Shown: piece by piece, positions 1 through 64,000 of the stretch
Layout of the letters: each line of letters begins with the position of its first letter
How positions within the stretch are numbered: position 1 is the first letter of the stretch
Assembly: GCA_963575745.1 (NCBI GenBank)
Contig: CAUYUJ010000226.1
Coordinates: forward strand, 558,001 to 622,000
Length of the DNA stretch: 64,000 bases
From: Prorocentrum cordatum
Taxonomy: Eukaryota
Reading direction: 5' to 3'
The notes under the pieces: model-generated
Told to the model about the DNA's origin: nothing
Seen by the model: the letters and a program-made list of their open reading frames with translations, nothing else
The model's database searches: none
Made by a program: the position numbers and the translations under genes

Positions 1-29
1 AGGAGGAGGTGGAGGAGGAGGAGGAGGAG

Positions 30-41
30 GAGGAGGAGAAG
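30..41 (+). other. Left copy of probable target-site duplication GAGGAGGAGAAG
   Basis: The same 12-mer, with its AAG interruption of the GAG tract, occurs at 5280..5291 directly on the other side of the element. The exact length is ambiguous because the flanks are repetitive. Confidence 0.7.
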
Positions 42-62
42 ATAAGATAAGATAAGATAAGA
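41..62 (-). repeat. (TCTTA)n 3' tandem-repeat tail of the retrotransposon
   Basis: (GATAA)x4 on the plus strand, lying between the 3' UTR and the GAG tract. Confidence 0.8.
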
Positions 63-266
63 CTCTGGGGCGCCTATCCCTCCCTGCACTGCAATGCAAG
101 CCCTCGCTCACAACCTCACATGCTGCAAAGATAAAAAGGCGCCTGGGTTCGCCAAGTTGGCGGACTGGAACTGTAGCCACCGCGCTGCCCCACGACCACT
201 TAAGGAGTGGAGACTGGCCCGATGGCGGACCCGACGGCACGCAGCCTGCGGCTGCCATCATAGGCG

Positions 267-3200
267 CTAACCTCGGGCACCTCTGCCTGAAGTTGCGCCT
301 CGCTCTGAACCTGAACCTCTGCCCCGACGATTTCGAGATCGGGGAGGGAGCTGGATTGCTGGTCCTACCTCTGGGGCTGTGGGAAAGTAGACGGGAGCGG
401 GGGAGGAAGTCGGGATGGCTTCAAGGCCAGGAGGCGGAGGGAGGGAGGAAGGGGAGAAGATCACGCTAGGAGGTCTACTATCAGTCAAACCTGAAACTCT
501 CCTGCTAGCATCCTCACTCAAAAGCCCCGCCCTCAGAAGCTGCTGTGCTCGCTCGCTATTGGCCCAGCTGAAGCCTCTAGAACCCCCTACTTGCACTGGT
601 CTAGCAGACGCTGCGCCTCCCTCACCAGGACCCCTCGCGGGGCCGCCCCCACGGTCTTCTCGCCTCCCTCGGCCTTGAGGCAGTAGCGGATCGCCGAGAG
701 CAGCTGGTTGCCGCGCTCGCTGGTGTCCAAGAGGAACTGCACCTTTGCCATTTCCTTGTCGTCCTTGCCCTTCGTCTTGAGGCGCTTTGCCTTGCAGAAC
801 CTCACCACCTCGCTCAGCACAACTGGGTCCTCCGCTGCCATCACCGTCGACACCCAGTACTGCGCCGCCGCCGTCTGCTCCTTGGGCAACTGCCCCGCTG
901 TCTCCTCGAACGCCGCCCCCTTGATCAATGCTGCAAACGCCCTCAGGTGAGGGGCGTGCATCTTCACCTTCGTGAACTCCTTGCCCTCCTTCTCCGCTGC
1001 CTTCTGAAGCTCGCGCTGCTGCTGGGCCTCCGCGTTGAAGCTCTGGCCCTCCTCGAGCATGAACTGCACCGTACGACTGTCGAGCGGCAGCAGCCACGTG
1101 TCGTACACCGCGCCGATGAGCGCTCTCAACTCCGCCTCGTCGTTGAGCACCAACTTTGCCAAAACAATGACGAGCTCGTCCAGGTTTTGCTTCTTTCCGC
1201 CGCGCTGGACCACCTGACGAGCTTCTTGCGCGCCTCCCCCTGCTGGACCGACGATGCGGCGCACCTTGCCGCTGCCCTCGTCCGTGCTGCGCGCCATCCA
1301 CTTGGGGACCGCCGCCGTCGTGTTCGGCATGGCTGGAAAGGCCGGCTGGACCCGACCACGATGCAGCACGAGCTCGCTGCGCTCGCTGCTGCTGAACACT
1401 GGAACGTGTAGATACAGTATCAAGAACTCGAGGAAGATGACTACGGACATGTTGCTGAAAATCATATGTGTCCGATGCGTGATATTCGCAGAGGGGGCAA
1501 GCCAAGTCAGTAATTTGAGACCGAGCAGCCTGAGACTTTCCACCCCCAGCAATACAGTAACCCCTGTTCATGGAGCCCACGAGGTGCCTGCTAGCCGTGA
1601 TCACCCCCGAGAAGATCCCCCGACAGTTTGGGCACTCGTTAGTGCGGCATAGAACGTGCCCCAATGAACGATAATGATGATGGAATCGTAAGTGGTTTAG
1701 CGCAGACTTCTTATCGGGGAACTTCGCATCGCATCGAACTCGACGACCAATAGTATCGCTAGGATCGCATCTATGTTCATATACACCACAGACCCATTTC
1801 ACAGCACCACCCTGAACGATCTCAGTAGATAACATAGCACTAAGTTGAGGATCATACTCAGGAGGAGGAATCGCCACCGTATGAAGACGTCGTCGTAAGA
1901 GAGAGAAATCAATCTTACAGAACGCTTTTCCAAGCTCCTTATCCCACCAAAGCGCGAGAAACGAGCCCTGCGCACGTTCGAGCAACTCTCGACCGTCCTC
2001 GATATCCTCCAGTGCCTGTACATCTTCAAAGAACTGCTTCGCCCAGGGGTTCGCGTAGGCGGTGAGACGACCCAATTCATCATACTGCGGACGATCGTCC
2101 ACTGCCAATTCAGCAAACAGAGCTGCAAGAATCTGAGCATGCCGCCCAGGATAACGGATGAACTGCACGAGCCACCCCAAACGACGGACCCTGAGCTCGA
2201 GAAAGGCCGGCGTAATACGCCAATGGTTGAGCACCTGCTCGTTGCTGAGACTCTGAACATGTGTAGTGCCCTCATAGCTAGCCCCTCTCATAGCCACTCT
2301 ACAATATCTTACCATCAGAGAATCCAACTTCTTACATAGACCCTCCGTCACCAAGTAGGCCTCCAGGTTCTGGACCCCCGCGTTCTGGACCCCCAACAAG
2401 ACCGAGCGTTTCAACCGAAACGAGATGCCAGGAGTCGACCAGAAACTTCCCAAAGAATGAAACGAACTTTTGATCGCGTTCAGGCGCTTGTTTACCTCTG
2501 GAGTGATCGAGCCCATGGAATGAATCTCCCCTCCCAGCACCCTCATAGACGGACTGACTCCACCTTCAAAAAGTTCAGAAGCAGAGGCTCGTAATCGACG
2601 ATTCGCGGCGACCGAGCCCTGGCCAGAGAGACAGACGATGGTGTTCTGCTTGCTCCTGTTCTGCGCCCATCCCCCTATCTTAAGAACCTCATCCAAGACT
2701 TGATTGGAGTAAAAGTTGGCGGCAGAAAGCTCTGCCAAGCCCGCGTCACCACAAGAGGCCGCAGGACCTCCACCGACGTGCAGCTTCGTGAGGTCATCGG
2801 CATACTTGGTAAGAGACAAATCTACCAACGTGCCTGTAATCGGACAAGTGGCTGCTAGAAGCGCCTCCGAAGGCATCTGGGCGTACAACACCTCACTCCA
2901 TTCACAGACAGGAATCTCATAGGCTCTGCCAAAGCTCTCCACCGCGTAAGGATCTCCCATGAGCGCTCCGCATCTAGGCTTTACAACGAGAGCACGGTCA
3001 CGGGCTGGAAGACATATCGATGCCGACTCGAATCGATCGCGTCCAAACTGACGATCAGGAACATCTAAAAGTGCAGAGTTCGCTTCCAAGAGACTCCAAG
3101 ACGTACTCGGGAAAGCGTTGCTAAGGTCCTTGTTTGACCACGTAAAACTGTAACCTCCCCGTCGCAGACGATGAGAAACCAACATCATCACCAGCATGGC

Positions 3201-5159
3201 CCCCTCCTTACGTCTCCCCTTGCAGAACCCATAGTCGTTGGGACCTAAAGCTTCAGGATTGTTCCTCCGAATGGCCCCAGCTAGCCAAGCCTTGCCCAGC
3301 GGGTCCAGCAGGTGGATGACTCGTTTCCCCTTGGGGCCAGGGGTGGCACTCTTCGGTAAGGCGCAGCCGAAACTCCTATTCCACAAGGTGGGGAACCTGT
3401 TCGCCAGCCGAATACACTGCAAACCACGAGAGAGTGCCTCCTGCAACGGTTCAGGTTGAAACTCGACGGAGTATCCAACTCCAGAGAAATTCTTAGAGAG
3501 TCCAAAAACAGGGTCCACGATCATGCCCCAAATCTCAGCTGGTACACTCCACGGCGGGCACGATCGACGTTTGGGTGCGTGTCGCAAATACTTAGTGATA
3601 GATAACAAATCCGTAGTAGCCTCCATGTTGAACATGCCCAGGTACCCGTTCACCCCCTCCTCCAGCTCCTCCCCCTCCTGGTTGATCTCGGTAACCTCCA
3701 TGCCTCCCTGTGGTCCCTCCTTCTCCCAGACCTCCAGCCATTCCTTAGCACTTAGAGAAGCACCCTCTAGATGGCGATAGCTACGACCACGGGGTCCACG
3801 ACCCTTGCAGGCAAGAACTCGGATCAAGCGATGGGCTTGTTTGTGATTTCTTTTCCGCCAGGCCTCCTCCAACTCCTCCGTTATGTTCTCCCTCCACTCC
3901 CTGAACTGTTGTTTCCTCTGCTGCTGACACTGCTTGCTAATCGCTTTGAGCTGCTGAACCACCTCCACCTCCTCCTCATCGCAGCCGGCGTGGGCGAGAC
4001 GACGGCGAATCTCCAAACGCCTTTGAAGAAGAGTCTTGCGCGCCCTGGCCTGCGCACGGTAGGCCTCGGACGCGTTGGGCAACGATCCACAGAAGAGTTC
4101 ACTAGCCTGCTCACGCACGATGTCATTCAAGATAGTAAAATAAGCATCAGGCCTTCCAGTCGTAGCCGCCGAAGCCAGATCAGACTCACGCTCTTGCAAC
4201 TTGGCAGCCGCACGATTGAGGAAGGTCTCGCGCACGGAGGCATTCTTCATGGTATCGAAGTTCCAGTGAAGACGATTTCTCCCCAACTGTTCAGGCTCGA
4301 CAAATGACCACTTCAGATTACAGTGCAGCGGTATGTGATCACGAGGATGACGGGAAGGAATGCGTTGATGTTGCCTCATAACTCTCATTAATGGTCCAGC
4401 TGTGTTGATCAGGTTCTGGGCGACCACGGGACCGAAGATGTAGTCCACCCTGTTGGAGATGCCGTCCTGGCCAAACCAAGTGTCCTCCACACGGTCCCGA
4501 ACCCCCAGCACTACGAAGCCGAACTCCTCCATCAGTTCTCTAACTAACTGCCCAGCGCCTCCCACGAGATGTTCACGAGTAGCCAGATGCGATGGGATAA
4601 CAGTGGTGTCACAGCTCTGCCAACGACCATCAGAACACACGATGCCAATGCCATCATTCAAATCCATACTTATCAGTGGCATAGTACGTGATGATCGCGA
4701 TATATCAACTAAAAGACCACGGAGCCACGAGACCAGCCTGTTCGTCGCTGCAAAGTAGTTCGGGCGGCCAGCTCGCCCACGTGGTCGAGGAGGAAAGTAA
4801 ACTCCTGCTACTGTGAAGTCCAATCCAGTTCGCTTGAGGCGAAGTCCAAAAGCTCGGCCAGCAATCTCAGCGGGTGCTTGCCATTGTCGCACGATGTGAT
4901 GTTCCCGCAGCCCAGAACTAATCGTGATACTGATTCCAGCCGACTTATTTGTATAGGCTCCAGGACTCCACCCAGCCTCAATCAGCAGTGTGTTGTGCAG
5001 CTTGCGTTTCTGAACAGCCATCCCAGGAAGTGCACGTACCTGCGTACCTATGAAGACGCACGCATGGAAGCTCTTGGCGGTCGCCATGATTATCTCCTCC
5101 TGACGGTCTTTAGAATTCATACTCAATGGATTCCAATGCAGAAATCGAAGCAAAGACAT
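267..5159 (-). CDS. Retrotransposon polyprotein: APE endonuclease, reverse transcriptase, C-terminal zinc fingers
   Basis: APE motifs: LRFLHWN, VAGVYFPP, SMDLND, TW...NRVDYIF, RDHIPL. RT motifs: YGFCKGR, DLSNAFPS, GALMGDP, KYADDL (~2790-2805), VNKRLNAIKSSF..W. Zinc-finger-like motifs at ~1437-1800: C..CDAKF..LNHLRFHH, CPNC..F..RH, CPLC..FQQHVRSH. The last ~380 codons are low-complexity and overlap a second ORF. Confidence 0.93.
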   Translation of the reverse strand: MSLLRFLHWNPLSMNSKDRQEEIIMATAKSFHACVFIGTQVRALPGMAVQKRKLHNTLLIEAGWSPGAYTNKSAGISITISSGLREHHIVRQWQAPAEIAGRAFGLRLKRTGLDFTVAGVYFPPRPRGRAGRPNYFAATNRLVSWLRGLLVDISRSSRTMPLISMDLNDGIGIVCSDGRWQSCDTTVIPSHLATREHLVGGAGQLVRELMEEFGFVVLGVRDRVEDTWFGQDGISNRVDYIFGPVVAQNLINTAGPLMRVMRQHQRIPSRHPRDHIPLHCNLKWSFVEPEQLGRNRLHWNFDTMKNASVRETFLNRAAAKLQERESDLASAATTGRPDAYFTILNDIVREQASELFCGSLPNASEAYRAQARARKTLLQRRLEIRRRLAHAGCDEEEVEVVQQLKAISKQCQQQRKQQFREWRENITEELEEAWRKRNHKQAHRLIRVLACKGRGPRGRSYRHLEGASLSAKEWLEVWEKEGPQGGMEVTEINQEGEELEEGVNGYLGMFNMEATTDLLSITKYLRHAPKRRSCPPWSVPAEIWGMIVDPVFGLSKNFSGVGYSVEFQPEPLQEALSRGLQCIRLANRFPTLWNRSFGCALPKSATPGPKGKRVIHLLDPLGKAWLAGAIRRNNPEALGPNDYGFCKGRRKEGAMLVMMLVSHRLRRGGYSFTWSNKDLSNAFPSTSWSLLEANSALLDVPDRQFGRDRFESASICLPARDRALVVKPRCGALMGDPYAVESFGRAYEIPVCEWSEVLYAQMPSEALLAATCPITGTLVDLSLTKYADDLTKLHVGGGPAASCGDAGLAELSAANFYSNQVLDEVLKIGGWAQNRSKQNTIVCLSGQGSVAANRRLRASASELFEGGVSPSMRVLGGEIHSMGSITPEVNKRLNAIKSSFHSLGSFWSTPGISFRLKRSVLLGVQNAGVQNLEAYLVTEGLCKKLDSLMVRYCRVAMRGASYEGTTHVQSLSNEQVLNHWRITPAFLELRVRRLGWLVQFIRYPGRHAQILAALFAELAVDDRPQYDELGRLTAYANPWAKQFFEDVQALEDIEDGRELLERAQGSFLALWWDKELGKAFCKIDFSLLRRRLHTVAIPPPEYDPQLSAMLSTEIVQGGAVKWVCGVYEHRCDPSDTIGRRVRCDAKFPDKKSALNHLRFHHHYRSLGHVLCRTNECPNCRGIFSGVITASRHLVGSMNRGYCIAGGGKSQAARSQITDLACPLCEYHASDTYDFQQHVRSHLPRVLDTVSTRSSVQQQRAQRARAASWSGPAGLSSHAEHDGGGPQVDGAQHGRGQRQGAPHRRSSRGRRARSSSGGPARRKEAKPGRARHCFGKVGAQRRGGVESAHRRGVRHVAAAARQSYGAVHARGGPELQRGGPAAARASEGSGEGGQGVHEGEDARPSPEGVCSIDQGGGVRGDSGAVAQGADGGGAVLGVDGDGSGGPSCAERGGEVLQGKAPQDEGQGRQGNGKGAVPLGHQRARQPAALGDPLLPQGRGRREDRGGGPARGPGEGGAASARPVQVGGSRGFSWANSERAQQLLRAGLLSEDASRRVSGLTDSRPPSVIFSPSSLPPPPGLEAIPTSSPAPVYFPTAPEVGPAIQLPPRSRNRRGRGSGSERGATSGRGARG
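587..1330 (-). CDS. Hypothetical 247-aa protein nested in the 3' part of the retrotransposon
   Basis: Starts at CCAGCC-ATG (MPNTTAAV...). The first 27 codons all end in G/C. Composition is that of a globular, helical protein (LDELVIVLAKLVL, HAPHLRAFAALIK, VRFCKAKR, C-terminal GAAPRGVLVREAQRLL). It lies in the +1 frame relative to pol. Confidence 0.75.
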   Translation of the reverse strand: MPNTTAAVPKWMARSTDEGSGKVRRIVGPAGGGAQEARQVVQRGGKKQNLDELVIVLAKLVLNDEAELRALIGAVYDTWLLPLDSRTVQFMLEEGQSFNAEAQQQRELQKAAEKEGKEFTKVKMHAPHLRAFAALIKGAAFEETAGQLPKEQTAAAQYWVSTVMAAEDPVVLSEVVRFCKAKRLKTKGKDDKEMAKVQFLLDTSERGNQLLSAIRYCLKAEGGEKTVGAAPRGVLVREAQRLLDQCK

Positions 5160-5279
5160 CAGTTAGCCGCGGCGGCTCTCCAACCGAAACCGCCCGCTGC
5201 TCAAGATTCGGTAGACGGAGTGTGTGGGTATGAAACATATGGAAGGTGGGGGGCGAGAGAGGGTGCACTCGCGCCACCT

Positions 5280-5291
5280 GAGGAGGAGAAG
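5280..5291 (+). other. Right copy of probable target-site duplication GAGGAGGAGAAG
   Basis: Identical to 30..41 and abuts the 5' end of the element. Confidence 0.7.
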
Positions 5292-5575
5292 GAGGAGGAG
5301 GAGGAGGAGCGAGAGCGGGAACGGAGGAGTGCGGGGGCTCCCGACCAAGGAGATCGGCCGGCCGGACACGCGTCCCGCCGGAGGAGGAGGAGGTGGAGGA
5401 GGAGGAGGAGGCGGGCACCCGTGATCAGAAGAGCCGTCCGTGTTTCGAGCCACGAGTCAGAAGGAGGAGGAGGAGGAGGAGGAGGAGGAGGAGGAGGAGG
5501 AGGAGGAGAAGGAGGACCAGTGCAAACCTAGGATGCATCAACGATGTTGCAATGAACCCTCCCCCTAGTTCCCGT

Positions 5576-5870
5576 GGAGGAGGAGGAGGAGGAGGAGGAG
5601 GAGGAGGAGGAGGAGGAGGAGGAGGAGGAGGAGGAGGAGGAGGAGGAGGAGGAGGAGGAGGAGGAGGAGGAGGAGGAGGAGGAGGAGGAGGAGGAGGAGG
5701 AGGAGGAGGAGGAGGAGGAGGAGGAGGAGGAGGAGGAGGAGGAGGGGGGAGGGGGAGGGGGAGGGGGAGGGGAGGAGGAGGGGGAGGAGGAGGAGGGAGG
5801 AGGAGGAGGAGGAGGAGGAGGAGGAGGAGGAGGAGGAGGGAGGCGGAGGAGGAGGAGGAGGAGGAGGAGG
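5576..5870 (+). repeat. (GAG)n microsatellite
   Basis: Long, near-perfect GAG run. Confidence 0.95.
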
Positions 5871-6695
5871 CCCCACGTCCGCGACGGTTTACGTGCTTCT
5901 ACGCTGGCGCAGGGCACACAGGAGACCCCGTGGCGGCTCCTCCATCGCCGCCTCTGGGCGCGCTCCGGGCGCCGCGGAGGGGGGCGGCTCCTGGATGCTG
6001 CCCCGCGCCGCGGGGGCAGGGAGGAGGGGGAGGGCGGGGGGGGGGCGGGGAGCGGATGGCCGAGCTCTCGCGGGGCGGGCGGCCCTCCCTCCCCCCTCTC
6101 TCCTGCTCCCCTCCCCCGCCTCGGGCCTCGCCCCAGCCTTCCTCCTCCGGAGGCTGGAGCACTGGCCTCCGCCGTCGTTGCATTTGTCCCTCGCGCGAGG
6201 GGGGGCGCCCACCACGGAGCTCTCGACCGCCATCCCTGGGACGGGCTCTTCGCCGCGAGTCGCTTCTCCGTGGTTGCCTGGGCCAGGGAGGGCATAGGTC
6301 CTGCGGGCCCCGCAGCGGGCTTGTGGGTCCGTTCTGGAGTTTTCGGGGGGGGGTCGTCTGGGGGGTCTCCTTACGGACCTTTCGCGACCCCGTCCTCCTC
6401 CTCCGCCTCCGCCTCCGCCGCCTCCTCCTCCTCCTCTTCCTCCTCCTCCTCCTCCTCCTCCTCCTCCTCCTCCCGCTCCCCGCTCCCCCTCCCACTCCCC
6501 CTCTTTCGCTCCTCCCCCCTCCCCGTGCCAGACCCCGATCGAGGGCGAGGCCGACATCGATCGATCCCCGCCGCCGCGTGGGCGCCGGGGTGCGCAGGCG
6601 CTCTGCTCGCGCCGGGGCACCAGCGCGGCGGAGCGGCAGCTCTTCGAGCAGGCCGCCCGGGCAGCAGGGCGCGGGAGCGGCGACGGCGACGGCGA

Positions 6696-6726
<31 letters not shown>

Positions 6727-8246
6727 AACGGCGACAACGACCCCGACGGCGACGACGACGACGTTCCGACGCCGATACCGACGCCGACGCCGACGACGAC
6801 GCCGACGCCGACGCCGACGACGCCGACGCCGCCGCCGACGACGACGACGACGATGATCGGCGTCGTTGGGGCCTGGGGAGCACGACCTAGTCCTGGTCGG
6901 ACCGCCTCGGGGCGAGGCGGAGAGCTCAATCGAGGTGCCCGCATGGGGTACCCCCCCAGGGTGCCAGTTGCAACTCGCACCAGTTGCAAGCGACATCCTA
7001 CGGAGTCGCCGAGGGCACGAGGAGAGGAGGTCCGTAGAAGTTGAGTCACCCGCACGGCACTTCAGCGGGACGTGAAGAGCAGCGCGCCGAAGGCGAGCTT
7101 CCATTGTAGGGAAAAGGGCGAAGGGACGAGGGGCCCCCTCTCTGCTCGGGGGGCACGTCACTATCGCTGACTCTTCTGCTGCCTCCTCCTCTTCCTCCTC
7201 CTCCTCCTCCTCCTCCTCCTCCTCCTCCTCCTCCTCCGTGTCCGCCTCCTCCTCCTCCTCCTCCTCCTCCTCCTCCTCCTCCTCCTCCTCCTCCCTGCGC
7301 CAAGGGCCGCTATTGTACCAGGCCGCACCGGCTCGCGGAGCCCTTCGAGCGGGCAGGGCGTCGGAAGGGTCGGAGTGGTGCGCTAGGGCCCGAGGCCAGT
7401 CGAGGTACGGCCAGGAGGGAGCAAAAGCACACAGACACGAATAAACGTTGATTTTTATGTATGGGAATTGGAGTGGAAGATGAGTATCGAGGAGATGTGG
7501 TAGAATGAAGATGAAGGGCGTTGAGTAGATTGGACGTTGAAGGTTGGCGTGGCGAGCGGGGGTGTGGAAGCGAGACGGGGCGGGCTGTACGAGAAGGCTC
7601 GGACGTCCCCCGGCCTTCTGAGAAGTCTTCTCAGCCGTCCCCGAAGACAGACAATGTCTCTGAAGGCGCTGCAGCCAGAGCCGCAGCCACAGCCGCAGCG
7701 AGCCCGGAGTCTTCATCCCCGAGCCGCAGCCGCAGCTGCAGCTGCAACCGCAGCCGCAGCCGCAGCCGCAGCCGGGGCTTTGAGAAGTCTCGCCGCCCTC
7801 TGAGAAGGCCACCTCCTTCTCGTCTTCCCCCCCTCGCTTGCCGCCGAGAAGGGGTCGAGGAGGCTGCCCGAGGCAGGACAGCCACGAGCAGGAAGAGGCA
7901 GGACGTCGAGGAGGTCGATGGTGAGGCTGCCCGACCTCCTCCTCCCTCCTCCTCCTCCTCCTCCTCCTCCTCCTCCTCCTCCTCCTCATTATCATCATCA
8001 TCTCCTCCTCCTCCGCCTCCTCCTCCTCCTCCTGCCTCTCGTCTAGAACATTTTCGAGGCGCTGCGCGAGCGGCTGCGCCAGCGGCTCCGCGCGCACGCC
8101 TCGGAGCCCCCCGGCAGCAGACGCCGCGGCCTCCGCGGGAGGCGGTGGCCGCCTCGGCGTGGGGCCGCGGCCTCCGCGCCGCGGAGGCGCCCGCCGCGGG
8201 CGTCAGCGCGTCTGGCCCGCTCGCCGCCCAGGGAGACGACCTGTTT

Positions 8247-8746
8247 GAGGAGGAGGAGGAGGAGGAGGAGGAGGAGGAGGAGGAGGAGGAGGAGGAGGAG
8301 GAGGAGGAGGAGGAGGAGGAGGAGGAGGAGGAGGAGGAGGAAGGAGGAGGAGGAGGAGGAGGAGGGAGGAGGGAGGAGGAGGAGGAGAGGAGGAGGAGGA
8401 GGAGAGAGGAGGAGGAGGAGGAGGAGGAGGAGGAGGAGGAGGAGGAGGGGGAGGGGGGAGGAGGAGGAGCGAGGAGGAGGAGAGAGGTGAGGAGGGGAGG
8501 AGGAGGAGGAGGAGGAGGAGGAGGAGGGGAGCGGGAGGAGGAGGGAGCGAGGGAGGAGGAGGAGGAGGAGGAGGAGGAGGAGGAGGAGGGAGGACGGAAG
8601 GAGGAGGAGAGGAGGAGGAGGCAGGAGGAGGAGGAGGGGGAGGGGGGAGGGGTGAGGAGCGGGGGGAGGAGGAGGAGGAGGAGGAGGTAGGAGGAGGAGG
8701 AGAGGAAGGCGGAGGCGGGGCGGAGGAGGAGGAGGAGTAGGAGGAG
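8247..8746 (+). repeat. (GAG)n microsatellite, degenerate toward the 3' end
   Basis: Direct reading of the sequence. Confidence 0.95.
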
Positions 8747-8749
8747 ATT

Positions 8750-9510
8750 CAAGCTAGGTGCGCTCGCGTCATATCTGACGTCCTACCCCTCCCTCCCATC
8801 CCTCACCATGGCGCTGATTTTCTCTATCCGCGGACGCGTGTCGTAGCGGACCTGTGGCTCCGCGCGCGCGTGCGTAGTGGGTGGTGGTGCACGTGCGTGC
8901 GTGCGTGCGTGCGTGTGTGCGTGGTTGTGGTGGTGCTGGCTGCTGGGTGCTGGTGCTGGTGCTGGTGCTGGTGCTGGTGCTGGTGCTGGCTGCTGGTGCT
9001 GGTGCTGGTGGTGGTGGTGGTGGTGGTGGTGGTGGTGGTGGTGGTGGTGGTGGTGGTGGTGGTGGTGGTGGTGGTGGTGGTGGTGGTGGTGGTGGTGGTG
9101 CGGCGCGGTGGTGGCGGGCGGATGGGCGCGCGAGAAAGAGGCCCGCGCTGGGGCGAGAACGCCATCCTGAACGACGGAGGCCAAACACCGATCCGAAAAT
9201 GAGGCCCACGCTGCAGCGGGAGCACGATTCGGAACGATTCGGGAGCAGAAATGAGGCCGGCGCCTCAGCGAGAGCATCATGAAAGAAACGCAGGCGAAAA
9301 CCCGTTTCCCGGGAATCCTGTGTGTAAAAAAACAATACGCGGGGGGCGCTCGGCCCGAAAATGACGCCGGCGCCTCAGCGAGAGTCGTTTCCCGGGATTT
9401 CCCGGGAATCCTGTGTGTAAAGAAACAGTACGCGGAGAATGCGCGGCCATCACCCGGACGCCATCAGGGGAAGAGGGAGAGTATTTTCATATTGAGTAAG
9501 TGTGGAGGAG
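8750..9510 (+). repeat. Dispersed ~0.7-kb repeat with internal (GGT)n tract, copy 1
   Basis: Near-identical reverse complement at ~25170..25815. This copy has an internal tandem duplication (~9250-9345 and ~9358-9435). Confidence 0.9.
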
Positions 9511-10327
9511 GAGGACAGAGGAGGAGGACAGAGGAGGAAAAAGAGGAGGACATGGGCAAAACCAAGATGCCTCATCGATGCTGCAGTACGCCCTCCTGTT
9601 CCACGTCCCCTCCTCAAGTATCCCTGCAAGCTTTTCTTCCCCCTACAAAAAGCACCTCCTTGAACAACCAGCACCCTTTGACCCTGCCGTGCAGGTGAGA
9701 GCCACCTTTGAATTGGAATTGGCTTGCATCTTTCCAGCGGGTAGCCAAGAGTGCGACAAGGTATGATCATATATAGATCAACGAGGCGTCCAGCCTGTTG
9801 CCTGTGTTGAGCAGTGTGCCCCCATCTGTGTAATTCTCACAAGCCTGCACTGCTGAGCTCTTATATATGACCATCCTTTTATTGCGAAGGCCTTACGGCC
9901 AGTGCCGCCGACCCTGAATGGCGACGACGACGACGACGACGACGTCCCGGGGACTCACCGGGCGGTGGATGTGGACATGTTTTGGCCCCCGTGGGCCAGC
10001 ATATATGCATATCCACCGCCTGTGGAGGTCCGCGAAGGTTGACCCTCTGGGCGGTGTATATATATCCCCGCCTCGAATGTGGAACTTCCTTGTGTATGCG
10101 CTGATTGTATCGGCGTCCCCCCAACATACTCATACTATGTGTTCGTCGCCCCCCCCAGAGGCGACGCGCGAACCGAGAAATCGTATAGTATATGCGTCGT
10201 GGCGGGCGCTTTCTGGCCACACCGCTCGAGAAACGATATACTACAAGATGGGTATACTATATGTTCGGGTCGGACGCGCGCCTCCAAGGCGGACACATAG
10301 TATTAGTGTGTGCGCTGATTGTACCGG

Positions 10328-10418
10328 TGTAGGGTTTAGGGTTTAGGGTGTAGGGTGTAGGGTTTAGGTTTAGGGTTTGGGGTTTAGGGTTAGGGTTCGG
10401 GTTAGGGTTAGGGTTTAG
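10328..10418 (+). repeat. Interstitial telomere-like repeat (TTTAGGG/TTAGGG variants)
   Basis: About 13 units of TTTAGGG, TGTAGGG, TTAGGG and TTCGGG. Confidence 0.85.
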
Positions 10419-10562
10419 CCCCCCCCTCGTTCTTCGACCGCACCCTGCCGCTGGAGGAGATCGACGTCCTCCAGAGGTCCCAGGAGCAGCTGGCCAAGAA
10501 GTGCGCCCGCGGGGCCGCAGGGGAAGGGGGTGGCAGGCAGGAGCTCCGAGGAGGGAGGGGGG

Positions 10563-10901
10563 TACACCTTGGGCGACGCTTAAAAAAAACTTACGTTTCA
10601 GGAGGGGAAAAAACACACAGACACAATTAGTCCTCGATCCCCCAGAAAATATCGGAAAATATGGGAAATGGGGGGGAAGACGAAAACCCTAAAAAGATAT
10701 AGGAAAATATGGGGAATCTTTTTATTTGTGTGTATTTATTTGTGTGTCCTGGGGCCCCTTCAAAGTTTTCGGCCAGAGTCTCGATTATTTTAATGTTTCA
10801 ATGTGAATCCTATGAGTTTGATAGACGTTTTGGGTTTGTATTCAAATCCTGAGGCTCTGAATTTCTTAACCCATGATTTCTTAGGCATTTCGCAGGGTGT
10901 A
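10563..10901 (+). mobile_element. MITE family A (TACACC...GGTGTA), interrupted by a family B element
   Basis: Both halves match the copies at 12991 and 14468. The segment 10599..10762 is a family B insert. Confidence 0.75.
10599..10762 (+). mobile_element. Short interspersed element family B (CAGGAGGG...ACACACAGACACAA...TTTGTGTGTCCTGGGGCCCCTTC)
   Basis: Six related copies in the window, with subterminal inverted ACACA/TGTGT blocks. Confidence 0.8.
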
Positions 10902-12672
10902 GGATGGAGCACGCCTCCTAGATGGCGTCGGTTTAAACAGTATTTTGGCGATGTCGTGGGCCGTTATCGGTTCGACTTCGTTTTGAAGCAACGGCGGCTC
11001 GGAGACAGAACGAGGGATACCGAAACCGATGCGGAAACGAGCAACATGTCGAGCCCTGCTTCCCAGATGGGGTCGGAGCAGATGGGGTCGGAGGATCGCG
11101 CCGCATCGCGGATGCATCGGCGATGCTGCTCGATGCGGAGCACGACTTTCTTCACTCGACGGCGAGCGAGGCGTGGAAGTGAGAAGGAGTTGGCCTTCTC
11201 AGAAGGCGGCGGGACTTCTCAGAAGCCCTCGGTCCTTCTGAGAAGGTGTCTGTGTCTTCGGGGGAGGCATCGACAACTTCTCACAGGGCCAGGGGCCAGG
11301 GGGGTTCCGAGACTTCTGAGAAGGCCTTCTCTTTCTCTCTTACCCCTCGCTCGCCGCTGATGGATGGGGTCCGAGCAAGTGGGGTCGTAGGATTGCGCCG
11401 CATCGCCGACGCATCAGTGATGCGGCTTGATGTTGAGCGCAGCTTTTATCCACGCCGACGTCGCCGATACACCGTCGACGTCGCCAGTGCATCGCCAGTG
11501 CGTCACCGCTGCATCTGGGATGCGGCGCGATCGCCGACCCCCTCTGCTCTCGGACCCCTGTCGCGGCAGCGCGGAGGGAGGGAGGGAGGGGAGCACCGAG
11601 GGGGGTGCATCGAGGGAGAGAGGCGTCGCACGGGGCGAGCTCTGGCTGAGCAAAGTGGAGCGCCGAGCATCGCCAGAAGAGCCAAGCATGGCGCCCACGC
11701 CTCGCTCCCCAAATACCGGTCATGCCAGCAGCGTGTAGGCGGTGCGCGCTCTCGTGGCACTATCTGCGGGAAGGAGGTGCTGGGGCGTTTTTGCGTTTTT
11801 CTGCGTTTTTGCGGCACGTGCGTTTTTTGCGTTTTTGCGTTTTTCTGTGTTTTTTTGTGTTTATCTGCGTTTCTGCGTTTTTTGCGTTTTTTTTTTGTGC
11901 TGGTGCGGGCACTATCTGCGTTTTTTGCGGCACGAGTTGGGGCGCCGCGAACGCGGCCAGGGGATGCCCGACGCGAGAGGAGGGTGCACCGAGGGAGGGT
12001 TGTCGAGGCGACGCGCGGCCCCGCGACGGCACGTGCTCCCGACGTCGGTGGTTGAAAAGGTGGGTCCGTAGGGACGGGGTCCTGAGAACAGGCAGGGCTG
12101 CGCGTCTGCCGGTGGCGCCCCCACCCCTCCCCCTCCTCCTCCTCCTCCTCCTCCTCCTCCTCCTCCTCCTCCTCTTCCTCTCCCTCCTCCTCCTCCCCCT
12201 CCTCCTCCTCCTCCTCCTCCTCCTCCTCCTCCTCCTCCTCCTCCTCCTCTTCCTCCTCCTCCCCCTCCTTCTTCTCCTCCCTCAGAATCCCAGCTCTCGG
12301 GACCTCGGCTCCTGCGCCGCCCACGGTGCAGCACGGCGGTGCACGGCGGGGGGCGCACGGGCTCTGAGACCAGAAGCGCCTGCGCCGAGCTCAGGGGAAG
12401 AGCGAGGAGGCCACGGCGGTGGCAGCAGGCGCGGCCTCGGCAGCCCCCCGCCCGTCCGCCGTGCCTGGCGGGGCCAAACACTGGCCGCACAGCGGACCTT
12501 CCCCGGCCGACAGCCGGCGCCCCGAGGGGTGCCGTCTGCCGTGCAGGGCGCGCGCCTCGCGTGCTCCTCGCGACGCCGGGCCTCACGGCGGGCGCCCGCG
12601 ATCTGTCTGTCGGCCTCCACGCGGGCTTTCGGAGCCTCGCTCAAGGCTAAGGTGGAGGAGGAGGAGGAGGCG

Positions 12673-12719
<47 letters not shown>

Positions 12720-12990
12720 TGGGGGCGAGGGTCAGACGACGACGACGACGTCAAGGTGCGAGGAGGGAGCGAAACAGGAGAAGGAGGATCAGGATCGGCA
12801 TCCGCAGCCAAAAAAGGCCTCGGCGTCGGCCTCAGCGGCCGCTGTCCGCATATCAATATACCACTGTTCGTCTGCAGCCTCCCTGGGATGCCGTCGGGAC
12901 TGACCGTCCTGGTGGCCCCGGGAGATCTAGGAAGGTCTTGGCTCAGATCGGGGCGGAATCTGTGGAGCTCGGGGTCGGCTCTACGCCGCC

Positions 12991-13159
12991 TACACCTTAA
13001 GCGATGTTTAAGAAAACTTAAATTTTCGGCCAGGGTCTCGATTATTCTTAATGTTTCAATGTAAATCCTAAGATTCGAATGGGAATTTGGGTTTTTTATT
13101 CAAGTTCTGAGACTGTGAATTTCTTAACCCATGATTTCTTGAGCATTTCGCAGGGTGTA
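12991..13159 (+). mobile_element. MITE family A, 169 bp
   Basis: Imperfect terminal inverted repeats TACACCTT..ATGTTTAAGAAA / TTTCTTGAGCAT..AGGGTGTA, TA at both ends, AT-rich core. Confidence 0.8.
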
Positions 13160-13297
13160 TGCTGTGACGCAAGAGTCCAAGAGTGCTAAGAAGCGGCCGT
13201 CGGCGTCCGAAGGCCGGGGAACCTAGAGAAGCTCCCGAGTTCACCGACAACGGTTGGAGGCACGCTTTCGCAGACGAGGTCAGGGTCCTCTCTCTCG

Positions 13298-13619
13298 CAC
13301 ACACACGCACGCAGACACGCACACACACCACACACACCACACACCCACACACCCACACACCCACACACACACACCACACACACCCACACACCCACACACC
13401 CACACACCCACACACCCACACACCCACACACCCACACACCCACACACCACACACACACCACGCACACACACACACACCACACACCACACACCACACACAC
13501 CACACACACACCCACACACCCACACACCCACACCCACACACCCGCACACCCACACACCCACACACCCACACACCCACACACCCACACACCCACACGCACA
13601 CGCACACGCACACACGCAC
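13298..13619 (+). repeat. CA-rich repeat, mostly (CCCACACAC)-type units
   Basis: Direct reading of the sequence. Confidence 0.9.
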
Positions 13620-13744
13620 CTTACATCGCTAGTGCAAAGCTGGCGGGTTAATTCCATCATTCACCGAAGACGCATGCCTCATATGCTGGGCACCCACATG
13701 AAACACGTACACATGCAGCCTGACCCACATGTTTCATATGATCG

Positions 13745-14430
13745 TGCTCGCAAAGCGTGGCACGCGTGGTATTTCTTCGACACCACAAGGGGTGCGCAGG
13801 GGTGGTCCCCCTCGTTGCGGGTATGCAAAGCGTTGCTGGTTTGGCACTTCCTCGACACCGCAGGGGTGGCGCTTGGAGTGGTCCCCCTATCCGTTTCGGG
13901 CTCGCAGAGCGTGGCAAGTGTGGCACTTCCTCGACACCACAGGGGGTGCGGTGGGGGTTGTCCCCCTGTACGCTTCCTGCTCGCAGAGCTCGGCAAGCGT
14001 GGCACTTCCTCGACACCGCAGGGGTGCGCAGGGGGTGGTTCCGCTCCCCGTTTCGGGCTCGCACAGCGTGACAGGCGTGGCACTCCCTCGACACCACAGG
14101 GGGTGCGCTGGGGCTGATTCCCCTGTCCGATTCGGGCTCGCAAAGTGTGGCCGGCGTGGCACATTCTCGACACCACATGGGGGTGCGCTGGAGGTGGTTT
14201 CCCTATCCGTTTCCTGCTCGCAAAGCGTGGCACGCGTGGCACTGCGTCAACACGCAAGGGGAGTGCGCTGGGTGTGGTCTCCCTATCCGTTTCGGGCTCG
14301 CAACGCGTGGAAGACGTGGCACTTCCTCGACACCACCCAGGGATGCAATGGGGGTGGTCCGACTATCCGTGTCGGGCTCGCAACACGTGGCAGGCGTGGC
14401 ACGTCTTCGACGCCGCAGAGGGGCGCTGTG
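13745..14430 (+). repeat. ~79-bp tandem minisatellite, about 9 copies
   Basis: GTGGCACTTCCTCGACACC recurs at ~79-bp spacing (about 13847, 13926, 14005, 14084, 14163, 14322). Confidence 0.9.
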
Positions 14431-14467
14431 GGGGCGCGCAGATGGGAGCTCCCGACCTCTTCCCCAG

Positions 14468-14636
14468 TACACCTTAGGCGATGCTTAAGAAAACTTAAGT
14501 TTTCGGCCAGAGTCTCGTTTATTCTTAACGTTGCAATGTAAATCCTAAGATTTGGATAGAATTGTTGGGTTTTTATTCAAATTCTGAGACTATGAATTTC
14601 TTAACCCATGATTTCTTAAGCATTTCGCAGGGTGTA
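14468..14636 (+). mobile_element. MITE family A, 169 bp
   Basis: Colinear with 12991..13159, with the same TACACC...GGTGTA ends. Confidence 0.8.
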
Positions 14637-14797
14637 CCCAGTTCATGCCCACGGGGCGCGGCAGGCGTGGCGCTTCCTTGACGCGATAGGGCTGCGTGTG
14701 GGGTTGGGGGATGCGCGGACGAGAGCTTGCGTCTTATCCAGAGCTGTAAACACCTTGGCTCAGGCTAGCTCGGCGCACCGGCGATCTCACGCAGGCA

Positions 14798-22260
<7,463 letters not shown>

Positions 22261-23151
22261 AACGGCGGTGCACCCAGGGCCTATCACTTGTGTGTCGGAT
22301 TACTCGTTCGCCTAGTTGTAATTTCTCGTTTTCTTAATGGTTCGTGTCGTTTGCAGCACACCGGCCGAAGAGGAGGAATAATCCACGTGCGGAAGAGGAT
22401 CGCAGAGGATGGCCGCAGAGCAGAGGTGGTTAGTGCGGGGCTGCAGTGAAGAGGCGTAGCGAAGAAGAGGATGCGCATTGTGAAACAGGATAGGGGGCGT
22501 GGGGGCGCAATTAGGAGCCAGCAGCATGCAGCAACCAGAACGACCACACAGCACCAAGCAGCAGCATTCAACGCCGAGCACAATTGAGCAGCGGCGAGCG
22601 ACGGCGATCGGTAGCATCAGTTGTGCCCTGCATTGGTGGTGCGTGTATACGGGATTTGTTGGAAAGGATCTGCCTGATCGCCAGGTACGCGATAGATGTG
22701 TCAAGCTTGGAAGAGTTGCCCGTGGAGGAAGACGAAGAGATCGACGACGAGCCAGAGGACGGCACCCGATGTGCATGACCAGTTGTTTTCGTGGTGCCTT
22801 CTTTCCGCTTGCTCACGGCTGGCCGTTGTGACGCCTCCTTGTCGTTTCACCCGTTTCGGTTTTTGCTATTTTGTGTTCGCCTCGTTGCATGCGATCGAGA
22901 GGTTCGGCCCTGCGCAGAGGGGCAGGGGGAGAGGGGAAGGTTTTCAAGGAACGCCCCTGCTTCTAAGAAACCTCCCCCCCCTCCCCCTCCCCGCCCCTGC
23001 GCGTGGCCGACCCTCTTCGGGGATATGTTTTTCCCTACCTAGGCTCTGCCTAGAAGGGTTCTTACTTTAGAGCGTAAAGGGGCGGGCAGTGCCACCCGCC
23101 CCGGGCGGTTCCCCCAGCATCCGCCCCGCGGTTCCCCCAGCTACGTCCCCG

Positions 23152-23660
23152 TAGCTTAGCGTTGCGTATCTAGCTTATTTCATCTGAGCTTAGCTTAGCT
23201 ACATCTTAGCTCAGGTGTATCTTAGCTTAGCCTACCTTCATCTTAGCTTCGCCGAGCTTTCTCATAGCAGAGCACAGCATAGCATAGCACAGCGTAGCAT
23301 AGCATAGCGCAGCACAGCATATCATAGCAGAGCCCAGCATAGCATAGCATAGCGCAACATAGCATAGCGCAGCATAGCATAGCATAGCATAGCATAGCGC
23401 AGCACAGCACAGCACAGCATAGCACAGCGCAGCAGAGCATAGCAAAGCATAGCATAGCATAGCATAGCGCAGCTTAGCATAGCATAGCATAGCATAGCTT
23501 AGCACAGTACAGCGTATCATGCCATATCATAGCTTAGTCTAGCATATCATAGCATATCATATAGCGCAGCATAGCATATCATATCATAGCATAGCATAGC
23601 AACTCATAACATAGCGCAGCATAGCATGGCATATCATAGCATAGCATAGAATAGCATAGC
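23152..23660 (+). repeat. Pentanucleotide tract grading from (CTTAG)n into (CATAG)n
   Basis: Direct reading of the sequence. Confidence 0.93.
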
Positions 23661-23891
23661 CTAGGAACTACTGATGCTTTCCTGGGGGCTCCAACTTCTA
23701 GGTAGGGTCGCACTGGGGTAATTCATCTTGAGTCGATTATTGTTGTAGGTTCCCGGCGCTCTCTGAAGAGCCCTTGGACGCCCAACATAGCGAGACATTT
23801 TCCGACACGATTGCTGCACGACGCGAGGAGGTCTGAGGCCACAGATTGGAAACAAAAACACATCGACGACCAACGACGACGACGACGACCA

Positions 23892-23949
<58 letters not shown>

Positions 23950-24245
23950 CTCGACGGGTGGAGCGTTGACGGGTGCTCCCCGCGAAGCATCTCAGCATGG
24001 CCGCCACCCGCCGCCCCGCACTGCTGGCCCGCGAGGCGCGGCGCCCGCAGTGGCCGGGCCCCGCCCACCGGGGGGCTGGGGCGCGGGTGGCCGGCACGCG
24101 CCCTCAAGGTGCATCTGCGACTGTCCTCCTCCTCCTGCTCCTCCTCTTGCTCCTCCTCCTCCTCCTCCTAATCCTCCTCCTCCTCCTCCTCCTCCTCCTC
24201 CTCCTAATCCTCCTCCTCCTCCTCCTCCTCCTCCTCCTCCTCCTC

Positions 24246-24785
24246 CGTGGCCCCATCGAAGGAGCCATAGGGAGCCCCATAGAAGGAGCCCCATAGGAGC
24301 CCCATAGAAGGAGCCACCTGGATGGCCCCACAGGGAGCCCCATAGAAGGCCCCACAGATCCTCCTCCGTGGCCCCACAGGGAGCCCCAAGAAGGCCCCGG
24401 TGGCAGTGTTCACATGCGGTTCCCCGCCCACTCTGGGCACACCCCGCGCACGCTCCGCGGCCCCATAGGGAGCTCCACCGATCGCCCCGGTTGCAATTTC
24501 CACACTGCCCCACAGGGACCTCCATTGGAGGCCCCAGCGGCATGGTTCGCATGCGGTTCCCCCCCCATTTCGGCACACCCCTCACACGCTTCGTGGCCCC
24601 ATAGGGAGTTCCACCGAAGGCCCCAGTGGAAGGGTTCGCCGGCCATTCAGGCACGCCTCTCAGACGTTTCGTTGCCCCAAGGAGAGCTCCACCGAAGGCC
24701 CCAGTGGCCGGGTTCGCATGCGGTTCCCCGCATGTTTCGGCACACGCACACACATACCGCACGGTTCATGGCCCGTAGGGAGTTC
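24246..24785 (-). repeat. Minisatellite with core GGTGGAGCTCCCTATGGGGCCACG, reverse orientation
   Basis: Repeated GTGGCCCCATAGGGAGCTCCACCG, the reverse complement of the core in the 47.2-48.2 kb array. Confidence 0.85.
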
Positions 24786-25169
24786 CGCTGAAAGCGGCAT
24801 TCACAAGTGCGGCACTCGCACTTGCATATGGATGGGTCCTTCGCCAGGATAGTGTGGTCCTGCTCCATCTCATTTTCCTAGGCTCGCCACTTCGGCGAGC
24901 CTGCCTACCGCGGCGCGTGCGCGGCCGGGCCAGCCTGGGACCATGCCACCTGCAGAGTATGGGCGCTCACCTATAGCACAGATCGAAATCTCCTCCCCCC
25001 TCCCTCCTCCTTCCCCATCCTTCTGCTCCTCCTCCTCCTCCTCCTTCTCCTCCTCCTTCTTTTTCTCCTCCTCCTCCCTCCCTCCTCCCTCCCTGCTTCC
25101 CCATCCTTCCTCCCCCTCTGCCCTCCTCACCCCTCCCTCCTCCTCCCTCACCCCCTCCCCCTCTCCGTC

Positions 25170-25815
25170 CTCCCCCTCCACAATTACTCAATATGAATAC
25201 TACTCTCCCTCTTCCCCCGATGGCGGCCTGAAAGTAGCCGACCCCCCCCCCGCGTACTGTTTTTTTACACACAGGATTCCCGGGAGTTGGGTTTTCGCTT
25301 GCGTTTTTTTTCAAAATGCTGCTCTCGCTGAGGCGCCGGCCTCATTTCTGCTCCCGAATCGTTCCGAATCGTGCTCCCGCTGCAGCGTGGGCCTCATTTT
25401 CGGATCGGTGTTTGGCCTCCGTCGTTCAGGATGGCGTTCTCGCCCCAGCGCGGGCCTCTTTCTCGCGCGCCCATCCGCCCGCCACCACCGCGCCGCACCA
25501 CCACCACCAACACCACCACCACCACCACCACCACCACCACCCACCACCCACCACCCACCACCACCACCACCACCACCACCACACCACCACCACCACCACC
25601 ACCACCACACACCACCACCACCCACCACCACCACAACCACCAACCACCACACCACGCACACGCACGCACGCACGCGCACCACCACCCACTACGCACGCGC
25701 GCGCGGAGCCACAGGTCCGCTACGACACGCGTCCGCGGATAGAGAAAATCAGCGCCATGGTAAGGGATGGGAGGGAGGGGTAGGACGTCAGATATGACGC
25801 GAGCGCACCTAACTT
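25170..25815 (-). repeat. Dispersed ~0.65-kb repeat with (CCA)n tract, copy 2 (inverted)
   Basis: Reverse complement of 8750..9510. The ORF track shows matching translations on opposite strands. Confidence 0.9.
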
Positions 25816-26051
25816 GCCTCTCCCCCCCCTCTTCCCCTCCCAGCCTGCCCCCCCTCCGAAAAACAGTTGAAAATCCCAGTCCCGTTCCGTCGTCCGCCGA
25901 GCCCGGGCCGCCGAGCGGACGACGCCCCCGAGCCGGGGCACCCCCACCCCACTCCAAGGCACGACGCCGAGGGGCCCAGGGGCCCCGTGGGGCCCAGGAC
26001 CGGCACGAAAGGTGCACGTGTTTCTTCGCCCCCCCCCCATGACAGTCAACA

Positions 26052-26209
26052 CGGAGGTGGATAGACCTCCTATCCTGACACGTCGAGTAAGGAGCTGGCC
26101 GTTTTCGGTTCGCGAGCGGGCGTCGCGGCCGTCAGTTTTTGCGGGTCCAGGTCCGTCGGTTTCGGTCCCAGGCCGTTTTCACTACTAAAGGGAGGTTTGT
26201 CCACCGCCG
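26052..26209 (+). mobile_element. MITE family G (GGTGGAYAGA...TTTGTCCACC)
   Basis: Terminal inverted repeat CGGAGGTGGATAGACCTCC / GGAGGTTTGTCCACCGCCG. Internal ACACGTCGA and CCGTTTTCGGTT motifs are shared with the copies at 51105 and 52261. Confidence 0.65.
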
Positions 26210-27177
26210 ATGAACATGGAGAGCAAGGATGCGCGACTTTCCAAGGTCACCCTTGCGGCCTTCCCTCGGCCCGCACTCGGCCTTTTTCGCTGGCTGCGCC
26301 CCGCTCGAAGAGTGTTGACACGGCCTTCCAAGGGCTGCGCACCCGCACCGTACACTGGTATTTTACGACGCGCTGGTTGTAGTCGCCCCCCCGTGAAGCG
26401 GAGCTCGATCCTGCCTCCTCCCCTTACAGGACGCGCGCCAGTAATTATAGAAGAAGCAGCGGTGTGTCATGCGGTTGTCTCCTTCGGGGCTCAAGCGACG
26501 GGGGTCAGTCGGAGCGCCGGACTTTGCAGGATCGTGCAGGGCCAGGGTTGCATTGACCCAGGTTTGGGTGCAGGATCCTCCAGGATCCTGCAGACTCTTG
26601 CAGGATCCTGCGAGGCATGACTGACCGGGGTCTGGATAGACCCGGGTCAGTAGATCCCCGATTCCTCTCCTTCTACTTCTGGGGCCGCGTGGTTCCGCTG
26701 GGCATGCTGCCTGCGGTCTGCACGAGGCTGATATGCAGTCGCGAGCCGCCCCCTCCCTTCGTGGAGAAGCCTTCTCCCTGGAACGTGAAGAGGCCTGCGG
26801 TGTGGCGGCGAGAGCACGCTTCGTGGCCTTGGCTTTGCAGTGGCCCGTGGCACCGGTCTGCCCTCTGTTGGAGACCCTGCGCAAACGACGTCTCTGCCAT
26901 GAGCTGTTCCCGCCGTCGCGGACGCCGGACCCCGGGCGGCTGGAGAAAGCTTACGCCCCAGCGTGGCGCCGCCATCGCATTCATTCTGCAGCCGCCTGGG
27001 GGGCAGGCCACCCCCGGCGGCGGACAGGCATGCTTCATGCCGTGCCTTGCCCGCTGGTGCCCGCCTTGACGACGCCGCTGGGCGCGGACGGGCACCACCG
27101 CCCACGGACAAAAGGGAGGATGATGAGGAGGAGGAGGAGGAGAAGGAGGGGCAGGCGGAGGAGGAGGAGGAGGAGGA

Positions 27178-27208
<31 letters not shown>

Positions 27209-30200
27209 GGAAAGGAGGAGGAGGATGGGGAGGGGGAGGAGGAGGAGGGGGAGGTGAAGGAAGAGGAGGAGGAGGAAGAGGAGGAGGAGGAGAAGGAGGA
27301 GGAGGAGGAGGAGGAGGAGGAGTAGGAGGAGGAGGAGGAGGATTAGGAGGAGGAGGAGGAGGAGGAGGAGGAGGACGAGGGAGGAGGAGGAGGAGGAGGA
27401 GGCCCACCCCCAAAGGACGACGCCGAGGACGAGGACTGGGAGCCGCCGCGCCCCGCGCCGCGTCCTCCTCCTGCCCGGCATGGCTCCCGGGCCCCGCCGG
27501 GAGGGCGCGGTGGCCAGGCCGTGCGTCCTGCAGCCAGGGCGCGGAGAGAAGGAACGCCTCGGGTGCCAGGAGAGAACCTACTAAAAAAACACGTGGCTAT
27601 CGAACACGTTGGCCACCAACGTGGGAGCGAAGAACGCGTGGCAGGCCGAGGAGCGTCGCACGAGACATCGCCGAGGGCGCACGCGCCTGCACGGAAGCCC
27701 GCGCCTGACCTCGCCGATGCCTGCGGAGGAGAGATCTAACAAGTTTCCCTCATTGCGGGCAAGACTTGTGTCCAGATCCAGTGCAGCTTGGAGTTTCGGG
27801 CTCCCTTCCCTAGAAACCCGAGGCGCACCGGTATGGGTGAAGATGTGGCCCCTGGAGGCTCGATGTTTATCCATATCCAGTGCGCCTCGGCCTTGCAGCG
27901 TCCCTTCAAAGAAATACCAAGTCGCACTGGATCTGAATATTAAGATTGCCCGCACAGGAGGGGCTTCGGTTTGCGAGCCGCTCCTGGAGGCAAGGGAGGA
28001 AGAACCACCTGGCAACGATCATCGGCGTTTGCTGGACGGCCCTGGGCGTTTACGGAGCAGTCCTGCCCTGTTCGCTTCCGTCTTTGGGTGCGTTCACGAA
28101 ACGGTTTCGCGTGTCAGGGTGTTGAGTTCGAGGGTGGATTTTCTGCCCTCGATTGAACCTGGGTCGGGGAACCTCTTCGTGGCCGAGGCGTGCCGTCGAT
28201 CTGAAACTGCCCCTGCCTTCCTTGTGCAGCGCGCCTTCCCTGATGGTAGCGCGCGGACTGCAGGCTCGGGCCCCGGGGGGGAAGCGAGAGGGAGCAGGCC
28301 TTCTCAGAGGGGCAACCATAAGGGGGGGGGATGGGCATGGGGGGAATGCATCGACCACCAATCGCCCGTCGATCGCCGATTTGGGTCTCATCGCCTCGCC
28401 CCGCCCAGGAAGGTGCGGATTCGCCAGCGGGGGCCGTTCGCCGATCTGTCGACGATGCATATTAGTGCCGAGTCCAAGTCGATGCGTCCCCCCCCGGGTG
28501 CCAGCCGCCCCCCATCGTTGCCCCTCATTCTCAGAGGGTGGCGGGGCTTCTCAGAAGCCCTCCGGCCTTCCGAGAAGTTGTTTGGGTCTCCGGGGGAGGC
28601 TTATGGAGCTTGTCAGAAGGCCCGAGGTCTTTCGAGCCATCAGAGAAGGCCTGCCCCTTTTCACTCCCCCCACTCCTCCAGGGCTCGCCGCCAATAGGCC
28701 TCCCGGATGGTTCCCGAGTAGATCTCAGGCCTTAAACGTATTGACCAATTCCAAACGGAGGTTTTCTTTTTTGGGGGGGATTTTCAGCCTCTGGGGGCCC
28801 TTGCCGAGACTTGGGGCCCTTACAAAACGGCTGCATGGGGATGTAAACTTTGTCTTGGGGGATGGGTCGGGAGTTCCAGGGACTGCGTATCCATAACATC
28901 AAAACATCGGATCTTTGGGATGGGTTCGGAGGACCGCGCCGCATCGCCAATGCAGAGAGATGCTGGCGGGGGGGTCCCTCATCAGAACACAGAAACCCTA
29001 CCAGACAGCCCTTGGCATTCTTCAGCGCCTCAATGTGCACAAGGCATGGTGGCGGATTTAATCTCGTCAGTTTTAGGACCGTCGTCGTTCGTCTTCTTGG
29101 AAGCACTTTGTTCTGCAGACTGTGCGACCAATGGTGCGTTGGGTGTTGTGCAGGACAAAGTCAGGGACGGCAAGTTCAATAGGCGGTGCTCGGAGGAGGA
29201 GGAGGAGGACGGCGACGACGAAGAACTAGCCCACTTCTTCGCCTTTCCCCGCCTTCTACTTCCCTCCTCGCCCTCCGCTCATGTTGTTCACATTGTGCCT
29301 CCATTGACTCCTCTCTTTCCTCGCCCTCCTCTCATATCGGCCATAGACCGCTCCCCATTGACATTGTGCGAGCTTCAACTCGTTGCGTGTGGGCTACCTG
29401 TTTGCCACGTAGCTCCTTGGTGCGGGCTTTTGTGCGCGCGTCAGGATGCGCCTCAGTCGGCGTTGCCGGCAGCCGCGGCCACGCCAGGGGCGGACTCTAC
29501 CGACCGAAGTGAGGGCCTTATTGAGACGGTCCGCATTGACTCCGATCGATCGGTGCATCATTTCGAGAGATCGCACCCGATCTGATGGATGGGCCAGACG
29601 ATGATTTCTGCCCATCTTGCCTCGGGTAGCATGCGTCCGCCTTTGACGGGTATATCAGTGTATACATCGATATCAGTAATTTACCGTCTCGGCTTGCCAG
29701 GGTTGTTTAGCTTCTTCATAATTTGAAGCCTGGGATGCGATTCTGGTCTTTCTGTTACGCGGTGCAAATCATATTTTGGTGCACTGTCAGTTGTGCAGGG
29801 TCGAAGTTATGTGATGCATGCATTCGGCGTGTGAAGTTGCGAGGTGTTGAGTGTCGTTTAAACAAGCGGTGTGCAGTCGATTCTGTGGATAATCCCGAGG
29901 TGGACCAGGAAAAGGAAAAGGAGGAGGAATCCTGGAGGCTTCTGGTACGCTTCGGCTATTTCCTGATCTCCAGAGAAGGAGGAGGAGGAGGAGGAGGAGG
30001 AGGAGGAGGAGGAGGAGGACGACGAGGCAGTGGAGGTGGAGGTGGAGATTGGAGGAGGAGTCAAAAGTCCTGATGGGAAGGTAGTAGGAGGAAGCCGAAG
30101 GAGGCGTGCGAGGAGGTGGAGGACGAGCAAGGGACGAGTAGGTGGTCCGGGGAATTTCAAGAGTCTCCCGGCTCGCACTGCGTCCCGCTCCCTCCTGCCC

Positions 30201-31416
30201 GCCCTGCCAATTCGTGAGTAGCACCCGAGCCGCAGCGTGTCTAATGGGAAAAACAACAGACCCCATGTGCGCAATGCTGGGGCGGGGTGCGCCGGGCGTG
30301 CGCGTGCCAGGCGCGCCGCGCGCGCCAGGTCCTCCAGGCACCCCTGTGGCCCAAGCGTACTGGGCACCCCTGGTGTGCCAGATGCCACGCGTAGTCCACG
30401 TGCGACATGTGTGCCGCAGGCTGCAGCCGCGCCAGGCATGCCACGTTCGGGACACGCGCAGGGTGTGCCAGGTGCGCCTGCGCTCGTGGCAGCACGCATC
30501 GGGCAGCGCGTTGGCCCCCACGCCCTGGTCGAAGACCAGTTCGCAATCGCGGCGGGGTGGCCATTATATCGCCGGGTTGGCTTGCACAAAGCAGGCAATA
30601 TGCCAGCACCCCTCAAAACAATAATGCACAGTGATCGCAGGGTGTCCGCGCATGATCCAGATTTTGCCTCGAAGTGCATGTTGTATTGTTTTTTTTTTAA
30701 CAGGGATGCTTGCCCTGCGCAAAGCGGACAACATGCGGGCACCCCCGCCGTCCCTGTCAAAAGAGCAATACAAAGTCCCCGCGGCCCCCCCGACCATGAG
30801 CCAAGATTCTGCCATAAGTGCACTTCATTTTGTTTTTGTCACAGGGACGGTGGTGGGGGGCCCTCATTGGTCCTGGTTGGCTGCCTGCCGCCTGGGGAAA
30901 GGTTTTTTTATATATATATATATATATATATTACTAAGGAACAGTGACGCAGTGATGGAGGAGGACGACGCGGACGAGGAGGAGAAGGAAGGAGGAGGAG
31001 GAGGAGGAGGAGGAGGAGGGAGGAGGAGGAGGAGGAGGAGGAGGAGGAGGAGGAGGAGAGAGAGGAGGGAGGAGGAGGAGGAGGAGGAGGAGGAGGAGGG
31101 AGGAGGTCAGGAGGAGGAGGTCGGGAGGCATGAGGGAGGCAGCAGGGGCCCTGCGTCCATATGCCATGCCCGTCGGTCGCTGGAACGAGGTATTCTCGGT
31201 TTTCGGGATCCCAATTGACTTTTCGGCACCTTCAGGCTTCAATGATCGAGAAGGTTCCCCTCTCTCTTCCTCTTTAGGGGACGGGCGGAAACCCAATCTT
31301 CTTCCACCGCCTTCCTACTTCATATTTCTACCCACTTCTTCGGACCGCTGGGTACGCATTACAACAGCTGGTTTGAGCATTGCCTAGAGTCAGGAGTTTT
31401 GACCCCCGAGCGCCCT

Positions 31417-31524
31417 GACCATACCTGGCCTTATCTTGCCTTATCTTGTCTTGGTTTGCCTTGCCTTACCTGGCCTCACCTTGTCTTGCCTTATCTTACC
31501 TTACCTTGCCTTACCTTGCCCTGA
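31417..31524 (+). repeat. Degenerate (CCTTA/TCTTG)n pentamer tract
   Basis: Direct reading of the sequence. The tract ends in CCTCCTCCT. Confidence 0.85.
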
Positions 31525-31780
31525 CCTCCTCCTTTGACGGACCTGCCCGGCCTTTCACGCTGCCGCGGCTGGGCGCGGGCCAGAACGCGTGTCAGGGCGT
31601 TGCCCTGAAGTGGTCCGGATGCCAGTTGTGAGCGTACGTTTGGCACGGGGAGGCGGTGAAGAGTGCACAGGCCGCAGCCAAACATCCGTGCCACACCATC
31701 CGCTCACAACATGTTTGCATGCATCGTCAACTCGCAACTCGACTCACGGGGACTACACACCATCAACTCGCAGTGGTTTG

Positions 31781-31800
31781 GCCGCAGCCACAGGCTCGAG
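31781..31800 (+). other. Putative relic dinoflagellate spliced leader
   Basis: GCCGCAGCCACAGGCTCGAG compared with DinoSL DCCGTAGCCATTTTGGCTCAAG. It ends 59 nt before the likely ATG of an intronless gene. Confidence 0.6.
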
Positions 31801-31859
31801 ACGCACCCGAGACAGATAGGCCGCGACGCAACGGACAGAGCCGAGCCGGAGAGTGGCTC

Positions 31860-33467
31860 ATGGAGCCATCATCGTCTTCTGCCACCGCAGCCGCTGCTGC
31901 CGAGGAGGCTGTCCCTCGCCTCTGCCGGGGCCAGAGCGTGCTCAGGAAGGTCACCAACCCGTTCGAGAATGAGGCCCCGTGGACAGCGTACGAGTGCGCC
32001 AAGGCAGTGCTGGTGGGCATCACCCTGCTCCCCGTGCGCATCGCCGTGTGCCTGGCGGCGCACTGTGCCCAGGCGGGCGTGGCAAAGCTTGCCAGCGCGG
32101 GCATGCCCCTGCAGAACGACAGGGGCTGCTTTCGCCACCAGGAGCCGCTCGGCTTGGCGCGCCGTCTGGTCCGAGCGCCTCTGCGGGTCACGAACTCGAT
32201 GTTCCTCTGGAGCCTCGGCTTCTGGCGCATCGACGTAGACGATCGACGCAGGGACAAGAAGTCTCTGGCGAATATCGTTGTTGCGGCCCCGCACAGGAAT
32301 CTGATGGACCCATTTATCATGGCCGCTGTGTTTCCTCCATGGATTGCGGGTGTCGGCAAGGCGGATTTGTTGAACATACCCTTGCTCTGCCACACAGGCG
32401 TGGCCTGCGAGGGCATATTCGTGGACCGCAAGAATCCAGACAGTCGGCAGGCGTGCAAGGATGCAATTGCCCACCGCGCCAAGCCCTCTTGGACTGGCTT
32501 GCCACTTCTCATCTTTCCCGAGGGCACCACCACGAACGGCAGGGCCTTCATCCAGTTCAAGCTCGGCCCGTTCAGTCCGGGACAACCTGTGCAGCCGGTG
32601 TTGTTGAAGTACAGGATCGCTCATTTTGATTTCTCTTGGGTCGGCAAAAACTCGAACATGGGGATGTGCATTTTGCGCATGATGTTGCAATTCGCAAATT
32701 TCTGCACCGTCACCATACTCGACACGTACGTGCCGTCCGAGGAAGAGGTCCGGGACCCCATCCTCTTCGCGAACAATGTGCGGGCCTTGATGGCCGAGGA
32801 GTTTGATGTACCCACCACGGAGCACTCATATGATGATGTTTGGTTTGCTGCTGACGCCGTACGCGGGAATGTGGGCCAGGATTTCGAGTTGGCTCAGGTG
32901 AAGCGGCTGTACGATATGGACCTCGACACGCTGAAGGTCCTTCTCAAAAGCTTCAGGAAGTTTGATACGGACAACTCGGGGACCCTGTCGAGGGCCGAGT
33001 TTGACAAGGCGTTTCAGCTTTCAGAGCACAGGTGCCCTGCATCGTTCGATCACCTCTTTTCGTTCTTCGACACAGACGGCAGCGGCGCCATCTCGTACCG
33101 CGAGTTCATCCAAGGGCTCGCCTTGCTTTCCGGGCGGTGCTCCGTGCAGAGCCAGGCGAAGCTGGCCTTCCTCATCTTTGATGTCGAAGGCACCGGGCAG
33201 GTCCAGATCGACGCCCTCCAGAAGGCCCTGGACAATGCTGTGGCGCACGCCGGGGATGCGTCCCCTGGTAAGCGGATCTTCGAGATGTGCGGGAGAGAGG
33301 GCGGGGCCGTCGGTTTTGAGGAGTTCTGCGCGCTGGTGGAGCGGGAGCCGGGGATCCTCGAGTCCGCGATTTCCCTGTCCAGGCAGCGGGTGGGTACAGT
33401 CGAAGAGGCAGCCCTGCAGGCCAGCGATGAGAAGGACAAGAGGGGCAGAGCCAGGATCAGCGATTAG
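31860..33467 (+). CDS. LPCAT: Lysophospholipid acyltransferase (LPCAT1/2- or LPEAT-like) with C-terminal EF-hands, 535 aa, intronless
   Basis: N-terminal NPF plus hydrophobic helix. Acyltransferase motifs APHRNLMD (HX4D), IFVDR, IFPEGTTTNG and PVQPV. EF-hand loops DTDNSGTLSRAE and DTDGSGAISYRE. High GC3. The first ATG after the SL-like relic was preferred to the ORF-track GTG at 31656. Confidence 0.93.
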   Translation: MEPSSSSATAAAAAEEAVPRLCRGQSVLRKVTNPFENEAPWTAYECAKAVLVGITLLPVRIAVCLAAHCAQAGVAKLASAGMPLQNDRGCFRHQEPLGLARRLVRAPLRVTNSMFLWSLGFWRIDVDDRRRDKKSLANIVVAAPHRNLMDPFIMAAVFPPWIAGVGKADLLNIPLLCHTGVACEGIFVDRKNPDSRQACKDAIAHRAKPSWTGLPLLIFPEGTTTNGRAFIQFKLGPFSPGQPVQPVLLKYRIAHFDFSWVGKNSNMGMCILRMMLQFANFCTVTILDTYVPSEEEVRDPILFANNVRALMAEEFDVPTTEHSYDDVWFAADAVRGNVGQDFELAQVKRLYDMDLDTLKVLLKSFRKFDTDNSGTLSRAEFDKAFQLSEHRCPASFDHLFSFFDTDGSGAISYREFIQGLALLSGRCSVQSQAKLAFLIFDVEGTGQVQIDALQKALDNAVAHAGDASPGKRIFEMCGREGGAVGFEEFCALVEREPGILESAISLSRQRVGTVEEAALQASDEKDKRGRARISD

Positions 33468-34419
33468 CGGAGCTCTTCCATATCCATACACAGCGCTTCG
33501 CGTTGCCGCGATCGGACGGGATCTTGTGTCGAATGCGTTGGGTGCCTAAGTGGTTCTCGGGCGTCCTCTTGGTACGCATTGTCAGTTTGGTTTATCTGGT
33601 ATGGCGCACTTCTGGTATGCTTCGTCCGCGTGGTATGTCTCGTGCGTCTGGTCTGGCTGGTCTGCTTGGCGTGTCTGGTGTGGTCCGGATCCTGTGATCC
33701 GTCTGCTACCCGTCCTCGTTTTTATCCTCCTCATCCTCCCTCTCTGCTCAACCGTGCATCCCCTCTTGGACGTGCTGGGTCCGCCCGGGGTGCCTCCCCC
33801 GGGTGTGTCTAGTTTGCCTGGTCCGGCTGGTTTTAGTCAGCCTGCCTCATCGCCCTCTCCGTGGGGGGTTCTCGGTGGTCCTCTGTCGGCAACGCGGGTC
33901 CATCACAGGATGCGATTCGGAGGAGGAGGAGCAGGAGCAGGAGCAGGAGCAGGGGAGGGGAGGGAGCTTTCCCTCGCGTGCCGAAATCCCTCTGCCCAGT
34001 CTGGAAGGAGGGGCCCCTCGGCTGCGCCCGCCACGCTGCCACGGGTGCGAGCCCCGAGGGCGTCCGGCGCTTGCGTTCACCCCCCCCCCCTCGCTGGAGG
34101 CCTCGCCCACGGGGCCCTGGCGTGACAAGAGACCTCTCTCTCCATTGAGCACAGTGCTGTCCCGGACCCATCTGACACAACGAGCTCGTGACCCAACTCA
34201 GGCCCCCAATGTTTAGGGATGTCCCGAAGCACAGCGGTGGTCTCGTCGGACAAAGTTGCACAGAAAGGCCCCCTATCCCTGATGTTTTGGGCCCTCCTAA
34301 CCTAGGTCCCCTCCCGCCCCCTCCCAAAGGGTTAGGGGTATTTCTATGGCTTATCAGTTTTTGTGCACTGGCGGCAATCAGCATGACTGGGGAGGGGGCG
34401 GGTGGCGGGAGGGGGCCGC

Positions 34420-34504
34420 TCACGTCACGATTCGCGCTGACGCCGTCTGGGAATGCGCAAGAGTGGCCGATTCCCAGACAGCGATGGCGCGAATCGTGAC
34501 GTGA
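34420..34504. mobile_element. 85-bp hairpin element family F with perfect 18-bp terminal inverted repeat
   Basis: TCACGTCACGATTCGCGC / GCGCGAATCGTGACGTGA. Second copy at 57549. Confidence 0.75.
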
Positions 34505-35216
34505 CCAGGGGGAGGAGGCGGGGTTTGGGGGGGGGGGGGGTCACGGGCGGTATCGCGAACAGTGAAATCACGGGTTCCTGTCGTCGCGATTTCCTCACAA
34601 TTTGCGGTCTTGCCCTGCTTCGGGCCCCCTGGGCCCTCGCGGGAGCGGCTCGAAAGGTGCCGCAGAAAGATAGGGTCCAGGGCTCTGGCCTCGTCTTGCG
34701 ATGTTGCGTGCTGTTCGTGACGTCGGATCTCGGGGTCGGGACGGAAGGCGGCTCCCACCCAAGACCGCTCTCGCCCTGATGCGCGTGAGGATGCCAAATC
34801 TGACATCTGTCCAGCATGTACACTCTCGGAAGCACGGTGCCTCTTTGAACGCCTGGCTCTCTCCTCGAGCCTTCCTGCCGCTTCCTAGCCTGTGGTCCTC
34901 CTGCCCCGCGTCCAGATCAGCCAGCAGCACCAGAGACGGGCCGACCACGGGAGCGACGGCGACGCCGGCGGCGACGTCGACGACGGCGGAGACGAAGACG
35001 ATGGCGACGACGGCGGGAGAGGAGGGGAGCACACGGGGCAGGTCGGGCCGCGCGAGAAGGCAGCGACGGCGACGAGGGGGCCGGGGAAGGACCGGCGAGG
35101 CGAGCCCCCGAGGAAGAGCCCCGTGGGGCCAGCGCCCGACCCCCCCGCAATGGCGGGCCAGAGTGCGGCGCCGCATCCCGCGCGGCCGAGGTGTGCCGTC
35201 TCCAGGGGCCGCGCCG

Positions 35217-35252
<36 letters not shown>

Positions 35253-35310
35253 CCTCCTCCTCCTCCTCCTCCTCCTCCTCCTCCTCCTCGTCTTCCTCCT
35301 CCTCTTCCTC

Positions 35311-36618
35311 CCCGTTGGCGACTCCCGAGGCAGCCGGTTGCGGCACACACGTGTCGGCGGTTCAGCGGTGGTTGGACCTGAAGCCGGGGGTCCCCAATCG
35401 TCCACTGATCGCCGATAGGGACCCGATAGCCCCCACCTGCCCAGGTGCGTGCGGCTTCACTAATCTGGGGCTTATCGCCGATCAGTCGGCGATGATTCGC
35501 CGATTCCAGGTCGATGTCCCCCCCCTACTCCAGTACCCCCCCACCTCATCTTTGCCCGTCACTAAAGATTGTAAAATGGTCACAAGCTCGTGCCGGACGA
35601 AAGGGTAGGATAGAGTTACGAGAGATGCCGCATGCAGCTGGTTTCCGCCCCGCCGCCAGGCCTGTTCCTAGATACGCCGCTCGGCGCCAGGCGACGCCAG
35701 GAAAACCGGCCACATGAGCCCTTTGCGACCCTCCCCGTCTCCCCCCCCCCCGACAAGCAGAACCTTCACTTCTTGTAGGCCGCTCGTCCTCAGGGCCCCA
35801 ATCCCTCGCGGCGCCATGCGGAGCCCTGCTCTCTCCACGCGGGCGCCGCCGATGCATCGCCGGTGTCGCCGATGCACCGGCGATGCATCGGCGATGTATC
35901 GCCGACGCATCGGCGATGCGTCAAGCAGTGGCGAAGCGTCCTGGCTCGTCTGTAGGCCTACCAAACAATGTTCTGAGAACCTTTGGTGGTTTCCACGACA
36001 TGTTCTTAGAGCATTTCTGGCTGGGACTGTCTTGTTTTGGCACTTCGGGCTTCTGCTCTAAGAACAGTGTTTTTTGTTCTTAGAGCATCTCTGGGTTTGA
36101 AGATCATGCCGTGGTAGGCCTACAGGAATGCCGGGGGACGGCCGGTCCCTGCTCCAATGCGGCGCGATCCTCCGACCCCATCCGCGCCGACCCCATTCGG
36201 GAGGCCTCGCAGCTATATCCGTGCGCCGAGTCGTGCGCCAGGGGAGAGGGCCGAGGAGTGCCGCCGCTTGCCGCGGTCCGCGGCGGAGGCGGGCGCCGGC
36301 GCTGGTCGAGCAACCGGTGGGCCGCGCCCGGCCAGGGATCACGGGGGCCGGAGGAGGAGGAGAGGGCGGCCGCGGAGAGGGAGCGCGGGGGGGGCGGCCC
36401 CCCGGCTCAAGCAGCGGCGAAGCGGCCTGTCTTTGTGATTCGGCCACGCGCAGAGGGGGGGCGGGCTCTCAGAAGCACCCCCTGCTTCTTAGAAGGCGCG
36501 GGCCTTCTCTGTAGATGTAAGGCCGGCGCCTTCTAAGAGGCGTAGGTGGAGTCTCCCCAGTGATGAATGCCCTGCTGCAAACAGTCGCACTAAGCAGAGG
36601 TCTGGAGGCAGACCCTCC
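35311..36618 (+). repeat. Left arm of long inverted repeat
   Basis: Reverse complement of 37512..39014 along its length. Confidence 0.92.
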
Positions 36619-37511
36619 TGAGATCCCAGGTCCCAGGGCTTCCACTGATTTCTGGTGTGGGAGCGCCACGCCTCCCATCGCAAATCCATCGAGGCCCAAG
36701 AAGCACAGGGCACCCTGGCAGCGAGCGGGGCGTTCCTTGGCATGGGCTTCCGCTGTACTCCGGTTCTCGGCACCTGGGGTCGCCTGCGCACTCCTCGCGG
36801 CGTGGACTCCCTTTGGGAAACCCGAAGGCGCCGATGCCGCTGTAGTCGGAGCTGATTCAATCAGCTCCAGTGGAGGGGACACGCGAGAGGACACAAGACC
36901 CTTCCGAGGGCCACGTTGCCAGCCAGGAGTGTAGAAGGCACGGGCAGGACACAAGGGTACCCTCGGTCTGGCAGGGTCGACCGACCTACTCACCAGCCTA
37001 GACTGTGCTCCCCGGACCTCTCTCCAGTGGTGTGGCCTGGCCAGAATTTCGAGGCGAATCCAGGCGGTGGCGACGAAGACCTCCCAGGAGGCACAAAAAG
37101 GTGACATCGAAGGAAAGGCAGCGGTGTGGGTACCTTTGCCTCCTCCGAACTCCGGTTCTCGGTGCCTGAGGTCGCCTGCGCACTCCTCGTGGTGGGAACT
37201 CTCGACGCCTGGGACCCCCCCCGCGGCCGCCCTCTCCTTCTCCTCTGTTGAGCAGGGACCGACCACTCCAGTATCCTGCAGGCCTACCACGACATCTTCT
37301 TCGGGCCCCAACAGATTCTAATAGCAAGCACAAGGTTCTTATGAAATAGACCCTGTGTGTAACACGGGACAGTCTCAGACAGCAGTGTTCTCGGATCCTT
37401 TTGTGAAGCCGCAATAGGTTCTTGGATCATCCTGCGGTGGGCTATACGTAGGCAAGTGGGCGTTTTCGGATTCGGCGTTTCGACATTGGGCGGAAAGGGG
37501 GGGTGCGGGGG

Positions 37512-39014
37512 GGAGGGTCTGGCTCCGGACCTCTGCTTAGTGCGACTGTTTGCAGCAGGGCGTTCATCACGGGGGAGACTCCACCTGCTCGAAACAGGCG
37601 CCACAAACAGCAAAGATCTACACCATATAGGGGGGAAGGGGGGGGCGTGCGAGGGCCCGCGCCGATCGGCAAAACATTGCGTAGAAAAACGATCACTGGG
37701 TGGTGCGCACAAGGGGGTGGAGGGAGGGGGGAGGGCTTCTTGGATGGAGGTCGCTCCTTAGAAGGCGCCGGCCTTACATCTACAGAGAAGGCCCGCGCCT
37801 TCTAAGAAGCAGGGGGTGCTTCTGAGAGCCCGCCCCCCCTCTGCGCGTGGCCGAATCACAAAGACAGGCCGCTTCGCCGCTGCTTGAGCCGGGGGCCCCC
37901 CCCCCCGCGCTCCCTCTCCGCGGCCGCCCTCTCCTCCTCCTCCGGCCCCCGTGCTCCCTGGCCGGGCGCGGCCCACCGGCTGCTCGACCGCGCCGGCGCG
38001 CGCCTCCGCCGCGGACCGCGGCAAGCGGCGGCACTCCTCGGCCCTCTCCCTGGCGCACGACTCGGCGCACGGATATAGCTGCGAGGCCTCCCGAATGGGG
38101 TCGGCGCAGATGGGGTCGGAGGATCGCGCCGCATTGGAGCAGGGACCGACCGTCCCCCGGCATTCCTGTAGGCCTACCACGGCATGATCTTCAAACCCAG
38201 AGATCTTCTAAGAACAAAAAAAAACCACTGTTCTTAGAACAGAAGCCCGAAGTGCCAAAACAAGACAGTCCCAGCCAGAAATGTTCTAAGAACATGTCGT
38301 GGAAACCACCAAAGGTTCTCAGAACATTGCTTGGTAGGCCTACAGACGAGCCAGGACGCTTCGCCACTGCTTGACGCATCGCCGATGCGTCGGCGATACA
38401 TCGCCGATGCATCGCCGGTGCATCGGCGACACCGGCGATGCATCGGCGGCGCCCGCGTGGAGAGAGCAGGGCTCCGCATGGCGCCGCGAGGGATTGGGGC
38501 CCTGAGGACGAGCGGCCTGCAAGAAGTGAAGGTTCTGCTTGTCGGGGGGGGGGAGACGGGGAGGGTCTCAAAGGGCAGAGTAGAGAATCAGCTCATGTAG
38601 CGGGTTTTCCTGGCGCCTCCTGGCGCCGAGCGGCGCCCATGTATCTAGGAACAGGCCTGGCGGCGGGGCGGAAACCAGCTGCATGCGGCATCTCTCGTAA
38701 CTCTATCCTACCCTTGCGTCCTGCACGAGCTTGTGACCCCTCTACAACCCTTAGTGAAGGGCAAAGATGAGGTGGGGTGGTACTGGAGTAGGGGGGACAC
38801 ATCGACCTGGAATCGGCGAATCATCGCCAACTGATCGGCGACAAGCCCCAGATTAGTGAGTCCGCACGCACCTGGGAAGGTTGGGGCTATCGGGTCCCTA
38901 TCGGCGATCAGTGGACGATTGGGGGCCCCCGGCTTCAGGCCCCACCACCGCCGAACCGCCGACACGTGTGTGCCGCAACCGGGCAACCGGCTGTCTCGGG
39001 AGCCGCCAGCGGGG
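37512..39014 (-). repeat. Right arm of long inverted repeat
   Basis: Matches 35311..36618, with ~170 bp of extra sequence at ~37587..37756. Confidence 0.92.
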
Positions 39015-39656
39015 AGGAGGAGGAGGAGGAGGAGGAGGAGGAGGAGGAGGAGGAGGAGGAGGAGGAGGAGGAGGAGGAGGAGGAAGGGGAGGGTGAGAAG
39101 GAGGAGGAGAAGGATGTCCTCCCCATCCTCCTTCCCCCCCGTCCTACCTATGGTAGTCGTGGTGGAAAACTGGCCCATTTCTGGTGGCGCCGCCAGGCGG
39201 GGGCCAGCGCAGACCCAATCGAGCCGTGTGGAGCTCGGAAGAGTGGCGATTGCGCGCTGGGCGCATGCCGTTTCGCAGGAACGAACGAAGGACGTACACG
39301 TAATGAATCCACGCTGGATTCGAAAGTGTGCGTTGCGCGAACGTTCGCATCACGAGGTTGGTCTCGCGGACTGGGGGGCCGTATTCATGTGCGTGGCTGG
39401 GCGCGTGCGTTTTTTGTGAGCTCCTTATTTTCGCGAGTGGAGCAGCCGGCGGAGAGGGAAGAGAGGGGGTTCGGGCAGGCCTCCTGCTGCTCCGCCCTCG
39501 GGAGCGAGCGGGGGGGGAGGTGGTGATCGCGGCAATTTCACGTGGTGCAGGTTCAGGCGGGAACGCCTCGACGCCCAGTCGCCCACTGATCGCCGACAGG
39601 GGCCCGATCGCCCTCTCCGCCCAGGACCGCGCGGATCCGCCATCGGGGGCCCCTCC

Positions 39657-39813
39657 CAGGAGGGGAAAAAACACAGGCACAATTAATCGACGATTCCCCA
39701 CAAAATGGGAAAATATGGGAAGTGGGGGGGAAGACGAAAGCCCCAACAATATTGGAAAATATGGGGAATATTTTTACTTGTGTGTATGTATTTGTGTGTC
39801 CTGGGGCCCCTTC
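39657..39813 (+). mobile_element. Family B element
   Basis: Colinear with 10599..10762. Confidence 0.8.
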
Positions 39814-40039
39814 GTACTCCTCGAACAGGCGGGGGTCGGTACGGTCGAAATGTACATGGGCACGAAAGCCAGCAGCATCTCCTGTCCATTTGAGCAGGCC
39901 TCGCGGTCGGTGTCGCCGCGGACGTATAGAGCATTCGAGGCAGAAGGCCGCCGGCGCAACAGTGGCCGCTGTCGCTTTGGCGCAACACTTGCTGCTGGGC
40001 ATCGTGCCCGCTTTTTCCGTACCCATTTCGGGCGTCCAA

Positions 40040-40190
40040 AGGGGGGACAACACACAGACACTATTCATCGTCGACCCCCAGGAACATATGGAAACATATG
40101 GGAAATGGGGGGGACGACGATCACCCAGAAAATACTGGAAAATTATTAAAATCTTGGGATTTGTGTGTATTTATTTGTGTGTCCCTGGGC
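40040..40190 (+). mobile_element. Family B element, diverged
   Basis: ACACACAGACAC...TTTGTGTGTATTTATTTGTGTGTCC. Confidence 0.7.
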
Positions 40191-42000
40191 TTTTTTAGTC
40201 CATATGGGGGGAGGTGATGAGGAGCAGGGAGGCGTAACGTGCAGCGCCGAGCAGGACGCGCAGGAGAAGCAGGCAGGGGAAGTGGGCAGAGGGCACGCAC
40301 ATCGCGCACGCGCTAAGGAGCGAGAGAGGCCGAGGAGAAGGAGGGAGGAGCAGGAGGAGGAGGAGCAGGAGCAGGAGGAAGAGGAGGCGGAGGAGGAGGA
40401 GGGAAAGGAGGCGGACGCCGAGGAGGAGGAGGAGGAGGAGTGAGTGAGTGCGTGAGGGATGAAAGGAGGAAGGGAAAAAGATAGGAAGGGATGGAGGCAT
40501 GCAGGAGGAGGAGGAAGAGGAGGATGAAGAAGAGGAGGAGGAGGAGGAGGTGGAGGAGGAAGAGGACGACAAGAAGGATGATGGAAGAGGAGGAGCAGGA
40601 GGAGGAGGAAGCACTAGCGTACAGTGCCCGCTTCGGGGACGTCCCGCGGTGCATGTCCAGAGCCTGTTCTGTTCGAGGCCATCTTGGGCCGTCTCGGGGC
40701 TTTCTTGGGCTGTCACGGAGCTATCCTGGGGTCACTGTGCTGGCCCTGGTGGCCGGTCTGGGCTGTCTTCAAAGCCATTCCGGGCCTCTCAGACGCCTTG
40801 GAGAGCGCCAGGGAGGCGTCGCGGTACCCAAGGAGCCTCGGGAAGAGGGAGTGATGCATGCCGCCGGATGCGACCAGGAGTTGGGGGGCCCTTCAGAAGA
40901 TTACAGAGACCTGGCCAAGTAGCGCGTGGGATTCTACCACGCCTCGGTTTGCCAGGGGGGCACAGGTTCGGATCTTCCGCCCCATGCCCTTCGTCATCGG
41001 CCACGCGGCGGGGACAAACAGGCCGCGCGAGGACGCGCCTCGTGCAAGCCCTGCGTGGCCGGCCGCAGAATCCCTGGCCGCGCCAGAAGTTTGAGGCCGA
41101 GCCTGTTGGCCTGGTGGTGCCCTCCTCCCTCGCCTGCCCTGCAGCCGTGGCGCGTGCCCGCCGTGTCCAGGTCCCCCCCGGCAGTCGTGCGCTGCGGCCT
41201 CGGCCGGAGAGCCGCCAGTCTTCAGGGCGGCCCCGCCGAGGGCGCGGAGCTGCTGCCGCACGCTGCGGGGCGCGGGGGCGCGCTGCGCCAGGCTTGCAGT
41301 GAGCGGCTCGAATGAGGAACACTTCCTTTTCAAGAGGGGCTCGGTCGTTCCTTAGGTTTGCATGCGTGCTGCTACCCTTTCTGGCGGCGAGCCCCCCTGA
41401 TGTTCCTTCGGACTTCGTAGACCCACTTGGAACGACAGGGGGCTTCGTTCCTTGTTTATCGTTCCTTAGGTCAGGCCGATGACTGTAGGTGGCCGAGCTT
41501 CCTCTCTCGGGCCGCCGCTCGCCGCACAAGCTTGCCCAACTGCAAGGCGGCCCGCGTGGCGCGCGCCACCAGGCTGCTTGCCTATTTTTGTTTGTTGCTT
41601 TGGCCCGCCCTGTCGCGTCGTGACAGCCGCGCCGCGCCGAGTTCCGTGGTCGCGCCGCCCTCCCCACCTCCACAAAGACTGCGGCAGGAGCATGCTGCTC
41701 GGTGTTGCGGCGCCCCCGGCGCTGTGCGCGCGCGTCTCAGGGCGTGCCATGTGCCCTGAGATGCGCGCGCACTGTGCCTACGCAACTGGCACTTGCCGCA
41801 CGTGCCAGCTGCACAGGCGGGCGCCGATCCACTGGCGGCCGGGTGTTGGTGGTGCGTTCGACGCGCAGTTGACGGCACGTCATCGGCACCATCCAAGCAA
41901 TCGTAGTTAGACTAAGTGTGCGTGGGCCCCCAGGGGCGATGCGTGCGTTCAGGAAATTTGCTCGTACATGCTCGTTGGCGGGCGCTTTCTGGCCATACCG

Positions 42001-42163
42001 TTAAGTCGGGCGTGCCCCTCCACAGGAGGAAGACTCAAACATAGGAAAAAAGTAGCCTGGGAAAAAGTGTTCGATTATTTGTTTGACAACTGTTTGATTA
42101 TTTGTTGAGTATGTCTATTTTGTTCGTCGAAGATCCGCCTGTAGGGCGACATGCTCGACCTAA
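42001..42163. mobile_element. MITE family L (TTAA-GTCGGGCGTG...CACGCCCGAC-TTAA)
   Basis: ~26-bp imperfect terminal inverted repeat and AT-rich core. Relative at 61860. Confidence 0.7.
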
Positions 42164-43033
42164 TACTATTACATGTCTGCGCAACATGCTCGCATCCGAC
42201 GTGCGCCTCCATGGCGGGCGCACAGTGCTAGCCTCCGAGGAGGGTGCACAGCACCAGTGTGTCCCGAGGGCCGACTCGAGGGCGCACAGCACCAGCCTCC
42301 AAGGGGGGCGCACAGCACCAGCACGTCCCGAGGGCCGCCACGAGGGCGCGAAGTGCTTCCGCGCCTCGCGGCCTGCTCCCCTCCTCGATCCTCCTCCTCC
42401 TTCTGGTTCCTGGATCCCGGTGGCTGGAGAGGACGTCGTTCTTGGCCTCCCCCTTTCTCGTTCTCCTCCTCCTCCTCCTCCCTCCTCCTCCTCCTCCTCC
42501 TCCTCCATCCTCCTCCTCCTCCTCCTCCTCCTCCTCCTCCTCCTCCTCCTCCTCCTCCTCCATCCTCCTCCTCCTCCTCCTCCTTCCTCCTCCTCCTCCT
42601 CCTCCTCCTCCTTCTCCTTCTCCTCCTATTCGCCCCCCGGGGAAGGCGTCGGCACGAGAGCGCGAGGGGGTTTGTTGCTCGCGCAGCGCGCAGCGCGAGC
42701 ATGGCCGCCCTTCGTGTCGCAGCCTGCGCCCCTTGTGAGCTTCACGCCCCGCATGCGCACGGGCCCCCCCCCGCCCGCGGCGGAGCGCGCGCGTCTGCGC
42801 CGAGCCGCGGGCGGGAGGGCGCGTGGCAGCCACCACGGGTGCTGCAGCACGCCCCCTCGCCAGCGGCAGCGCTGATCGGCGGCAGCCCGACCCCAAGAGG
42901 GACGGACAGGGACCGACCACGACGACGGCGACGACGGCGACGATGACGACGCCGACGACGGCGACGCCGACGACGGCGACGCCGACGACGACGACGAGGG
43001 CGACGACGAGGACGACGACGACGACGCCGACGC

Positions 43034-43073
<40 letters not shown>

Positions 43074-43254
43074 TGCCGACGACGACGACGACGACGGCCC
43101 CCCTACCCGCTGCCCGTCCCTCCTCCCCAGGCACGCTCGCGGCGTAGGAAACAACAACCACGGCGGGAGGCTTTGTTTTGGGGCCATGGTAGGTCTCGAG
43201 CGGCCCTCGTCGGTCCCTGGGGACCGTTCGTTAAAACGATTCAGGATGTGAGTC

Positions 43255-43460
43255 GAGCGGTGGCGAAGCGTCCTGACTTGCCTGCATGCCCACCAAAGAA
43301 TGTTCCAAGAACCTGGTCTGCACGAGAGGTTCTTAGACCATTCTGGTCTAGGCTGCTCTGCTTGAACACATGGGCTTATGCTCTGAGAACAGAGTTGTTG
43401 CTCTTAAGAATATTTCGTGGTAGGCCTGTTGGAATGCCGGGACGAATGATCCCTGTTCAA
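43255..43460 (+). repeat. Dispersed repeat family E (GTGGCGAAGCGTCCTG...GGTAGGCCT..GGAATGCCGGG)
   Basis: Related copies at ~35925..36155, ~38136..38372 (reverse) and ~63597..63970. Confidence 0.7.
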
Positions 43461-43954
43461 ATGAAAAGCGGGTCCGGAAGAGAGGGTCGAGATCTTTCGG
43501 GACCGCGCATCGAACAACCTTACCTGCGTCTCCCGCCACCTCCTGTTCCTGCCCGCCTCCCCCCCCATCCTTCCCTTCGCCTCGCCCGTGCCCCGCCCCC
43601 CCATATCCGCCCATTCCGCCTGACGTTCCTTATTCTCCTTTTCGTCCTCCCCCCGTGATCGCCGCCGCCGCCGCCACCGCCGCCGATGACGCCGTTGCCC
43701 TCGACGCGGTCCTCAACGTCGCCGTCGTTGACGTCCTCCACGCCCTCAGCGTCGTCGTCGTCGTCGTCGTCAAGCCAACGCATTCTTCGGCCAGCGACCC
43801 CCTCTCGCAGGTACTGTGAGCATCCCAGTGGTTTCTTTTTGCTTGTTTTTCCTTTTCCTGCGCTGCTTAAGGAAGGCACAGCGTTGGTAAAAAAACTGAG
43901 GCAGTAACGATCTTGACACAGCTCCTGGAGTTGTTGAGTTGAGTCGTCGTCAGC

Positions 43955-44137
43955 CAGTATCGCCTAACCGGTCCCAGTTCCCACTGGGAGTGGCATCTCA
44001 GCCCCATCATCCCTCCCCCCTGTTGGGGATAGGTCCCGTGCGACACGAAGGGAACAGCATGTATTCCACCTAGGGTTAGATCACCCAGTGGGGCCAAGGC
44101 CACGCTGGTGGGGATGGGGATCGGTTAAGCGATGCTC
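43955..44137. mobile_element. MITE family D
   Basis: Terminal inverted repeat AGTATCGCCTAACCGGTCCCA / TGGGGATCGGTTAAGCGATGCT. The 3' half is shared with 63612..63802. Confidence 0.65.
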
Positions 44138-44620
44138 AGTCAACGTCGTCAACGGTCTTATCTCCCCCGCGCCGCCGCCGCCCATTCCCCAGGAAGGGGC
44201 GGAAGGGGGGGAGAGGAGGGGGAGGCGGAGGCGGGGGAGGAGGGGGACGAGGGGAAGTGGGAGATGGGCGTGGAGGGTGAGGATGAGGAAAAAGAGGAAT
44301 GGGGAGGGGGAGGAGGAGGAGGAGGAGGAGGAGGAGGAGGAGGAGGAGGAGGAGGAGGAGGAGGAGGAGGAGGAGGGAGGAGGAGGAGGAGGAAGAGGAG
44401 GAGGAGGAGAAGGAGGAGGACGAGGAGGAGGAGGTAGAGCAGCTGAAGCACGAGCTGCCCCCTGGGCGGGGGGGCCCTGTCGCCGAGGCCCTGCCGCCAG
44501 CTCGGAGCCGCTGGCGGCGGCGGTCGCTTCGCCGCCGTCGCCGGCGGCCGCCACGCCGGTGGCGGCCTCCTCGGAGGCCCGCGGGGGTCGGAGGTGACGG
44601 CAGGAGCGGAGCACCACTCC

Positions 44621-44839
44621 GGCCTCCTAGATGGGGTCGCAGTAGGTGCGGTCGGAGGATCGCTCCGCGTGGCCGATGCATCGGCGATGCGGCTCGATGC
44701 GGAGCCCGCTTTCCTCCACGCAGCGCCGATGCATCGCCGACGTGGGCGATGCATCGCCGATGCATCGCCGATGCATCGCCGATGTATCGGCGATGTATCG
44801 CCGATGCGGCGCGATCCTCAGACCCCCATCTGGGAGGCC
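44621..44839. mobile_element. Foldback element family C with internal (GCATCGCCGAT)n units
   Basis: Terminal inverted repeat GGCCTCCTAGATGGGG / CCCCATCTGGGAGGCC. Many partial copies elsewhere in the window. Confidence 0.8.
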
Positions 44840-45219
44840 TCTACAGACTTACGTTTACGTCGGCCAGAGCCTCGCGAATCGGAAAGGGGGAGGGTCGGCT
44901 TTTCTGTCCACTGCCAATTCATTTCAGGCCTGCTCCTCGCATGTGGCAGCGGAGCACATTTTGCTCAGGAGGCGTGCTCCGAAGGACGCGCGCCTTCATC
45001 CAGAGTGCCCTTGTGTCCTTGCCTCTGCGGCCCGTGCTTTGCCGTTTTCAGTGGTCGCCAATGGGGCGGGCATTCAACACCCCGCAGTTGCGGATAAGAG
45101 TGTGGGGGCGGCGGGGGGGTTTCTGCGAGGCTTTCAATGAGCCCGCCGCAGGCGCCTAATCTGTGCAAATCATGGCACCAGCCCGCCGCAGGGGCTGATT
45201 CTTCGTTAAGGCAATGTGG

Positions 45220-45490
45220 GTGCGTCGCGGGGTTGGTCGCGGGTGGGTCGCGGTTGGGTCGCGGTTGTTTCGCGGCTGAGTCGCGGCTGGGTCGCGGTCC
45301 GCGTCGCGGGTGGGTGGCGGGCTGGGTCGTTGGTGGGTCGCGGGTGGGTCGCGGTCGGGTCGCGGGCGGGTCGCGAGCGGGTCGCGGGTGAATCGCAGGT
45401 GGGTCGCCGGCTGTGTCGCGGGCTGTGTCGCGGCCCAGGTCGCGGGTGGGTCGCGGTTGGGTTGCGGGCCGGGTTGCGAGCCGGGTCGCG
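45220..45490 (+). repeat. Degenerate (GGGTCGCGGGT)-type tandem repeat
   Basis: GGTCGCG recurs about every 11 bp. Confidence 0.85.
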
Positions 45491-45499
45491 GGGGGGACG

Positions 45500-45753
45500 A
45501 CGACAACAAACAACAACAAGCAACAGCAACAGCAACAAGCAACAAACAACAAACACTAAACACTAAACACTAAACAACAAACATCAAACAACAAACAGCA
45601 AACAACAAACAACAAACAACAAGCAACAAACAACACACAACACACAACAAACAACAAACAACAAACAACACATAACAAATAACAAACAACAAACAACAAA
45701 CAACAAACAACAAGCAACACACAACAATCAACAATCAACAAACAACAATGACG

Positions 45754-45819
<66 letters not shown>

Positions 45820-45880
45820 CCACCACCAACAACAACAACAACAACATCATCAACAACAACAACAACATCAACAACAATGA
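45500..45880 (+). repeat. (CAAACAA)n grading into (CAA)n
   Basis: Direct reading of the sequence. Confidence 0.93.
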
Positions 45881-45939
45881 CCCGCACCGCAGAGCCTTAC
45901 TTCAGCCACGCGCCCAGGGACAGTGAATGACCGTTCGGT

Positions 45940-46545
45940 ACCCTCACTCGGATCGTATTATCTGCCCGGTGTCGTGCTGCTCCCACCCCTCCAGGGAGGC
46001 CGTCAGAGCGCGCAGGGTCTTCAACACACCCATATTCTCTCTTAGGTTTCGTCCCCTCGAACCCCTCCAAGGAGGCCCCGCCAGAGCGGGCAGGGCATTC
46101 GAATACCATACCGTTGACAAGATTTCGTGGACCAGAGCAGGCACGGCATTTCCGAACCATATTATTTACCGGGTGTTGTGCCCCTCCCCTCCCTCCAGGG
46201 AGGCCCCACCAGAGCGGGCAGGAGATTCGATTACCAGATTCTTTACGCGTTGGCCCCGCCAGAGCGCACAGTGTATGCGAATATCATACTATTTGCCAGG
46301 TTTTGTGCCCCTCCGACCCCTCCATGGGGTGCCCGCCAGAGCAGGCAGGGTTTTCGAACATCATACTATTTGCAAGGTTCTGTGCCCCCTCCGCCCCTCC
46401 ATGGAGGCCCCGCTAGATCGGGCAAAGTATTCGAATGCAATACAATTTATCTGGTGTTGTGTGTTGTGCTCCTTCCACCCCTCCAGGGTAACCCGCCACA
46501 GCCGGCAGGGTATCACAATACCATCATGTCAAAGGTTTCGTGTCT
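45940..46545 (+). repeat. Diverged ~78-bp tandem minisatellite
   Basis: CCCCTCCAGGGAGGCCCCGCCAGAGCGGGCAGGG...TCGAA..CATA recurs several times, with some units shortened. Confidence 0.8.
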
Positions 46546-47174
46546 TTCTCTCTAGTGTCGTACCCCTATACCTGAACGGCATAGGCCTTTCTTGCTCGCT
46601 GGTATTGTTGCACCTCGTTGGTTCTTCGAAGCCTTTAGTATCCTTGATGGGGGAATTTCGATAACACATGTTTTACGTTTTGGAGGTTTCGTCGTCAGGG
46701 GGGTGTTTCGGACATTTGAGGTGACGTTTTGAGGCACGGGAGGTGGGGGTTTACAGGCTTCCGCGGTGGTCGTCGCCGTCGTCGTCTCTCTTCCTGCTGC
46801 CCTCTTTTTGAGGAGGAGGGAGAGTAAGGGGAGGGAGATGGAGGAGGGTGTGAAAGACGAGGAGCGAGGCAGGGGCAGGGAGAAGGCGAAAGGAGGAGGA
46901 GGGGGAGGGGAGAAACAGGGGGGAGGGGAGAGATGTGGGCGGAGAGGATGGATGCGAGAGGGAAGGGGGTGAAGGAGGGAGGAGGGGGAGGATGGAGGAG
47001 CGGGGATCGCGGCGGGAAGAGATATAGGCGAGCGAGGAGGGAGATGGAAGGATGGGATGTGGGGTGGAAGGGCAGGAGGGAGAGTAGGAGGGTCATGAGA
47101 GGGGTCTGACAAATTATCATGGCGAAGGACCCAACCAAATGAAGTTATGGACACCGAAATTGTTAATATCTTCT

Positions 47175-48195
47175 TCGGTGAAGCTCCCTTTGGGGCCACG
47201 AAGCGCTGCACTGGGTGGGGGGTGACCGCATGTGGGCGGTCCCACTGGGGGCTTCGGTGGAGCTCCCTATGGGGCCACGAAGCGCTGTACTGGGTGGGTG
47301 AAAATGCCAAATCGTGTGTGTGTGTGTGTGACACATGCGGACGGTCCCACTGGGGCTTCGGTGGAGGCCACGAAACGCTGTACTGGGTGTGCGAAAATGC
47401 CAAATTGGGTGTGCGGGACGCACGCGGACGGTCCAATTGGGGGCTTCGGTGGAGCTCCCTATGGGGCCACGAAGCGCTGTACTGGGTGGGTGTAATTGCC
47501 GAATTGGGTGCGCGGGGCGCATGTGGGCGCTCCCACTGGGGGCTTCGGTGGAGCTCCCCATGGGGGCCACGAAACGCTGTACTGGGTGTGTGAAAATGTC
47601 AAATTGCGGGTGCGGGACGCATGCGGGCGGTCTGACTGGGGGCTTCGGTGGAGCTCCCCATGGGGCCGCGAAGCGCTGTATTGGGTGAATGAAAATGCCA
47701 AATTGGGTGTGCGGGACGCATGCGGACGGTCCCATTGGCCACGAAACGCCGCATTGGGTGTGGCGCAAGCATGTGGCCATCCCTTCTGAGGCTTCCGATG
47801 GAGCTTCCTATGGGGCCACGCAATGTTGTACTGGGTGTGGCGGACGCATGTGGCCACCCGCACTGGGGCCTTCGGTGGAGCTCTCTATGGGGCCACGAAA
47901 CGCTGTACTGGGTGTGTCGGACGCATGTGGCCACCCCCACTGGGGCCTTGGGTGGGGCTCCCTATGGGGCCACGAAGCGCTGTCTTGGGTGTGGCGAGCT
48001 CCCTCTGGGGTCACGAAACGCTGTACTGGGTGTGGCGTACGCATGTGGTACCCCCACTTGGGCCTTACGTGGAGCTCCCTATGGGGCCACGAAGCGCAGA
48101 CTCATGTGGTACCCCACTGGGTCCTTACATGGAGCTCACTATGGGGCCACGAAACGCCATACTGGGTGTGGCGGACGCATGTGGTACCCCCATTT
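47175..48195 (+). repeat. Tandem array of ~65-110-bp units with core GGTGGAGCTCCCTATGGGGCCACGAAGCGCTGTACTGGGTG
   Basis: About 13 related units. Confidence 0.92.
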
Positions 48196-50274
48196 GGGGG
48201 GGGGGGGGGCACGGGAGGAGGAGACGCGGGGACCGTTTCTCCAAAATGAGGACCCAGCACCACAGGATGGTTGGAACAAACAGGGTTGGCGGAGGGGGGT
48301 TTCTTGCCGGTCTCCACGGCGTCCGCGAACGTGGGTTTCAGTAGTTTCAGGTCTATCTCCAGAGGTCTTGCACCTTGCATCCTTGCCCCTTCGGCCCATT
48401 CCTGGCAACGTTTGCTGGCCAGCCCGGCTCGAAAAACGTCAGCATGGCTTTCCAAGACTCCTGCATCCGTATTACAGTCGGACCAAAGTGTAAGATCGAG
48501 ATCGGTTCGGGGAGGGTACCCTAATGTTCTTCGTGTTTGTTGGATGTTCTTGTGCATCCTGGTGGAGAGTACCCTCGAATATTCTTCAGTTTGGCCAGCG
48601 GAGGGTCTCATGTTCTTGAAGGATGTTCTTCTGTCATAGGTCCGGCCGTATTGCCACGTGTGTGTTTGTATGCGGCCTCCCCCTCTCGCCCTCCTCGTTT
48701 CTCCATCCGTTCTCTCCTCTTGTGCTCGGGATTCCTCTTCCTCTTCATTCCTCCACTTCGTCCCGCTGCAGGTCCCGTCACGCGTGTCTCGCACTGTCCC
48801 CTGTATTCGACATGGTGGAAGCGGGCCTTGAGGGAAACGGGTCCTAAGGTTTTCCACCGTTTTTGGCTTACCGAGGCCCTCCACGGGCCCCAGGACTGTT
48901 CAGAAGACGACTCAGGATGAAGAGCTGGTCCCGAGGGAAGGCCCCAGGGTCCAGGACCCGTTTCTTTCAAGACCCGTTGCCGCTTTGCTAATGTATACCT
49001 CCTCCTCATAGTCCCAGATGGTTGTTCCATCCTCCTCCCCTTCGTCTCCATGTGTCTAGCACTGCATGCTTTCCAGAAAAGCCAGATTCCAAACGCCACT
49101 TCCTCACCCACCTGGCCTTCGTTCGTAGCGGTGGTCGTTCGTTCATCTTTTGGGGGCCCGAGTCGTCCTTTTCTGCGTTCCCGCCGCCCTCCCCTCGCGC
49201 GCGCAGCCTGAGTTCTCACGGGGCGCCACCTCTCTCTTGACAGCCCCCGCGCCGCAGGCGGCGGTCGTGGAGTTGCCTGCAAGAGATCCCGAGGCGCCAG
49301 CCGCGTGAGGGGGCCTGCGTGGCGAAGGAGGAGGAGACAGGGGCAGGGGCGACGCGGGGCGCGCGGCCTCGGCGGCCGCCCCGGGCCCTCGGGAGGGGAG
49401 CTCGTGCAGTCGGGCTGCTGGGAATGAGCGGGGGCTCGAGGCCGGAGGAGCACGAGGTCCGAGGATCGAGGATCGCGAGGGGCGAGGATCGAGGACCACG
49501 AGGGATCGAGGATCCGAGGATGGCGGGTTCGAGGTCCGAGGACCTGCAGCCAGCCCGCATCGCACGGATGCGCGGCAAGGATGCAAAGGCCTTGGCAGGC
49601 CATGTCGGCATTGTGCGAGCGGGGCGCGGCCAGCGAAGGTCGCTGAGGATGGGCCGACGGGGGCGAGGATGCAAGGGTACCCTTGGGAAGGGCGCCCATC
49701 CTTGTCATGCGGGTTGGCTGCAAGGAGCGCTGAACATCAAGAACGAGGCCCCTTCCTGGCACCAGACGTGCCTGGGTGCACGAGGAGGGCCAGGGGAACA
49801 ACCGCGGAATGCCTGAAAGGAAACAGCGAGCCCCTTTCGCTCCCAAGCGGCTCCTGAATCCAGCGTCGTGCTTGCAGAGTCTCGGTTCCCTGGCGCGGAG
49901 ATCCCGAGCGGGGTCCGATCGAAGCGGCCGCGCTGCGGCCCCCTCCCCCCTCCACTCCTCCTCAGACGTGCACGGCTCCCCTTTTCTGATTGCGCATGCC
50001 GCGATGCTTGGCATCGCTCGGTCGTGTGCATTTTTCCTTCGGCGAGGACGATCGAGGAGCATCCTTGATCATCTGGCAACAAAAACCACGCACGAAACCG
50101 AACAAAAACACAGGGAACGGACGTCCGAGCGATGCCCAGCGATGGTGCGTACGCTGGGGGGGCCCAGGTCCGCCACGCCACCCTGTGGCGGACACCGGAC
50201 AGAGCAAAGCGCAGTGGGAGAGGGTGCGCGGAAGGGCAGGAGGTCCGACACGGCGCGAGCGCGCCCAGCTTGAC

Positions 50275-50645
50275 CTCCTCCTCCTCCCTCCTCCTCCTCC
50301 TCCCTCCTCCTCCTCCTCCTCCTCCTCCTCCTCCTCCTCCTCCTCCTCCTCCTCCTCCTCCTCCTCCTCCCCCTCCTCCTCCCTCCTCCTCCTCCTCCTC
50401 CTCCTCCTCCTCCTCCTCCTTCTCCTCCTCCTCCTCCCTCCTCCTTTCTCCTTCTTCCCTCCTCATCCTCCTCCCTCCTTCCTCCTTCCTCCTCCTCCCT
50501 TCTCCTTCCCTTCCTCCCCTCCTCCTCCTCCTCCCTCCTTCCTCCTTCCTCCTCCTCCTCCTCGCCTCCTTCCTCCCTCCTCCTCCTTCCTCCTCCTCCT
50601 CCTCCTCCTCCCTCCTCCTTGTTCCTCCTTCCTCCCTCCTCCCTC
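50275..50645 (+). repeat. (TCC)n microsatellite
   Basis: Direct reading of the sequence. Confidence 0.95.
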
Positions 50646-51104
50646 TCCCGTGCCGGCGCGGGCGGCGGCCCTCTGGCGCCGGGCCCGCCCGCGCTGCCCC
50701 CGAGGGCGCCTGCCTCGGCGGGCCCAGCGCGAGCGGCAGGGGCCGCGGGCACGCGGCGCGCTGGCCCCCCCCCCGCTGTGCAGGGCCTCCCGGGTGGGGC
50801 CGGAGCCAAGACTCCTCCTCCTTTTTCCTCCTCCTCCTCCTCCTCCTCCTCCTCCTCCTCCTCCTCGTCGTCCTCCTCCTCCTCCTCCTTTTTCCTCCTC
50901 CTCCTCCTCCTTGCTCTTCGTCGTCTTTTTGCCTCTCCTCTCTTCCTCCCCTTCGCGCCGCCCCTTGGGTGAGAATCTGGGAACGACACCGTCCAAGCCT
51001 TCTGGGAGGGCCTCGATTTCGTGACGGTAGGCATGGGCTGCAGAAGCGAGGGCCGCTAAGATACTCTTGGAAAATTCTGACGCGCATCCTGAGCCAAGCC
51101 TCTC

Positions 51105-51239
51105 TCGGGGGTGGACAGAACCCCCAACAGTGGCACGTCGATTAGTGAATTGTCCGTTTTCGGTTTTTCCAGGCTTGCGCCCGCCAGGTTTGGGCCTCAG
51201 GTCGTTTTCACTGAACCACGTTTTGCTATCCATCCCCGA
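51105..51239 (+). mobile_element. MITE family G, internally deleted
   Basis: Near-identical to the ends of 52261..52426. Confidence 0.75.
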
Positions 51240-52260
51240 AAGACGGGGCGGGAGGATCGCGCCGCAGCGCCGATGCGTCGCCGATGCGGTTCGATGCGGA
51301 GTCCGATTTCTCTTACCCTCTCGTCGCCGATGCACCGCCAACGTCGCCGATGCATTGCTGGTGCATCGCCGATGCATCGCCGATGCATCGCCGGTGCATC
51401 GCCGATGCATCGCCGATGCATCGCCGATGCATCGCCGAAGCGGCGCGATCCCCCGACCATCGTGTCCGAGCCCATCTAGGAGGCCTCTAAGGCGAAAGGT
51501 TGCAGGGCTGGTCCCGTAGACGCGCCAGCGGCGATGTAGGTTTCGGCGCTGTAGGTTTCGGCGCTGTAGGCGGGAGTGCCTCGTGGCCAAACCGATTGCA
51601 GGACATCGTAGTTCGTGCAATTCCTGCAATTCGCTGCGTCGCTGTCGCTCGAGACGTTCGCACATTTGAGATGTAGGGAAGTGTGGTTCGTGATTTCCTA
51701 GCATTTGTTCTGCGCGAGCTCGGCGTCACAAGAGTCGGACTCCCAACATCGCCGTTAAAACCAACATCGCCGTTAGCGCGGCCTTGGTGGTCGTCTGCGG
51801 GAAACGCTGGCAGGCGGAGCTGGCGCAGAGGATGTGCTGCTGCGCCCGGTGCGCGTGGTCGCGCCAGTCGCTCGCGGGCGAGCGTTCGCAGCGTGCCCCG
51901 GTCGGCGGGCGGTCAGCTCGTGCCCGAGAGCGCGCGGCTCGGCCCGGGCGCGGAGGCATGGACCGCGTTGGGGGCTCGGCGGGGGCTCGCGGCTCCGCGG
52001 GTACTGCCATGCCTGTTTTTTCTGGCCCTCCTCGCGCCGCCAGGCGCTTCCCGTGCCAGGGAGGGGCCGCGCTCTTGATGCTCAGCGCTCCTCACAGCCA
52101 ACCCGCCCAGTGAGGCTGGGCGACCTCGCTTCCTGGCAGCCCTTCCTTGCAGCCGTTCCTCACAGCCAGACCGGCAGCCAACCCTGCCAGAGAGGGGCTT
52201 TGTTCCTCGTTCCGTGCTCCTTGCTTCGGCGGGCGGACTGTGCAGTCGAGCTTGATGATC

Positions 52261-52426
52261 GGGGGTGGACAGAACCCCCAACAGTGACACGTCGATTAGT
52301 GAATTGTCCGTTTTCGGTTTTCGAGAGGGCGCCGTTGCCGTTATTTTCCAGGCTTGCACCCGCCAGGTTTGGGCCTCAGGTCGTTTTCATCAAACCACGT
52401 TTTACTAAAGGGGGTTTTGTCCCCCC
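52261..52426 (+). mobile_element. MITE family G
   Basis: Terminal inverted repeat GGGGGTGGACAGAACCCC / GGGGTTTTGTCCCCCC. Confidence 0.75.
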
Positions 52427-52579
52427 TGCCAAGTCGAGGGCACCCTCGTGCCCCGTGTGCTCGCGGCCCACGCCTCCCGCTCTCCTGCGGCAGCGTGGCC
52501 CTCGGCAGGGCCTCGTGTCTTCTCGCGTGCACTCTCCAGGCAACCCCGCCCGTTGATGTTGTTGTACTTTTGCGATACC

Positions 52580-52619
52580 TTCGACGACGACGGCGACGGC
52601 GACGGCAATATCAATGGCA

Positions 52620-52650
<31 letters not shown>

Positions 52651-52657
52651 CGATAAC

Positions 52658-52688
<31 letters not shown>

Positions 52689-52732
52689 GCGGCGGCGACG
52701 GCGACGGCGACGGCGGTGGCGCCGGCGACGGG

Positions 52733-52766
<34 letters not shown>

Positions 52767-53410
52767 GCGACGGCGACGGCGACGGCGACGAAGCGCACAG
52801 GGGGGCTAACCTCCCTTGAGATGCGAGAGGGGGCAGGGCGCGGGGGTCCCCCGCTTTGACGCCAGCGCAGGCGACATCGTGCAGCAACGACGACGACGAC
52901 GACGATGACATTGACGACATTGACGGCGGCGACGGCGACGGCGACGGGGACCAGCGACGGCGACGGCGACGGCGACTGCGACGGCGACGGCCGCGGCGAC
53001 GGCGACGGCGAGATTGCGACGGCGACGGCGGCGGTGGCTTTGGCGACGGCGACGGCGACGACGACGCGCACGGAGCCCTCCTGACTGGCCGTCGGGGGCT
53101 GTCGGACTGGGGGGGGGCCCCCCGCAATCGAAGACGGTGAGCGGCAGCGACGACGACGGCGACGGCGACGACGTCGACGACATCGACTTCGATTTCGACG
53201 ACGACGACGACGACGACGACACGACGACGACGATGACGACACGGCGACCACGACGACGACGCCTTCGACTTCGACTTCGGCGACGATAACGATAGCGACG
53301 ACGACGACGACGTCGAGGCGACGGCCACGTCGACGGCAACGGCGTTCGGCAACGGCGACGGCGAGGGCGGCCACGTCGACGGCAATGGCGTTCGGCGACG
53401 ACGTCGACGC
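52580..53410 (+). repeat. (GAC)n/(GACGGC)n tracts interrupted by short GC-rich inserts
   Basis: Direct reading of the sequence. Confidence 0.88.
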
Positions 53411-53829
53411 GCGCACGGGGGTGGGGAAGCGGGTTCGAACTCCGCCCCCCCTGAAAAGTCCGGAGGGCCCCCCCGAACCCCCCATTTGGACACGAGTAGG
53501 GGGCCCTCGGGTCTGAACCCCCCTGGACAGGGGAGGGGATCTTCCCCGGTTCGAACCTCCCCTGAGCCCCAGTTAAGGAGGCCAGTGTCCAGGGTGGAGG
53601 GGGCGCTCCCCGTCTCTCCAGGGGCGCCCACTGTTTTCGGAGGGGGTGGGGGCGGTTCCAACGTGTCAAGTTGCTTTTCAACCTGGCAAGCATCCACGAC
53701 GCGCGTTCTTCCCTACATCTGGAGCGCGTGCGCGCCCCGGCGCGGCTGGGGCGCCAATCCAGGGGGGGCACCGTGGCCGCCACAGTGCAGTTGGACGGCG
53801 AGACGAGGAGGGAGAGGAGGACCAGTGTA

Positions 53830-54365
53830 AACTCAAGAATGGTCCACGATGTTGCATCAAAACCCTCTTTCCAACATTTTTCTTCATCGGTCCCATACAA
53901 GACTTCGTTTTCACTGGGGGACGTGGCGACGTTGGAAGACAACCGTCTGGTAATCCTGAACCATGCGCCACCATTCCTGGGACTTCAGCGCCGCGAAGGA
54001 ACATCACTGTTGCGCCCTGACAATCCTCAAGCGTGCCAGAGCACCATTCCAGGGGGGAATTCGACAATGCGAATCAACGAACATGGTGCGCTCTGACAGA
54101 CATAGATCGGCAAAAACACCATTTCTGGGACGTTAGCCATACGAATAACCGAAAACGTTGTAAACTCTTGTGAAGAATGCGCGCGGCGCTGAGACGAGAA
54201 CCGTATTTTGAAATGGTACCGGCCTCCATCCGCGAATGTCCTAATTTGGTGGGCGAATTCGCGCGGCGCGAATGCGAAAGTCACATTCTGAGAAAGATCC
54301 GCATTCCATCCGTGAAGCGATGGTTAAGTATTCAAGACAAGCGTCGTCCCGCTACTTCTTACTTT
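53830..54365 (-). pseudogene. Decayed 3' fragment of a non-LTR (RTE-like) reverse transcriptase
   Basis: Manual minus-strand translation across stops and frameshifts gives LEYL..ECGSFSECDFRIRAAR, then WNGALARL and LKSQEWWRMVQ..RRH. These resemble the YLG..E..RI..A and WAGH.AR motifs of LINE thumb and C-terminal regions. Lower GC than the flanks. Confidence 0.5.
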
Positions 54366-54491
54366 TAAAACTGGGATGGAAGAGGAAGAGGACGAGGAGG
54401 AATACGAGAAACATGATGGCAACCGATCAGACCAGGGGTGCATAAAGCAAATCGGGGGGAGGCTCTGGGGGGAAAGGAGGGCGAAACGACG

Positions 54492-54523
<32 letters not shown>

Positions 54524-56333
54524 CACCGAGACACCACCACGACCGCGACCACGACCCCGACCGCGACCGAGACCGCGACCGAGACCGCGACTACGACCGC
54601 GACCGCGACCACGACCACGACCACACCGGGGGGGGGGGCGACGGCGACGGCGACGGCGAGGGCGGGCGCGAAGCCGCCGCCAGCCGACGACGAGGGCGCC
54701 GACGGCGAGGACGAGCGCGGGCGAGCTGGGACGAGGCCCGCCCGCGAGGGGGGCGGGCCCGAGCGGAGCGGCCGCGGGGCGGAGCGCGGCGGCAGCGGCG
54801 CCGAGGGGCGCGCCGGCCGCGCCCCCCGCGGCCCGCCAGGCGGCCGCGAGGCGGCGCGCGGAGCTCCGCGGGCTGCTGCCCGAGAAGGAGGCGCGGCCCC
54901 GCAAGCGCGCCGCCCGCGCCGGCGGCAACTCGTGGGGCGCCCTGGGTCTCGGGGGCCCCTAAACGGTGCGGTGACCACACCGTGCGGTGAGTCGGTGGGG
55001 ATTCGGGGTCACCGTACGGTCTTGGGACTCGGGTCGTTCTCCGAGGACGTCTCGGGCGACAGGGGCCTAGGCTCCGAGGTCCCAAGACCGTGCGGTGACG
55101 GACCGTGCGGTGAGGCCTTCGCGGATTTCGAGGTCACCGCACGGTCTGTCACCGCACCGTTTCGGGACTCCCAGTGGGTCGGCTCGGCATCGCCAGGACG
55201 CGCGTGGGTGTTTTCTGTTTCGGCGAGGACCTCCGTGGGCCCTGGGGACGACAGGGCCGTTTTTGTTGCCGGTTCCGTGCTGCCGTTTTTGTTGCCGGGT
55301 CCGACGCCGTTTTTTTACCGGTTCCGGCTCCGGTTCCAATCCTGGAGCCGTTTTTGTTGCCGTTTCCGGTCGCCGTTTTTTGCCGCTTCCATGTTCAAGG
55401 GACATCTTTTGGAAACGGTGAAAAAACGGCTTTGCCGTTTCCGGGGCCCACAAAAATGCGAGGACCATCGAGGAGTGTGTCGGGCCATCCTGCGAAGAGA
55501 ACGGCGCGCGGGGCGCCGCGGGAAAGCGCACGGGGAGTGGACGCACGAGCGACGACGAGGAGACGGGGGTCAGTGCAAAAGAGGGTGCCGCGTCAGGGTT
55601 GCATCGACTCAAGGTCCCGCCGCGCAGGATCCTGCAGGATTTTGCAAGATCTTGCAGGATCCTGCCAGGCCCGACTGACCCGGGTGTGCGCTCACCAGGG
55701 TCACTAAATGCCCCAGCAGTTCCAGGCACGATCGAAATTGGTACGGAAGGAGAGGGCACGAATACCAGCTTCAGTTCTTGTTCATTTTGAGCAAGATTCG
55801 CTGTCGGGATCGTCGTGGGCGTTGTCCATTCGAGGCAGAAGGCCGCATGCCTATCAGAGGCCGCTGTCGGGTTTGGACAGCCTTCTACTCTTGGGTATCG
55901 CACCAATGTTTTCCGCATCAACTTCGGGCGTCCACAAGCTTATGGAAGCCACAGGAATCTAGACCTCCCAGATGGGCCAGGGCCAGAAAAAAACGGGTTC
56001 GATTACGCCGACATTGGCGCGTAAGTTGCTCGCGTACGGTCGCGCGCAAGGGCCCTCGCTTCCAGCGTGGCGTCCCGCGCTGGCGGTCCACGTAAGCCAC
56101 CGCGTAAAGTCGCTATGCCATCTCGCGTAAGAGCCGGTTCTTTTCGTTGCTAAAGGTGTGGTTGCGCCTGGGTGTGGTTTGCGATCGGCGCCGTCGGGGC
56201 CTGGGGGGCACGACGCTGTCCTCGTCAGGCCTCCTCGGGGCGCGGCGGAGCCCCCCAGGGTGTCCCCTGGGGTGCCCGTTGCAAAGCACACCCTTTGCAC
56301 AACCACACCCTTCGGAGTCGCCGATGAGAACCT

Positions 56334-56517
56334 AGGCCTCCCAGATGGAGGCCGAGCAGATGTTGTCGGAGGATCGCGACGCATCGCCGATGCATCGGCA
56401 ATGCAGCTCGATGCGCAGCCCAACTTTCTCCACGCCGATGTCGCCGATGTATAGCCGACGTCGGCGATGCGCGGCAATCCTGCGACTGCATCCACTCAGA
56501 TCACATCCAGAAGGCCT
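56334..56517. mobile_element. Foldback element family C
   Basis: AGGCCTCCCAGATG...CATCCAGAAGGCCT ends and GCATCGCCGAT core. Confidence 0.75.
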
Positions 56518-57548
56518 CCAAATAATGATAGCTCACAAAACCCTCAAACATAATGCTACATGCGCAACACTGTTCCACTGGTTGCAATCTGCTTGGCGTT
56601 GGGACCCTAGAACCCTAGACTGGCAACTTGCGTCACTCTTGACTCAGAGTGCTCCTGGGAGCCTTGTACATCTTCGAGACTCAGTTGATAGAATGACTCC
56701 GCGCGCGTTCGCTCCTCAGAATCGATGTAGCTGCGCCGATCTAGCGTCGATTCAGTTGGCGTCGATTTGCAAGAGCTCGCAGGACGGCACGGGAGGCTCC
56801 CATGAGTTGCCACAGAAGCGTCTTCGCCCGCGCGCGTTCGCGCGCGCGCTCGAGTCTGCGCCAGCGCCACGCCGGCTCTGGCGCCGATCGCGTCTCATGT
56901 TCGAGGTAGTCGGGCGTTCTCATGGAGTCCCAGCGGCATTCCATCAATGGAGGAAAAACCACCCGGAGCGAACGGCCCTGGGCGTTTATCAAGCAGCCCT
57001 GCCCTGTTTGATTCCCTCTCTGGGCGCGTTTGCGGAACGGCCTCGCGTGTGGGGGTGGTCTGTCATCGGGGCGGAGACTCTGCCCTCCCATGAGAAAGCC
57101 ACGGGGTGCTCGCCAGCGGCTGCGCTGCGCCGAGGGGCGCCTCCGGGGCTTGCCCCGATCGTGCCGAGCGGCCGCCCTGAGAGCCGAGCTGCGGCCCGAA
57201 GGCCCGAGGGGGCCGGGCCGACCCTACAAGGTCCTGGCGTCGCAGTTGTGTGTTGCAGCGGGCGACTTGCGCCTCGTGTCTGGCCCCCTGGGCCCTCGCG
57301 GACCGCTGCGGCTCGAAGAGTGCCGCAGGACGGAGGGTGCCAGGGCGCTGGCTTTTTTTGTTGTTGTTGGGTGCGTGCGCGCGTGCGCGCGCGCGCGCGC
57401 GCGTGCGCGTGCGCGTGCGCGTGTATGTGCGTGTGTATGTGCGTGTGTATGTGCGTGTGTATGTGTATTTGTGTGTATGTGTATTTGTGTGTGTGTGTTG
57501 GGGGGGGGCGGGATGGGTTTTTTTTCTTTCCCCTGGCGGCAACAGGCA

Positions 57549-57635
57549 GTCACGTCACGATTCGCGCCGGCGCCGTCTGGGAATGCTCAGGAATGGCTCA
57601 TCCCCATATGGCGCTGGCGCGAATCGTGACATGAC
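57549..57635. mobile_element. Hairpin element family F, copy 2
   Basis: Same terminal inverted repeat and loop (CGCCGTCTGGGAATGC) as 34420. Confidence 0.75.
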
Positions 57636-57743
57636 CAGCGGGGAGTGAGAGGGGGAGTGGCGGGGCTGGTCACGGTCGCCATCGCGAGGAAGGATCATTG
57701 AAGAGTGCATGCTGTATTTTTTTCGTTGTGTCGAGTCTCAGTT

Positions 57744-57898
57744 CAGGAAGGAAAATTCACAGACCCAAATAAACGCCGATTCCCATTGAAATATTCGACA
57801 ATCTGGGAAGTGGAGGGGTAAACGAAAATCCAGAGAACATGGAAACATTCAGGGAATCCTGGCAGTTGTGTGTGTGTGTGTGTCCCTGGCCCCCTTCA
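57744..57898 (+). mobile_element. Family B element, diverged
   Basis: CAGGAAGG...TGTGTCCCTGGCCCCCTTCA. Confidence 0.65.
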
Positions 57899-59185
57899 TC
57901 AGGGCTGTCCGCGCCCTCAGCGCTGCCTCCTCGCCCCTCGGCGGCCCGCGGGAGGCGCGTGCGGGAGGCGGGGCGTCGGCGAGGGGGGGGGCGCCCCGCC
58001 CGATGTGTTGATGCTGAGCTACACTGGCAATGCCTCGCTGTCTCGGGGCCTTGCTGTGTTCGTTCAGCCACGCGCAGACGGTGGGTAGGGAGAGGGGGGA
58101 AGGTTTCTTACCAGACAAATCCGGGGGAGGCTTGTCCAAGGGGGGGTGTCTGGAGGGGTTGTCCGGATCCCCGCTGGGTTGTCCAAGGATTTGTTCAGCG
58201 TAGGCCGTTTTGTCATCATGAATCAGCAGGGGTTGACCAGATTGTCCAGGGGGTTGTCCGGGTTCTTTTCGATCGGATGTTTGTTCTTGTGAGTATGGTC
58301 GTAGGAGGTTTCTTAGCAGGCACGGGCCTTGTCTGTAGATGTAAGGCCTGCGCCTTCTAAGAAGCAGCCTGCTTCTAAGAAGCCTTCCTCCCTCCCCCGA
58401 CCCCCTTGTGCGCGCCGCCAAGTCTTGCCCGCTGGAGCATTTGACGCGGGTGCGGAGCTCCGCTGTCGGCGCCACGCTTTCCTCTGGCTCCGCCGCGCCC
58501 ACGTCACGAACGCACACCGTCCGAGGCGGCGGAGACCTCGAGAGACCCAGCCAACAGAGGGAGGGGCGAACGCGGGGCGTCGGCGAGGCGGGGGGGGAGA
58601 GGGCCGCCACGGAGTGAGGAGGTGATCCTGGGCGGCCAGGGGCCCGGGAGGGTCGCCACCCTCCGCGCGGCCCCCATCGGGCCTCGTCGGCCCGCGGGAG
58701 GATCGCGCGGGCGGCGGGGCGGGACGAGCGCGGGGGCGCCGGCGGGGCGGGGAGGCCGCCACGGAGCGGGGCCCACTTCGATCCGATCCGATCTCGACTC
58801 CTGCGGGCCCAATGCGGTGCCGACCTTGCGGCAAGCCGGTGCGGCCCGAGTCTTGCGTGCGCGCCGTTATGCATCTCGGCGCGGCCCGAGCTGGTTCGGT
58901 TCCGACTCCGTGCCGATGATTCTCGATCCGACGCACCTTGCGACTCGATCTGATGTCCCGGCTCGTTGATCGTTGCTCCTTCCCCCTACGCACAGGGGCC
59001 CGCGGAGGGTCTCCAGCTGCTCTCGGGCCCTCGGGCCCCTCGAGGCCCTTCCCCAGGCGTGCAGCCGAAGCGCTGGGACAGGGAGCAGCTCGGGTTCGGG
59101 GCTAGCTCGCTGCTCCACAGATCCTTGCATGATCACCGTTCCTTTTGGCGCTCCTCGTGTACCCAGGCGCTCTTGGGCCGAAAAG

Positions 59186-59339
59186 GGCCTTCAGAGGCGA
59201 CGACAGGGGCGAATAGCCCAGGGGAGAGCAATACATGTATCCAGGGGCGCCGATGATTTATGTCTTCGACGAGGCTCCCGGGCGAATACATGTACTGCCC
59301 TCCCCTGGGCTATTCGCTCTTATCGTTGCCTCCGAGGCC
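59186..59339. repeat. 154-bp imperfect hairpin (MITE-like)
   Basis: GCGAATAGCCCAGGGGAGAGCAATACATGTAT pairs with ATACATGTACTGCCCTCCCCTGGGCTATTCGC. The arms are ~55 bp. Confidence 0.8.
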
Positions 59340-59599
59340 TGAGCTCCTCACTCCTCGATCCTCGTGGTGGTAGGTAGCTATAGACTGCATCATGGGGCGA
59401 TCGCGACACGGCAGGCCCCAGAACGAGGCAGATGTGCTGGCCGTGGGTCTCCCGAGGCGCCCGGGTGTCGAGGTGCCTTGGGGGAGAACCTGGAAGAGGA
59501 AGAGGAGGACTCATCAGAAGGAACGCAGTGACGGTGAACCTCAGGCAGCTCTCACAACTAAAAGCTGCTCCGTGTTAGGGAGGAACATGTGGAGGGGGA

Positions 59600-59937
59600 C
59601 AAGGAGGATGAGAGAGAGGAGGAGCAGTAGCAGGAGGAGGAGGAGCAGGAGCAGGAGAAGGAGCAGGAACAGGAGCAGGAGCAGGAGGAGGAGGAGGAGC
59701 AGGAGGAGTAGGAGGAGGAGGAGGAGGAGGAGGAGGAGGGGGATCAGTATGTGAAGGAGGAGGAGGAGGAGGAGGAGGAGGAGGAGGAAGGAGGGAGGAG
59801 GAGGAGGAGGAGGAGGAGCAGGAACAAGCAGCAGGAGCAGGAGCAGGAGCAAGGATGAGGAGGAGGATGAGGAGGAGAAGAAGGAAGAGGAGCAGTAGGA
59901 GGAGCAGGAGGAGGAGGAAGAGGAGGAAGAGGAGGAA

Positions 59938-59992
<55 letters not shown>

Positions 59993-60029
59993 CTGATGAT
60001 GCTGATGCTGATGATGATGATGATGATGC

Positions 60030-60069
<40 letters not shown>

Positions 60070-60147
60070 CATGATCATGATCATGATCATGATCATGATC
60101 ATGAGGAGAGGATGAGGATGAGGATGAGGATGAGGATGAGGAGGATG

Positions 60148-60201
<54 letters not shown>

Positions 60202-60675
60202 CTGATGCTGATGATGCTGATGCTGATGATGATGATGATGATTGATGATGAGGAGGAGGAGGAGGAGGAGGAGGAGGAGGAGGAGAGGAGATGAGGATGA
60301 GGATGATGAGGATGAGGATGAGGATGAGGATGAGGATGAGGGAGGAGGAGGAGGAGGAGGAGGAGGAGGAGGAGGAGGAGCAGAAGGAGGATCAGTATGA
60401 GGAGGAGGAGGAGGAGGAGGAGGAGGAGGAGGAGGAGGAGGAGGGGAGAGAGGAGGAGGAGGAGGAGGAGGAGGAGGAGGAGGAGGAGGAGCAGGAGCTG
60501 GAGCAGGAGGAGTGGGAGCAGGAGCAGATGCAGAAGCAGGAGCAGGAGCAGGAGGAGGAAGAAGAGGAAGATAATGAGGAGGAGGACGAGGAGGAGGAGG
60601 AGGAGGAGGAGCAGGAGGAGGAGGAGGAGCAGGAGGAGGAGCAGGAGGAGGAGCAGGAGGAGGAGCAGGGAGGAG
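59600..60675 (+). repeat. Compound microsatellite GAG/CAG > GAT > GATCAT > GATGAG > GAG
   Basis: Direct reading of the sequence. Confidence 0.93.
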
Positions 60676-60865
60676 GACTGCCACGCCCGTGCTGCCGCGC
60701 CCCCAGCGGCCCGGCGAGTGCCATGCGGGCTCCCCCCGCCGGCTTTGGGCGCCTCGCGGCATGCGCCCGCCCCGCGCGCCGGGGGGCGGCGCCCAGGGGC
60801 GCGCGGGGGCGCGGCTGCTGGCCGGCGGCGCGGGCTGCAGGCTCGGCGCGTACCCTCTCCAGACC

Positions 60866-60925
<60 letters not shown>

Positions 60926-61859
60926 TTCGAGGAGGCCCACCGACGGCGACCCTCGGCGCCCAACTCCCGACTTTCCGACGAAAAATGCAGCGGCCAAGAA
61001 CAGGAGGGGGACCCTGGGATACATCCCCAGGGGGCTGCTCGAACGCACCCCTGTTGAGGATGGGCCCCCCTCTGTATATCCCAGGGTTGAGCGCAGAATT
61101 CTGATCCATCCGAAAACACCACGAAGCTTGGGAAAGGGGTTGACATGTCCCGTGTCAACCTTCGGGTCATGAAAACAGGTGGTAAGATTTTGGGGCCCTT
61201 GTCGGGCTCGTGGGGCCCTTGCTGGGCCTCGGGCCAGTTTCGGCTTCGGGAGGCCCTTGCCACTTCAGGACCATCAGCAAACGATTCCGGATGAAAAACC
61301 GGTCGTGGGGAATGGGTCCCAGGCTCGGCGCACACCCTTTTCAGACCCTCTTCGGGTATGAGACAGGCGACGGAAGTTGTGGGCTCTGTTCGGCCTAAAG
61401 GGGGGGCCCTCGCTGGGCCTCGGGGCCGTCAGGAAGCGGTCCCGGGAAGGTGGTCGAGAGGTCGGGTGCCCGTGTCTCGGGGGCGGCAAAGAGGGGGGTG
61501 ATGACTAGGGGGGGGGGGGTACATCATGGCGGGGGCCATGATAGTTCCCCAGGTCTCATGGCGCCTCTTCTTGCTTCATTACGTCGCTGGCCCCCCCGCT
61601 GGGCCACGCACATGCCGTCGGTCATGATTTGCACCCCCCCTCTTGGACACCCCCCCCTTCTTGGCCGCTCCCGAGCGTCTCGAACGAATCGAGGCGCCGG
61701 ATGTCGGGGTTGCCCCGTGGGCGAGAGAAAAAAACACCGCTGCGTACACCCGCGGCCTCGCGGGCCCTCGGGCCGGAGCCCCGCGGACGCGGGGCCCCAG
61801 GCTCGGCGCGCGCGCGTGGTCTGCTTCTCGAGGAGGAGAGATCGGCGCACGCTTTAAAC

Positions 61860-62030
61860 TTACGTCGGGCCTGTCCCTCTACAGAGGGAATGTTCAAAAA
61901 TAGGCAAAAAAATAGTCGGGGGACGATGTTTCGACTATCTTTTTTACATGGTTGGCGTAACTACTTATTTGGAGTAGTTCTTTTCATTTTTTGTCCAAAA
62001 TCGGCCTGTAGGGGGACACGCCCGACTTAA
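61860..62030. mobile_element. MITE family L, copy 2
   Basis: TTACGTCGGGCCTGTCCCTCTACAG / CTGTAGGGGGACACGCCCGACTTAA. Confidence 0.7.
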
Positions 62031-62032
62031 AT

Positions 62033-62187
62033 CAGGAGGGAAAGAAACACACAGACACAATTAATCGTCGATTCCCGAGAAAATATGGGAAAATATGGGA
62101 AGTGGGGGAAGACAAAAACTCAAAAAACATGGGAAAATATGGGGAATCATTTGTGTGTATTTATTTGTGTGTCCTGGGGCCCCTTCA
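62033..62187 (+). mobile_element. Family B element
   Basis: Colinear with 10599..10762. Confidence 0.8.
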
Positions 62188-62536
62188 TTAAACTTACACC
62201 CTCGGAGCTCCGCGCGGCGTTCGCGGATCGGCGGTGGGCGCCCCCCCGCAGGCGGCGCCCCCGGCGCCAACACCGGCGCGCTCCGCGCGCCAGGGAGGGG
62301 GGCCCCGCGCCGATCCGAGCAGCCCCCGCGCGGCTCCGCTCCGGCCCTCCTCCTCATCCCTCCTCCCCCCTCCTCCATCCTCCTCCTCCTCCTCATCCTC
62401 CGTCTTCTCTCTCATCATCTCTCCTCCTCCCTCCTCCTCCCACCTCCTCCCTCTTCCCTCCTCCCCCCTCCCTCCTCCTCCTTCTCCTTCCTCCCTCCTC
62501 CTCCTCCTCCTCCCTCCGCCCCGCTTGCTCACCATT

Positions 62537-62683
62537 CAGGAGGGAAAGAAACACACAGACACAATTAATCTGCGATTCCCAGAAACTATGGGAAATTATG
62601 GGAAGTGGGGGGGAAGACAAAACCCCAGAAAATATAGGAAAATATGGGGAATCTTTTTATTTGTGTGTATTTATTTGTGTGTC
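62537..62683 (+). mobile_element. Family B element lacking the 3' GGGGCCCC end
   Basis: Colinear with 62033..62187 up to TTTGTGTGTC. Confidence 0.75.
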
Positions 62684-63611
62684 ACAGTTATCCTTCAACC
62701 ATGGCTTGTCACCGCGCGCCCAGCGGTGCAACGCCGTCGCTGCAGGCGCGCGAACAACCGCAGGAGTGGGCAGATGCATCCGCCATCTCGCGTCCGTCGC
62801 GCAGCTGTGTTCGGTGCAGCCGGGGCTCCCCTGCTGCATCTCATGGAAAGAGTTAGTCTATAGCCAGGGTTGGCCGGAGGGGGTTGGCCCTGAGGGTTGG
62901 CCCGATGTCTGGAGGTGTGCCAGGAAGGCTGGCCGGGTCCGTCGTCGCACGAGTTGGCACTGCGTCGCTCAGAAGGGATGGCCGGGAGTGGCCAGGGGTT
63001 TGGCGACGCCAGTTCTCAGACGACGAGTTCTTTCTATAATACATTGTAGTTTATGTGCTCCCCTTGTCCTGCCAGGAGGATGCTGTTCAAGTCCCTTGCG
63101 ATAGCGGGCGTGCCCGGGAGGGGAGGTTGGCGGCGAGCGAGGGGGCGAAGTGCGAAGGAGAAGGCCTGCTCAAAAGGCGGCGGGCCTTCTCAGAAGTCCT
63201 CCTGCTCTCCGAGAAGTCATTGTTGCCTTTTCGGGGGCAGGCTTAGAGAATTTTTCTCTGGAGGCCGGGGGGCTTCTGAGCCTTCTCACCGCCCACCAAA
63301 CCACCCCAACCCAACCCGAAGGCCCCGATTTGCCCTCCATTTCCAGTGTGGGGGGGGGGTCGGGGAACATCGAAAAAACACGTGTGGAATCCGTCCCCCC
63401 CCCAACCCGAAATTCGGGTCTTCGGGTTAGGTTGGGGTGGTCTGGTAGGTTGTCACCTTCTGAGAAGGCCCCTCCCTCTCGCTTCCCCGTCAGGGCTCGC
63501 CGCCAAGGGGGGCGAGGGGGCCGGCGACCCCAGATCCGCGCTGGCGCCCCCCTGGGAGCGCTCAGAGAGTGCCGGGGGGCACGCGTGGCGTGAGCCCAAG
63601 CAGTGGCGAAG

Positions 63612-63802
63612 CTCGGTATCGGTTCACCGATCCCATCCCCATCTCCATCCCCCTCGAGGCCCCCGCCAAATTAGTACCCCAGTTTGGGATGCACTCCTCG
63701 AAACCCGGAGAGAACGACCCATATCCCCATCTAGGGTGCTAAATCTGCCAGGGGGGCCCAGGCCACGCCGCTGGGGATGGAGATCGGTTAAACGATACTC
63801 AG
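63612..63802. mobile_element. MITE family D inserted in a family E repeat
   Basis: Terminal inverted repeat GTATCGGTTCACCGATCCCATCCCCA / TGGGGATGGAGATCGGTTAAACGATAC. Family E sequence lies on both sides. Confidence 0.65.
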
Positions 63803-64000
63803 AAGTGGTCTGCGCGGAGTGCGCCAAGAACATGTCTGGCTGAGACTGTCTTGTTTTGGTGCATCGGGTTTATGCTCTAAGAGTATTTCTTTTGCTCTTG
63901 GAACATCTGTTGGTTCTACGAACAAATCGTGGTTGACCTATAGGAATGCCGGGACGGTCGGCCCTTGTTCAGACCAGGTTTTGAGGGGGGGTCCAGGACC

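Follow-up and report, generated by a model that had tools for sequence, protein, structure and literature searches.

Features of the element

We have analysed a 64-kb stretch of DNA from Prorocentrum cordatum, which we will call the window. On its minus strand there is an element which has the features of a non-LTR retrotransposon. It contains two overlapping open reading frames, a long one (pol) and a shorter one (ORF2), which is nested in the first. Comparisons were made with contigs from a sequencing run, X1, and with two metagenome contigs, L001 and L002. The features of the element are as follows:

41..5279, minus strand: putative whole copy of a non-LTR retrotransposon, from its 5' end to the 3' tail, delimited by the TTCTCCTCCTC flanks and the (CTTAT)4 tail
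5280..5290, minus strand: 5' copy of the putative target-site duplication TTCTCCTCCTC, within a (CTC)n microsatellite
5160..5279, minus strand: 5' leader, 120 nt, too short for an ORF1
267..5159, minus strand: pol, an open reading frame of 1630 codons and a stop
4326..5141, minus strand: endonuclease-like N-terminal region of pol, read from its motifs (LHWNP, MDLND, RVDYIF, RDHIPL)
2520..3332, minus strand: reverse-transcriptase-like region of pol, read from its motifs (KGKRVIHLL, KDLSNAFPS, MGDPYAVESF, YADD, NRSKQNT, VLGGEIH)
1431..1796, minus strand: C-terminal Cys/His zinc-finger region of pol, ending in ...HVRSHLP, from sub-threshold Pfam matches and homology
1331..1430, minus strand: variable spacer in the pol frame, from the last finger to the ORF2 ATG, from the density of substitutions
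267..1430, minus strand: Gly/Arg/Ala/Ser-rich tail of pol, 387 aa, pI 11.5, which overlaps all of ORF2 and 105 codons past its stop
587..1330, minus strand: nested ORF2, 247 codons and a stop, in the +1 frame relative to pol, from its open frame, relatives and fold
62..266, minus strand: 3' untranslated region, 3' of the pol stop, multicopy (four X1 contigs cover position 136)
41..61, minus strand: (CTTAT)4 pentanucleotide 3' tail; L002 has an analogous repeat
30..40, minus strand: 3' copy of the putative target-site duplication, a flanking repeat

The sequence TTCTCCTCCTC, 11 nt long, is found at both ends of the element, in low-complexity sequence. The first-pass annotation had described the element as bounded by a target-site duplication. 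The repeat is indeed present on either flank, but its copies sit in a (CTC)n microsatellite, so that the duplication is plausible and unprovable. Besides this flanking microsatellite there are no LTRs, TIRs or other long direct or inverted repeats at the element ends. The repeat tail, the absence of LTRs and TIRs and the flanking repeat are as expected for a non-LTR retrotransposon. A comparable tail is found in L002: it has an (AGTCA) repeat about 160 nt 3' of its pol stop. The element starts at 5279 and the ATG of pol is at 5159; therefore the leader leaves no space for an ORF1 at the 5' end, as it had been noted before.

In X1 we have found 285 contigs with at least 80% identity to the element, which are distributed across all 30 bins: 45 contigs have an identity of at least 99%, 81 of 95–99%, 74 of 90–95% and 85 below 90%. 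X1 may be the sample from which the window comes, but contigs with less than 99% identity are other copies: the element belongs to a dispersed multicopy family with diverged members. Its named relatives are nearly all from Prorocentrum cordatum. One X1 contig which joins position 456 to 5281 was considered as an empty site; we discarded it, as one of its sides is only 20 nt of GGA-like low complexity. No Rfam family is present in the window.

The pol gene

The motifs of an endonuclease can be read directly at residues 7–278 of pol; the sole database hint for this region is PDE12, an enzyme with the EEP fold, at a non-significant E value of 0.78. Further on there is, in order along pol, a series of motifs which we take to be those of reverse transcriptases, with YADD at residues 786–789 (2804..2793). 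From these motifs we infer the endonuclease and reverse transcriptase identities of pol. Its segments have no significant match in Pfam, NCBIfam or PDB sequences, and none to a reverse transcriptase; a single-sequence AlphaFold2 model of the RT region has a pLDDT of 31.5. The zinc-finger matches are all below threshold, as it is the case for Pfam zf-C2H2_4 in the finger region (E 1.4e-4, below the Pfam cut-off). The last C2H2 finger, CPLCEYH...HVRSH, lies at 1499..1437. A search for homologues with pol residues 1–1270 returned only one predicted protein, P0009. The spacer which follows the fingers is variable: among the 40 of 777 differences listed, one X1 contig has 14 at positions 1338–1412, as compared with 6 at 1212–1271.

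ORF2 and its protein family

ORF2 starts with an ATG at 1330, in the context cagccATGc, and ends with a TAG at 589..587. It is entirely contained in the pol ORF, which has a codon start at 1331, so that ORF2 is in the +1 frame. Its protein, which we will call ORF2p, ends in ...GAAPRGVLVREAQRLLDQCK. The nested position, the frame, the context of the ATG and the end of the protein had been noticed in the first-pass annotation and are confirmed here. The annotation had also placed its start right behind the last zinc finger; the distance is 37 codons. Its stop is found 526 nt ahead of the (CTTAT)4 tail, within the element.

The codon usage of ORF2 differs from that of the pol core. The GC3 value is 0.866 in ORF2 and, as the sum of third-position G and C shares, 0.56 in the pol core, and third-position T has a frequency of 0.049 versus 0.30. 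The preference for codons ending in G or C, which had been described before, is therefore real, but it is better read as a mark of the overlap than as a sign of foreign origin: the third positions of ORF2 are the first positions of the pol tail, where T is avoided.

ORF2p has six relatives of nearly the same length, with identities of 43–55% (E 3e-62 to 2.5e-31). The number of representatives at E<=1e-3 is 137, with 37 of them at E<=1e-10. Most members are free-standing proteins of 200–290 aa, found in protein libraries without their genomic context. ORF2p is basic; near its N-terminus there is a P-x-W/F motif and, behind it, a stretch of Lys and Arg. The AlphaFold2 model, obtained from 79 aligned members, has a mean pLDDT of 87.7 and a pTM of 0.77. 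In this model a long helical hairpin is combined with a small alpha/beta domain. An ORF with 137 relatives and a confident predicted fold goes beyond chance: as judged from its sequence, ORF2p belongs to a large protein family which has no name.

No domain had been recognised previously in this protein, and our searches among Pfam families, PDB sequences and solved folds agree with it. ORF2p (P0001) has no Pfam family above cut-off. When the 79 members were compared with Pfam, no family matched more than one of them; there were four single matches, none with an ORF1p family. The structure prediction and Foldseek search which had been proposed thus gave a confident fold without a solved counterpart: there is no match at E<=1e-3 in PDB or BFVD. 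With VIA-align against 48,161 chains the best Z is 6.2, over 49 helical residues, and it is 5.4 when the top 1000 Foldseek matches are re-examined. The alpha/beta part compares weakly with ferredoxin-like folds (Z 3.7–5.1 over about 72 residues). The homologue P0005 has no usable match in the protein Atlas.

The same organization in other loci

We have compared three DNA loci, which are all mutually related and do not represent independent samples: the window and the metagenome contigs L001 and L002. The scans for such loci used smaller alignments, the 79-sequence alignment being too diverse. In a first metagenome scan (alignment A3) none of 321 pattern matches was confirmed; in a second one, two out of 117 were confirmed, which are L001 and L002. 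No related locus came from two scans of viral contigs, with 89 and 27 pattern matches, or from one of prokaryote genomes, with 61: none of these matches was confirmed.

The ORF2 relatives in L001 and L002 have 26% identity with ORF2 of the window. Directly ahead of them there is a homologue of pol residues from about 1000 to 1243 or 1282, with 27–29% identity (E 3e-28). In all three DNA loci with readable upstream DNA, ORF2 is thus found behind homologous pol sequence and in the +1 frame. The shared order is finger region, ORF2 in +1, tail and pentanucleotide repeat, in elements which are only 26–29% identical. Three mosaic gene models should be added to these loci, in answer to the earlier suggestion that relatives of ORF2 be looked for downstream of pol. 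P0003 and P0009 have pol-like pieces, colinear with pol of the window, joined to an ORF2-like part; P0128 is a single predicted protein with the last finger, tail-like sequence and an ORF2-like domain, in this order. Other family members are found inserted in gene models of the host which are unrelated to them, one of a nucleotide-sugar transporter and another of a poly(A) polymerase-like gene.

We have also considered a frameshift mutation between pol and ORF2 in the copy of the window. It was rejected: an X1 contig of 476 nt which spans 1115–1590 has 27 substitutions and no gap, and ORF2 is also in +1 in L001 and L002. The pol gene of L002 does have a frame break upstream, from frame 3 to frame 1 near 86–94, and L002 may be a dead copy.

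It could also be thought that ORF2 is the C-terminal domain of pol, joined to it by a programmed +1 frameshift after the fingers, perhaps beside a pol which bears the tail. Ahead of its ATG the ORF2 frame continues without a stop over 74 codons in the window, 57 in L001 and 55 in L002, so that a shift site could lie there. The offset is an identical +1 in the three loci, and in P0128 the reading passes from the frame of pol to that of ORF2, although this protein may come from a decayed copy with indels. A fusion does not account for the features of an independent start: in 45 of the 48 proteins which match the P-x-[WF] pattern (143 were scanned) a Met is found at most 12 residues upstream of the motif, the ATG is preceded by a purine at -3 in every locus and followed by a G at +4 in both L001 and L002, and free-standing proteins predominate in the family. 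Neither does a fusion need an open pol frame downstream, yet this frame is open. We consider the frameshift rather unlikely and prefer to view ORF2 as a gene with its own start.

Coding in two frames

The pol frame has no stop across ORF2 in the window, L001 or L002. Synonymous shuffles of ORF2 give expected values of 3.0, 7.2 and 11.3 stops respectively. The probability of zero stops is 0.026 in the window, which is modest when taken alone, and below 5e-5 in both L001 and L002, where none of the 20,000 shuffles per locus was free of stops. The third frame is not depleted: it has 9, 6 and 17 stops across ORF2 (in the same order of loci). As a control we have taken the same alternative frame in the singly coding regions of pol, which has 69, 17 and 14 stops.

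The codon junctions of ORF2 are consistent with this result. A codon ending in T is never found before GA (0 of 107 junctions), whereas T precedes GC, GG or GT in 25 of 211 junctions (p 2e-5). In the singly coding pol regions the junction of T with GA is common: 41 of 128, 11 of 27 and 6 of 29. The depletion of stops is specific for one phase, goes beyond codon usage and is absent from the control coding regions.

Past the ORF2 stop the pol frame can be followed in two loci: it remains open for 105 codons in the window and for 97 in L002. Over this stretch there are 5 and 9 stops in the two remaining frames of the window, and 4 and 8 in those of L002. The region codes in two frames, since the pol frame stays open across ORF2 and beyond it, and in diverged relatives neither frame is interrupted at any point of the overlap (3 of 3 loci). 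The order proposed by the first-pass annotation, pol followed by an accessory gene, should be modified in this sense: there is a second gene 3' of the reverse transcriptase and the fingers, but it is not a simple succession, as pol continues through ORF2.

Conservation is uneven in the overlap. The shuffle z values are 46–66 for the finger region, which is homologous in L001 and L002, 19–47 for ORF2 and -0.2 to 2.9 for the tail. Only seven differences fall in the overlap among the 40 of 777 listed: three are synonymous and four are not in ORF2, one is synonymous and six are not in the pol frame, and six of the seven lie in the disordered N-terminus of ORF2p. Between the three loci substitutions are saturated. 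As far as these comparisons go, they demonstrate that ORF2 is maintained by selection on its protein sequence and that the pol tail, with a sequence which is not conserved, is kept solely through the avoidance of stop codons. On this evidence we are dealing with true dual coding in a divergent lineage of LINEs.

It might be argued that ORF2 is the only functional sequence 3' of the fingers, and that the open pol frame is a by-product of composition in a tail which was never under selection. With a GC3 of 0.87 in the window, codons of the pol frame seldom begin with T and a probability of 0.026 is not extreme; the lack of conservation in the tail would also fit. However, GC3 of ORF2 is only 0.70 in L001 and 0.64 in L002, with 29 and 38 codons ending in T, and the expected stops are still missing there. 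Avoidance is confined to the stop-forming junction of T with GA and to one phase, it is not found in singly coding pol of the same elements, and the frame also remains open for some 100 codons past the ORF2 stop. We find this explanation very improbable.

The first-pass annotation had mentioned a captured host gene among other options, and a host gene, whether or not it comes from a multigene family, acquired by 3' transduction or by chance adjacency, would be in line with a codon usage unlike that of pol, with library relatives which mostly have no genomic context and with a single copy in the window; it is nevertheless highly unlikely, because the divergence of ORF2 runs parallel to that of the pol C-terminus (26% and 27–29% identity), with the same junction in elements which are merely 26–29% identical, while ORF2 lies inside the element ahead of its tail, the overlap explains the codon bias and relatives are inserted in unrelated host gene models.

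A model of the element

We consider it probable that the element is an intact divergent non-LTR retrotransposon, without a 5' ORF1 and with two overlapping genes, pol and ORF2, the latter nested in the +1 frame in the tail of the former. Pol would consist of an endonuclease-like region, a reverse-transcriptase-like region, Cys/His fingers and a Gly/Arg-rich tail of about 390 aa. ORF2p, with about 250 aa, would be translated from its own AUG just 3' of the fingers, most likely from a shorter, 3'-coterminal mRNA, which might arise through trans-splicing of a spliced leader or by transcription from an internal promoter. The dinoflagellate spliced-leader motif has no match in the window with up to 3 mismatches. 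ORF2p is probably an RNA-binding, particle-forming partner of pol, by analogy with the ORF1p of other LINEs rather than by its fold or sequence. The first-pass annotation had suggested an RNP chaperone, a targeting factor or an anti-silencing factor as candidate roles. The reason for reading pol through ORF2 is a matter of speculation: translation would end 160–205 nt from the 3' tail, perhaps placing the new pol protein near the 3' end of its RNA; alternatively, a long untranslated 3' region would be avoided.

A wider proposal can be put forward tentatively, as a possibility which we favour less than the model itself: a deep LINE lineage may be present throughout dinoflagellates, in which the 5' ORF1 has been replaced by a gene with a novel fold, overprinted on the disordered tail of pol and expressed from a trans-spliced 3' subgenomic mRNA, with pol translated almost to the 3' end. 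Such an element turns the expression of a 3' cistron by LINEs, in organisms with spliced-leader trans-splicing, into a testable question.

The element also has a bearing on genome annotation. It would give a likely origin to a large unnamed family of dinoflagellate proteins, which now contaminates gene sets, where its members are listed as uncharacterised proteins or mistaken for exons of host genes (P0003, P0048). A LINE lineage with a pol which is invisible to Pfam is also relevant to dinoflagellate genomes in general, where a large part of the repeats is unclassified.

Comparison with known systems

LINEs are usually presented with one of two layouts, ORF1 followed by pol or pol only. The ORF1p of L1 has a coiled coil, an RRM and a C-terminal domain. 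ORF2p resembles the LINE ORF1p in being a small basic accessory protein of a retrotransposon with endonuclease and reverse transcriptase, and in having long helices and an alpha/beta domain which is weakly ferredoxin- or RRM-like. It differs in the position of its gene, which is 3' of the reverse transcriptase and nested in pol, whereas that of ORF1p is 5'; it also has neither a Pfam sequence match nor a convincing fold match.

Extra genes after pol are found in LTR retrotransposons and in the Penelope-like Athena elements: these ORF3 genes are family-specific, typically separate transcription units, and code for env-like proteins, GDSL esterases or DEDDy exonucleases (Rodriguez et al. 2017, PMC5408684). 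ORF2 is similar in its placement after the main domains of a retroelement, but the ORF3 hosts are LTR and Penelope-like elements, and the part of that paper which we have considered does not describe them as nested in another frame of pol (PMC5408684). Primate L1 has an ORF beyond the classical ones, ORF0, a primate-specific antisense ORF of 71 aa upstream of ORF1 (as cited in PMC5203782); ORF2 is instead deeply conserved, on the sense strand and inside pol. The literature covered by our search describes neither this element nor a LINE ORF nested in pol. A conserved folded accessory protein, encoded 3' of the reverse transcriptase and in another frame inside pol, would add a new layout to the LINEs and would be, among eukaryotes, one of the rare non-viral examples of long-lived dual coding.

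A parallel is found in the P and S genes of hepadnaviruses. There the overlapped part of the polymerase is an internal spacer, and the nested product is a membrane envelope protein with its own promoter. In both cases the polymerase ORF of a reverse-transcribing element contains a complete second gene in a different frame, and the segment of the polymerase which is overlapped tolerates change. The differences are that hepadnaviruses are viruses and the present element is a LINE, that its overlap lies on the C-terminal tail, and that nothing suggests that ORF2p is a membrane protein. If the wider proposal is true, this would be the first non-LTR retrotransposon with an obligate dual-coding architecture, a LINE counterpart of hepadnavirus P/S.

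The element and its nested gene

The retrotransposon occupies the minus strand at one end of the window, and a second gene, ORF2, is nested in its pol ORF:

1330..587, minus strand: ORF2, 247 codons, with its ATG at 1330
5159..267, minus strand: pol ORF, 1630 codons
5279..41, minus strand: whole element, from the 120-nt leader to the (CTTAT)4 tail, flanked by an 11-nt repeat

As the first-pass annotation had described it, ORF2 lies behind the last Cys/His finger of pol, which is found 37 codons upstream. The putative endonuclease-like and RT-like domains of pol rest on a reading of motifs: endonuclease-like motifs are followed by an RT-like series, which includes YADD, and by three Cys/His clusters. 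Pfam, NCBIfam and PDB sequence searches gave no match to an RT or endonuclease domain. No LTRs or inverted repeats were found at the element. The 11-nt repeat TTCTCCTCCTC is present on either flank: a target-site duplication is plausible, not provable, because the repeat lies within a (CTC)n microsatellite. The window has a single copy of the element. In the sequencing run X1, 285 contigs have at least 80% identity along the whole element; 240 of them are below 99%, so that it belongs to a multicopy family. It is a LINE in its general kind, with a pol which is missed by Pfam and an unusual gene layout.

Long trinucleotide arrays of GGA/GAG/CCT type are numerous (5576–5870, 8247–8746, 27115–27402, 59591–60677 and others), and the element is inserted within one of them. 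An imperfect (AGT)n array occupies 7.4 kb (14799–22209; about 2465 copies, 74% matches). Satellite-like tandem repeats with units of 77–136 nt are found at 13742–14433, 24371–24717, 46252–46435 and 47227–47996; there is also a 199-nt unit in one double-unit row. The motifs GGAGCTCC and CCCCA[CT]AGGG are common to several of these units, which suggests a related repeat family.

Association of ORF2 with the element

ORF2 is part of the element. Of 117 pattern matches in a second metagenome scan, two were confirmed: the contigs L001 (1642 nt) and L002 (2213 nt). Each has an ORF2 relative, 26% identical to that of the window, which starts 8–14 codons after a Cys/His finger region ends. This region and the sequence upstream are homologous to residues ~1000–1243 or 1282 of the window pol (27–29% identity, E 3e-28); the divergence of ORF2 has therefore kept pace with that of the pol C-terminus. 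The recurrence of ORF2 behind pol, which the proposal of a nested accessory gene implied, is thus seen alike in the window, L001 and L002. A pentanucleotide repeat is found ~160 nt past the pol stop in L002, (AGTCA)4-5, and ~205 nt past it in the window, (CTTAT)4. The case is weakened by the small number of loci, three and all related, and by a break in the pol frame of L002 further upstream.

In two gene models of Prorocentrum cordatum, P0009 and P0003, an ORF2-like part is joined to segments which are colinear with the window pol, and the family protein P0128 has the last finger upstream of its ORF2-like part. P0003 (nucleotide-sugar transporter) and P0048 (poly(A)-polymerase/TUTase-like) are host gene models with element pieces as exons, probably mis-annotated intronic insertions; such pieces within host genes are the behaviour of a mobile element.

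ORF2 is in frame +1 with respect to pol in all three loci. A mutation private to the window copy is ruled out as the source of this offset by a diverged X1 contig, which runs ungapped across 1115–1590 and differs there by 27 substitutions.

Inside ORF2, an X1 contig shows an insertion of one nucleotide behind 1086 which is compensated by the deletion of one at 1090: both reading frames are recovered within 4 nt.

Probable coding in two frames

Two reading frames are maintained across the ORF2 region, which would make it dual-coding. In none of the three loci is the pol frame interrupted by a stop within ORF2, while the third frame shows no depletion of stops.

Stops within ORF2, compared with synonymous shuffles which preserve the protein and codon usage of each ORF2
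Locus: pol-frame stops; shuffle expectation; P(0); third-frame stops
Window: 0; 3.0; 0.026; 9
L001: 0; 7.2; <5e-5; 6
L002: 0; 11.3; <5e-5; 17

It is specifically the stop-forming junction that is avoided: T-ending ORF2 codons are found at none of 107 junctions before GA and at 25 of 211 before GC, GG or GT (p 2e-5). In singly coding pol, which served as a control, this alternative frame has 69, 17 and 14 stops in the window, L001 and L002 (shuffles: 81.9, 15.6 and 18.8), with T before GA at 41/128, 11/27 and 6/29 junctions in the three elements. Past the ORF2 stop the pol frame stays open for 105 codons in the window (shuffle P(0) 0.036) and 97 in L002 (0.0096), and in L001 it is open up to the contig end. 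Over these stretches the remaining frames are interrupted by stops, 5 and 9 in the window, 4 and 8 in L002. The G/C-ending codons noticed in the first-pass annotation are indeed present, but they are explained by the overlap with the pol tail, the C-terminal part of pol: the third positions of ORF2 are G-rich, with a T share of 0.05–0.14 versus 0.27–0.31 in pol, because they are the first positions of tail codons.

The two frames differ in constraint. Pairwise protein alignments give shuffle z values of 19–47 for ORF2, 46–66 for the finger region and -0.2 to 2.9 for the tail: the ORF2 protein (ORF2p) is therefore constrained in sequence, whereas the tail is merely kept open. The tails have 315 to 387 aa and are Gly/Arg/Ser-rich and basic (pI 9.2–11.5), also Ala-rich in the window and L002. 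Among the differences listed within the family, 7 fall in the overlap: 3 are synonymous and 4 are not when read as ORF2, 1 and 6 when read in the pol frame; the pol core has 11 and 7. So small and mixed a set in the overlap weakens the case.

The ORF2p family

As judged from its sequence, ORF2 codes for a real protein, which belongs to an unnamed family. Six relatives of near length with 43–55% identity came from a word-indexed search, five from P. cordatum and one labelled 'Pyramimonas' in EukProt. An exhaustive search gave 137 representatives (E<=1e-3), of which 37 reach E<=1e-10 and 2 reach E<=1e-30; the majority of the 137 have 200–290 aa. We aligned 79 full-length-looking proteins picked from 143 family members. 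Only two columns are invariant, both Pro, and three nearly so (L60, G228, R237), a profile which would be less typical of an enzyme than of a protein with a binding or structural role.

AlphaFold2 on this alignment (mean pLDDT 87.7, pTM 0.77) predicts a disordered basic N-terminus (1–45), a long helical hairpin (47–75 and 86–115) and an alpha/beta domain. The absence of a known domain, already remarked in the first reading, holds in Pfam, PDB sequence and fold searches. No Pfam family is above cut-off for ORF2p or any of the 79 aligned members, the best E in a PDB sequence profile search is 0.058, and Foldseek against PDB and BFVD gives no match at E<=1e-3. With VIA-align the top Z is 6.2, spanning 49 helical residues; the alpha/beta part reaches Z 3.7–5.1 with ferredoxin-like folds (S6, ACT, Cas6), possibly just a common arrangement.

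The protein labelled Pyramimonas sp. (P0008) is nearly identical to P. cordatum P0005 and P0009 over 151 residues; its label may be due to contamination or a mix-up. P0139 (714 aa) has an ORF2-like domain (480–709) behind ~470 residues with a P-loop-like GEPNFGKT motif and no Pfam match at E<=0.01. This fusion may belong to another carrier element or result from the merging of gene models.

Expression and possible role

The start of ORF2 is conserved at the sequence level. Of 143 proteins scanned, 48 match the pattern for the N-terminal P-x-[WF] motif, and 45 of these have a Met no more than 12 residues ahead of it; the other 95 include many fragments. At the ATG, position -3 is a purine in the three loci and position +4 is G in L001 and L002. 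ORF2p would be translated from its own AUG; its production as a frameshift fusion with pol appears improbable. For translation from the AUG a shorter mRNA would be the likeliest route, because the ATG sits 3.8 kb into the pol ORF. It could arise by spliced-leader trans-splicing, which is the norm in dinoflagellates, or from an internal promoter. We may speculate that the open pol frame lets ribosomes finish close to the RNA 3' end, helping pol to act on its own RNA, or else that it avoids a 3' untranslated region of over 1 kb.

An ORF1p-like role in RNA binding and particle formation is a tentative suggestion, which we make because ORF2p is basic (pI 9.1–9.5), has a Lys/Arg-rich N-terminal arm and hairpin loop, and a 5' ORF1 is absent.

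Comparison with known systems

Extra ORFs have precedents in the ORF3 genes of LTR and Penelope-like elements (PMC5408684) and in primate L1 ORF0 (PMC5203782); unlike ORF2, neither is described there as nested in pol. In the literature searched we found no description of a pol-nested ORF arranged as in this element. The nesting of ORF2 in pol is a real feature. In function the nearest analogue which can be named is LINE ORF1p; by sequence ORF2p falls outside it, and a match to a described ORF1p family, which would have spoken against a new system, was looked for by sequence and not found. In architecture the nearest analogue of the pol/ORF2 layout is the P/S overlap of hepadnaviruses.
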